Below are positions 1 to 64,000 of a stretch of 64,000 bases of DNA, in pieces. The DNA comes from Zygnema circumcarinatum SAG 698-1b (taxonomy: Eukaryota; Plantae; Zygnematophyceae). The stretch's first letter is position 1; each line of letters begins with the position of its first letter. A program made the translations under genes and the position numbers. The stretch spans positions 5,991,909 through 6,055,908 of the forward strand of contig CM074804.1 in NCBI GenBank assembly GCA_037447605.1, given 5' to 3'. Below the pieces are notes generated by a model. That model saw only the letters and a program-made list of their open reading frames with translations. It searched no databases and was not told the origin of the DNA.

Positions 1-869
1 TGCTGTTCAGCTCCATGCTATTACAAAAATCTTCCCAACGTTAATGATTTAAAGGGCTTTCAAATTAAAATTTACATTGGTTATCACATAGGATCGTCGA
101 ATTTCTTTCCGTGCAAGATAAAAGTAAGCGCCAACCAATAGCTATATGGCTCCAATTGCTGATAAAAAGAGAAATTATGATAAAATTCGAAAGAACCTTG
201 CTTCGACCGCACACTTCTGAGGTTGTTTCTCGGATAATGTGCAGAGCCAAGGTTACGAATTGCTTTAAGATGTGAATTTCATCGAAATTGTTTTTTGTTT
301 GGTGCTTTTTTTTGTGATTCTTTGTCTCCATGTTCCTATACTTATTTCTGTCGTCCCAGTAAAATCATTTTTATAAATCACACATGAGGCATACCATGGT
401 GCCGAGACTTACCACGTCCTGAAAAATAGAATCAATCTGTTCAAGCAGCAGTGAATACTGGGTGCTGTTCCCCTGTAAAACACAGTCATATGCCACACCC
501 CCTCCAAACATCAGAAATTCAAAAGTACAAATAAATGAAAAACGGGCTATGAAGGAGGGTTCTATTTCAAAGGAAGCTTCCAATAAAACTGCAACTTCCA
601 CGCAAAACTCGCAACCTCCCGCTTCGAAAGCTAATTAAAAAAACTAAAGCATCTATTTTAATTGCAATTCACTCTCTGTCTATCAGGGAAATGATGAACA
701 GCTGTAGCTCCCTACCGACCTCCTTCTTGGACTCCAGTGCCATAACAATCTTCTGTCGCAGGAGGTTCAGAGGTTCAGAAGCCGCCATTCCTTCATCCTT
801 CCGGAGCTTCTGGGCAGACTGAGAGCTTTGGCGGCTCATGACTGCCGCTCTCCAAGCCTCAGAGCCCAT
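1..869 (-). CDS. 5' part of a multi-exon gene, probably RNA polymerase I initiation factor RRN3-like; continues off the left edge
   Basis: Exon 720-869 (MGSEAW...MALESKKE, donor gtcggt) splices in phase 0 to exon 413-472 (GNSTQYSLLLEQIDSIFQDV, donor gtaagt), then to QFVTLALHIIRETTSEV. The joined KKEGNSTQYSLLLEQI resembles the RRN3 N-terminal helix as recalled. GA-rich 5' UTR. Confidence 0.45.
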
Positions 870-1617
870 GGCGTCCGCGCTCCCTCTCCTTCCCTCTCCT
901 CGCTCCTCCCCTCTCCGCCCTCCCCGCAGAGTGGCTGCCAGTTGCGGGCGCCGCCAGTGGTCTAAGCGCGAGCACTTCGTCGGCCGCGGGCAGAGCAGGG
1001 CAGCGGGAGGGACAGGTCCCGTGTTCGAGCATTCGGCCGTACGTCCGTCCGTACGTGCGGCCGCCTACCGCCCGTCCGTCGCTCCCATGTTTTTGGCGCC
1101 GACCGACATGCTTCGATTTGCCATTGGTCGCATCCATCCATCCCCGCGCCGCGCCACCAAGTAAAAGTATTCGCCGCCGAACTACCGGACCGTGCGGCGA
1201 CAGAGAGAGAGAGAGAGAGAGGGAGCGTGCGCGGAGGGAGGGGGAGGATGAGTGTCACTGAGAGGGGGTGGAGACTGGAAAGTGTCGGCGAGTGCTCGCT
1301 GAGTTGCTTTGTTTCCACATGCATGCATGCACTCATGCCCACGGTCAAATTCTTGGGGTTTAAAAGGCCGGGATAAATTTGGAGAGTTTGTGTTATGTCG
1401 GGCTTGTCACCACCCTGCATTTCATCCGGCCACCGACTCAGAGCAAGGAGAGTTCAGAAGGCTCAGGACGTCCACCGTTGAGAAGCTACAGAGTGCACAG
1501 GTGCAAGTTGTAAGGTGAAGTGAATCAACCATTGAGGTCAATGAACGCTTCGAATGTAAATGAGGTCCAGGTGACCACGATGACCAGTTCCTCGTGGTTC
1601 CCCATGATGATTTTGTC

Positions 1618-1658
1618 CATGTACCTTTCATGGCATCGCCATCGTGAGATCAATGCCA
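1618..1658. repeat. Dispersed 41-bp motif, copy A
   Basis: CATGTACCTTTCATGGCATCGCCATCGTGAGATCAATGCCA; 39/41 identical to copy C at 58657-58697. Confidence 0.85.
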
Positions 1659-1891
1659 CATCATTCTTACTTCAACCGTAACAGGGGCAAGAACAATCGC
1701 ATATAGATGCACTACTTGCACGTCAAATTCAGACGCTAACCGTTCTGCCAATCACAAGACAAGCAATTAACAATTCCGTTGGTGAAACGTGAATGTGCGT
1801 CCCTCAATGCTACTACCATTTTCACTGCACATAAAATAAATTACATCAACAAAACGGCTTCAAAACTGCGTCGCGGCCACAAGCAGGCATC

Positions 1892-4800
1892 TCATCCGAC
1901 TGTTTTGCTGAGAGGAAAGAAGCGTTGTGGAAACAGAGACGCCTCCCGCCCACCCACAGGATGTGCAGGATGCAAGAGGCCCTCCGAGACTTCAACTGTG
2001 CTCAGCCCAGACTCACTTGAAGTCGGGCTGAGGAGCGCATGCTTAAAGTCGGTCCGACCCCCTCCCTGCAGTCGCCCACCTGTTGACATGGATTTCAAGA
2101 TGTCGGCTGCAAGGTGCCTGGGAGGGACAGTCTCTTCAGACCCATACGACATTTCAAGGCTTGAGAACAATTCAGGATTGAAGTGATAGTCCCGCTGATT
2201 GGTGCGTGCAACTGGCCGGATCATGACATCTTCATTGTCATGGTCCGGATGCGCATACTGTTGGCATATGGCCTCGATCTCCTTCACCACCTGCTTCATA
2301 GGCGGCCGATTGTCACCCTGCGTGTTCACGCATTGGAACACGACGTTTAACAATTGAGCGAGACCTTCTGGAGGATAGTCCTCCAAATTGGGATCAACAA
2401 TGGCTCCCACTCCTTCAAGGAGCAGCTTGTTTTTTATCTGCGCCAAAACACACGGGAAATTGGTTATATTCTCCGCTTGTCGAAGCACTCCCTCATGCTT
2501 TCCAGACATAGAAAACTTTGCAAAATTACCGGGGCTTGTCAGGGACCCAGGTTTAAGAGAGACAAGTTAATATATCAATACCAAGCCCAGTGACCGGCGA
2601 AAAGCTGCATTATCTCACTGTCTCCAAAAAGCTCGACGATGCCTCTTGATGCTGCGCAAATGGTTCCTTAGCCGTTATAATCTCCAAAAGCAAAACCCCG
2701 AAACCATACACATCGCTCTTCAAGGTTGCCGTGCCTGTCTGGGCATACTCGGGATCCAAGTACCCCTGCCAGGACCCCACACACATCCCCATACATCATA
2801 CATACATCACATCATATTCAGGTCATAAAAAAGACTTGGACAGAGTCTGAAGTCCCTAGCCGAACACGTCAAGGAATGTAAGTTTCGGCCACTTATTCTT
2901 GTCACATCGTAGTCTACGCACTACAAACTTCTCTCCAGAGAAGAGAGAGGGTCGTGACTTCCATATGACCGACTGCAGAGAAGTTCTGCTGTGACCTTAA
3001 CACGTTTGCGAAAGACTGAAGTGGAATAGAAACAGACTCATGCAGCAGAGGCCAAAGAAGACTCACGCTTGCAACTGAATTCGCATGAGGCAATGGCTTT
3101 CGTCCTAACGACCGCTACTCTAGCTCTCTTCCAACATCCCAGCACTAAACGAAGTAAAAGGCTGGTGGCAAAAGGAAGTAGTACTCACGAGTGTGCCCTT
3201 CACCATGCTCACTTCTCGCAATTGAAATCGTCTAGTGCTCCCAAATTTAGACAGGCCAAAGTCAGCAACTTTAGCAACCAGCCGATCGTCCAGAAGGATG
3301 TTGGAGGCCTGCCGCAGAGCAGCCCTCCTCTGCCATCCGTAAGAATGCGGGCGCAGTGGCAACCAGCAGCGAGTGCTTCTTTCGATTTTGCAGGGACTTG
3401 AGAAGTACTATTAGGACCCAGGGGAGGGGCCACCATGCAGACAGCGTCCATACACAGCTGCAGCCAAACCTGACTTTTCTTCCGCTCTGAAGGTTAAGCA
3501 ACTCCAGTGCACATTGACCGGGGAGGAACACCCCCCAGCATGCAACTATAATTTTACGGGGCAAGGGTCAGAAGACAGTCCACCTTCATGTCACGGTGAA
3601 TTATTGGTGGGTCGACATGCTCATGGAGGTACTCCAATCCCCGTGTAGTACCTAAAGCTATGAATAAACGCTCCATCCAGGAAAGCGGAGGTATGAAGTG
3701 GCCTGCATCACGCAGAAAATTTAATCGCCTGTATATCTGCTTAATTCTCACCGTTTCAATTCTTGAGGCTTCTTTAGTTGTTGCACAGACCTTGCAGGTG
3801 CTGCTGCAGATTGCCGTTTTGCATGAATGGGTACAGCAGCAGTTGTTCACCGCCCTCAACACAGTACCCCACAAGCTCTACCAGGTTCCTGCCACCCCCA
3901 TGCCCATGTGTCATGTGTGAACATGACGGCGCATGAGCATGTATGTGTGAACATCAGGGGGGATCGCCTGCTGAGGCTTCGTTTCACAGCGGCTGTAGCG
4001 TTCCGTATCCATGCAACTATGCATGCATGCTTGCATCCATCCATCCATCCATCCCCTTCCCGTGCGCCCCCAGGACCCTTGGCAGCACGCTCACCTGTGC
4101 CGCACGCAGGAGAGCAGCTCGATCTCACGGAGGAAGGCTTGCATGCGGCCCGCCGCACTGAAGGTTGACTCCCCACTCTTCAGAGCGCGCTTCACTGCTA
4201 GGGTCTGCCCATTGCGCATAATTACCTTGTACACCTGGCAGCAATGCGACCACATAGGTGGCATGCACAATGTTTCAGTACTGGGAGTTCAAGCTTTTGG
4301 ACGTTCTTCCAAATTAAGATGTGGGCTTTATGGAAGTGGGAAGGGGGAGAAACACACAGTGCCGTATCCCCCTTCTCCGAGCTTGTGCATGATGTTGAAG
4401 TTATCGCTTGCCGCAAGAATCTCTGAGAGGGCAAACTTCGTCACTCCGTGAATGGGCAGCTGTAATGCTAAACCGCCATCGTCCCGGCCTGCGCCAATCA
4501 CCAACCCCAAAGTGCCATCCCCAAGACCCTCTATTCTGACGTCCGCTTGAGATGCATCACCATGAACGAGGCATACACTTCGAAAACTACAAGATTCAAA
4601 AACAGTCCCGCAAAGGAAGAAAGACTTGATATCGAGCTTCCGGGACTGCTTGATCCTTTCTTATAACGTCCACTAGTTTCGCGGTTTTGGGGAGAACCCC
4701 TCACCCTGCGCCGCGAGCTTGAGCCGGCGAGCACGCCTTCGGTGATGAAGAGCCCATGCGGCGCAGACGCAGAGGCCGACCGCCGCCATTGAAAGCAGAA

Positions 4801-7800
4801 GGGCGCTGAGGATGGCCCACCAGCCGGGCCCGCCCCCCTGCTGGGGGGAAGGGGACGAGGATGCTGTTGCTGCCCACGGGCAGTGGCAAACGGGAAATGG
4901 AGAGAGGTTGGACCTTCAACAGGAGAATGCGAGAAGCGGCGAGCGAGAGGGAGAGGGAGGGAGAGAAGGAGATGGAAGGGGATTACGGGATCGGTTCTAC
5001 TACAGATCCAGCAAATCGACACAATTTCTCTGAAAACTAATGCAGACGCTTCTCATGAGTAAGAATGCAACCAAGCTTGCGAAAGGGCCTCTTTGGGTAG
5101 ATTGATACGCAGAACAAAGACAGGGTCCCATGGAGGTGCAAGAGGCTGACCAGAAAAGGCAGGCAGTGTAAAATTGACCGGACGATAAGGGTCGAGGCCC
5201 GGCCCCAGGAGAATAGTTTGCATGTTAAATGCCGTGATAATCTTCATCAGAAAAACTTTATCGAACGTATTATCTGCCTGAAAGATCTGAACTTCCATCA
5301 ACCAGGATCCGGTAGAAGCGTTCATGCGTGCCCATGCCACCACAACCTGCACAAATCGCAGTTGACCATAAAGCATCTCCTGTAACTGACGGACCTTCAT
5401 TGTAATATCTTACTCTGAAAAAGCATGGACAAGAAAGTGACAGGCCTGAAACCAATCAGTCCCTTCTATATCCTCCTCAGAGTGGCCAACAAAGCAAGAC
5501 CATCTTTCCTTGCTTCCTTTGCATCCATCCTCTCGTTTGATTCTCCTCCTGAAAGTACCCACCTGGCTTGGCTCAAGATGAAGACCAGTGACTTGCATAC
5601 TGAGGCTCGCACTCACTGCTGCGGCGACTTCAGCAGCAGTGCTCTCTACAAAAGCTCCTCTGGAAAAGTGGTCCATCTGCAGTTGTATACTCAAGAAGCT
5701 CGAGCACATACACTCTTCATTCGGAAGCTGCATCGGGCGGGGCTGAAGGCCTTTAGGGCAGCCGTGTGTTGCGCAGACATTGGCCGCAGGGGGCACATAA
5801 TCCAAAACAGCAGACGCCAATCCCCCGCAGACCTGCTCCACGTGGCTGAGTGCGGCAACGGCACAGACCGGGTTGCCACTCAAGCTGGCCAAATACCCGG
5901 GCACATGCAGGTGAACCATTCTCAGCATGAGGGCGGGCTGGGAGGGATAGGAAACAATTTTAGCTCACTTGAATATGTCGAAAGCATTCTTTTAGGCTTC
6001 GAGCAGTGTTTAAAGCTCATCCTACAAACAAGCATGGAAAAGGAAATATCGTAGGGAGGATAGCTGGCAATCCCCATTCAGGGAGGCTGCTTAGGAAACG
6101 ATATGCACACAATGGAAAGAGGAATCCGTCATGGATCCGAAATCGGAACATAGTTACGTGTGCATCTTGCCCAGGGGGAGACATCCGCTCAGACGAGTGA
6201 GCATCTGGAATAGGTGACCCTTTTGGGCAGGGGGCTCACTGTAAATGGGGACTCTGTTGGAATCCTGCTGCCAGCATGGCCGCACTCACGTCGGAAATGG
6301 CGTTGTTTTCTGCATTGCTGCCAAGCAACCACGGCCCACCAAGCCTGAACAGACTGACAGGACTGCACCTGCTTGATCAAATCCTCTCGAAGACACTGAC
6401 TGAACATGCCATTCGCACACAAGAGGCAAGAGTCCCCCGACTTCTCTGATAACTCATGCTGAACTGCCATTCCCATTCCGCTAAGTTTGGCATTAGCTCT
6501 GAATGCGAGCAGCTTTGGTTGATTTGGACTGATGCGCCTTCAACCATTGCTTCAGCCCTATGTTTAAAGAAAGCAACCAGAAAGTGCATCTGTCATGACC
6601 AAGTCAGCAGTGCACGTAACAGGGCTATCGCTGACTGACATTAAGGATATGTTGGTCAGCGCGGTCAGGTCCGGCATGGTCCCCGTCAGCTTGTTGGAGT
6701 GCAAGTCCCTGCTATGCCCGCCTCACTCATGCGCCGTTAGCAACAATAATCGCTAGGGAAGCAACAGGGCCCAAGGATGGCTGCTGGCAGAGAAGGGCTG
6801 CGGCAGAAACCCTACACGGCGCGGAGGTGCGGCAGGCCCTTGAATGCGGAGGCAGGCGGAATATGACCTGCAGGGACGCTGCCAGACACGAGTGAAGGAA
6901 GGGAGGAGGGTGAGGGAAGGGAGGGAGGGCGAGAGGGAGAGAGATAGACAAGAAGAGGCAGGGAAGTAGAAAACACGCGTGAGGAGGGGAACAGTAAACA
7001 TTCCCTCGCACTCGGGGTGACATTCTCTATCAGAAATTCGCTCGGTACTAAGTATGTTGGTCGTCCTTTGAGGTGAGTGTTCCCTCCATAGAACAAGAAT
7101 AATGCACTGCCAGGCAATATTAAGTACAATCTGGTCACGTACCTGAAAGGAAGTTCCGGCTGAAGTCACTGCGTCCCACATGCCAAAAAGAAACAACGCT
7201 CAATCAACAGCAAAAAGGATAAGCCCTGCAAAAGGCAGTACATCAAATCACTAGGGTGCTTACTGGACTGAAATAATGAGCTTTGAATCCCATCAGAGAG
7301 AACGCCGGAGTCCTTGTGGCACTTACACCTTCTGCAGACTCAAAAACAACTTCAACGACGGAATGCCTCCAGTAAAACCACTCCTGGACATGGACCTGCC
7401 ACGTGACAACCAGCACACCCACCCACATCCACCTTTTCTCATCACACATTGCTGAATCGCCTTATGACGAACAGACAACAGTCATCAGATTAACTTGCTG
7501 AAAACAGAAGGAGACTAGCCCAGACGCAATGCATACATGTCCTTCTAAGGAAATCGAATTGACAAAAAAACAGAGTACACTGCTGTGTGCAAGTCTACAA
7601 CGCTGCAATATGAGTAATTTGAAATGAATATGCTGAATCAAGCCGCTTCGCATGCAGCTTTTCCTTGCAAACTCTCTGCTTTAAGGGCTCACAAATGCAC
7701 AAGGCTTGAAAGGTTGCCGCCTGCAATGGCAGCAGGGAAAGGACCTGCTTTCAGCGGATTATTCCCAACTGATCTGTCACACAGCGCAGCAGAGAGCAAG

Positions 7801-10800
7801 TGAAACGCAGAAAATATTAAAAGACGTCTTAAGGCGTCTTCTTAAACGTAAGGCTTATATTAAGGCGTCTTAGTGTACGCACTTCAGGAGAGAACTGCGA
7901 AATTGAGGCAATTTTTCTCCGAGCTTTAAGCACAGATCTTGCTATTTTTTCTAACAGCATGGCGAAGATGAAGACCTACAGGACCTGTAGTGTCCCTATA
8001 GTGGCGAACTTGGATGGCAGGTCTCCCGTGAATTGGTTTCCATCCAGTATGCTGCCACCACGGCGAAACCAACACTCTTCTTTACACGCAAGGGACGCCA
8101 ACAAGCCAGATACACATACACAGTTTAAAGCAGATGCTTGTCGATGCACATTACAAAAGGAACGACTCCCAAGGAACCATTTCATTTGCGTACGCCCCCA
8201 CAGGTTACGTTGCTTACAGCGCCTCTAGGGGCAGGCTGCCAAGCCGTGGAATTGAGCCTGAAAGTAGGTTCCCTCGGAGATTCCTGCCCCCCTCAGCAGC
8301 GGTGCAAGCAGAGAGAATTCAAGGGCCACTTTCATGCAAAGAACTTCAGAATGGTAAGTACAAGGTCCCGGATGGTGCTAATTCTGGGCTCTCACAAGTG
8401 CTGTAGCTCCATAAGCCGCCCTAAATCTGGAACAGGCCCGCTCAGCCTGTTCTCCCCCAGGTCGAGCCAACGGAGGGTGAGGACCTCCCCCAGGCTCGGG
8501 GGCACGCTGCGGACCAACTGGTTGCGGCCCAAAGACCTGCTCCCGGCAACGCATTTTCTGGAGATTTAGATGGCTAGGACATGCTCACGTCGAGGAGATG
8601 AATGGTTTACGGCACACTGGCACTACTTCGCGAGTCCTGGCGGGAGGGCTTTCAAGATGAGAATCTCTGTTTGAGGGTTGAGTAGACGCTTACAGGTACT
8701 GAAGGCTGGGCAGCTGGTTGAAGGTCTGCGGAACGACCCCACTGAGTGAGCAACCTTGCAGGTTCCTGCATCACACACCCCCCATCAGGCAAAAAAAAAC
8801 ACCTGTAATGTCCAAGGTGAGAACACGTGATCCGTTTTTATGAACCAAGCTATCACAATTTTCACGATGAAGGCAGTCTTTTTCCATCGATCGGAGAAAC
8901 TTATTGAAGGACCGCGGCACATAGAAATACACATTATTAGCGACCAGGACTATCGCACGAAAAGGAGATACGAACAAATGGGTGAGTCGGAAGGGGAGGG
9001 AGTCTCCTGCTGGAACATCGCCCACTATGCCTGGATTGAGCGACAAGTCCCTGCACGATCAGAATGGCTGTTAAGGAGAAAAGCCGATAGAGAAAGCCAT
9101 CCGCGAGCTCAAATTTCCCATGTAAGTGAACATCATACAGGGAACTTCAACTAGGACGGCTTGATTTATGAGTGGTTTGTAACGACTGAGCAGAAATACA
9201 AGACGAGATAAGCTTGCGGAGTCGCTCATGAGGAATTCTAATGTATGGATTGTATCAAAAGGAGAGGCTCAGACCAAGTGCTGTGATAAAGATACGAGGG
9301 ATGCATTGCATGTGCGAAAATCAAAGGGTGATGACAATTGCAGAGGGTACTGAGAAGCGAGGAGACAAAACGAACACGAGGCAGATACAGGACATAAGTG
9401 CACAGATGCCTCACATGATGGCAAGGTAATCCAAAAAGTACAGGTCACTCGAGATTTTGCCCTGCAACTCCATGTTGCTCAGCTGCCTGCACTCAGCAGC
9501 AACACGTTCAAGAGAATGGGAAGCCAACATAGCTGGCCTTAAACACCATGGATACTCTGCGATGTATTCAAGATTGCTCTCACGATAAAACATTATAAAC
9601 CAGCCTAATCACTGAGGTGGACCACTTCTGTCAAGAAATTACAAGTCGTCATTCTAGCATCGAAGGCGCGAATACTCCTCAACATTTGGAGAGAGGGAGA
9701 AACAGGCAAAAGAAATAAAGTAAACGCGAAATTAACTGAGGACTGTAGAACTGTCGTTACAGTAGTGTAAGTGATCAATCGAATGAATAAATGAATCTGC
9801 AGTTTCCCTTACACGGTAGTGACTCGCTGCTCTTCCGTTTCAACCATGATGCATTCTATGCCGAACCAGCCATCCCCACAGGGGTCCTCTCCCACCCAGC
9901 CTCGGAGCACCTTGGGGTTGCCGAATCCTTCTTTCAGTCCTGTAAGGCCAGCAGCTGTTTCGACACGGAGGCCATGTGAGGAGATTGGAGAAACGTGCTT
10001 CTCGTATAGTCGGCCCATTTATCACACATAAATACGCTAACCTTTGAGCAGAATTGTTTCTTGCAGTTCAGTCGAAACGAAAATTGTGCCACAGTCAAAG
10101 CAGAGTTCAGTAACATAAAAAGCATGAGGGTTTTTTATACAAAATTGACCTTTCTACAAAGATACAGAAATTTATAGGCGAGTCACGAAGTTGCCAATAC
10201 TCTATATCTGCTCCAGGTAAGTCTTTCTTTTCCAAGGATACCACGCTTACCAAGCTTTATCATTCAATTAATGCAGTAAACGTACGTGTGAGAAACACAC
10301 AGAATTTTAGATTGCAATGTAATTAGCACAGGGCTTTTGCTTTGTACTTGTACTAGACTCTGACTGAGGTTGTAGATAAGGATAAGGAGATAACATCAAC
10401 GGACGGGGTCCTAGGTGAAGCTGCTTAGAATGATAGGGCCGACTTTTGTTGCGCCTAGTCCAATTAACGAAGTTTATGATTATTAAGCGAGCTGTATCTG
10501 TCAACTGCCACATTGCTGACTCTGCTGCAAGCTGGGGCAACAAGTAACAATCAACTCTACATTAAAAATCCAAAAGTGATAAATTTGATTCTGAATGGAG
10601 ACAGCAAACGTAAGGTTTATTTTTAATCTGAGAAACAAAAAAAAATTGAAAAGCTATAGTTCATTACCCTAAATCGAGCAAGAATGATTATTTTCTAAAC
10701 GCTGCCAGAAATATAATCAATTACTCTAGAGTATTCCTCGTTCACTGATTTTAGGAGACTTTCATCTATCAGGATTATGCAGCATACTGTATTGCGATTG

Positions 10801-11393
10801 AATCTGAAAAGGTGCACCTTTTCCTGCAGGGCACTAGCCTTCAGGTCTGACCTTTTCTGTGTGCCCAGTCTGGTATGCAGTCGCTTCCAGTGTTCACTGC
10901 AACAGTAAATTTATATCTTTCTACATAGTGCGTTTTTGTTTATTACATGCGCGTCATGGATGAAGCTGCAATAAATGCTTCTTTAAAAATAAGACAATGA
11001 ATCCTTTATAGATTTGGAGACAGTAGTCTATGTAACAGAAACTAGTTTGACGTACTTGATAGGCCGAAGTGCAGGTAGAGGTATATAAATGACTAATTCT
11101 CAACAATTAGCAAAGCCAAGATGTAAAAAGATTAATCAACCCAATCAAAACAGAGTGCAAACACTATGCAGCCTGCAGCGCTGGACAGGCTATGGGCACT
11201 ACCACCCTCACTATCAGCAGGTCGCTGGCCACAAATATATAAAACCTGACCTCGTATGAAATTCAGGCCTAGAGATTCCAAGCCATCCAGGAACAGATTG
11301 AGCGGCAGACGACCGTGCCTCACCGTCAACATTGTCACCAAGGCATCCATTGATTCCAACGAGAACAGCCAACAGCAACACTGCCGCAGCCAT
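1892..11393 (-). CDS. LRR receptor-like kinase, LRR-VIII-1 type (HPCA1/CARD1-like)
   Basis: Signal peptide [19 protein letters not shown] (ATG 11393). LRRNT cap [19 protein letters not shown]. Phase-2 LRR exons ([82 protein letters not shown]). LSGNPVC cap, Cys-rich plus SEA-like region, [32 protein letters not shown]. Kinase motifs LGEGGYG, AVKR, IIHRDMK, DFGLSK, GYLDPEY, SDVYGFG; stop at 1892. One or two exons at 5.9-6.6 kb are unresolved. Confidence 0.93.
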
Positions 11394-11525
11394 GCGCCCA
11401 AACTCCCAGCCTCCAACACCGCCCCAGAAACTAATACGAGGCGAAAAGAGGCGGACCGTGCACTCCTGTGCGAAAGAAGTGAGGGAGAGGGCGAGGGAGA
11501 GGGAGAGAGGGAGCGCGGTTGCAGC

Positions 11526-11572
11526 GCCACGCGTGGAGCGAGGGCACCGACAACTGGGCCGCGCCACGTGGC
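11526..11572 (-). promoter_or_regulatory. CE3-like element plus G-box/ABRE upstream of the LRR-RLK
   Basis: GCCACGCGTGG at 11526-11536 and GCCACGTGGC at 11563-11572, 130-180 bp upstream of ATG 11393. Confidence 0.4.
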
Positions 11573-11901
11573 AGCGGGCGGCCCGGCCCCCCCTGGCCCC
11601 GGCCCGGCGGCGGTCGGTGGGCGGTCCGCGCACCCCTCTCCGCTGCCCGAGTCGGTCGGTCAGTCAGTCACTCAGTCAGCCGCGCCGTACGGCCTGGCCA
11701 GTCACCGCGCCCGAGGGAGGAGGGAGCCGTGAGGACCCTTGGATCGAGGTGTACGGACGGCCGGGATCGGCCGTTAAGAGAGGTTTGAAAATGGCAGCTA
11801 GTCAGCCAGCCAGCTGGCTAGCTAGCCTCGGCCAAGCGAGGGGCGGGCAGGCCGACAGTCGGGCGGGCGGTTCTGCGCTCGACCGTACGGCCGATAGACT
11901 A

Positions 11902-12424
11902 CAGTAGGGGGTCCTCATATTTTCCACCCTGGTTCCGGGCAAAATGAGGCGAAAATATTAAATTTGCATATATAAGGTTCGTGTTACGAATAGACGGGCG
12001 GTATTATGTTAGAGTTCATGTTGAACCGTACGTATCGTATCGTACCGTATCGTACTGTATCATTTAGCTTCGTATCGTATCGTGACATATCGTGACGCAT
12101 ATACTGTATCATTTAGCATCGTGATCCAACCATCGGGGAGTTTCGTATCGTATTGACCGTTCGTATCGTATCGTATCGTATCGAAGTCAAGAAGACGGGG
12201 AGAAGAGCGAGCGCCTCTTACGGCGGCACGAGCGGGGAGATTAGGTGCGTTTTGCGTAAGCCCGTAACGGCTAGTACAGATAGTACGGACAGTACGAACA
12301 ACACGGACAGTACGAACAGTACGGCTAACACAAGTTACCGTACAAAAAAGTGGTTTCGGCAAAATTGGGGCGAAAATATTGAGGACGCACTCCTTGGGGT
12401 GGTAAATACGAGGACCCCCCACTG
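11902..12424. mobile_element. Non-autonomous TIR element (MITE, Tc1/mariner-like), 523 bp
   Basis: Left end CAGTAGGGGGTCCTCATATTTTCCACCC; reverse complement of right end CAGTGGGGGGTCCTCGTATTTACCACCC. TA flanks at 11900-11901 and 12425-12426. Subterminal direct repeat GGCAAAAT(G/TG)AGG/GGGCGAAAATATT near both ends. (TATCG)n/GTACG-rich interior with no transposase. Confidence 0.8.
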
Positions 12425-13012
12425 TATGGTACGGGGATGTACGGCAAGGCACGGAGATGTACAGTACGGTGCGGTGATGTACGGTATGGTACGGTACGTC
12501 CTTGACAAGCACAGCTTTGCAAACGCAGTCGCGCATTTGAACAGGTGGTCAACGTTGGAAATAGTGAAGTGGCTGGCAGATGACCTGGGTCAATCAAGGT
12601 GGGAAATGGCAACGTGCAAGGGCCAGTATGCTGAGCTCCAAATGGAAGAAAACAGGGAGGCCTGGAAAGTTGGCACAATTATCAACAGAGAGGGTAAACA
12701 TGAGGATCATCATTGTTTTAGTTATTTTTGCATTACGGCGAGCAGGATGCCCTCTGAAAGCCTTTCGAACAGCCATCGACCTGCTTATCCTAAAAGAATA
12801 ATATTAGTGAAAAAATGATTTTTTTTACATGTAAATTTGGCAGATTCCTACCGGAGGAGCATACAATCAGCTCCAAAATCAATATAAAATTAGAAGGAAA
12901 AGCCAAAAACCACTATCCTACAAAACTTAACCAGAAGAGACGAGAATTGCCTGGTCTCTTTTCACACCCTGCGAGCCTTAGGGTGCAGCAAGCAACAACC
13001 ACGATATGCCCC

Positions 13013-16000
13013 TCACATAACTACGCACTGCGCATCCGAATCCCCTGCACTCCTGTCCAGCCTTACTCCATTTTTGCTGCTGTCTTTGCCCTTCTTCTCC
13101 AACTGAGGCGGTGAGAATGTGATTGTCAGGCGAGTACTGGGAAGCCGCTGCATCCAACGGCCCATACGCCCCCAGGATTCCGGGAGATTGGCACAGCCCT
13201 TGATGTCCACCCGGGTCAAAGCCTTTAGGACGCCCAAACATTCTAGCGATGTAAGGCCTGAATCTTGAATCTCCACTTCCCGGAGGGCCCCCAGATGGCC
13301 GAATGATGGTGGGAGCTCAGAGAGAACAGGGAGGCCAAGCAGGCGGAGGGAATGGAGGGAGATTAGACCTCCGAAGGACCTTGGCAGGGATACAAATTTC
13401 GAACAGTGCTCAATGCGGAGGTCATAAAGGCAGATCAAGTGCCCAAAAGAGTCAGGTAGAGTGGTTAGCTGAGCTGAGTGGACGGAGAGATGCTGAAGAG
13501 CGGAGAGATGGCCAAAGGAGGAGGGGAGGGCGGCAATGGGAGTCCCCCGGATAGCCAGTGACTGTAAACTTGACAAGAATGGGAAGGAGGGAGGGAGCAC
13601 AGTAATCGAGGCACACTCGCGGACGCGGAGAGTCTCAAGAGCAACCAAACCTCCCATGGAGGACGGCAAGCAGCTAAGTCGGCGACAGTCGGTAATTTCG
13701 AATGATGTGAGGGAGGTCAGCTGCCCAAAACTTTCCGGAAGCAACATCAACGAATCGCACCATTGCACTTTCAGAAACTCCAAGGAGTGAAGTCTGCCGA
13801 AAGATTCTGGGAAAGTAACAAGCCTGTCCGCCGACTCAATCTCCAAGTATTTCAAAGCTGTTAGGTAACCAAATGTACTGGGAAGGCACACAAGGTCCCC
13901 CACTCCTGCCAAAACCAAAGATCTGAGGGAGCTTAGCTCGCCAAACGAGTCCGGCAGACATTCCAATCCCCGCAATCGAAGGGTCAGGGAGTCCAATGCA
14001 CCGAGTCGACCAAAACTGTCGGGTAATTCAATAAGACGTGCGCAGTCCACCACCTCTAACAGGGCCAGTTTCTTCAGACGACCGAAGTCATCCGGTAGCC
14101 CTTCCAATGACTGACAGTTGATGATTCTTAGCTTGCGGAGGGCTGACAGTTGGCCGAGCGACTCTGGAAGATGGAGGAGGGAGCTGCACCGCCAAATTTC
14201 AAGCACCTCTAGAGAGGACAATAGGCCGAAAGAATAGGGGAGGCTGGCAAGGCGAGGGCAGTGCAGAAGCTGGAGGGTCTGAAGACCTGAAAGTCTTCCA
14301 ATAGAGTTTGGGAGAATTTCAAGGCGATGGGCGTCTTTCATTATCATTGAGTTGAGAGTGCACAGCTTCCCAATGCTGCGCGGAATCTCTGCCAACTGAA
14401 CGCACTTACTAAGCTCCAAGTGTCGCAAGGACGTCCAATGGCCCATATTCTCAGGCAGAGCCTGCAGGGCAGGACAGTTGAGGAGTCGCAGCTCCTCCAA
14501 GGACCCAAGTTCCATTACAGAGGGCGGGAGGAAGGCCAAGTCACGACACTGTCTAAACTCCAACACTTGAAGGTGGGAAAGAAGTCCAAAACATTCGGGA
14601 AATACCGCCACATTCTGACAGCTGGTCGTCAGCGACTGCACTCCTGCAGTACGGTAAATGGGCAAAGGAAATTCTCCTTCACTCCACCCAAGTTCCAGTC
14701 TTCGCAAGTGGGGGAAAATGTGCCCGTCGATTCCCACCTTCTCAATCTCCTCCCCCTGCCCACTCGACGCTAACCTCTGCAGCACCCGGAAGCCAACCAA
14801 CTTGATAGTCCGCAAGGATGTCAACCTGCAGATTGTGGCTGGGAGCTGGGTAAGCCTCTCACAGTTGCTGATTTCTAAATACTCAAGAGCCGTCAGCTTT
14901 CCAATGGATGCTGGCAGAGAAGTGAGGTTGGAGCACAAGCTAATCTTCAGACTGCGAAGCTCTGAGAGCAGGCCAATGGATTCTGGGATGGCCAGAAGGC
15001 CCCGGACTTCTACAAGGCTGAGAGTTTTCAACGCCTTCAGCTCTCCCAAACTTTCTGGCAGAGATTTCACTCGCCGACATACGTCCAATTCAAACACCTC
15101 CAGGTCAAAAAGAAGGCCCATAGAGCCGGGGAAGCCGGCAACAAGGTCTGATTGGATGCGTAGCTCACGCAGGGAATTGAGGGTGCCTATAGCGGGTGGT
15201 AAAGCTTGGGGCTCCATTTTCGCTCCCGGAGTGCGGGGAACAGGGCCCGGACTGGAAGCAAGGACGAGAGTTCGGAGTTGAGGACAAGAAGTTTTCAGGT
15301 TGGCACAAAAGGAATTGGAGCAGACAAAGGCAGGGACTTCCAGAAATGTGAGGTTAGGAAATCGGTGGAGGAGAGTGAAGACCCCGCCTCTCCCGCTGTA
15401 ATTCACATTGTCGTTCAACCGCAGAGTCGACAAGCCATCGTTCGCCAACAGTGCCCATCGTTTACAGACTCGAGTGCAGCTGAGCCAGTCCTTGATAGAG
15501 TGGAGGCAGGAAATAACGGCGGTTATGCACTCGTCTGGCAAGTCCATGATGTGCATCGCCATGGCCCGCCCTTTGCTGGGTGTGGAGGTGGGAGAGCGCC
15601 ACTGCGAGCGCGGACTGCTGCTGTAGCTGCTGTTTGTGCTGTTGCTGCTGCTCCCCCCCGAGCTTGCGGCAAAGCTGTAGCTGAAGCTTGAGCTCAGACT
15701 TGCCGCCGAACTTTTCCGGCTCAAAGAGGTGTTCGCCTGCGGCTTTGATGCTTTGGGGGCTGTTCCGCATCCGTACAAGAGGGCGCTGCCTCCCGAGCTG
15801 CGGCCCCCTCTCGTGGTTTGATCGGCAACGGAGTCAGGTTCACCTGCACAGGATAGAGCACCCGAAATTTCAGGTAAGCAAATGAAGGGAAGAGAAAGAA
15901 ACGATACTCACGATACTTGTCCTTTCGTAGAAGAAGAGCAGCAGCCTATTTAGAAATATCAGAGAGAAAAGATGGAGATATTTCACAAGAATCTCACCCT

Positions 16001-17100
16001 TGGAGGGACCGCCTCCGATGGACGGCACCAGAAGCTTGAACTCTTTCACCTTCATGTTTGGGGGCAGGGCATTGACAGTCTTGGTATCTTCCAGACGTAC
16101 AGCTTTCTTTGCAAAATCTGTTCAGAGAATCAAGTTCCTATGGTCAGAAGCCTTCGAATGACATAGGAGGGTGGCATAGAACTGCTACATGATTAAAAGT
16201 ATCAAAGTTGACGACTGCAAGAACAAGCATACGATGTGTCAAAAAATGGCAAGAACATCCATTGATCGAAGGGACGTGAGAGAGGGGGAAAATGAGAAGG
16301 GCGAGATTGAAAGAGTAAGAGAAGGGCAGACCTGGCAGCTCAAGCTGAGGCACATCAGATTCCTCAGAGTCTTGCGAGAGGTCCACTTCAGAGTAATCTT
16401 CGATCGATGAATGCGTTGAAGTTGGCTCTGAGACTCATGGCAAAACCAACAGAAGTTAGAAAGAAGCGACAAAAGCAGGAAGGCAAGGAAGACACGCGAT
16501 GAAATCTGTAGTCTGTCTGCGGAAAACTCAAACTGACTGTTGTTACAAGCAAACAGACTCGAGAAGGATACATGTAACAGCAGTTGCGAAGTCAGTGCTC
16601 ACCTCTTGCAGTAGCCCTCTGTGTTGCCGAATTGTGGGACCCATCCTTAAAAGAATGTCTGAGGCCATCCATACTGACTGCCCTCAGTATTCGACTACCG
16701 ACTCGCGTCTGGGCGTCTCCATTCCCTCCACGCCGATCCTCTGCCACGCACAAAAGAAGAGCAAATCGCCCTCATGGGTACAACTTGCAACCTTAAAGCC
16801 GGCATAGCCAGTCCTAGCTGTAGCTGTCTCTGGTTTTGCATGTATGCACCTCGATGAATGTATGTGCACATGCTTATACATGTTTATGTATCCTACCTTG
16901 CTCTGAGGGCTTCTGATGTCTGATAGGTACAACCCTTTCCGGCTGCCACTCATTGACAAGACTAGGTTTTTTTATTCGACGAGCGAAAGTTGGAGATTCA
17001 GCCGGCAATTCAGCCGGCAAAGGCCTTCCTACTGAGGAGTGCTCCTCGGATGTCGATTCATCCTGGATAGTGTCATCTGCGTTCTCATAAGAAATTCCGC
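13013..17100 (-). CDS. F-box protein with ~27 NLR-type 24-aa LRRs and C-terminal CaaX (CVVM*); start codon unresolved
   Basis: The 2831-nt terminal exon (13013-15843, phase 1) contains F-box MDLPDECITAVISCL...VCKRW, repeats LPxSFGxLxxLxxLxIxxCxxLxx, and ends TGC GTA GTT ATG TGA. Four upstream open phase-1 exons (about 15998-16118, 16329-16425, 16603-16740, 16897-17100) join in frame and encode a low-complexity N-terminus. Confidence 0.88.
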
Positions 17101-19727
17101 CTGCATAACAAAAGAACTGTCAGTTTGTTAGCTTATGAACCGATGTTACTCTAAGTCCACTTAAGCGGGCAATAACGTATGTCAGGATGTTCCTAACAAT
17201 TCAAGAACAGCAAACCCTACCACCTCTTCCACCTGCTCCCACCACGCACAAGTAAACTAGTTTACTGATTCTTCTAATTATGCGTATCTCAAAGGTCAAC
17301 CTCAGAACCCTAATTGCAGTCAAAGGAGGACCATCAACCCAAGAGTTTAATCGCAGCTTACTTATGGAAGTCCGGCCCACTTTGTTCCGCAGGCCCAGAG
17401 TAGGAAGGGGGCTCTCTCCAAGATGTTTTTTGGCATCAAAGCTGCCCCAACGTTTGTAGGCTCTGCAGAACCGTCGTAGCAAGTTCGCAGACCGTCACTC
17501 GACAGGGACAGCATTTCAAACTTGGACAATATCGATGGCACGTCTTGGATGCAGTTTCAGATTCACCTACAAGCATTCTGATAATGACTACAGGCTGACG
17601 TCCGACATACTAAAAATATCAATGAAGCACATTGTCTGGCTTAAGGGGCACACTAATAGTGTTCCAGCTATATTTTCCCAAAGACTGCTAACTGCACCAG
17701 TTAACTTCGTTTCTTCGATACGACGGACTCCGACACTGGAAACCCTTTCACGTCATGCAAAAATGTGGAGAAGAGTTATGTCACAGGCAGTCGCAGTGAA
17801 GACGCCAAGCCATGACTTCAAAAACAGAGACCCACACAGCCCTAGACAATGCAGGACACGCCCTCTCCTCTGCATTTTGCTAAAAGCGGCTACATCCCCG
17901 CGAAAAATGAACAGTGCAGCCACCTTCCAAACTGCAAGAAAGACGACGCGCTTATGTCGCGGAGAGACGCATGCTCAGCCATGCGCCTCCCCCATCCTTT
18001 CGCACGAGGCTCAGTCCGCCCCATTACGCCTGTTACCAGAGATCGTCACAGAAACACAAATCTAGGGACCTCTTGCGGCACACATAGCGATCAAAATCTC
18101 TAAAAAGTTGAGCCAGCCGCTGATGAGCTAGTCCCTCTGCCTCAGGACGACTTTGAAAGGCGCCTTCCCTCCCTCATCCCTCAGGCCCTACGAGCAGGCA
18201 AAGGAATTGGCAGCGGAGATAGACCTCTGCTGAACAGCCATGGATCGAAGCCTTCAAAGACAGCAGCCTCCCGGCAAGCATGCTCCTGCGCGCCACGTGT
18301 CCGCTCACTCGGCCGCAGCAGCAGCCCGCAACCGCCCCGCCTCGTCGCGTCTCGCCTCCCTCCCTCCCTCTCTCTCTCCCTCTCTCCCACTCTGCTCTCC
18401 TCTCTCCCTCCCTCCCTCGCCGCGCGACAGTCGACGCTGCCGGCCGGCGCCTGTCGCCCGCCGCGCCGGCCACCGGCTGGGCGGGCAGGGGGGCGGGCGG
18501 GCGGGCGGCAGGCCCAAGCCGGTCCCATGTTTCCGGGCGCCGAAAAAAAATTCTTTCGGGCAGGTAGAATCAGCAGCTCCTGGGGCCGTACAGCGGCCTT
18601 GATGACATGGAGGCGCACTCTCGTACACCTGTACGACTGCTCGTACCTTCGCCGACGGCCACCGACAGAATGATGACGCTCGCAACTGGACAGGTGGGCG
18701 CTGCCGCCCGGCGGCGCCCTCATTGGGCGGCGGGTCGCGGTCGGGCGGCAGGCGGCGCGCGCCCATTGGCTGGCGAAGGGGCGCCTCCCGGCCGGCGGAA
18801 GCGCGCTCCGCACCGGACTCGGCGGGCGGCGCGCAACGCGACAAGCCTGCACGGGGCAATCTTTGTCGCGTTGAGGACCTCGCCGTGTGCCGTACAGTGG
18901 CGGGCGTAACCGCCGCAACCGTCGCCGTACGGCCTGTGCGCGCGCGCGGGCGGGCGAGCAGGCGCTGGCAGCAGGGCGAGGGCGAGGGCGGGCCCGGTCG
19001 GTCGGTCTGTCCTGTCTGTCCTGCCTGTCCTCGCCGCCGCTCGCGGAGGCGCAGCTTCCTAGAAGTGCGGGTGCGCCGTACTGCTTTACCGTACATGCTC
19101 GCCGGGCCGGGCCGGGCGGCAGCGGCTCTTTGTCGGCAGGGGCTGTACGGGACTGCCGCGCTGGCAGGCACCGGGCAGGTCAGCGCCGCCGCGTGACTTT
19201 ATTCCGAGCACGGCCCCGTTTTTTGAGAGGGGCAGCAGCAAACAAACAACCAACACTTTACTTTATCGAAACGGAAGCCCTGGCCGGCCTCGGAGGGGCG
19301 GGCGGGCCGGCGCCCTCTCGTCGTCCATCCATCCGTCCGTCCGTCCGTCGTCGTCGTCGGGTCGGGCGGCAGCGCATGGATGGCGCATGGCTGGCGCATG
19401 GTCACGGCCCCGCGGCACATGCCGCTGTGACGTGACAGTCGGCCCTCGCCTCCAGTCAGTCCAGTCCGACGCGCCACGCACGGCACGGCATGGCACGGCA
19501 CCGCCCGCCCGCCCGCCCGCCCGCCCCTCGTCGACTGTGTGGCCTTCCGTCCGGCGGGCTTCTCTCCCTCTCTCCCTCCCTCCCTCCCTCCCTCCCTCCC
19601 TCCCTCCCTCCCTCTCTCCCTGCGCGCGGCGTTCCCGGCATGACACGACGTGGCGACCTGACCTCCCCGCCCGCCTGCCCGCCTGCCTGCCGCGGCGAGC
19701 CGCGCTGTTGTTGGTGTTGTTGTTGTG

Positions 19728-19771
19728 CATGTACATTTGATGGCATCATCGCCATCGTGAGATCTATGCCA
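19728..19771. repeat. Dispersed motif, copy B (44 bp, 3-nt insertion)
   Basis: CATGTACATTTGATGGCATCATCGCCATCGTGAGATCTATGCCA aligns to copies A and C. Confidence 0.8.
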
Positions 19772-20435
19772 TTTCCATTTCCTCTTTATTTAAATACTTG
19801 CGATGACCCAGCTATCGAAGTTCAGAAGGACTACAAAGGTCGACGATGTTGCAGAAAGAATGGAAGAAATGAAACGCTTTCTGCATACTTCGCAGAGAAA
19901 TGAAGGTTGGCAGCGTCACTCAATCGCGAACAAAGGATGAGTTCCTTAAAAAAAACAGTGCAGCTTTATTGCAAAACTAGTGATGGTGAAGCCATTAGGC
20001 GAGGAAGTGGTGCCGCCGTACAGGTAATTCGTTGGTGGAATCAGCCCCAAACAACATGTGCGTGGTCAAGAGCATGACCGACACAGACACCAATCTGCAC
20101 TGAAAGGTGCAGGCACATGCGCGTTCTTGGGACATGTCTAGGTACAAAATGGACAATATGTTTACTTCTTTACCGTATCGTTCCTTTAATGTGCTGTCTC
20201 TCTCGCCCTCACTTCACTTCCCTCTCTCTTTATCCCTATTCTTCACTCTCCTCTCCACTTTATCCTCCCCCTCCCCTTTACTCTATCTCACTCTCGTTCT
20301 CTCTCTCCCTCTTTCTCTCTGCTCTAACTGGTCGTTTGGCGCCTCACCTATTCGTCATGGTGCGACGCAGTCCCTATAATGCGACTTGGATGCACGCCGA
20401 AGGCACATGGACAGATGGCTCTCTAAGCACGACAC

Positions 20436-20436
<1 letters not shown>

Positions 20437-20490
<54 letters not shown>
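20437..20490. repeat. (CCGAGA)9 hexanucleotide microsatellite with degenerate tail
   Basis: Nine perfect units read directly, followed by cccaga-cacaga-cccaga. Confidence 0.95.
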
Positions 20491-20492
<2 letters not shown>

Positions 20493-21025
20493 CAGACACA
20501 GACCCAGACTGAGGCATAAGCCAAGATTGTTTTTTACGCCTGTCCGTCCTCTGTCCTGTCTGTCCTGTTCTTTTTCATATTTGCATGCCGCCCTTTCCAG
20601 CTTGCACATCACTCATCCTACAGTCGCAAGATTCCTCACGCATGATAAGGAGATAGATTGAAGTATATCACAAACATAGGTATTCCTTGTGTTCCTTATT
20701 CTAGCTTCCAGCTAGAGGAATACCTCAATGGAAAGAGTGCTCTGGACATGAAGGACTTGCCTTACCATTGCTATTAGTTCAGGACGAGTGCGCACCAAAA
20801 ACATACTGATGCTACTTCACAAAATGAAATTCACACTCATATGCCGTCCAGACTGGCTCACAGAATTATCACTTAAACAAAACTACCATCAATCGAGCTG
20901 AGCAATTAGGTTGCACCACGCAGCCACTCTGACCTACAGACGCATCAAATGCAACCCCTTTCCATGCCTCGTATTTTCAACATGGCGCTTGTATTTACAG
21001 ATGTCTTCTAAAACAGGTAGTGAAT

Positions 21026-23777
21026 TTACTCATACAAATTTGGGTTGGCCTTGTTAAACGGCACCCGGCTGGGGCCCATGCTTTCAGCAAGTTCCTCTTC
21101 CAAAAGCTGGAAGGGCTCAACATATGGGGGATTGCCTCGATTCGCCTGTCCAGAATGAATGAATAATTGACCAAAATACTGCAACCACGAGTCAAAACAG
21201 ATATTCAACACAATAAGCGGACAAATAGAAAAGCTCCTTTTAGATAGATGTATGCAAGCAAGTCTCTTCTAAAACAGACAATCCCGAAGTATCCAGCACT
21301 CGGGAAGTTAAGCCTAAAGAGTCTTGAAATGGCAAATGAAAATTTACAATATGCCACATGTCCAAGTGATAGCAGCAACCGACCAGGACGCGCACTGGTT
21401 GACAACAACTGAACATGGACAATTTCCCCTTCTTTTGATACTCCGAAGCTTGCACAATGCCATATGAGCGCCTATTCAGCCTTCATTCCATTTTAACTTC
21501 TGAGTGATTCAAATCCAAACGAACGATTTTCTGCTACTGTTGTTGTGCTAATACATCTCTATTGATGCAGTCTGCTTTCAAATTTCCAGATCTTTCATTA
21601 TGACAGAATAAGTACGAAGAATGCTTCCCCACACCCATCTCCAGGTCCATATGCTTCTTTTTGTTTATTACACTATATAATCAATGTCCCGGTAACTCTT
21701 GGTTACAGCTCTGGACGGGGGATGCTCGCAGCAGACACTAATAAAGGGGGAAGACGACAGTGCGCAGAAAACTAATGTCTTTGCTTCCAAGTGGGGCTTG
21801 CTGGACTGTGCATAAAATGTCAAGTCAGTTGACAGAATTTTAGACCAGATAACTGGAAATCATTCTTGATCAAGGATTCACCTACCCAGACGCGATGTAA
21901 GACCAATAGAAGTATTGAAACTAGGCAAAGGGCTGATAGTTGGGAAGTGAAAGAGCCTCTGGAAATGAATTCCCCGATCTAAATAAACCCAAAAGTTGAC
22001 TGTATATACAAAAAAATTCAAACGAAATGAAAATTATTTAAAGGGGAAAGTGTGGTTGAGTAATATCTTCTACTTGATGTAATTTTTGTGATTTCTTCAG
22101 ACCAAAGCTAGCCTTCATTCCCCAAACCCTATCTAGTGCTATGACCATAAATCCCCAAAGCATGCCTTCGGATGGCCCTGCTCATCTCCATAGCAAACAA
22201 AACCCTGTATTGCCTCACCAAGGCTTTGACTCCATAAGTTTCCCAAAGCTTCTCCCTAGCGTTTATTCCGCTGGCGCACCCTAAAACTACGCCTCTGTTT
22301 CATCACACTCTCTTCCAACATTACCTCTTAAAACGGTTCCTTGACATGTCTAAATAAACTATGCCTTCCAATTCCCATGCTTGCAGTGAACATCCAAACC
22401 TCCAAAAGGTCATGATTATGCTCGTTCTGAAATTGATGCATCATAAGCCTTTCGTGCACATTGCCATCTACAAAACCAACTCCCCCATCGCCTTCCCGCA
22501 AGTAAGCAAGATCTACAGGTACAGAACATATGACATGGTCCTCTTACCAAGTAGATTGCAACAAATATGCCAACCGTCGACAGAGCGAGAGGCAAAAATG
22601 CCAGTGGAAATGTTCCACCCAACTTTATCAATTCCCAAGCTCTCGCTGGTAAGCCCTGCAATTTCAAAACCAAAAGCCTTCCCCCACAAAACATCAATAT
22701 ACAACATGTTTCTGCTTATAATCTCAGCCGTAATCGAAGAAGAGGCTTGATATATTTCATCCTCGATGTGGAAATTCCTTAACCTTCAAAACAAGAATGA
22801 CATATAATGCTTGTCGATGGGCTGTTTATGTGGTCCAAAATGATTTTCGGAAAACGTTTTTCTTTCTCATGAGCACATGGAGTGCACGGTCAATTATGAT
22901 GAACTTTGAGCAGCAACATGCAACATGTCTGACAGGCTCAACCTTCCATACTAGGGCTTCATACTTCGACACTTTGCAACACACCTCCAAGCCTTCGCTA
23001 TTTAAAGATCTTGACTTTTCCAACTGAGATGCAGTTGGTGCTTTTTCGCTAGCCCAGCGCGGGGGGCTCTTGACGCTGCTCCTGCTCTCACTTGAGCCTT
23101 CACTACCCCTGCTGGCATCACCCGCAGTGGCACCTCCAGCAGCTGCAGACATCCCCTCTACTGAAGTCTTTTCGCCCCCCTCAGCATCTTCTCTGATACT
23201 AATTCCGCGCTTCCGGAGCTCCTGCATAAACAAAGACTCAGGGGAATTTCCTCCGTCTGGACCAAAGGACAGAAGATAAATAACCATGAAAATACATCAA
23301 GATTGGGAGGACGTGTAGCCTTGCCACGCATTTCATCAACCATTCATGAATCAATATAGAAAGAATGCGATTGAAGATCGATACAAAATCACGATGTGTC
23401 AACAACGAACAAAAACGCAACGTGCATCAATAAGCTGTAGTTGGATGTTCCACCTGAGCTCCTGTCGCCACGCGGCTCATTCTGCTGCATCCTAACGCCT
23501 CTGAACCAATTCCTGCAAAACACGCAGTACAAAAACGCCTCAAACGCATAATTCTAAACATTCCGCTTCTCTTCCAAAAGGGAAACGGTAGCGAGGACGA
23601 ACTTGTCCTTAGAACTGTGCTAGAAGCATACATCTCTCTCGTGGCCCTGCGCTTTCCCTGGTGCGGAGCTGACTCTCGTCGGTGAGACTCAGATCCCCGA
23701 TGAGGTTTGGGCCGTTCCAGTCTGGGCACAAAGAAGCGCGCGGAGCATACGGCCGAGGTGACAGTTGAGGCCGCCAT
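21026..23777 (-). CDS. Plastid-targeted small membrane protein, At1g50020-like
   Basis: Transit-peptide-like MAASTVTSAVCSARF. Exons give NSPESLFMQELRKRG, QLEKSRSLNSEGLE|GLPARAWELIKLGGTFPLAFLPL...IYL|YFGQLFIHSG...PPYVEPFQLLEEE...*, matching the recalled SPESLFMKELKRRG / NSEGLEGL / PPYIDPY motifs of this family. Confidence 0.8.
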
Positions 23778-25351
23778 GGCGGGGAGTCACCAAGCCTGTC
23801 TTCCTGCCTTGCCTGCCTGCCTGCCTGCCTATCGAACGCCTCTCCCCGCGTTGGAGGTCCGGGCCGTGCCGCGGGGCACGTGCCCCTCGTCATGCCCCTC
23901 ACGCCAGGTGAGGGGCATGGTAAGTAGGCTGTCAGAGCCTTGACTCGACGTGACGTGACTCTTACTGAGAGTTTCCGGCAAGTCGCGTCCCTCGTCCGCC
24001 GTGCCTCCAACACGAGTGCATGCATGCATGCACGCATGCGGCGCGCCATGTTTCATTCGCTGCTGCTGCTGCTGCTGCTGCCGCCGCCGCCGCCTGCCAG
24101 AGAAAGAGAGAGGGCCAGCCGCGTTGCTTGTGGTGCATGCCTCTCTCTCTCCCTTTCTGGCCGGTGGGTTCCTCGTGGTTCCCCATGTTGTTGTTGCGCA
24201 TGCATGAGACACGGCAGACCACACGCAGGCAGGCCAGGTCCCGTCACTCCCGTGACTCCCGCAGGTCTCCGACCTCGATTCGGCGCTCGCGCGCTCGAGT
24301 GTGAACGGAACCGTACAGCACATTGTAGCAGCGCAACCGCGGGCCCGGCCGTCAGGGAGGGTCCGCCTCTCTGCACGCTGCAGGCTGCAGGTTGCGGGCT
24401 GCGCTCGTCCTCCGTTACCCTAATTCTGCGCTTCGAGAGCCTGCGCTGCCCTGACCTGCTGTGGACGCTGCTGCTGTTGCAGAAGATGCTGCTGCTGTTG
24501 CAGAAGATGCTGCTGCTGTTAGAACTGGAAACTGCAGGCACTGCCGCTCGCCATGGACTCAGATGAGCGCCTGCTTTAGCGCAAAGGTTGCAGGGATCGC
24601 GTATCTTCAGTGGTTAGCTTCAGGTGCTTGAGCGAGAAGGCAGCAGATTAGCAGGACGTGTGTTTCTGGGAAGCGACAGGGTAGTGTCGGGGGTGGTTGT
24701 TGGTGTATTTATTGGAACGTTGCTCCATTGGTTGACAGGTAATGCCTTTTGCTGAATAGGTAAGGGTGGAAGAGGCTATGGAAATCAAAGATGCACGTAA
24801 TAGCCTTTGTCCACCAGACCACATGAAGTTTAGCTCATTTGAATTCCTAATGGCTCTGATGCTTTTCAGGGCATGGTGAAATATCCAATAAACGCAGTGA
24901 ACGCAATGAAAGCAATGAAAGCAATGTGATTTGCATGGCAACCATTTTTGACAGATCAAACAAGCTAGTAGATATGATCCCCGTTATCTTGAGAAAACTC
25001 GTAGGTCATGAGCGCGGTCGTTTGGAAAAAGGGCGACATTGGTTGATGAATGTTTTATTATAATAGCCATAGCCTATTAGTGTCTCTTCTCAGAATAAGG
25101 CAGACAATCCAACGAATCTCGGATAAGATAACCAAGTGTTGTAGTTTTTTTTTTTTTTTTTGTAAACTCTTAATAACAGAGTTGTCGAAGGCCTTTCTAT
25201 TTTTAATCGTTTCTATTGATTCTAAACGAACTGCATTGAATGTGGCGGGATTGTCTTAATTTCGGGGCGCATGAAAGCTGATCTTGGGTTGGTCTTGCTT
25301 TCCTGCGTGGAATCTATGCAGGTACAAGTGTTTGAAGTATATCGGTAGACC

Positions 25352-28300
25352 ATGTCTGCTGATACAAATGGTTCTCGGCAATGGAGGGAGAAAGCTGGCA
25401 CACTTTTAAGCTCTTCCTGTAAGCTTCATTGTAGAAGATTTACAAAGACCTGTTGCATTTCTATTGTTTAGAGCTTTTACATAGAATGACTAACGGATAG
25501 TTTTAAAAACTCATGTCTGCTGACGCGGATGATCAATAACTGCATGACCAATACTTATTCGGGCATCCATCGAGTCTGATGCTAAAGAGATACCTTTATA
25601 AAGTCTAGGAGTCTGTTTAATATTTTAGTTCAGAAAAACTAACTCAGCGTTGTCGGCTGTTGGATCGTTGGTAACAGCTATGAAGCTGAAAGCGCTTGCC
25701 TCAAAGGCAGGCACAGCTGCAGCAGGAGCGGCAGAAGTAACAGGATCGAAGATGAAGACAACTTGGGAAACAACGCGGCAGGAGTGGAGCACAAAAGTTC
25801 AGCCTCGTGTGAATGCTGGACTAGAGACTGCCGCACGAGTGACAGTTGAAACCGGGTCCAAGTTTAAAACTGGCTTGATTGACGTTCGAGATAAGGCAGC
25901 AGCTTCGAAAGTGGGCCAGCAAATAAGTGAGGTGAGCATGCATTTGAAAGGAACTGATGTAGAAGTAAACGCCAAAATTCATATTGAGTTTTCACAATAG
26001 TTTTTCTTTTGACTTTCACGTTCCAGTTGTTTGGATGACATTCGCTTAACTGCTTTGGTACGTGACGTACGAGTCAATCACATTTGCTAAGGCAAGAGTA
26101 GCATAAGCATTTTGTCTAGGAACATTTTCGGTAAAGTCAGATGATGATGTTGACGATCTCTTCATGTAGGGCAGGAATGGAGCACTAAGGTGCAACCTAG
26201 AATGAATGCCGGCCTAGAGACTGCTGCGCGTGTGACAGTGGAGACGGGATCTAAATTGAAATCGGGATTCATTGAAGTTCGAGACAAGGCTGCGGCAACT
26301 AAAGTGGGACAGCAAATAAGTGAGGTGAAGTCTGGTTGCTTGATGTGGAGTTATTGACCAAGAGATCTGGATGCTGGTGGGAAGAGACTTCATAGAGGTG
26401 GCAACTTTTGCTATATGATGAATGGGAATTTTCTGCAGCTTGTCTAACGTTTCATAATATGCAATCATTTTTCCGATAATTACGTTGTGCTCCGTTCCAG
26501 TTGAACACCATTCAGCTGCTGAAATAAAGCTACAAGTTAACTTCGAGGTCTCTTGTTATACCCGAAACAGTGGTGCAGCACACTGCTGGCTTCGCGCGCC
26601 TGCCTATCTGTATTGCATGAGTTCTTATCATATGTTCATACAGTAGCAGTGTCGTGTGTTACGGCTCATCAGGGATTTGTGAACAGCGTATATTTGTCAC
26701 GACATACCCAAATCAGCTGATTGTTCAGACGGGTTGACTATTTATAAGCGTTTTCAGTAGGTGCGTAGTGCGACGGAAGGGTTGCACGATAAATGTATCC
26801 AGCAAAGATGAGGTTGACGATATGGCTTCATTGTACCTCCGTTTTCTATAGAGTGCGGCGGTATGACCGTAGAGTCGGCAGCTTGTTATTGAAAGTTAGT
26901 GGTTTTTTCTTTGGGCAGAGCTGTATGTGTCCAAGTGTCAATTCTGCGGTACGTCAGTGCAGGCGATATTGATAAAGGCTAACACATTCCTTTCTTGTTG
27001 GTCACAGGCTACCAGGGCATCATTTGCCAAGAGTAGAACGCTGCTTTCTAGAGTTAACTTCCGACAGAAGGTAGGCCAATTTTGCAGTTTATTATGCGGT
27101 TAACGGATTTTTTCCCCTCTACACTTCAGAAATTATTGCATGTTTGTGCACTGTTTATTTACACGGAGATCTGAGTAGGAGTTACATCAATCTTGTCTTA
27201 AGCATTAGAGGTACATGTGAAACGCCTTGCTTGCTATAAAAACACTGCTGGTGCATGCGGTTTTCGGCATTTTGACCGGTTCTGTTGATTATCCACTGGG
27301 CCAGTTTTTCATGTTGAGGAGGAAAGGGATGCTTTGGTGTTTTGCTCTGCTCAGTTGATTCTCTTCTCTTTTTGATTCATGGAATTAATGTAGGTCTCTC
27401 CCTGATTCTGTTCTTCCCCCTGGTGATTCCATGCAGAGCCGGAAAGACCCTAATGCAGGTAAGTCCCGGGCTTCCTTTTCCTGACGTCCTGCACCTCTCC
27501 TTCTGCCAAACAGTCTGTAGTATTGTAGGGCGGAGGACTATCTCTGCTGCATTACATAGGCAGCTTTCAGAGTTTCAAGAAGCAAGCAGTCTGGGTTATC
27601 GGATGCTAGATGAAGTGAGAGGTCAGTGTGTAATCATTATAAAAGCCTAGCCATCTGCCCACGTGTTGATGTTGGGAAGTCCTCTGTTATCGCAAATTTG
27701 ACTTCTCGTTTCTGCTTATGCTGCCGGATATCTTAGTTTTCTATTCCCTTTTCTTCTGCTGTCTATCTCGTTTTCCTTAGGCTCGTTCATGAAAGCGAAT
27801 TGCACCTGAAGTCCTTACCCTTGCCAATGGGCGTTTACAGTGTTTGGAGTGCCCTTAGACGTCTTAATCCAGCGGCAAGTGAGCGGACGGCCCGTTCCAC
27901 GAGTGGTAGCGCTGTGTTCAGACTACTTGTCGGCTCGAGGTCAGTTACATATGTGCCTTTTTTAATAAGGGACATAAGCTTTATGCCCATTATTATTATC
28001 TTTGGATCATCGTTAATTTTTTCCAGGATATTGTGGGATTTGTTCACGGGTAAATCCAACTATCAAAGTTTTTCCAAGCTGGTGAATCTTGAAGACGTGA
28101 AATCCTTGAGAGCTGAATAGGCCACCTTTCTGCAGAGCCTTGGAAGAGCTGATTGCTGGGCTCCCTGTTCAGCAATGGCTGCAAGACTCCACTTTTTGGC
28201 ATGAGAAGATGTATTTCTTCAGAAAGCAACAAGTTACCTTCGCAGACTAATTTTGACAGTTATAGATCATTTTATGGAGAGTTGTTCGTTGGAATAGTTG

Positions 28301-30027
28301 GGTGATACTATGGCTTCTTACCTCGTTATAAGCGCCTCACCTTCATGGTGGTTCATGGGCGATGAAGGTCCCATGTGTTTGACATGCAGTAGTTCCGTCC
28401 TTTTGCTTTCATTACAGGATGCGAATAAATTTTTTATCCGTGGCTTTGGCTATGGGCTGGAAGAGCTGAATATTGGTTGTTCAATGCCTACTCTAGCCTT
28501 CTACGACCTATGAATGAAGTGATAGAGTCTAAGTGGTAACTAAAGAGTATTAGCAGAAACCGTTGATGTGCAGGAAAACTGTTCCTGGGCGTGCTTTATG
28601 TCTTGGCTGCTCTTGCCATACTGTTGAAAGTTGTGAGTCTTTCTTAAACGACTTAAGGGTGGGGCTGCAGGCTTGACAACTACTTACCTTTTTGAAAGCG
28701 AAGGGAACAGTGAAGTAGTTACACGGCTGATGCGACTTTTTGACCAAGGTGGGCCTAATCTACCTTTTTTTAGAGTTTGCTGGCTGGTACATATGCTATC
28801 ACCTGTGGGTTCATTTGTAGACATATGGATGTGTTTCTCAGTAGATGAATTAGTTCCTGTTTGATTATTTGAGGCAGCTAGCAATGGCTATCGATATGAC
28901 TCTACTTGTATGTCTGTATGATCTGCTTCGTAGTGGAGTGAATGCACAATGTGGCCATTATGCGCGTCACTGACAATGTCCGGACCACATGTCTGGACTT
29001 ACCTTGTGAAGGAGGTGATGGTGCTTGCCTTGGTTACTTCGTGCACCCAAGTTGGCTCAGTCATTTTCTCTCATGTATCCCTGCCCTGAATTTCTGTCCT
29101 TTTCCTTACCAGATTCCAACGCATCGATTCCACTTGGGACGAGTTCATTGGATGTGGCGCAGCTTCTTATGGTCTATTTTCGGAGTCTCCCTGAGCCAAT
29201 CCTTACTTACGAACTCTACGATCCAATTGTTGAAATTGGTTCCCCTAATGTCCAACGGCTTCGTGAACTTATTGCATCCCTGCCTCCAGCAAACCAGGCC
29301 ACGCTCGAGTGCATAACTGAATTGCTGATGCATGTCAGTGAGAAGTCGGCTTTTAATAAGGTAGGGGCACACTTTTCCTCTTCGACTCTGCTCGTGAATA
29401 GACTTTATAGAATAGTTCTCCTGCGATGAAATTGTGGACCTGCCCTGCCTTTGTGAATCGTGGAGGTCTCCCTTCTAATGGTGCATATCCCTGACTGCCG
29501 CTGTCCATGTTCCCTTTAGATGGATGCTAGAAGTCTAGCCACGGAATTTGCTCCCCTACTTCTCTGGAGGAAAGGAGCAGTTGGGAGCATTTCTGCAGCT
29601 TCTGGCCCCCTATCGCGTGTACGATCGTCCAGCTCTGATCCGGACTTAGCAGACAAGGGCATAGAGTCGCCAAGGAAGACCAGCAAGGAGTCTCCACTCT
29701 TGGACAATGCTGCAGCGCCGTCCGTGCTCAGCAGCAGGAATGAAGATGCTGGTGAGTGCATTCTGTAAGGATTGTGGTGTGTGCTGAATCGTGCAGTTCA
29801 GAATGCTTCAACCATTGAACCCGTTTTGTCTCCTGATATAGAAGGCGCCGCCATTGCTGATGCCATGACGCTGTCCCATGTTTACTTCAGGCGGTATCGA
29901 ACCTGATGTCCATGGGGAGGAAGAGCCGAGCCGAGATCAATGGGCCATTGTGGAGGCGGTCCTCTGTATGGTGGAGCAGCACGAGGCTGTGTTCACAAAT
30001 CTGCGTCCAGAGTTGGCTGAACGATAG
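25352..30027 (+). CDS. RhoGAP-domain protein, At5g61530-like
   Basis: MSADTNGSRQWREKAGTLLSSS; VFGVPLDVLIQRQVSGRPVPRVVALCSDYL; GLTTTYLFESEG; DVAQLLMVYFRSLPEPILTYELY; NQATLECITELLMHVSEKSAFNK|MDARSLATEFAPLLLWRK; last exon WAIVEAVLCMVEQHEAVF...*. All splice sites canonical. Confidence 0.88.
26175..26324 (+). repeat. 150-nt exon duplicating 25782-25931 of the preceding RhoGAP exon
   Basis: EWSTKVQPRVNAGLETAARVTVETGSKFKTGLIDVRDKAAASKVGQQISE versus EWSTKVQPRMNAGLETAARVTVETGSKLKSGFIEVRDKAAATKVGQQISE. The copy is flanked by cag| and |gtgaag, phase 0/0. Confidence 0.9.
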
Positions 30028-31957
30028 CAAGCAACGACCCCCGAAAGCAGCAGCTTCTGACTTGCCAGCCGCAGTAGCTTTTAAACCTTACTTTCGTATT
30101 TTGAGCAGGATAGTTCACTTCCCGTGCTAGTAGTTCCTTTGGGAGTCAAATGTGCCCAGTTTAGACCTTTGGAAGGAAAGCTGATGTTGAGGGCATCCCA
30201 GAGTAGTTTAAACAGAACTGGTCAGCAGCGAGCAGCGGGTACTCAGCAGGTTTTTTATTTGGTCAGATATGAGGGCAGTTTTTTGCGAAATCACTGTTTA
30301 CATATCGCGTCATTAGCAATATCCATTTAATAGAGTTCAGAATAATAAGCGGTGATAGGCTTACAAGCATTTTCATTATTCTTCTTCGTCTTGGGGTGTC
30401 GTAGATAGCGCTGTAGTGCTTAGTGCTGTAGCGGATGGTTTCATGTATAGTTTTCAACTTGGATATTTTATAAATTGAATTAATAATTACTGAACAGGGG
30501 CATCCGTGAAGTAATGGTGTGGGGTGGGAATGACGGCATGACTTGTGAGGTGATGATGAGGGGCTGTACGTTGGAGCTCTCTCATATGCTTCTCCATCTG
30601 CAGGACGCAAAACCTCCAACTCAACATGTTTTTAGCCAGCTTAGGCTTTTGGTTTCTCAGTTTCCTCGCTTTCGGTTAACAATCCAAAAATGAAAAAGAA
30701 AATGACTGCAATCAAGTGCTTGACGAAGTTCCCTCAACAAAAAAAAAAAAACACAGGTGGATGACGAATGTCACTGAAACAGCAGTCAGATGGTCCTTTT
30801 CAAATCCCCATCTTTCCACGAGAGCTACCAAAGCAGTGGAACTCTACACAACCCTACGCCGACAGCAGTGTTATGCTTATCATCCTCGTTGTTGGAAAAA
30901 ACAATTCAAAATCTGCTTCTCCATTCCGGGACAAATCACAACTCTACAACCTCGCCAGACCTGCAATAAATTTAGGGTTTGCTTGCTCGTGGTTTCCCCG
31001 AAGGCTACCGCCAAGGCAGAAACGGCCCTTGCATGCAGGGGACGGCAAAGCACGCCCTGCAAAGGTGAAATTGGCGTTGACTTTTGGGTTCGGGTGGTAC
31101 ACTCCGCCGTGGATCCGCTCATCAGCCGGTGGATCGCTGCACGTTTGACCCCGCTTGGAACACTGACTGTTCAACTGAAGCAGCTCACTCGCTCGTCAGT
31201 GCCACACCCTATGCCTCTCTGCGCCCTCGCGCCATCGGGCAGGAAGCTGCTTCTCGCCATATGGTGTCATCAAGGTAATTTGTAGCGCCAAAAAAAGCAA
31301 ATCCCCTTTCTACGAATGTAGTTTTCCCTTTTTTCTCTATTTTGAGGCGCAGGAGGTATGAAAATGGAGAGAAGTTGTTACGAGATCAAGTCTGCTGACA
31401 ACATTAACTGAGCCAGAAACGAATGAAGAAGACATGCCTCGCTTACATCAGAAAAATAAAATTCTGTTAAAGCCGGGCAAGCCGAAGGCACTTGCAAGTA
31501 CGGCTATGTTTGCATGTATGCCGTTCGTACTTGAACATGACATGCATTTCGAAGAAGGCTAAATTAATCGGCGTGCTTTAATTCTTCAGGTACTATTTAA
31601 AGACGCACAATGCTGCTCTTCCAGAATGCAATGCCGTTGTGTGCCTCGCGAAAGGATTAAAGTACCAAGATGTTGTTTGATGGGACTTTAAAACGGAGGT
31701 ACTGAAACGTGCTTTCTTCCTTTCTTTCCTAGAGCCCCCTACCCTATCCAGAAAGAAAGAATTTCAGGCAGTTATCTCGTTATTTTTCTTCAACTCTTAC
31801 TTGTCCAGATCTATTTTGTTCAAGGTTTAAAGTGCGTGTTCCATTGTCTCCCGTGCTTGTCCATGGAACCGTTTCCCCGTATAGCCCATTTGAGTGTTTC
31901 AACCTTCTTAATATCCTTTTTGGGTCTCACCGTTCCATGCTCCTGACGGTGTCGCAG

Positions 31958-34900
31958 ATGGGAGATGGAGACCAACGGAAGCACAGAATATTGATGGTGT
32001 CTGATTTTTTTTATCCAAATTTTGGAGGTGTAGAGAATCATATTTATTATTTGTCTCAATGCCTACTCAAACGGGGGCATAAGGTCAGGATTAATTCTTT
32101 TTCTTCCCATGATCTTTTTGACCCCATTGTATGTGCCGGATGATTGTCCTCAGGACTAGCTTCTTGCCAGTGGTGAATGAAGCAAAAGGGATGCTAGAAG
32201 CTAATGGAAGATTCGCTTAACCTATCCTCTTTGTCACTCCCATTGCGAAACTGTCTATGCTTCCAAGTGCTTTCCCATCGGTCGCCATACTTGGCGAGAC
32301 TATCTTTCCCAATACTAGTCGTCAAGCAATTGTCATCTTGGTTTATTTCTAAAGACTTTATTGCAAAGCATCTTAATGCACTGAATACTCTGAGTTTTGG
32401 TTTCCCCACTTCTTTTCTCGTCTTTGTCTTCTTCGTGCTTCGCCTGCCTAGCAGGTGGTTGTCCTCACACACGCCTATGGAAACCGTTCTGGAGTTCGAT
32501 GGATGACAAATGGTTTGAAGGTGTATTATGCTCCTCGGCTCACCTTCTACCTGCAAAACACTCTGCCCACAGTATGGGGCACGCTGCCCCTCCTGCGCTC
32601 CATCGTACTGCGTGAGCGCATCACTCTGCTTCATGGACACCAAGCCTTTTCCACTCTCTGCCACGAGGCCCTCCTGCATGCTCGAACTCTCGGGTTGCCA
32701 GTGGTTTTTACCGACCATTCGCTCTATGGATTTGCAGATCTAGGGAGCATTCACATGAATAAGGTAGGACTGCAGAATGCTGGAGAACAATGGTTATCGC
32801 CTGTTTGGCCTGTGTTTGATTCGATGGCCCGTTTTTGGAAGATGACAGAAGCACGTTTTCACCTAGAATGCTTCTCCACCTTCTCCTACAGGTCCTGCAG
32901 TTCACTCTGGCCGACGTCCATCATGCTATATGCGTCTCTCACACGAGCAAAGAGAACACCGTTCTTCGTTCCGGTATTCCTCCCCATCGAGTCTCTGTCA
33001 TCCCCAACGCTGTCGACGCGTGCATGTTCCGCCCGGACCCTTCGCGGCGTCACGCAGACCGGATCACCATCATAGTGCTGAGCCGACTCGTTTACAGGAA
33101 GGGAGCCGACCTCTTGGTGGAGGTTATTCCTGAAGTGTGCCGGCAATATCCCCAGGTAGGACCCTCTGCTTCATCACCCTGTTGTATAGCTCCTGCAGGT
33201 GACTGCATGGAGTCTCGACTTCTCCCACTTCAGGCCTCGGCTGTGTATGTGCATCCCTGATCGATTTCACGTGTTGTTTGATGCCCGTCTTGAACATGTT
33301 AGATGGTTTACCGGCTGTTATTTCAGCACTTGTTTGATTTCATTTGTTAGAGTGATTCGTCGCACTACGGAGCATTTTGAAAACCTCCGTGGATGAAGAA
33401 ATGGCGTTCATGGAAGCGCCGGTTTTCATGTTCCTGGTCTTTTCCCCCTCACGGGTCTCGCCAGGTCCACTTCATTGTGGGAGGCGATGGTCCGAAGCGC
33501 GCAGCGATCGAGGAGATGCGCGACCGCCATGGCCTGCACGCGCGGGTGGTCATGCTCGGGGCAGTGCCGCATGCGCATGTGCGCTCGGTGCTCACTCAAG
33601 GGCACATCTTTTTGAACAGGTACGCAGAGACAGAGGAAGCTAAGCTGCTTCACAATGTTTGCGAGTGGTTTCCCCTTCCTGTTGCAGGTGGGGCTGATGG
33701 GGTCAGTTGCTTTACATTGTTACATTGTTTTTGGGCCCAGTTCTGCAAAAAATGTGTACAATGAGAAGCATGCTCGCAGTTCTGGACTTGTTGCCATTGT
33801 CATCTCTCTCTCCTTGTCGCCATTGCCCTCCTTTTGCTAGTAAGTTGAGGGGCTTGGTGCCGGGCAGCTCCCTCACGGAGGCCTTCTGCATTGCCCTCCT
33901 CGAGGCGGCGAGCTGCGGCCTCCTCGCTGTCAGCACGCGCGTCGGGGGAGTCCCAGAGGTGGGCCCTCTCCGGTCCTGTTCGTGGTTTGTGAGTGAAGGG
34001 GCCGGGAGGACTACCCCGCTCTGCACTTGAACGAATTATCTGAATAGGAGCACTGACTTTTGGAGAGCAGCGGAGATGCCTCTACAGGTGTCGTATGGGT
34101 TTCGACGCGTGGCTTTTCAGACTTGTTGTCGCTTGCAGAGGACTCAGGCCCTGTTCGGAGGGGGAGGGGGGCAGGTGTTGCCGGCCGACATGATGGTGCT
34201 GGCCGATACTCGGCCTCCTGCTATTGTGGCTGCAATAGGGGAGGCCATAAACAGGTTGCCAGATATCAATCCCTGGTCTTTGCACCACAGGGTAGGCCAT
34301 TGTCTTCCTTGAGACCACCCGTTGCGGGCTGCATGTGAAGGCAGAATAGCTTCTTGACAGAATGAATCGCTGGTGTGATGCTGCCAGAAGGAAATTTGAG
34401 GGGTTATTTAGGAGTACCAATCTTTGCTTGCAATTAAAGGTGGATATTGCAAGGGCCTGCAGCTCAGCTATATTCAGTCGCTGCATATTGTACGAATGGT
34501 CAGGGATTCATGCATAGTCGTGAATACAAAGTTGAATAGAGTGTGTAGCAAGGAAGCACTATGTTGCAGGCGGCCGCCATGTACGATTGGCGCAGTGTGG
34601 CGCGGCGCACTGAGTGCGCGTACGGGCGGGCGGCGATGGCGGAGAGGGAGACCCTCCTCGCCCGCCTTGCAAGGCGAGCCGGGGGACCCCTGCACTCTCT
34701 ATTGATTTGCGCTTCTCTCTCGCTTGGAAATGCATTTGCTTCGTGCAACTCCCTTCAGGAAACAAGAGCAGGAATGGACGTGAATGTAGTTACCGAAGCA
34801 GCCTAATGATTAGAATAGCATCGACAGATTTCTGTCACTTGTATGGGTTAGTGCCCAGTGAAAGAAGTCAGACAGGGCCTTATAGCGTGGAAGGTTGGGC

Positions 34901-35553
34901 TGCTCTGCCATTGTTGCAGGTATTACGCATGCGGCCCGTGGGCAGGAAAGCTATTCTGCTTAGTAGCCATCATCAACCACCTTTTCTGCCGCCTTCTCGA
35001 TTTCTGGCAGGTATGTGACTAGATACTTTGCCCTTTTGTAACCTGTCGAGAAAGTCATCAGAGCATGGACGAAAGCATGTCTTTTTTTGTTTTAGGACCA
35101 TGTTTGAAGGAGACAGCAGAAGCTGAATGTGTGGTCAATACAGAGTAAGCAGCTCTCCTAGTGACTGGCAGTAGTAGAAGGATGTGCAATCAGGCGAAGC
35201 ATCCAACGAAGAGGATTTGACAGAGAAAGGAAGACTTTTCGATCGTTCATTCCCTTTTGTAATTGCCGATTTAAAGCTCAGTTGTTGTTTGCAACATTGG
35301 CCTCTGTGGTCAACAGTGCCAGTAGCCCAAGCTGTATGGAATGCATTGCCCTACCCTTTCCCCTTTTGAGCCTGACGAGATGATGCTATGCCAAAAGTTT
35401 ACCGCACATATGAGAACATGGTGAATTTTGGAGAAGACTATTGAAGGATTGAAGCGTTTTAGGGTTCAGCCTGCAGAAGGTGTTGACATTGCGCCGGACT
35501 GTCCTCCCGAAGCTTTCGCGGATGCTGCGCCGCTCTCAGACAAGGTCCCGTGA
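31958..35553 (+). CDS. PIGA: Phosphatidylinositol N-acetylglucosaminyltransferase subunit A (GPI biosynthesis, SETH2-like)
   Basis: [122 protein letters not shown]; stop TGA 35551-35553. Confidence 0.95.
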
Positions 35554-36293
35554 AGGGCGAGCGGCGGCAACTGAACAGATCAGAACCTGGTTTGTCTGGC
35601 AGCGCTGCCAACGGTTACCAATACTTGCTTTATTTTTATTGATAGAATTCATTTATTGATAATACTCATTTACCAACATTTACTACCAACATCCATGCAA
35701 TTTTCTTCATTTCTGTGATTTTTCTCTTCAATAAAGCCTTTCTTATGAGGAAGACATGGAAATGATGCTTGGCCAATACTCACATAATGAACCGACACAG
35801 ATTCAAATTACATGTAATCAATTTGACAAACGGTGTCAAACACCACAAGAGAGTGCAGACGCTGTCTTTACAGTACTCCAAAAGCCGGCTATTTTCTATA
35901 AAGTGTAGGACGGTGCTACAAATCTAAAGCCTACTGTCTCTGCCTCCGCAAACAATGCTTGCACATGGGGCGAGCCCACCCCACCAAAAAATAAGAATCC
36001 AATCGCCTGTACATGGCCTGAGCCTGGGCGTGACTCCGCCCTCTTATAAGAGCATTTCTTTCAAGTCTATACCTCCAATATAGAGCAATGCCCCACTTAG
36101 GATGCAGATACTAACCACACAGCAAGCCAAGAGTAAGAAACTGCTCAACTATGATGAACAGCTCTGGTATATACCATACTAGAGTGGCTGCCAAACAATA
36201 CAAAGAACGAAGTTCGTAGTGCCGATATGGAGGCTGATCATAAGCTCCATTTCAGAACACCACCGTTCTCAAACTTTGCGAGGGTCTGTCTCA

Positions 36294-39200
36294 TTATGTG
36301 CTCCGCGTAAAAAGAAGAGATGCTCCTGTTGCCCCTCTGACAACCATGAGCCGCCTGTCGAGAGAAGTGACACAGAGCAGCGCCGTCAAATCGAACATCT
36401 CCCGCGGTATCTGCAGCCGCACCTCTCGCAGGACCTCCCCCATGTGCACGCCGCCGTCCGGAGGGGTGTCTGAGCTCAGCTCCACCTCCAACTCACCCGC
36501 GATCAGCTGCACTGCGGGAATGGAGGGCTGACCTTCCAACGACTGCTTACTAACATGCACTTTCTTCCGTTTCCTTAGAACCGATTGAAGCTGTGCTTCC
36601 AGACTGGGCCCTCCCTCTTCTTCCCGGTCCTCCACAGAAGGCTTGTACACTCGAGCCCCGAAGGCGACCGAAACATCGCATGAGCTTGTGAGCAGGCCGG
36701 CCTGTCCGCTCTTGTTGTGCGGCCACTCCCCGCGGGGAGGCATCGCTGTGAAGTGCACCTCCGCCCGGAGAGTGGTGGAGGGCAATGATGATGGGCTGCT
36801 CTCGGGCGAGGAGAGGATCGAGAGGAAGACGTCTCCGATGCGCACAGGGGGAGAGGCCTGCAAGGAGGGGGTCGCATGTTACCTTTGCAGTTTTGCACTT
36901 CCGGAAATTGTAGATTTCCAACCAAGTTTATTAGGTCAGAAAGTGCTCTCACATCACTTTTGCATTGATGCGTCAGTATGAAGCAAGCAGGCGGGGCAAA
37001 GTGGAACGAAAACCAAAGGAATTACAAAATACAGTAACACTTCCAGATGTGAAGTATCTTGAGGATTTTGGTTCAAGCTGACCTGTCGTAGGGTGGTCCC
37101 CACGAGACGGCCCGTGTGATAGAGCAGCCGCCACTTCCCTGGTGACAGACTGCTCCATTTCTGCACCGTAAAACGTTCCATTTCATATCAACTTCTCTGC
37201 CAGCACTGCATCCGCTACTGGGAAAAACCCAACTTATTATGCTTCAACTGCTTGGCATGTACCCTCTTACCCACCTCAGGTGTAGCTGGCACACTCGTCT
37301 TCTCAAGAAGCTCAATCAACTGCTGCAGGCGGTCCCTCTGCAAGCCCTCCAATTTTCAGCGTTCACATCAGCATCTCCTCCATATGATACTCCACTCCAG
37401 CAACCTCCCCACAGCCAATACGACATCTTCTCCTTGTTCCCATGCCCGTCTCTTTAACCCATGCATTTGACCCAAAACAAAAATAAAAATAAAAAACCCT
37501 CCAAAAACTCCAAACTCCTCCTCATGAAGCGGCCAAGTTTCCAGTTTGAAACTGGCCTGATCCGGCAGATAAATGAAATCCTCTCCCATGCGAACCGCCG
37601 CCGATCCGACCCCCCAACGGAGCAAAGAGGGCGCCCCCTCCCCCCGCCGCCACCGCGGACCGCAGAGGAAAGGGTGGCGGAGGGCGGCCAAGCAGCTGCG
37701 CAGGTGAAGACTGCTTTAGAAACTCTTCTGTTCAGCCCTTCAATTTTGAGCTTACATGTATATAAGTAGAGTCGGAGGCATTCTGTGTGGAAGTAAAGCT
37801 TTAAGAACGCACCTAATGCGCGCGGATGGGGTCGGTTCTAGCATCGCTGCAAGCAGGTGCCATCCCGCACCGCCATCGCGGTCTAACATCTGCAAAAATC
37901 ACATGGAAAGGGCGGGAAGAGTGTGCTGGATTGCAAGGGAATGAACCACGTGACCATAGTCTGTGGCAACTGGCTCGCCATCGCAGCCGTTGAAACATTC
38001 CACACGCATCTGAACGGATATGCATAGCGTGCATCTTCAGAGGCGATGTGCGAATTCAGTAGGCAAGTCCATTTCTAGCAGTAAGGTCCAAAAAATAGCA
38101 AACCGAATATGACAATCAACGGTACAATCAACGGTACAGACAACGGCAATCTGCAAATTACAGTGAATCTCACCTGCATGCCCGCATTGTTGTGGGCCTG
38201 CTCCCTGCAGAGGATGGGCCGCAAATACTCCCTCAGGGCGGCAGGATGATGGCCCTGCCCCTCCCCATCGCCCCCTCCACTCACTTTTCAGCTGCTGCTC
38301 CCCTTTGCGCCCCCGCTTCTGCAAGGACAAAGAGACCTCTGCCTCTCCTCCCATTCGGCCGACAGAGGAGTGCCGTCCGTACCTTTCGCAGAAAGTCGGC
38401 GAGATGAGCGAAGGCCTGCGGTTCGATGAGTTCGCGGAGGACCATTCGAGCCATCATGAGACCAACGCTCCTGCATCATCATCATCATCGCATGGCATGG
38501 CATGGGGGCCCTCAGGGAGGGCCATAGGGAATAGGTCCCAAGGCCGGAAAGGTTTTACAACAAACAAGGTCAGAGCCTTCCGGGTTTAGCTTCAACGAAA
38601 AGGAACCCACCTCACATCAGCAGCAATCATGCGCTGCTTTTGAGATAAATCTCCCGATGATTCATGCGGAAAATCGACCGCTCTCCCGAGCATTCCCACC
38701 TGCCATGTTGAGAGAAGAGAAGTGAAGGTGAGGGACAGGTGCGCTGGGTACAGCAGCCATGGCTGAAAGGACAATTTGCAGAAACGGCTATCAGCTGACC
38801 TTGACTCTGCGGTCCGCTGCGCTGATTTGCACGTTTTGAAGGCGGATGTCGAGATGGGCCATGCCTCGGCTGTGCAAATAGTTCACCTGATAGGGAACCA
38901 GTGAGTGGAAGAAAAAACAGGTTGTGAGAAACAGAGATAACCAAAGAATGAGCCCTTCCGATTGCAACCAAGTTTGAACCTTCAATTCAAAACCCCACAC
39001 CGCCAAAGATACTCCTTACTTCAATGGGCATCCTGACTCCGCAGCGAGCGGCCCATTTCTTCTTCATTTCTTTCCCTCTCCCTCCCCTCCCCTCCCCCTC
39101 CCCTCCCCTCCCCCCTCCCCTCCCCCCTCCCCTCCCCCCCTCCCCCTCCCCCTCCCCCTCCCCCCTCCCCCTCCCCCTCCCCCTCCCCCCTCCCCCCTCC

Positions 39201-41420
39201 CCCTCCCCCTCCCCCTCCCCCCTCCCCCTCCCCCCTCCCCCTCCCCCCTCCCCCTCCCCCTCCCCCTCCCCCTCCCTCTCTCCCTCTCTCCCTCTCTCCC
39301 TCCCTCCCTCCCTCTCTCCCTCCCTCCCTCACCCCGATGAGCACGTCCCGCAGCACCAATCGCAGCACGCGGAGGCGGCGCGTCCCCTCGGGTCCGCCCG
39401 CCCCCGCGTGGTCCCCGAGGCGCCGCACCGCCTCCGCCTCCTTCACCGCGAGGCGCGCCTCCAGCCGCGGGAGCCAATCAGCGCGCAGCAGCCACTGGAG
39501 GAGGGAGTCGCTCCCGTGGGCCTGTGCGACCACCCGGTTCGGGCACAGCCAGGATTGGACCAGGCAGGGGGGGCCCACAAGCAGCAGCTTCTTTCGTTTC
39601 TAACTCAGAGGAAAGGAAAGGGGCACTAGCAGTTTTCATAAGGCGGGAGTCGATGGATGGGTGGGCGCGATGCAGCGCATGGCAGTGTGATGGGTGCAGG
39701 ATGGGGCTGGAAACTGACCCCATGCACGAGGGTGAGGGAGGAGCTGCCATCTGCTGGCAAGACGAACCCATGAAGCCTTGTGGTGTAAGGGTGATGCCAC
39801 GCATCTCCACGCATCAGTCTTGGCATCACCTGTGTTTGATGGGAAAAGGTATCACTACTTCAGAAGGAATGACTCGACAAAAGATACAGGGTGATTGCTC
39901 TAGAAAGCAGTTACTATAGCGCAAGCGTGCTCTTCCTACAGTGCCTCTCAACCCTCGTAAGCAGATGGCTCTATGGCCTTTATGAATGCTAATAAAGGGA
40001 TCGCACCTGCAGGGCTCGACAGCCCCATTGCATGGCTCTCCGACCAGACAACGAGCGCAGAACTACTCGCATTCCACGTAGTGGGCTGCCAGAATTAACT
40101 TCACACAACAGTCCCAATGGATCGCAGAGGTCACTTAAGAAGCTCTCCTTCTTTCAATGACACATTTTAATTGATCACATGCCAAGAAACTAGTAACACT
40201 TGAAGACTTACTGCCAGCTGAATGCTCTTACCTCATCGGGTTTTGAACCACACCTTCGTAAAGGACTTCATCACTCTGCAAGCATCGGCAACAGACAGAG
40301 CATTACAATAAAAAAGAGGCCACTCCTAGTTTAGAGCATCAACACACTCCTCCAGACTCGCTCCGCCCTTCACCTTTTCCCGGCAGATAGGAGCCCCATA
40401 AGCGCTTTCCGCTCGGTAATTAATTGTACAAACGTGCCAACATTGTGCAAATAGCAATCGTGGGAGACGTTTGCCTACATCATTCGCACCTTTTAGGAGG
40501 TCGTAACTGTGCACATTTCAATAACTCATTGTTCTTTGTGACTTCTATCAACGAAAGTATTTTGTCAACTTGTCAGTGTTTATATGCGTTCAATTCTGGT
40601 CGGATTAAGCATTAAACACATCTCTACAGCACCTCCCCAGCACATGTTTATGAAAAGAGTTCAACTGAATGTTTCCTTAGAACTTTCAAGAGAAACGCAT
40701 TCTCCCATCACCAGGAGAGGAACTGCAGCTACAGCAGCGATTGAAATTAACTGCAAGAGTAGAAATTATTTCGTTCACTATGATCGCTGCAGATGAACTG
40801 CCCCTATCACTTTTCTCATCAACCGAGTTTCTAACAAACGGAGGAACAGTCCTTTTTGTTGTATTCTATATGGGGAAGCCATCCAGCAAGTAGCCAATTA
40901 TACAAAATGCGACTTATTGCATCAAAACACAGGGATAGAGGATTCAACAATGCGGAGAACCGCACGAAGTTCTCCTCCCCCAGACAGGCTGCTGAGTTAT
41001 CTGCAAGCTCTGCGTCAATTATTAATAATTAAAGGGCACCGAGAAGCTGCTTACTCGTGCGCAGAGTCCAACGCTGACAGACGGATACATGAAGAAGTCA
41101 GAGTCCTTGAATTCAGATAAAACATTGCCATTTTTCCCGCTTCGCATGGCATCCAGAGCCTCCTGTAAGGGATCCCCTGCAGTGTTCAAGCTATCCGAAG
41201 AAATCACAGCGTTGTCCGGCGCGGCCAGCGAGTCTATGGCTCCAGAAGGCGACTCCGATCTGGATGCGCTGCAGACTATGGAGCGCCGGCACCTGCCCTG
41301 GGATCCACAGTGCAACCGCTCAGCCCTAAAAATTCCCTCCACATTCTTCCCCACGCCTCCCTCTACGCGCAAACCTTCCGTAGGTCTGTAGCGGAGTGCG
41401 AGCGCGGAGGCTGAAGCCAT
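36294..41420 (-). CDS. Plastid kinase-fibrillin protein, ORG1/FBN11/PAP14-like
   Basis: Transit peptide MASASALALR. EFKDSDF...SVGLCAR|SDEVLYEG, LQWLLRADWLPRLEARLA, LRDVLIG|VNYLHSRGMAH, MLDRDGGAGWHLL, ALRHPFLCGPRWR, PGKWRLLYHTG and a C-terminal PAP/fibrillin exon, colinear with recalled At5g53450. Confidence 0.9.
39068..39330. repeat. Pure C/T (CCCCCT/CCCTCC)n tract in an ORG1 intron; G-rich on the sense strand
   Basis: About 260 bp of polypyrimidine on + directly after the donor ...CTCATCGGG|gtgagg on the - strand. Confidence 0.95.
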
Positions 41421-41577
41421 GGCTGCCCAATCTCTCTCTCTCACCTCCCCCACCTCCGACCTCTCCTCGGGCAGGCTTTATACATGCACCGACAAGGGCA
41501 TGCGCCACCGACACGGGCAGATGAATGTTTTGGTCTGCCCGGAGAAAAGATCCGCGCGCTGCCCGAGGAGGGGCAAC

Positions 41578-41707
41578 CACGTGGCGGCGGCGCGGCGCTA
41601 CGGTGCCACGTGGCGCGGCATTGTGGGGCCACGTGGCGGGGGCGCAGCGAGGGGGCGGCGGCCGCGCGCGGGATACTTTCGTTGGGGGGACCCGCGCCGC
41701 GCACGTG
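41578..41707 (-). promoter_or_regulatory. G-box cluster upstream of ORG1
   Basis: CACGTG at 41578, 41607, 41630 and 41702; three are in CCACGTGGC context. 160-290 bp upstream of ATG 41420. Confidence 0.5.
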
Positions 41708-42371
41708 CCGGCCGGCCGCCGCCGGCGGGCCAGACCGGCGCCAGTGACCCGCCGGCCGACGCCCGTCGGCATCTGACGGGCCGACGACGCCGACCAATTC
41801 GGGGATCCGTACTACACGGACGAGACCTTACCGTACAGTACAGTGAATCTGGACGAGTACCGTCCAGCGGCGGCCATGCATGCATTGGCGCAGACTACGC
41901 GTGCCCTCACGGCTCGAGTGCCGGTCTCAGGAGGGAGGGTCCGACAGCAACCATTGGCGTGGTTGAGCTTGCACTCTATCGTACTGTACTGTGCAGCGCA
42001 GATCCTTCTGTCGCATATTCAGAATCCTCTCTCTTCTCTCCACCATACATTCTGATAAGCAATACTCAGACAACAGTTGAGGGGGGCCAAGTCAATGGCA
42101 GGTCAAAAAATGCCTCAAAAGGCATTGGCAGGGATAACACAAGTCTCAGAAGAGAAATTATTCGGTATTGCAAAAGAGGGTGGATGTACAATGACAAGAC
42201 GCAAGCCAGCACGCGCTACTTTAAAGGGAACGTGATTCCCTGGGCTGCACAAGAACACGAGATCAATTCTCACTCCTAACAAAGTCGATCCGAACTAAAG
42301 ATCCACGCAAACAACGTTGTCTTTGAACCATCTCGCTGATGTACGAACAAAACTTTCCTACTCGCATATGT

Positions 42372-43408
42372 CTACTTTGCTTCAGCACTTTTGCTACTCG
42401 AAGTCCAGTCATCTGTAGATGCACTCGCAGGCGGAGGGTTTGAGCAGACTCTCAAAATGGCCTCAACCTGCACAGAGGCGGAAAAACCAGCAAATCAATT
42501 GCAACAGAATGGATAGAAGTAAAAAAAACCAAAACATGTGTTGGCATACATAGCGCCATAAGCATTCGTATAAGTCAATGACTATATGGAACTCCGTGTG
42601 CTGAGAAAGTGATCGACTCAGTCAAACGTGATTCTTTGTCAATGCTCCCCTCCTGTGCAGGTGCTTTAGGTTGTAACCTTTCCCTCCACTTTGAGGGAAA
42701 TACAGTCATTCAACAGGTGGAGAGTTGGGAGATGTTCAGAATTATTTCCTATGAATTTGAAGGCAGAATCAAGTATCCGTGCTTGCGATTGCACTTTGAC
42801 CATGTCGCACTTAAAAGAGTCGATTCTTTAAAAAGCAATTGTCCATGGCAAGTTGCCTTTGCTGAACATATTGTGGTGACAAGTACCTTGTGAGAGGGGC
42901 ATATGTGGAGGCGCAGTGAAAGGAAAAGAAAATTGAGAGGGAGCGAAGCATATCTAGAATATCTAACTTATCTCTTGGTCAAATCGTGAATCTCTGACCT
43001 ACTTGAAGCCATTCTTCAATGGAAGATGTAATGAAGCTGTATTTGCTGTGAGATGTCCAGTTCAAACATTCATCGTTTATGCCTTAAAGTGTCATCCTGT
43101 TGACTCTAGAATATATTATCCCCAACAAGTTGCAAAGATATTATAGAGATAAGCAAAAAATGAAATAAGAGGAAAAATGGAGAAGGAAGGTTTTTGCATT
43201 TTTTCTTGCCAACTTGCTACAGAAAAGAGTTTCTAAATGCCTACAAAGCATGAAAAATGTTCAAGCAGTAGCTGACCTGTTGAATACGGCGATGCCGAGT
43301 TTTGGCATTAGCGCGCCTCGTATGGTTCATTGGCCAATTCTTCCAAACAAGGCCGCCTGTTTGCTTGAATACCTGATTCAAGATTCGTGAGGACTCTCCA
43401 AACGCCAT
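42372..43408 (-). CDS. Small two-coding-exon protein, mitochondrial ribosomal mL60/MRPL31-like
   Basis: MAFGESSRILNQVFKQTGGLVWKNWPMNHTRRANAKTRHRRIQQ|gtcagc...gtgcag|VEAILRVCSNPPASAS...K*. GGLVWK followed by a basic helix resembles the recalled MRPL31 motif GGLLWKIPW...R.R.RLR.VD.VI. Confidence 0.6.
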
Positions 43409-43922
43409 GTTCTCTGCAAACTCAACAAGCCAAACGGTACAGCACATCAAGACATTTTTCAAGAGTGGAACAAAAAACCACGAAGCCGTCTAACACTAGA
43501 AGCAAATCTTCGTACGGGGAAGAACAGGAACGATCCAAATTAGACGTGATTGGTCGAAGTCAGACAGAATTAGTGCATGCGGACGAGAGGTATATCACTA
43601 CATCCGCCTTCGCAGGAGCAGCTATTGCAGCGCAAAACTGCGAGAGCTGGACCTGATTTCCCCGTATCAAGCGCGTGCATTGCTCCGTAAGCATGCGGCG
43701 AAGGCTCACCGTCAGCAGGGCGCCACCTTCCCAGCGCTCCGCTCCCCTGCAAGCACTGGAAGCTGCGAGTCTGCAACCCTAACAATGGATATGTTGCATG
43801 ACGTCACCCCCTAAGTCCCGTAAGCACGTGATGACCCCCTCGGGCCAGGTGGGTACGGCGGAATCTCATCTGTACAAAATGTACGGCATTTCGTACGCAT
43901 ACATACGTCATGCGACTACAGT

Positions 43923-44081
43923 AGGGGGTGTCAGACTTAAAAAATTTCAGTACGCGTGTTCGTAAGTTTGACATCAGAACGAGTACTCCAGTATAATCGC
44001 GATCCTCCTGCGGCGGAGTACTTTCGTAACCTTTTTTTTCGTAACGCTTTTCGTAAGATTTTGTTAAGTCTGACACCCCCT
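43923..44081. mobile_element. ~160-bp MITE with perfect 18-bp TIR AGGGGGTGTCAGACTTAA
   Basis: Left TIR 43923-43940 and right TIR 44064-44081 (TTAAGTCTGACACCCCCT). Flanks read as a 3-bp TSD AGT, or as TA if the TIR starts at GGGGG. Lies between the divergent mL60-like and DHHC genes. Confidence 0.8.
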
Positions 44082-44593
44082 AGTAGTTCGGGAATTTTAG
44101 GGCACGCCGCACGCGGCCATTGGCAATTGTGACGTACGGTGTAGGGCGAACCTGATGGACGACGTCAACAAATCGTCAGACAGTTGGAAACCTGCAAACC
44201 TGACGGAGGACGAGAAGCAGTGCCCGGGCAAGGTAGGGCGGGACCGCGGGGAGCGCGCAGGGCGGAGCGTGCAGCCATGGCCCCCTCCTGCTCGCGCTCC
44301 AGGAGGAGCAGGCGGTGGGCAGGGGCGCTACAGGAGTTGTAGGACGAGGAGGGCGGTGGAGGAGGTGGGGTAGGCAGCCAAGCAAGGTGTACAGAGAGGC
44401 TGGAAGGGCCTTCCTGCCGCTCCAAGCAGTCTCAAGGAGGAGTTGCGGTTCATGAGGGCCCTGCAGGGGAGGCTTTGTTACGCTGATAAATCTGAATACA
44501 ATATCGTCGAAGGTGTTGCGGCACGGGGCTGGAGGGGGGGGGAAAGGCACGCGACCGCCGCGTCTGCGACGTGCGCTAAAGTCGACATATGCC

Positions 44594-47500
44594 ATGGGCT
44601 TCCTGCGCTGCCTTTCCCTCCCCGTCGCTGTCGTTATACTTCTTATTGCATTCGTGTATCATACGATAATTTTTCTGGTCATCGAGCCCTGGCTAGGTCT
44701 TGATACAGCTCCTGGCATTTTCAACGCAGCACTCTTCTCAATTTGTGGGGTAATGGGACTTATCGCATATACATTAGCGATTATAAGGGACCCTGGGACG
44801 ATTCCCCCTATGTACGTACCAGATATGGAGGATACTGAATTGGTTATTCAGGAGGTGAAACGAAAAGGGGGCGAATTGCGATACTGCCAAAAATGTAGCA
44901 CTTACAAGCCCCCACGGGCGCATCATTGTCGTGTTTGTAAACGCTGTGTTCTCAGAATGGTGAGCTAGCATTATCATATATACATTGGATTCTCACAGAT
45001 GGCAGCATTAATTGTTCTGCTTCAGGAAACTTTTATACCAGAATCTTCAGCGATCTTCTCCTGAGACCACTTATTGCAATTTTTGTCTTGATCAATGCGT
45101 CTCTCATCCCGAATAGCGATTTTGAGCTTTTCGTGTGTGCTTCCCCCAGCGTGCTCTATGGCCGCGCTCCTGTTTTGCTTTAAGAAAGGCGGAGTTAAAC
45201 TCAGCATAGTTGTTAATCAGTTGTGCTGGAGACTTTTAATTGTCATCGTATTTGATTGCTTATAAGCTAACTTCTGCACCTAAAGTCCAAGTTGTTAACC
45301 CGCATTGCTAAATATCGTCTTTGAATAGGAGGGACAGGAGGTGAGCTGAGGTGCAGGACCATCACTGCATTTGGATAAACAACTGTGTTGGGCTGCGTAA
45401 CTACAAGCACTTCTTTCTCTTCCTCTCATACATTATTCTGGCGCTCGTGCATGCTCTTGTAAGTTTCGTCTCCATGGCTCCATGAGGCCTGCTTATTGTG
45501 ACAACTGTGAACACACTATGAGGAACCTCAATGAACAAAGGATAAAGCACGTAAAAACGTCGGAAATTGTGAGATATTAGTGAGCCAAAATCTGCAAGCT
45601 AAGCTGAAATGATGCAAAAATGGTGCGAAGGGCAGATCATCTTATAGATGCATGAACGACGGCCACTGCGCCAGTAAGGAGAATCTGCTCATGTTCATCA
45701 GATCATCCTTTTTGGTGCCACCTTATGGCAGCTGTTACCAAAGCGTTGTGGTGACTGTCTGATTACAAATCTAGTTGTATGCCTGAACAGCAGTAACAGG
45801 TCAACATGGTCTTTTTTGCTTCCAATGCATTTATGTGTCATTTTATCATGACGAGCAAGCTGATGTCTCATGTGCGCTGTATCAGGGGATTGCGAGTGGC
45901 AGAGGCAGTTGGAGCTCGTGGATGTATTGGGTGATTAGAATCTGCAATAGCAATAGTACAGTTTTGCAAAGGTTGAAGCAGATTTTAATGTTCGCGAACG
46001 GCTAGTAACCTCATTTCTGTGATAAGTGACCTGTGAATGCATCAGTTGTAGTGGCGTCGTAATGAGCATTGCCATTATTTTTCGTAGTCCTCTTGCCTAT
46101 GAGTGCCCTTGCACTTGGTTTTGACCACTGTTCGTCTTTCATTTTCTTGACTAACCTGTTCATTTGTTATCGTTTAACTTTTGTGTATGTGTGTTTTTGT
46201 GACAGAAATCGTTTACATGTGCTTCCTTGTACCATTTTCTTTTGCTTTGTTCGATACTTGCTTGACGTGACTTCTGGCTTACCCGAGGCTTTGTGGCTGA
46301 TGGCAGGTACTTCTGGTGGGGCAGTTCATGTATGACATTGGAGAAGAGGACGAGAGTGAAAAGCGCCGGACGTATCGTCGCCTCTCCCCCTTTTCTCCCT
46401 CTTTAGCGATGATACCTGCACTCAAGGTGCGGAGGTAATCCGTTTCATTCAGAGTCTAATTTATTCTGGTTGAGGCAGGAAGGACTGGCTACAGTGAACT
46501 GGAGACTACCTTTTTGGAAAACTACCTCGCTTTATTTCTCTAACTTCTTATGAGGAAATGTTCCGCAGGTATTGTCCGTGCTGATAGTGGTGCCCCTGCT
46601 GGTGGCCCTAGGGGTGCTACTAATCTGGCACATCTATCTAACACTCACGAACAAGACTACTATTGAGGTGAGCTATTCCTGGTACACCTTTGTGTTTTGA
46701 TTTGACTGTGTTGAAAGGGACTAGGCCGATTTGTCTCTGGTCAATATTCCACGTATCATATTCCATTCAAAATTCCTCATTCCTCTGGCTGAGCATTGGA
46801 AAAGCGCACTGGTTGAAATTGAATATTGGCTTGTTCGATTCTGTTGGCATTTGAGTGTTTTCGCGAGGATGAAGGTCTACACACGCAAGGTTCATCTGTG
46901 ACTGGGTTATTGCACCTGCATTGCCACTCACATTCACTATGGAAAAATATTATATGGATAGTAGGTTTCTTGTATGGATAGAAGAATTCCCGTGGAACGT
47001 TTGCTTATGTAAGGATCCATGGTAAAGGGCATTGAGCGAGTCCTATGAGCCGTCCACAAAAAGGTGCCATTGCACTCATCATGTTTATCCAACAAATCAT
47101 TCATGAATACTTAGTTTTCTTGCTTGACATATAGCTGTATTGAAGTTCTTGGTTTCTCACTCCACTGTCCACTTTTGCTGTTGTGCAGTACCATGAAGGA
47201 GTGCGTGCCAAATGGCTTGCCAAAAAGGCAGGAGAAATATACCGACACCCATATGATCTCGGGATTGTGAACAATCTTTTGGTGGTATGTCCCTTTCCCT
47301 CCTTCCAGTTTTCTGAGCCATTGCTTTTGCAATTAAAACTTAGCAGATTTGGCTGTGTCGTTCTGTTGAGGGGCGTTGGTGCCATGGCCGTTTTTTTGGA
47401 AGTTTAGTGAAACTACAAAGAGCAACACAGCCATTAAAGGATGACGTCGCTAAAATCAAACACTGAAAAGTATCGATGTATCCAAGTGAACATGTAGTCT

Positions 47501-47887
47501 CAAATCCGGACCTCCGGTGAAGTTTGTCATTCAGCTGTTGGTAGCTGGAGGAAAATACCTTGGGACCAACTCTTGGCTTGTTACCTCTAGCCTGTCCGTC
47601 CATTTTATATGGAACTATGCACAATCATGAAGCAAAAGTCCTTCCAAAGCGAAGTACAAGACTATTCTCCTCCAATGATCGAGCATGCTGGAAAGTTGGT
47701 AAATGTGCAGATTCTTGGCCCAAACATAATGTGCTGGGCTTGTCCCCCTGCTGTCGGCCACATTGGCGATGGCCTCCGGTTTGAGACGGCCTATGACCCA
47801 CCGAGGGAGAGAACGACGGGCGTTGGAGAGGGGGTAGTGGTGTCCAAGGAGCTGTGGCTAACAAGACGGACGAGGCTGCCCTGTTGA
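44594..47887 (+). CDS. DHHC-type protein S-acyltransferase, PAT15/PAT16-like
   Basis: [31 protein letters not shown]|[25 protein letters not shown]|[17 protein letters not shown]; four TM-like segments; stop at 47887. Confidence 0.93.
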
Positions 47888-48349
47888 GCTCCGCTGCTTG
47901 GGGTGCTTCTCATTGATTTTTATCAAGTTGAAAGGAGCTCGCAGTTTCTCAAGTTAAACTGTACCGTAGGGCACATTTTATTCGTGTCCCAGAAAACTGG
48001 TCCTTCACTTACGTATGGAAGATTAGTTGAGGTTTTCCCATGTCTACGGGCTGCAGGCCAATGATAAACACCATGTCCTCTTCCACATCCTCTCTACACA
48101 TCGATGAAGTAAACCTTTTTAATACCTGCACATTTTGAGAAATGACTTGAAGTTCGTTCATTCAATCCAATGGATATGTCCTCCTATGACACGTTATGCA
48201 AACCTTCCGCCCCTTAGCCTTCTGGCAGCACTGCCGCTTGTGGAAGGAGCGCGGACCGGTTCAGCCGCGAGTTCGATCCTCGCCGTCGGCGTAATGGCAG
48301 GCGCGAGGCCAGGGCCCTGCCGCCTCGAGAATTCACTTGCACGCCCGCC

Positions 48350-51300
48350 ATGGCGACCAAGCCTGCGCAGCTCGCAAGCTGGCTGTTCCGCTCGCCTCCG
48401 CCCCCCTCGCCCCTCTTTGCAGCAGCTGCCGTCCTCCTTAAGCCACTGCACGCTGCGTTTTCCCATGAGCACGGTGACCTGCTCAGCAGGAGCAGCTGCA
48501 GGGACACGGACAGCTGTGTGAACTCAGCTGCAGAGGGTTTCCACCCTGAAGGACGAAGTCAAACTGAGGAAGATGTCCGAGAGTACGGATCGTCTGACGA
48601 TGATTGCCACAGTGCTGTGGCGAGTAGATGGGTCGATAGGGTTGACGTTATTCGAAAACCAGCTAAAGAGATTGCTCCCTGGTTGGAACGTATGGAGAAG
48701 GACTTCGTTTTGCCGGGAGGTAGAAGCATGGGGAATATAAGAATAAATTGTGATCAGCTGAAGCGTACAGAGACGAGATGCTTCTCTTCGTCGGCTCCTA
48801 AAATTTTTGATGTTGATGCGGGACAACCAACGCCATGGAGTCATCCTGAGGTCCGTTGGAGCAATGCCAAAGCTAAGCCGATACAAAGGGTGGCCGAAGT
48901 CGCTCGTGTTTGAGGTGGTTGTTTGTTTTGCGCTGACAGTTACTGAATTTTTTAATGCAAGTTAGCTGACTCTCGAAAGGAAACCAAATGCACGGGACTC
49001 TCACTATCAGACCCTGATAGAAGGTTTCCCTTTAAGAGTGTCCGACCCGTTCTAATCACAGCAATGACACCATTAGTTTCATTCTCCAAGCAATCCAATT
49101 GTATATACTATTCTGCAAAGTTAACTTTTGTCCTTTCCCGCGTCTTGTCGGTGGAACTTCGGCTTTTTTAATCTTGACACCGGTTGCGAGGGGATTGAAT
49201 CATATTTTCTGCGTTGTCGACGCGACACTAATCACTAGTCATAATCTAGAATGCACTTCTTGAAGGGCAAGTTTTGGTCCCATTTTTTCACATATCTGAA
49301 AGGAATTTCCGTATCATGGACAGCTTCATCATACGGTTTAATTCTCCTTTGGAGAGAAAGCTCTTGTAACACTATGCGCGCTTCTTCTTCACACTCCTGT
49401 GAAGAAGAAGTGGGTTCAGGGATCCTTTTTCTTCACTCCTCGTCGTCCTCTTCTTCATACAGATACCCTCGGAAATCTTAGAAATGCAAAGCCGTGTGGC
49501 TGATGTACGTTTAACGATGCCTGATCAACTTGGGCTTTTTCACTCGTCACACTGTATTTCAACATTTGCACGTAATAGAAGAGAGGATGAAGTTCAAGAG
49601 GAGGATCAGTTTCGAGTGCATGAACCAAATTTCACGCATCACTTACACTCCTGCAAAATCATAAATGTGTTCAAAATCATTTATTATTTGAACAGAGTAT
49701 TCAAACTTCTTGCAGATATGGCTACATGACAGCAGAAGAGATTACGCGAAGAATAGTCATTCTTGCCTTTACCCAGTCACAATGGAAAGCGCAAAGAATC
49801 TGATGAGCGGGAAAGCCTGAGCCAACAATGAGGCCAATCTAAGATGTGCCTTCCAAGCTGGAACTTGAGTTCTTCAGATTGTACTGCATTCTAAACTTTG
49901 GAGAGGTCTGATTTTCTGACTTGCAGCTCCTTGCCCCTGGGGAGATCGTTCCTGGCATATCAGCTCGTGATTTTTCCCAACGCCGAGACAATGTGATGAG
50001 CAAATTGCCACCTGGCAGTGTGCTGATTGTCGGATCTGCAGAAGTGAAATATATGGCTGGGGTTATCCCATATCCTTACCGGCAAGATGCAGACTACCTG
50101 TATCTCACAGGCTGCCAGCAACCAGGAGGGGTGTTCATACTGGAGAAACGAGCAGCAGAAAGCGAACCGATGGTCACTATGTTCATGCCGGAAGCCTCGC
50201 GGGATGTGGGTAACATCAGCCACACCCCTTTGCTATTAAAAGAAGGTTGATGCTGCATGTCAGCTTTGAAGCTGCTGGTCGAACATTCTTGTCGAAGCCA
50301 TGCAGTGCAGGTAGAATCCTGGTTGCATGACGCCAGCCCAAAAATATTCACAACTAGTTGTTCAGGCACTATGTTGAGGTTTTGGCAATTGATCATTCAG
50401 GCATATCAAACACAAACCAAGTGCAATTGTAACATACGAGCACAAGTAAAAAAGGACTTCTCTTTTCAGATTTGTACGGACAGGTCTCATTTGGATCCAT
50501 CAACGGCATTTTAGGCTTTTGCGCCCACATTGTAGACTCGTGCTGCACGTTTACAGAGATAAGCATTGGCCCTGGCAATTGAAGTCCTTAAGGAGGATTT
50601 CTCTGCTATGTTTGCATGTTAATTGAGGTTAACCACATTATGCTGACGATTCCTGTGGCACCGGGCAGTTGGAGGTATGGAACGGACATGTTGCCGATGT
50701 TGATACAGCGATGAACTTCTTCGGTGCAGATTCAGCCTATCCTCTGCGAATGCTCGAAAAGGTCGACTAATTTCCCTACCCAGGGTTCACACTTGCTTAT
50801 TTTCACGGTTTTTGGAGTCAAGTCTTGGGAAAACAGATTCCTTTTAATCTTTGAAGCAGTCCTGGGTCACCGTCTATTTTATGACCCCACTATCCAAATC
50901 TTTATTTTTTTCTTTGGTCAAGTCACAGATGTTTGAGGGCAACCTATCTGTGTTCCTCTATCTATTTGCCCATGTGCATCTCCTGCAATTAACGTTTGCA
51001 GCACCTTTTTTGGTTTCTTGCCAGGAACTTGGCTCTATATTGGACAGAGCCAATCACATATACTACGACACGACGTCGTCGAGCCGACTGCATTCCAAAG
51101 CGCAGCCATTGGCTGCGGCAGCGCTCAGTGGTCGGCTAAAGTGTCCGCGGGCCGTCCTCCATCAAGCGCGTTGGCAGAAGGCGGAGGCGGAGGTGCGGCT
51201 CATGCGGCACTCGTGTTCCATCGCATCGCAGGTGAGCACATCACATAGAAGGATGGGTTTCCTCCCGAAGTTCATACCTTACAGAACGATGGGCAAAGAA

Positions 51301-54300
51301 ATGATGGCAAGGTGCATAATTTCAGTGAAGTCAGCTTGCCGAGAGCTTTGGCAGAAGTGAGGCAAGGTAGCCTTGTGATTCATTGCGACTGGGAAATAAG
51401 CGCGAGAGTATGCGGAGAACCTACATGTATTTTGGGTATGCAGTGATTTCATTTTTGGGCGATTGTGCAGAATGCTTACGACGTTGTATCTACAACGGTT
51501 GTAGTTTGCTTACGTGCATGCTTATGCTTACTTGTGGAAGGAGTGCTGGTTAGGCAATGACTCGTAGTATGCAAGCCTCCACAGCATGTCCAAATGAGTG
51601 GCATGTGGCAGCTGTGATGGAGTACGAGTGCCGGCAGAAAGGAGCTCAGCGAATGGCGTGAGTCTTGTCGGCACTGATGAAGACTTCTCCATGCATCAAA
51701 TAGATGGATTCAATTGTTTCTGCAAGACGAAGTGCAACTTCTCCTTCTCCCTGACATTCTGGTGTATGTCAAATTTCAACCAGGCCCAGGAATTTGTCGC
51801 GTCGCAAAATCGGAAGGCTTACTAGATAAATCATGATTTTGCAGATTTCCTTCTGTCGTAGCAAGTGGAGGCAATGCCTGCACTATCCACTATTCGCGAA
51901 ATGACCAGCAGGTGCGCTGCGACGCCCTCATCCTTATCCGTGTTGGATGGCATCATTGCTGTCACCTTTGAGAAAAGGTGGTTGCAAGCCTGGTAATCCT
52001 CCAACGGAAAATTTCCTCTCTGCTCGTGTTTGCTTTGGGAAGTGGAGAGGGACTGCTCTCGTTTGCCGTGATTGAGTTATCACTGTGTGAATCTGTGTTG
52101 ATGATTCTGGGCTTGCTGCAGGTTTCCAAAGGTGACATGGTGCTAATGGATGCAGGCTGCGAATACTACGGCTATGCAAGTGACATCACCCGTGTCTGGC
52201 CGCCACGTGGCACTTTCTCCCCTGCTCAGGTATGTTCTTTCAGCTGATAAGTATTGCTGGTGGGCATCCTGGTGGTGCATAGCTATGTGGTTGTCGAACC
52301 TTTTGAAAGCTGCCGTTTGCTGGCTGTTATGCTCTGTACTATTTTGGTTGTCGACGAACTATTGGCTCATTCCGGGTGTATGGATGGAAACATGAACCTC
52401 TGCCTACGCATCTTTCGCTTGTCTAGCCGTTAGTGAAACAATGTGTGGTGAACTGAGTCAAAAACTGCATAAAGTGAGTAAACGGAGATGTAGACACTGC
52501 AAAGTGTATGCAATGCTGGTCTTAAAAAGTCCAAAATCAAAACCCTCCTTTTGGGAACATGCATATGTAGCAAGGGTTATTGCTGTGATCGTCCATTTTT
52601 CATGTCATGTGTGTGTGTCTGAGACAATGACGCATTTTTTTGGAATTGTGGTTTGAATAGAGAGAAGTGTACGAGGAAGTACTTGCAGTTTTGAAGGAAT
52701 GCACCGCTCTATGTCAGCCCGGCGTTACGCTGCGCCAGCTCCACAATCACTCGGTAGGACGCGTTCATCCTTTTCAAGCCGGCTTGTGTTAAAGAGCTAA
52801 AAGTGCCTTTCAAGGGCTGTTGGAGGATTGGCAAGGAATAGTCTTTTTCCTTTCAGGAAGGGATTTATTTGTTAAGTTATGCATGTAAAGGAGTTGACAG
52901 TAAAGGAATTGGAACAAATTGCAATAGGGAAAAACGTAAGCGAGAGAGTCAGCTCCACCAAATTCAATGATTCTCCCAACGAACGAGCAATAGGTAGCGA
53001 CCTCGTGGTGGAGTACTGTTTCCTTATTCCTGTGGCTGCCTGGACATAACTCGAGGGCAACAGGAGACGAGAAATGAAGTGGTCCCGAAAGCAGTTGATC
53101 GGAACCATTCCTTGCCCATCATTCTAGGGTCGGTTCTGCTGTCTCCGGAAAACAACAACTGAAGGGTCCAGCTCGGGTCCCGGTTGGATTATTAAAAAGA
53201 GGAAGATGTGGGTCTTACATTTTGTCTAAATGCTGATCAGAGGTTTGCTTTTACAGGTTGTTTTGCTTTCAAAGAGCATTTCGCGCTTAGGACTGGTCGA
53301 CGATTCTCTCAGCCAAATCACTAAGTCCACATATCGCAGATTTTATCCCACATCTGTTGGTGAGTGTTCTTTCCCCGTCAAAAGTTCAGTTTTAAAGTTT
53401 GTGCTTTGGTGGATGCCCTCAAACATGGTTCCTCACTGCTTCAAGGCACAGCATGCATTAGTCGCTTCTCAGTGTGATTGTTACTCATGCTCTAAGACCT
53501 GCAGCGACACTATGCTGCTGACCTGGCACCAGGTCATTGGCTTGGAATGGATACCCACGACTGTTCAACAGTGCCACTTTCACAGCCTCTCAAGCCGGGA
53601 GTGGTGAGGCATCCCTTGCCCCCAATCTGCTGCGAGTTACGCATCCATACTATCGTTGAGCCTGATGTACCTCTACATTTTTTTTCCCCTCACTTTGGCA
53701 ACCGGCTACAAGGCTGTGGCAATAACTTCAGATGCTGAAACTGATTACTTTTGATGGTCCAGATGAAAAGCTAAATGTCATAATCCTTAAGCCTTGTAGT
53801 GGACTCGATATTCTTGATGCTTAACATATGCATGCAGGCGGTCATTCAGACCTTCAAAACTCAGAAATCCTGTGAGGTTTTGTCGGTTACGGAGGTCTAA
53901 TCGCAAGATGATCCTGCTGTGTTGGAGGTAGATCCTGACATTGGAGCCCGGCCTCTATATTCGCCCATCTGAGAGTGTGTCCCAAAGGTGATCTTCCAGA
54001 TATGATTCAAATAGTGAAGTCTTGCAGTCTATTGAGCTGCGACCTTGTTGGATCTCAATGTTTACTTCGACTAGCGAGGCCCTATGTCAACTTTCCCATT
54101 CCTCATCTTTTGCCTCCATGTAAAGATGCGAATCTTTCAGGGTACAAGCCACAACTCTGCTCTCCTCACAGACTTCTGTTCTTGTGAGTTTCAAGTATTT
54201 CTTCACATTACAGTTGAGTGGTTTGCATGGCACAGTAGGCATGCTTCTTATCCTTTCTTAGGGGTACCCCCTCATCTCCAAGCATGACTCAAACGGATTT

Positions 54301-54814
54301 TGACCTATGCTTTCCCCAATCAGCTTATTCATCAGTATGATGCAAAAACCACGGTGAGCATATCACTTAGTCAGTGTCCCGGGGTTTCAGGTATGCTGGA
54401 ATTGGCGTGCGCATTGAAGACGACATACTCATCACAGAAGACGGCTACGAGGTAAAGGGAAGGAAACCTTCTACTCGTTGGAGCCACGATGATATGAGAG
54501 CAGCTGAACTCGTCTGGGATTGCTTATGCACTCCTTTCCATTGAGATATTGGACCAACCGATCGGATGAATGCAATCCTGGAAGGAAGGAAGCGTTGCAG
54601 TTGAAAGTCACTAGTTTGCAATCAACCGATTCAAACATTGCAGATTCATTGAAAGGAATGGAGATTCTCAGGGGAGCTAGGGACTCGGCACCTTCCGACA
54701 GTAAGACTGCAAAGCTGACTTCAAAACTGCTCTTTGGCGCATTTTGGGGGGCAGGTGTTGACGGCGGGAGTTCCAAAGGAGGTCCATGAGATCGAAGCTC
54801 TCCTCCACGGCTAA
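48350..54814 (+). CDS. ICP55: Mitochondrial intermediate cleaving peptidase 55 / Xaa-Pro aminopeptidase 3 (M24B)
   Basis: Presequence-like N-terminus; DAGQPTPWSHPE|LLAPGE, PYPYRQDADYLYLTG, FPSVVASG...IHYSRND, LMDAGCEYYGYASDITRVWP, SVG|HWLGMDTHD, LTLEPGLY, GIGVRIEDD, VLTAGVPKE...*. Confidence 0.92.
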
Positions 54815-55334
54815 TCGTCAGCACAATTTACCTCCCTTGGCCAAATATCGTTTGGTCGTGCATGACATGAAAGAGATGGCTTCCAGAATTGAAGAAATAG
54901 TGACAGTCTTATTATGAGGAGAACGAAATACGGAGACCTTAGAGATAGAGGCCATGGCAGGCGTTTGTCATTGAAATGGGTAGGCAATGCTCAGTCAATA
55001 AGAATAGCTGTAAATGTGCCGTGATGAATAATTGCGGCAGGTTATTTTCCTTATGAACAAACGTTAATGATCAAGCTTGAACTTTATATTCCGGATTCCC
55101 CGATAAGTAATTTCATTCTGTCAACATGTACCTGCTAGAGCAGCGGGCGAGTGAAAGAAAGAGCTTGATGGCGAGCACTTGAGGTGAGGGGACTTCAGAG
55201 AGAGAGATAGAGAGATTGCGGGAAGGTGGCTGATAAAGCGAGTCCAGCTTTGGAGTGGTGTCAAAGAGTGAATGAGGTGTATGGAAAGCCAAAAAGAGCA
55301 CTAGAAGCGCGGAGAGAGGAGAGTGCCCGAGCTG

Positions 55335-55361
55335 CATGCACGCATGCATGCATGCCACGTG
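55335..55361 (+). promoter_or_regulatory. Adjacent RY (CATGCA) repeats and G-box
   Basis: CATGCAcgCATGCATGCATGcCACGTG, about 330 bp upstream of the putative ATG of the next gene. Confidence 0.4.
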
Positions 55362-55688
55362 GTCCTTCAATGGGCCCTTCCAAATGGGGCAGGCAGCCCA
55401 TTGCCGCCATCATCCAGGATGGCCCCGCGCGCACATGCACGGGCCGGCCCGCCTGCGTGCGCAACGATGATGCGATAACAGACTAGTCCGTCCGTCCGTC
55501 CGGCCGCACGGACTAGTCGGTTAGCTGGCTAGTCATGAAGATGGCTAGTCGGCTTTTCGCGCCCTCCGGCTCTCGCGCTTCCCCATGACGTTTGAAACTT
55601 CCGCAGCGCAGAGCAGCGCCTGCTGGGGAGGAGGGGCAGGGCGGGAAGGCCGGCTGGGAAGGAGGCTGAGGCTGAAGGGGGCAGGGAA

Positions 55689-58600
55689 ATGCTGTTGATC
55701 GCAGTTTGCTTAAAAGGAATTCAAGCACTTGCAAGCACAAATTGGTGTTTGAGGGCATCATACGTTGCTCTATTTGAAGGTCAGCCGTACAGACTTTTAC
55801 GATTATTTCGTTTCATTTCAGCGAAATAGCAGCGAATTGTATGGATAGCATCGTCTTGAGGAAGAGATACCGTCAGTGTGTTTTTTTTTCGGAATGTGAT
55901 GACAAAAATAGCCAGTTTAATGTTCGGTCAGAAAAATAGACAGTTAGGACTTAGAAGTTCAGGCGTGATTCACGCACAATGCGGCAAGTTGAACCTTGCC
56001 CAAAAGTGATTGATCCAGCTGCACTGGACTTGGAAAGTCATCCAAAGGTTCCTTCGGTGGAATTGCTTAACTATGCTAATTTAAGTGCAAGTGCAAGTAT
56101 CATCCGCCCATGCACGGTATAGCTCACAATCTCACACAAGAACGCGAACTTTTGGATGAAGAACTTCAAAAAAAAGACTGTGTGAAATTGTGTTTATATA
56201 GCCAGACGCAGCAGGGTGCAGTTTGAAAGTACGCACGGCAGTTGTAACACCATGGAGCTGTGGTGGCGAAAGGTCACCAGTTGTGAACTTTACCAGGCAC
56301 TTTCTTTCAAGTTCGATTCCCTGATTTTCTCTAGGGAACAGACATACTTGCCATATTGAGTACAAGAATTTGCTGGCTGAGACTGATCGAACTCGGAGCT
56401 GGCTTCCTTGTTGCTCTGTCCTTTAAGGTTGATTGATGGAGGAGAGCGGCCCATCTTCCAGGGTTGACCAGGGATCCGTAGTAATAGCCCATCCTTCCAT
56501 GGCCAACGTTCTTGCAGTTCCCCTTGATTTCATTGCCTTCCGGTAACCTCTCTTGCTCCGCCATACACATCCTTGCGTAACTACGTGAATGGTAGTCAAA
56601 GGTATCATGTGTAAGCCAGAATATCATGCAAATGCTCACAAGCTGGTCAGGAGCCCCCCCGGAGCGCAGCAGTGTCCCTTAAGCAAAGCTCAGGGGAATC
56701 GTGCTCGCAGAATGTGAAACTGACCTTGACCGATCAGGTAGAATCAAGTAGTCATTATACTGCCAACTCCTTGTGCCTACCGAACCGCTGATGCCAGCTT
56801 TTGTAAAATTTCAAGTAATAAGAAATGATGAGTTCCGAACCTTGCGCCGCACAAACTACAGTAACGTATTTATCACTACTTAAGGCACTGCTTATAGGAG
56901 CAGATGTTCGCCATTATGTCTTTACACTGCATAGGTTTTGCGTGGACCCATTTGGAAGGACATATGTCATAACATTGGGTATCAATGCTTGCATGGTTAT
57001 GCCTTTGCAGTATACGAAATCGTAAGGAGGCAGAGCTAATTCTTGAGATTGCCTCCTCGGCTCAATTCTTTGACCGCTTGCTTCACTACTACGAGTTGAT
57101 TGCAGGAACCAGCAAGGTTGTGTTTATTAAAGAGCTCTGCACCCAAACTTTGAGTGCAGCTATGAGGACAGCTGCATTGAGAGTAGTCTAACCATAAAAT
57201 GGCCGTCATTCGGAGAAATCTTGCTGCTCAAAACTTCGCTGCAAAAAAAAACTCGACAGATACGGAGATGCATTCTTTCATCTGGGTCATCAACATCCTT
57301 ATTAAGTATGATGATAGCTTGTATGCGTGCTTATGCTAGATTACGCAAGGAAATAGTGTATACTTATCACCAAAGCACCTTTGTCGCTCTCGTCCAAGCT
57401 TCTAATAGTTTTGGCCGTGTTGTGTGCAGCAACTCAAGGAGGCATGGAACCTGCTGTGGCTGGCAGAGGAGCCCCTTGTCATGCCTGCTGTGCCCCTCAT
57501 TGGTAGGCCGACTTTCTCTCAATCTCCCTGAAGCCAGAGCATTGGACTGATAGAGTTATAGCAACGGACTCTGAATTGTGATTTGCATGGGGACTCTTAC
57601 CTGAACACAGGATTCTGTGTGGCGTGTTGGCGTTGACGCATTTTGATGATGTGAGGATAAACAGGGGAGCAGATGTCCTACACGAATAAGGCCAGGGCTG
57701 TTCTCTTGGAGAAAATGGAGTCTGAGCTCCAGATTTTGAAGGCATGTCTCACCGTATCTCATACAACATTGGCTTCGCTTTATTCAATCCTAGTCTGAGT
57801 TGATTTAGCGGGTTCAACATACTATCAGCAGAAAGTCACAATTTTGTCTCTCGTTATCTTTCGGCTTGAAACTGGGATGGTTCTAACGTTTTGTTTTGTT
57901 GATTCTCAATTTGCGAAGGAAATTGTCTTCAATTTCACTGTGCTATATGTTTGGAGAGTTCGATGCACTCATCTAGTCTTTTCTGTTACAGGGGAAAGTG
58001 GGTGGCCTGCTGCAGTTTGCTGAGATGAACACAACCATTGCCGAGGTCAGCATTCTTAGCTTTCAACTGCAAGTCCTTGTTTTTCTTATGCTTTTCTTTA
58101 TTTTTTGGACCGTGGGAGACTTGACGTACGGCTGCTCACAAATTAATCCTGGAAGCTTGTGTAGTTTGGACCATGTCAGCTTGTGCCTTTGGCTTACATA
58201 AAACTGCCGTGCCCGTGATGGCCCATGCTGGTCATGTCGTATAGTGCTCAGTATGAATACGATAATTGATCAAGCCTTGACAAAAAATTATCCTTAGGAA
58301 TCTTGTAACAATATTGGAAACCCATTCACGTGAATATGCTTAAACTGAAGTGAATGAGCTGCTAGATGCGCGTGGCACTTGGTGCTGCAGGAACTGCTAT
58401 CGGAGAGTGTTCACCGGCTATCCAATGATAAATTGATGCTGTAAGCTGCTGCAGCCTAGCATCTCTTTTGATCTACGCCTTGTTTTATTAGAAAGAATGG
58501 TTGCTTCCAAACGACATTAGAGTGCCACCGGTGACATTCGCGGCTGCTTTAGAGCCGTGTTGTTGAGAAAAGAAGCAGGGTTCAGCTCATAGCCTTTTTC

Positions 58601-61600
58601 CTTCGTCCTTAGGTCCCTTGTGACCGGTTCTCTTGGCTTTCTATGTTGTTTTGGTCCATGTACCTTTGATGGCATAGCCATCGTGAGATCAATGCCAATT
58701 CTCCATGAGAGTGCACTGTTGCATTAGATGGAGAAAAGGTAACAGAGCGTGAAACAATATTATTCCCTGTGAAAAAAAAAGCATACTAAAATTTGCAAGG
58801 TCTAAATTCTCTCTCTGTTGTGGCTACCATTAATGCTGTTAGGACCATTGGCTTATCCTTGTGTATCAGAACCAGAGTCTTGTTCATGGCAGCTTGCATT
58901 CGAGTTTGTCACATGCCTGAAATGTATTGGCAATGTTTTTACACGTGAAAATTATAGCTCCATCAATGTACAACGGTAAAGACTGGTTCAGTTATCCTAC
59001 CTAGTCTACTAACCGAAACATATAAACTTTAATCCCTACTGTAGCGAATGATCAATGTAGTCAGTAAGCATGTTGGTCTATCTTGACCCCTATACCTGTT
59101 TGGAAGTTGCCTGCCAGCAAATGCAAATTTATAATGCTGCACCGACGACCTCTGCTCCTCATTTCCTGATGCATTCTTCCTCGTCTTTGTATCCCATTGC
59201 TTGGCAGGGCAGATCTAGAACGTGAGATTGCATCCCGGATCAATGCAGTCTGTCAGGGGTCAGGCCTCGCCAACTTCAGGTAGGCAGTTCCCTTTCCTCA
59301 TGCCGCAATGTTTTCGTTTGATAACCTCTTCTCTTCAATGCTAGTGATGGGCTCAAATGGCCAATGGTCACTGAATGGTTCAGTCCTGGGGGGGGGGGGG
59401 GGGGGNNNNNNNNNNCAGATGGTTCTGTGAATCTGTAACTCTGTAAATCACAGAATCTGAGAATCTGTAACTTTTCATGCATGATTTTCCATGTTTGGTT
59501 CCTTCTTCTTTCGTTCTCGAATTCTGAGTGAATTCTCGTGTCACGCGCAAATCACAGAACTCAAACCCCATTGAATGGATACCGTTGTTATATACTTTTA
59601 CAATGGTATCAACTGCGCTGTCGTCCATTTTCCTTCGACTTTTCGAGCGCCTCTTCTCACTATGCCAAGACCCAGGTAGGTCAGTTGAACGGAATTTCTG
59701 ATAGCGTATGACGCAACTGTTGTCGTGACAGGCCTATCGTCGACATCATCAATGACATAGCGAAGAGTCCACCTGCTCCACCAGCCCAAGGTCCGCCCAA
59801 CGTTCTGTCTCGGCATGTTTTTGCATCTGCATGCATGTGGAGGTGGGTGCTTCCTTGTATGGTCTTGCAATGGACTCGCAGTACATGCAGATAGCAGCAT
59901 GTCTTGGAAATCCTCCCTGCTACTTGACTCACACATTTGATGTTCCATTGCAGCTCTGCGGCAGCCCCCCTCCTCACTCATTCCGTCGCCCTGCCTTGGC
60001 GAGCAGCTGCCCGCTCCAAGTATGTCCCTGAGAGCGACGGAAGCATCCAAAAGGCAACTCACCAACCTTGCGAGAGCCCCTCTATGCAGCTCTATGAGGA
60101 TCGATGCACGCGAGCAGGACAACGTCGCGATCAAGCGGCCGAGGTCAGATTTAGAGCAATCCACAGCGTTCGACACAACACAATTGAGGAATCCATCGTT
60201 CCTTAAGCCAACTTGCACAAATGAGAAGCACTTTGGTGCTGTTCATCCAACTGCAGAACCATGCTCATCAGCGCTTATGGATAGCAAAGAGAGGGAGTTG
60301 GAACTTCAAGGACAAGTCCCTGAACCACAGGTACGAAAGTGATTCTGCTTACACGTGGTTTCCTCACACTCTTAATAATAGCTCATTGCTTATCTTGACA
60401 CAGTGCTGCAGTAGTCATAGTATCAGGCAGGTTTCTGATGTCATCTCACACTTGAACCTATAGTAGCTTATTTTCTGATGCTGAAGAAGATGGTCCTTGT
60501 TTCTCAGCCATCATCCAATAACCCAACAGCGTCCTCTCCATCATCAAACGAGAACACGCCGCCGTGCTTGCCTTCTACCGACAGCCTGAATCTCCCGTTC
60601 CATTCAGTTGACGCCACCCCTTCACCTCCACGCGCGGCAAGAACGCCACTCTCAAAACCATCACCCTCCTCCTCACCCACACCGAGGGCCTTAAACCCCT
60701 CAACCTCAGCATCTGAAGAGCGCCTTCCTGCACAGGAGAGGCTGCCGGCGAGGATAAGCCGTCAGGCGGCCATGGAGCAGAGCTTGGGGGAGGAGCAGCA
60801 GCTACACGAGAGGTCACCTTCCAACAATCCCTTAAACTCGCGAGTCCTCTTTGAAGCTCGTCACAAAAGGCAGGTCCTTTTTGTGGGTGTGCCGGAGCTG
60901 GAGGCAATAAGGAATGGGGTTGAAGGAAACTCGAACCGGAGTGATGTTCAGATACAGAGAGTGGGGCAGAGAGGCTCTACGGGAAATGAAGAAGAACGAG
61001 CTGTATTGAAGTCAGACCCGCCTGCCTGCTGGCCGTACACATCATATGAAGTTGCTGGGGGGGGCCAAGTCAACGAGGATGAGTGCCGCAATTGGAGAAT
61101 AAAGGTTGGAAACGATTTTGCCGAAAGTGCGCTTGGACATATGGCCGATGATGAGGGTGCAATTGCCACGTCTGACCGTAAGGAGTTTGCAGCGGGGGAG
61201 CCGATGAGTGAGCCTCAAAGTAATGGGAGTGGGACCAATACAAGTGGAAGCGGCAGTCGGAATGGAGAGCCCGCAGGGCTCCTTCTCCATTCTAACAATG
61301 CTTCTGGAAGTCATCCAACAGTTGGCAGCAGGGATCATGTGGTGGGTAAGGGGTTTAATGATGACAACAATGGCAATGGCAGTATGTTTGAAGCGATTGA
61401 AAATTATGGCAATCAAGTCACAGAGAATCCCGACGAGATGGCCACAAAAACTCCTACGGACGAATTTGCGGGAGGTGAAGAAGGACCTCGAGCTTCAGAA
61501 GATTTGGATGGAGGCATGAAAGGTGGGCCAAAAGCCTGCTGCAAAAGTGGAGATAACGTGCATTCGAACAAAATCTGTGGGAAAAGGAAACAAAGGTGAG

Positions 61601-63125
61601 TTATTGAGCTTGCCGAGAAGGTTAGTAACGTAATTGCCTGTACGGTATTTGTGTTCTGTTCCACTGAATTCACCTGTTCCATGATTGAACTTAGACGATC
61701 AGGTGCTTGACTCTTCAAAGTTTGATGTAAATCATTCAATCATTGCGAATGTTGCCCAGGAGGGAAGGCGTCAAATTGTCTTGCAGGTGCATCATGCAAA
61801 CTCTGTTGTGGTTGCAGGAAAGCGTACTTCAAACATGTACCTTGTAGCGTCAATTCAGTAGCACTTGTTTCTTATAAACAAGTGTTACACATTGTTAGCT
61901 GGCAGAATTCAGAATGATGAGTTGAGCTGCCAACTGACTCAGTTCTCTGTGGGCTGTGTGGGCTTCTTGTCGTGTGTGGAACTCAAGTGAGTTCTGCGAT
62001 TCACGTCAACAACAAACCGATGCCGCTGGAATGCATGCATGCGAGCAAAAGTCTTCTTATGTTTGTGGAGAATCTCGGGCTGTTCCATCAGATCCTTTAC
62101 AGAATATGCCTGCTACTGCAGCAGCCCGATCTTCAGTAGGCACTATGACTGGTCACTTATTTGGCGGTAGAGTAGGCGGTAGTTTGCAGCATCTTCAGAC
62201 TTGCACAGATTCTTTAGGAGCAGCTGCCTCACCAAGTATCAGTGGCAACGGACAGAACACCGGCAGCCTACAAGTGATCCTCCCCCAGTCAGAAAAATCA
62301 GATAAGGGGCTTGGAATCAAGGACAGAAGTAGGGCCTCCCAAGAGGGCACGCCCGATTCTCCAAGAGCTGAGCTTCCTGCAAATAGCCATCTCCTAGCAG
62401 CCCCTCAGAATGTACGTAGACCATCTGGTGGTCAAACGACGGACGCTGTTGAAGGGAGGTATCTCCTTCCACCTTGTGTCCTTCCGAAGGATCATGGCAG
62501 ACGCAGTGCAGCAGCATGCCCGCCGCTAGAGTTGGGCGCTCCTAGCCCGAGCAAGTCCCTCTCGGATAGTAATGCTGGTGCTGGTGCTGGTGCTGCTAGG
62601 GAGGGTCTGTTGCCTATGACCCCATACAACACTCCAAGAAGTGAGTCCACATCTCTCTCCCGGGAAGTGAAGTTGGCAGGCGCGACGTCTCCGTCAGAAA
62701 CTGCAACTACGCGGCCAAATTCATCAGCCAGTGGGAAGGCGGCAATGGACGGCTCTCACCAGGCCTCTCCGCATGACAAGGAGTCAGCAATGAGCGCTCT
62801 GAGGGGCGTGCCACGGGATGATCGGGAAGGCAATGATGGCCAGCATCTTCATGTCGCTCCTTATTCTCAAGCACTGGAGAGTTCGCCAAGCGGAACTGAA
62901 TTGTTGGATGCAGCGAGTCCGGGGAAAGTTGATCTCGACATGGACGAGCCCTTTTCACGTGAAACCTCTGCTGCTTACACTACAAGTCACAATCCTGTTG
63001 CTGCGCCGGGAGTATCAAAACTCAGCTGGCCACTTATTGATTCGGTCGTTTCGCAGGAGCAGTGTTGTCATATGCATGAACCTGCAAGCCCGTCGAGCGC
63101 GCCACAATCTCAGGCCCTCCATTAG
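55689..63125 (+). CDS. Large multi-exon protein of unknown function; start, stop and several junctions uncertain
   Basis: Small spliceable exons at 55.7-58.4 kb (VPLDFIAFR|GIVLAECETDLDRS|GADVRHYVFTLH|SIRNRKEAELILEIASSAQFFDRLLHYYELIAGTSK, GKVGGLLQFAEMNTTIAE, ELLSESVHRLSNDKLML). These are followed by long S/P/G-rich open exons (ORFs 60022-60342, 60478-61599, 61956-63125). Confidence 0.55.
58657..58697. repeat. Dispersed 41-bp motif, copy C (intronic)
   Basis: CATGTACCTTTGATGGCATAGCCATCGTGAGATCAATGCCA. Confidence 0.85.
59388..59415. other. Poly-G run adjoining a 10-N assembly gap
   Basis: G run at 59388-59405 followed by N at 59406-59415. Confidence 0.95.
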
Positions 63126-64000
63126 CCAAAGGACTTTGTGACTAAAGAAGTTAGCATCGATCAATAAGCTCCCCGTCCTTTTTAAAAGGGAGCATTTGGG
63201 GGGGTTTGACTGAAAGTAGAAGACAAAGAGAGGCCTTGCACCGCAAGTTACATGCTGATATGTACAACTGCAGATCAACGTGATTTCATGTTCAATTGTG
63301 AAGTTGTATTAAAACGAACGAGACTGAAGTTGATGGTCTGACAAAAAAACAGCAGGGTTTGGAGATTCAGTGCCCAAAGCTGCACTCCCCTCGTCGCATG
63401 GCGCTACAGGATGAGATATTGGAGGAATAGCATTACCTCGTAGTTGTCACTGTCACCTCGGGAAGGTGGCCCTATCGCTGAAGTTTGACAGGTTGCACGT
63501 GCTCATTCAAGTTCTTTAAGTTCTTTCGTTTGAACCTGGGTGTGAAGAATGAAGGAGCCGCCACCTCCCCATCACCCGCTCCAGGAGTACCGCTGAGTTA
63601 AAAATGCAACCAGGGGGAGCCTTTCAATGAATGTGGTCATTCGTTGTATGGACAAGGAGGACATTGTCTTTGACTTTCAAGGACAACCAGAAACCATCAA
63701 TAGGGGGGTATCAAACTTCGTCAAAATTTGACGAACTCTTAATTTTTTTTTCTCTCAAACTGTTCGGTTTTACGGTAATGTGAGGTTGCCGGGTTGCCAA
63801 CTCACAGGACTTCTACGGAAGGACACCGTACGGTTTCGTACACACAAAATCGGGTCGTACAGTTGTCCTGATGCAGATCGATCGCGAACTAACGATGCAG
63901 TTATCGCAGGTGTGACTGGCGGCCCAGATGCCGCGAATGGCGTGAACGTAGTTTGGTCATTTCCCTCCTCAGTGCCGTCACACGTGCGAGAGGCCGGCCC

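Follow-up and report, generated by a model that had tools for sequence, protein, structure and literature searches.

Gene structure and expression of the F-box/LRR locus

The locus described here raises the question of whether Zygnema circumcarinatum possesses a prenylated F-box/leucine-rich repeat (LRR) protein that serves as a membrane-attached ubiquitin ligase receptor and, if so, what kind of partner it recognizes. The window, which is the whole 64,000-nucleotide stretch of DNA that was analyzed, contains a minus-strand open reading frame (ORF) at 13013-15778 with 921 open codons, and the frame is open on to a splice acceptor at 15843. A preliminary description of this DNA had given 13013-15843 as the extent of the coding sequence. 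This interval coincides exactly with the coding portion of the last exon, but the gene is longer. The spliced RNA contigs of four runs (X1, X2, X3 and X5) from three studies, from which the exons were defined, added six exons upstream of the F-box exon. The locus is thus an expressed seven-exon gene on the minus strand, which reaches 18383 or beyond and encodes an F-box/LRR protein of 1168 residues; the spliced ORF is uninterrupted from the ATG at 18241, and the introns are canonical GT-AG introns.

All exons lie on the minus strand. Exon 1 (18225-18383) contains at least 142 nt of 5' UTR and the start codon (ATG, 18241-18239). It was recognized from loose contig ends at 17464, whose 158 letters in X1 and X2 and 28 letters in X3 correspond to the window from 18227 onward; a GT donor lies next to 18225, and an in-frame stop is present four codons 5' of the ATG. 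Exons 2 (17362-17462) and 3 (16897-17100) encode parts of the disordered N-terminus. The former is supported by spliced contigs with AG/GT boundaries in four runs and the latter by the joints 17099->17361 and 16740->16897, both in all four runs. The joints of coding exon 4 (16603-16740) were present in X1, X3 and X5. Exon 5 (16332-16427) encodes an acidic Ser-rich stretch, and the joint 16117->16332 was found in all four runs, as was the joint 15839->15994 (cut +4) of coding exon 6 (15998-16117). Exon 6 is joined in phase to the F-box exon, and the frame runs GGGPSK-G-EPDS. A further exon would likewise fit in phase at 15913-15945 (AAALLLRKDKY), but it is skipped by the RNA contigs and was therefore rejected.

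The last exon (12747-15843) encodes the rest of the Ser-rich region, the F-box, all LRRs and the tail, and contains the stop codon (13013-13015) and a 3' UTR of approximately 266 nt. In four runs, unbroken contigs without a single difference covered 12707/12747-15839. Splicing past the CVVM stop had been named as an observation that would speak against the proposed C-terminus; no splice joint was listed inside the last exon in the four runs, and so none beyond this stop, although Logan contigs lose rare isoforms and a minor 3' splice variant could escape the joint listing.

The six upstream exons supply a disordered, Ser-rich N-terminus of 319 residues. A Pfam search with the peptide of each upstream exon separately revealed no family; a domain that spans exons could escape such a search. 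Several further transcript features were also observed: an upstream ORF of 27 codons that begins at 18281 and, in a different frame, runs across the main ATG, a minor alternative joint of exon 2 (17462->17924) in X1, an unspliced contig across 17361-17924 in X5, and an intron-retaining contig over 16332-16742 in X2. The promoter module CCAAT-N9-CCACG had no match in the 64-kb window.

A pseudogene or a mis-assembled ORF is barely conceivable here. The sole close homologue is broken, as described below, and this speaks for it. However, this reading is essentially refuted by the uninterrupted 1168-codon spliced ORF with GT-AG introns in four runs and zero mismatches in the last exon, and the fold was predicted with high confidence.

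The F-box and the post-F-box linker

The claim that the protein contains an F-box was borne out by three observations. The Pfam family F-box-like (PF12937) matched ORF residues 78-115 with an E-value of 2.3e-9 and 37.3 bits, above the curated cut-off of 24.3. This region lies at 15434-15547 and corresponds to residues 325-362 or so of the full-length protein. The best sequence match in the PDB was the F-box of human SKP2, with which the LPDE, SCL and VCKRW motifs are shared. In the AlphaFold2 model, which covers the 849-residue protein from the F-box to the end (pLDDT 88.4, pTM 0.80), the F-box consists of three helices at residues 10-43.

The LRRs lie directly C-terminal to the F-box, as the first strand, at model residue 46, follows the third F-box helix. 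The linker at 15188-15433 contains three irregular repeats with model strands at residues 46, 73 and 98; it is kept in the homologue P0121, with 48-49% identity. Human SKP2 (FBXL1), which also has LRRs directly after its F-box, is the closest solved F-box by sequence, but the match is confined to the F-box of approximately 37 residues (E 1e-3), and SKP2 contains 10 CC-type LRRs and no CaaX box.

Architecture and type of the LRR solenoid

The solenoid occupies 13118-15184 and comprises approximately 27 repeats of 23-24 residues and a C-terminal cap, as seen from Pfam, the repeat register and the model, in which pLDDT is mostly at least 90. The repeat number in the preliminary description was correct: the register has 24 canonical units of 23-24 residues with the consensus LxxLxxLxLxxCxxLxxLPxSFGx and additional irregular ones, approximately 27 altogether. 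The model contains 31 β-strands, including those of the three post-F-box linker repeats and the cap. An irregular insert of low confidence interrupts the array at 14621-14770 (pLDDT <50, model residues 265-270 and 299-314), and the homologue has a 12-residue deletion at this insert. Tandem Repeats Finder revealed no DNA-level LRR repeat, indicating that the repeats are old.

In the LRR region, Pfam identified LRR_14 (1.6e-62), LRR_R13L1-DRL21 (1.6e-34), LRR_13 (RPS4B-like, 1.3e-28) and LRR_RPS2 (5.2e-20), and no match to the RNI/CC-type family LRR_6 (PF13516) at E<=1. The repeats, which are 23-24 residues long and of the LRR_14/LRR_13/LRR_RPS2 kind, therefore differ from the cysteine-containing/RNI-like LRRs of approximately 26 residues that define the FBXL class. 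The earlier assignment stood insofar as the LRRs are not the RNI/CC kind of FBXL and TIR1 proteins, but its term "NLR-type" is loose, as the same type is also found in SHOC2, LRRD1, ROCO, Leptospira LIC and Closterium LRR-only proteins.

A word-index protein search with the 849-residue query gave 1494 LRR matches, the best of which, a pine (Pinus) TIR-NLR, was only 35% identical (E 7.5e-116, 76% of the query). No F-box family was present in the best 120 of the 1494 matches, and Pfam revealed no hidden F-box in seven high-coverage matches, Closterium proteins among them. The LRRs of Roq1 and RPP1 were among the PDB sequence matches. Foldseek returned LIC11098 (TM 0.74 on the target) and SHOC2 (up to 0.67) as the best of the matches listed, and among the 50 matches listed there were generic LRR proteins only and no F-box protein. 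In an ESM Atlas feature search, F-box/LRR clusters scored 0.89-0.92 with low shared-feature counts, and one cluster was from Nucleocytoviricota with F-box, LRR_4 and LRR_14; we regard these as leads only.

Homologues and conservation of the concave face

Only one close homologue was found, on the metagenome scaffold L001, with approximately 53% identity. An exhaustive HMMER search of 1.84 billion representatives with the F-box and linker (125 residues) yielded only 10 matches, of which one (P0121) was close, and a word-index search with these regions alone (residues 1-125) gave no match. The C-terminal 182 residues, used as a query, recovered the ORF of the homologue's own scaffold and nothing else, two JGI metagenome scans (with C-terminal cap patterns and with F-box patterns) confirmed no relatives, and tblastn of the protein against the 64-kb window revealed no paralogue. 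The homologue contains an in-frame stop, two frameshifts and an LP->LT change in the F-box, and, judged from these lesions, it may be a pseudogene. It was compared by tblastn HSPs; a MAFFT alignment of its three ORF pieces mis-registered the repeats.

The concave β-strand positions 5, 7, 9 and 10 were identical in 50 of 80 cells, compared with 48 of 157 convex and loop cells (62% vs 31%; Fisher p 3e-6; one homologue pair only). Among the repeats within the protein, positions 9 and 10 were the most variable, at 3.4 bits each. The conserved concave face indicates fixed partners and not variable immune ligands.

This bears on the proposal that the protein is an immune or surveillance sensor lacking NB-ARC, whose NLR-like LRR surface recognizes variable ligands or effectors that are then ubiquitinated at membranes. 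The pine TIR-NLR as top LRR match, the strong scores of the NLR-named Pfam LRR families, and the Roq1 and RPP1 matches favor it, and the 24-residue repeat LxxLxLxxCxxLxxLPxxIGxL of the TIR-NLR/CC-NLR LRRs (Roq1, RPP1, RPS4, RPS2 type), with its LRR_13/LRR_RPS2 match, is similar. However, Pfam detected no NB-ARC (PF00931), other NTPase, TIR, CC or RPW8 domain in the last exon or in the upstream exons; the LRR type is shared with SHOC2 and the other proteins listed above, and in structure LIC11098 and SHOC2 match best. In the one pair compared, the concave face is conserved and not hypervariable, the repeats are old, and there is no local paralogue cluster in the window. We consider this proposal improbable, and the immune part of the preliminary description found no support.

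The C-terminal tail and CaaX box

The last codons of the ORF, TGC GTA GTT ATG TGA (13027-13013), encode CVVM-stop; the CaaX box lies at 13016-13027, followed by TGA at 13013-13015. This ending was read directly in the sequence, and its designation as a farnesylation-type box was confirmed, since CVVM is the CaaX box of N-Ras, which is farnesylated by human farnesyltransferase (FTase) (PMC11152559). The C-terminus of the expressed protein has Cys at position -4, an aliphatic a2 residue and a permitted X (Met/Ser/Cys/Ala/Gln), as in FTase substrates, and the Arabidopsis enzyme PFT prefers Met, Cys or Ser as X (PMC6866125). The CaaX box is the end of a 29-residue tail (model residues 821-849), which is without secondary structure and disordered according to the model (pLDDT <50); the part of the tail before the box (13028-13102) contains a basic patch.

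The homologue ends with CKVM-stop. Its preceding 20-25 residues are unrelated, and its tail is unalignable except at the terminus, where C-x-V-M-stop is kept. CKVM as a farnesylation box was not found in our literature search. The basic patch is present as described earlier but is not conserved, the tail of the homologue being acidic. No second Cys lies near the CaaX box in the tail of either protein, and the two homologues have neither a polybasic nor a palmitoylatable second membrane signal in common. As for membrane anchoring, a stable plasma-membrane anchor is consequently not indicated; we expect weak or dynamic attachment. Orthologues lacking the box had been named as evidence against the anchor, and here the outcome was mixed: the single close homologue has the box, but it is absent from three more distant F-box proteins whose LRRs are of the type found here (P0122, P0124 and P0125), two of which end at a stop inside the encoding contig, while the third is a transcriptome ORF whose end is possibly incomplete.

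The protein could instead be a soluble SCF F-box/LRR adaptor in which CVVM is unused or without functional effect, the shared ending being due to common descent or chance. The remote relatives without CaaX, the missing second membrane signal and the derivation of CaaX conservation from one, apparently disabled, homologue are all consistent with this possibility. Nevertheless, C-x-V-M-stop is kept at the exact terminus of a tail that is otherwise too diverged to be aligned, the estimated chance of a shared ending is approximately 1e-4 to 1e-3 even with a loose CaaX definition, and CVVM, which FTase is proven to accept as a substrate (PMC11152559), lies on a tail that is disordered and accessible in the model. 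We regard the soluble adaptor as unlikely.

Comparison with known lipid-modified ubiquitin ligase receptors

Prenylated F-box/LRR ligases are known in animals, namely FBXL2 (PMC9988375, PMC1847700). The lipid of FBXL2 is needed for membrane localization, SCF assembly and the engagement of membrane substrates (PMC9988375), and the FBL2 prenylation motif is conserved from mammals to fungi (PMC1847700). Animal FBXL2/FBXL20 and the Zygnema protein share the order of an F-box, an LRR solenoid and a C-terminal CaaX box, but there are significant differences. The FBXL2 LRRs are of the CC/RNI type (LRR_6 kind), to which the Zygnema protein has no match. Whereas FBXL2 ends with CVIL, is geranylgeranylated and has two palmitoylated Cys residues beside the CaaX box, the Zygnema protein has the farnesyl-type CVVM and no nearby Cys, and it is approximately three times longer, with its 319-residue disordered N-terminus. 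Protein searches detected no orthology to FBXL2/FBXL20, and hence the CaaX box was probably acquired independently.

The "Ras-group" LRRs of SHOC2, plant PIRL and Leptospira LIC proteins, among which are the best structural matches, are similar in sequence (E ~1e-34 to 1e-36), but these proteins are scaffolds without an F-box or CaaX box. In the plant lineage, Arabidopsis ASG2 is a cullin-RING substrate receptor (CUL4-DDB1, DWD) with a farnesylation signal, and it is excluded from the nucleus by this modification (PMC6866125); in contrast, ASG2 has a WD40/DDB1-binding architecture, uses another cullin and contains neither F-box nor LRR.

Yeast Rcy1p and Legionella AnkB likewise carry an F-box at the N-terminus and a CaaX box at the C-terminus (PMC2175155; PMC5506055). 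AnkB, an effector of bacterial origin, contains ankyrin repeats, while the Zygnema locus is a spliced eukaryotic gene that encodes LRRs. Rcy1p lacks LRRs and recycles cargo without a cullin, which offers a further explanation, a non-SCF Skp1/F-box complex for membrane traffic. The architecture of Rcy1p and its fungal homologues (PMC2175155) is formally analogous, but outside the F-box the Zygnema protein resembles Rcy1 neither in sequence nor in domains, and the body of the Zygnema protein is an LRR solenoid, the classic substrate-binding module of F-box proteins. This explanation appears highly improbable.

Proposed function and significance

We favor, with a probability of roughly 55%, the reading that the protein is an SCF substrate receptor that is predicted to be farnesylated and weakly or dynamically attached to membranes. 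In its most likely role, that of substrate receptor in an SCF (SKP1-CUL1-F-box) ubiquitin ligase, it would dock on SKP1 through its SKP2-like F-box and hold a single conserved partner, or a small number of them, on the concave face of its solenoid of approximately 30 LRR turns. The 29-residue flexible tail would offer CVVM to protein farnesyltransferase. Once farnesylated, cleaved of aaX and methylated, the ligase would be shifted toward endomembranes or out of the nucleus. SKP1 binding, ligase function, lipidation, localization and substrates are thus predictions from the domain architecture.

Among lipid-anchored cullin-RING receptors for compartment-restricted ubiquitylation, only those of animals (FBXL2, FBXL20 and FBXO10) are understood in detail, and the farnesylated CUL4 receptor ASG2 was the one comparable plant case found in the literature. 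An F-box protein whose terminal box FTase is proven to accept would add a second case from the plant lineage, this one of the SCF type. We suggest more tentatively that the plant lineage may have independently built a lipid-anchored SCF ligase from an F-box, NLR/Ras-group LRRs in place of FBXL-type LRRs, and an N-Ras-type box that restricts ubiquitylation to endomembrane substrates. If so, the protein would be convergent with animal FBXL2 and, to the extent of our searches, no prenylated F-box protein would have been described in Archaeplastida before it. The claim is modest, as none of its parts is new, the immune reading lacks support and the conservation comes from one relative. The protein would also show that algae near land plants were already joining an intracellular "NLR-style" LRR module to non-NLR effector domains, and its combination with an F-box bears on the recruitment of NLR LRRs. 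The 319-residue Ser-rich N-terminus would probably have a regulatory role.

Gene structure and expression

On the minus strand, the reading frame is open from a splice acceptor at 15843 to the TGA at 13013-13015. Pfam identified an F-box-like domain at residues 78-115 of this ORF (E 2.3e-9; 37.3 bits, with a gathering score of 24.3), and a simple register search revealed 24 canonical LRR units of 23-24 residues each together with a few irregular ones. The units follow the consensus LxxLxxLxLxxCxxLxxLPxSFGx, and the final codons read CVVM-stop. The F-box, roughly 27 LRRs and terminal CVVM of the preliminary description were thus all found at 13013-15843. No DNA-level similarity was seen among the repeats and therefore no recent repeat expansion.

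In one search with 12600-17600, about 80% of its sequence words were present in six RNA runs from three studies, and assembled contigs of four runs, representing all three studies, were placed on 12300-18200. Spliced minus-strand contigs were present in all four runs, with CT..AC joints corresponding to GT..AG. They defined exon 2 (17362-17462), exon 3 (16897-17100), exon 4 (16603-16740), exon 5 (16332-16427), exon 6 (15998-16117) and the last exon (12747-15843); single contigs span the latter without any difference or listed joint. The first exon has its 3' end at 18225 with a GT donor, as the loose contig ends at 17464 match the window from 18227 onward. The spliced message carries one long ORF of 1168 codons, with its ATG at 18241 and an in-frame stop four codons upstream. 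Because this ORF spans seven exons, the interval 13013-15843 previously taken as the gene represents no more than the coding sequence within the last exon. The additional 319 N-terminal residues are rich in Ser, Ala, Gly, Arg and Pro and contained no Pfam family when scanned exon by exon. The gene is therefore real and expressed, with the architecture first described but longer.

Splicing past the CVVM stop, which would remove the CaaX box, was not observed; the last-exon contigs lack any joint, and therefore the assembled message keeps the stop and has about 266 nt of 3' UTR beyond it. A major splice of this kind is excluded, and a minor one may be hidden, as contigs can hide rare isoforms.

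Several minor features were noted at the 5' end. A 27-codon upstream ORF in the first exon (18201-18281, minus strand; ATG at 18281, A at -3) overlaps the main ATG out of frame and crosses the first splice junction, and it may impose translational control by leaky scanning. Alternative 5' ends lie within 17362-18073: run X1 showed a low-depth joint 17462->17924 to an alternative first exon (17924-18073) that offers other Met codons in an open frame, and run X5 contained an unspliced contig over 17361-17924. Additionally, run X2 retained the intron 16428-16602. Upstream of the gene, a block of about 66% G+C (18300-19200) contains a CACGTG G-box near 18300, GAGA-rich runs at 18340-18410 and a pair of CCAAT boxes near 18720 and 18766, and probably represents the promoter and 5' UTR. 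No exact copy of the fixed-spacing module CCAAT-N9-CCACG was found in the window.

LRR class and predicted structure

C-terminal to the F-box, the last exon matched the Pfam families LRR_14 (1.6e-62), LRR_R13L1-DRL21 (1.6e-34), LRR_13 'RPS4B-like' (1.3e-28) and LRR_RPS2 (5.2e-20). The RNI/CC-type family LRR_6 gave no match in the last-exon ORF even at E<=1, in agreement with the earlier view that these are not FBXL/TIR1-type repeats. The proposed NLR-type assignment held in part. The best whole-protein match was a Pinus TIR-NB-LRR (E 7.5e-116; 35% identical across 76% of the query) and many further matches were NLRs, but Closterium LRR-only proteins, bacterial ROCO/COR proteins and a choanoflagellate protein showed similar identities, and the PDB sequence matches were a mix of SHOC2, Leptospira LIC proteins, receptor-kinase ectodomains, Roq1 and RPP1. 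The repeats thus belong to a widespread intracellular 24-residue class that is not specific to NLRs.

The 849 residues from the F-box to the C-terminus were modelled with AlphaFold2 from a 40-row alignment, giving a mean pLDDT of 88.4 and a pTM of 0.80. In the model, the F-box forms three helices (residues 10-43), and the repeats form one long solenoid of 31 beta-strands with a low-confidence insert at residues 265-314. The closest F-box sequence among solved structures was that of human SKP2, with LPDE, SCL and VCKRW common to both. Foldseek returned generic LRR proteins, the best fits being Leptospira LIC11098 (TM 0.74 on target) and SHOC2 (up to 0.67). The tail (residues 821-849) had a pLDDT below 50, and the CaaX box therefore terminates a flexible 29-residue linker; prenyltransferase substrates need the CaaX on such a linker.

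Comparison with homologous proteins

No F-box family was listed for any of the best 120 LRR matches, nor did a Pfam rescan find an F-box in seven high-coverage ones. An exhaustive HMMER search with a 125-residue F-box and linker query found ten proteins. The closest, P0121 (49% identical), is located on the 3460-bp ENA metagenome scaffold L001, where tblastn revealed the gene in full from the F-box to the end, about 53% identical. This homologue is divided over three frames, with two frameshifts near 593-736 and an in-frame stop at 1810-1812 where the Zygnema protein has the Trp of KVQWCD; its F-box has LT in place of LP. Judged from its sequence, it may be a recent pseudogene or a product of poor assembly. 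Despite the frameshifts and stop, its LRRs show the conservation pattern of a gene with a long history of purifying selection.

The last L001 ORF terminates in IPEKCKVM-stop. Both homologues share the C-terminal cap LPESWG.MGRWM...TITF.PPQ, beyond which the tails are unalignable and unequal in length and charge, and yet both finish C-x-V-M. This retention is the main argument that the CaaX box may be under selection. The basic patch noted earlier is not conserved, since the L001 tail is net acidic, and neither tail contains a second cysteine. Three remote relatives (P0122, P0124 and P0125; about 31-35% identical) combine an F-box-like domain with LRR_14-type repeats and lack a terminal CaaX; P0124 and P0125 reach their stop within the contig, and P0122 is a possibly incomplete transcriptome ORF. 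No further relatives emerged from a C-terminal word search or two JGI metagenome scans, and the 64-kb window contained no paralogue. The ESM Atlas match at rank 10 was a giant-virus (Nucleocytoviricota) protein cluster with F-box, LRR_4 and LRR_14, and this architecture with 'typical' LRRs may also circulate in giant viruses of algae or protists.

We compared the Zygnema and L001 proteins position by position on the basis of their colinear tblastn alignment, combined with the register of the repeats. In this one pair, structural positions were identical at 151/196 (77%), exposed beta-strand positions 5, 7, 9 and 10 at 50/80 (62%), and convex or loop variable positions 1, 2, 12, 13, 15, 16, 19 and 23 at 48/157 (31%; exposed versus convex, Fisher p 3e-6). 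Variability among repeats within the Zygnema protein peaks at positions 9 and 10 (3.4 bits each), yet identity between the homologues at these positions is 75% and 65%, respectively. This pattern, from one sequence pair, is as expected for a specific conserved binding face. In NLR LRRs, by contrast, exposed residues are hypervariable, and the conserved concave face argues against the NLR-like recognition surface suggested earlier. An immune sensor, the role first proposed, would accord with the many NLR matches; Pfam found no NB-ARC, TIR or CC domain in either the last exon or the upstream exons, and together with the conserved exposed face this makes such a role improbable.

Proposed function

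The gene product is best read as a farnesylated SCF receptor, with a probability of roughly 0.55; we infer all of its biochemical steps. As an SCF substrate receptor, the protein would bind SKP1 through its F-box and one or more conserved partners through its concave LRR face; its Ser-rich N-terminus would serve in regulation, and its C-terminal tail would receive a farnesyl group. The terminal CVVM is also the CaaX box of N-Ras, which human FTase farnesylated in a reporter assay (PMC11152559); Arabidopsis PFT favours CaaX boxes with a final Met, Cys or Ser, whereas PGGT-I favours Leu (PMC6866125). Proteins that are only prenylated go to endomembranes and require a second signal to reach the plasma membrane (PMC9988375); nuclear exclusion has been reported for ASG2, a farnesylated CUL4 receptor (PMC6866125). 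Comparison with L001 revealed no conserved second membrane signal. Endomembrane or dynamic association, or nuclear exclusion, is therefore expected rather than a fixed plasma-membrane anchor.

The closest functional analogues are animal FBXL2/FBXL20, which also combine an F-box, LRRs and a CaaX box and whose lipid is required to localise them to membranes and to engage substrates (PMC9988375); the FBL2 prenylation motif is kept from mammals to fungi (PMC1847700). The Zygnema protein differs from FBXL2 in LRR class and size, and in lipid type (CVVM, farnesyl-type, versus CVIL, geranylgeranyl with palmitoyl cysteines), and no orthology was detectable. We therefore class it as a putative analogue that may work like FBXL2 outside that family. 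Yeast Rcy1p (PMC2175155) and Legionella AnkB (PMC5506055) likewise share the F-box and CaaX but have unrelated bodies. In a partial literature coverage, which is not proof of absence, no plant or algal F-box protein with a CaaX was found described.

Other features of the window

Just downstream of the gene, at 12300-12500, lies a short-period repeat of GTACGG/ACAGTAC-like units. It is covered by many contigs of high depth that differ in their flanks and carry several letter variants; the repeat therefore looks like a dispersed, transcribed family. Additionally, an ORF piece at 32455-33075 (plus strand) matched PIGA, the GlcNAc transferase subunit of GPI-anchor biosynthesis (E 1e-41), and probably belongs, as a single exon, to a housekeeping gene.
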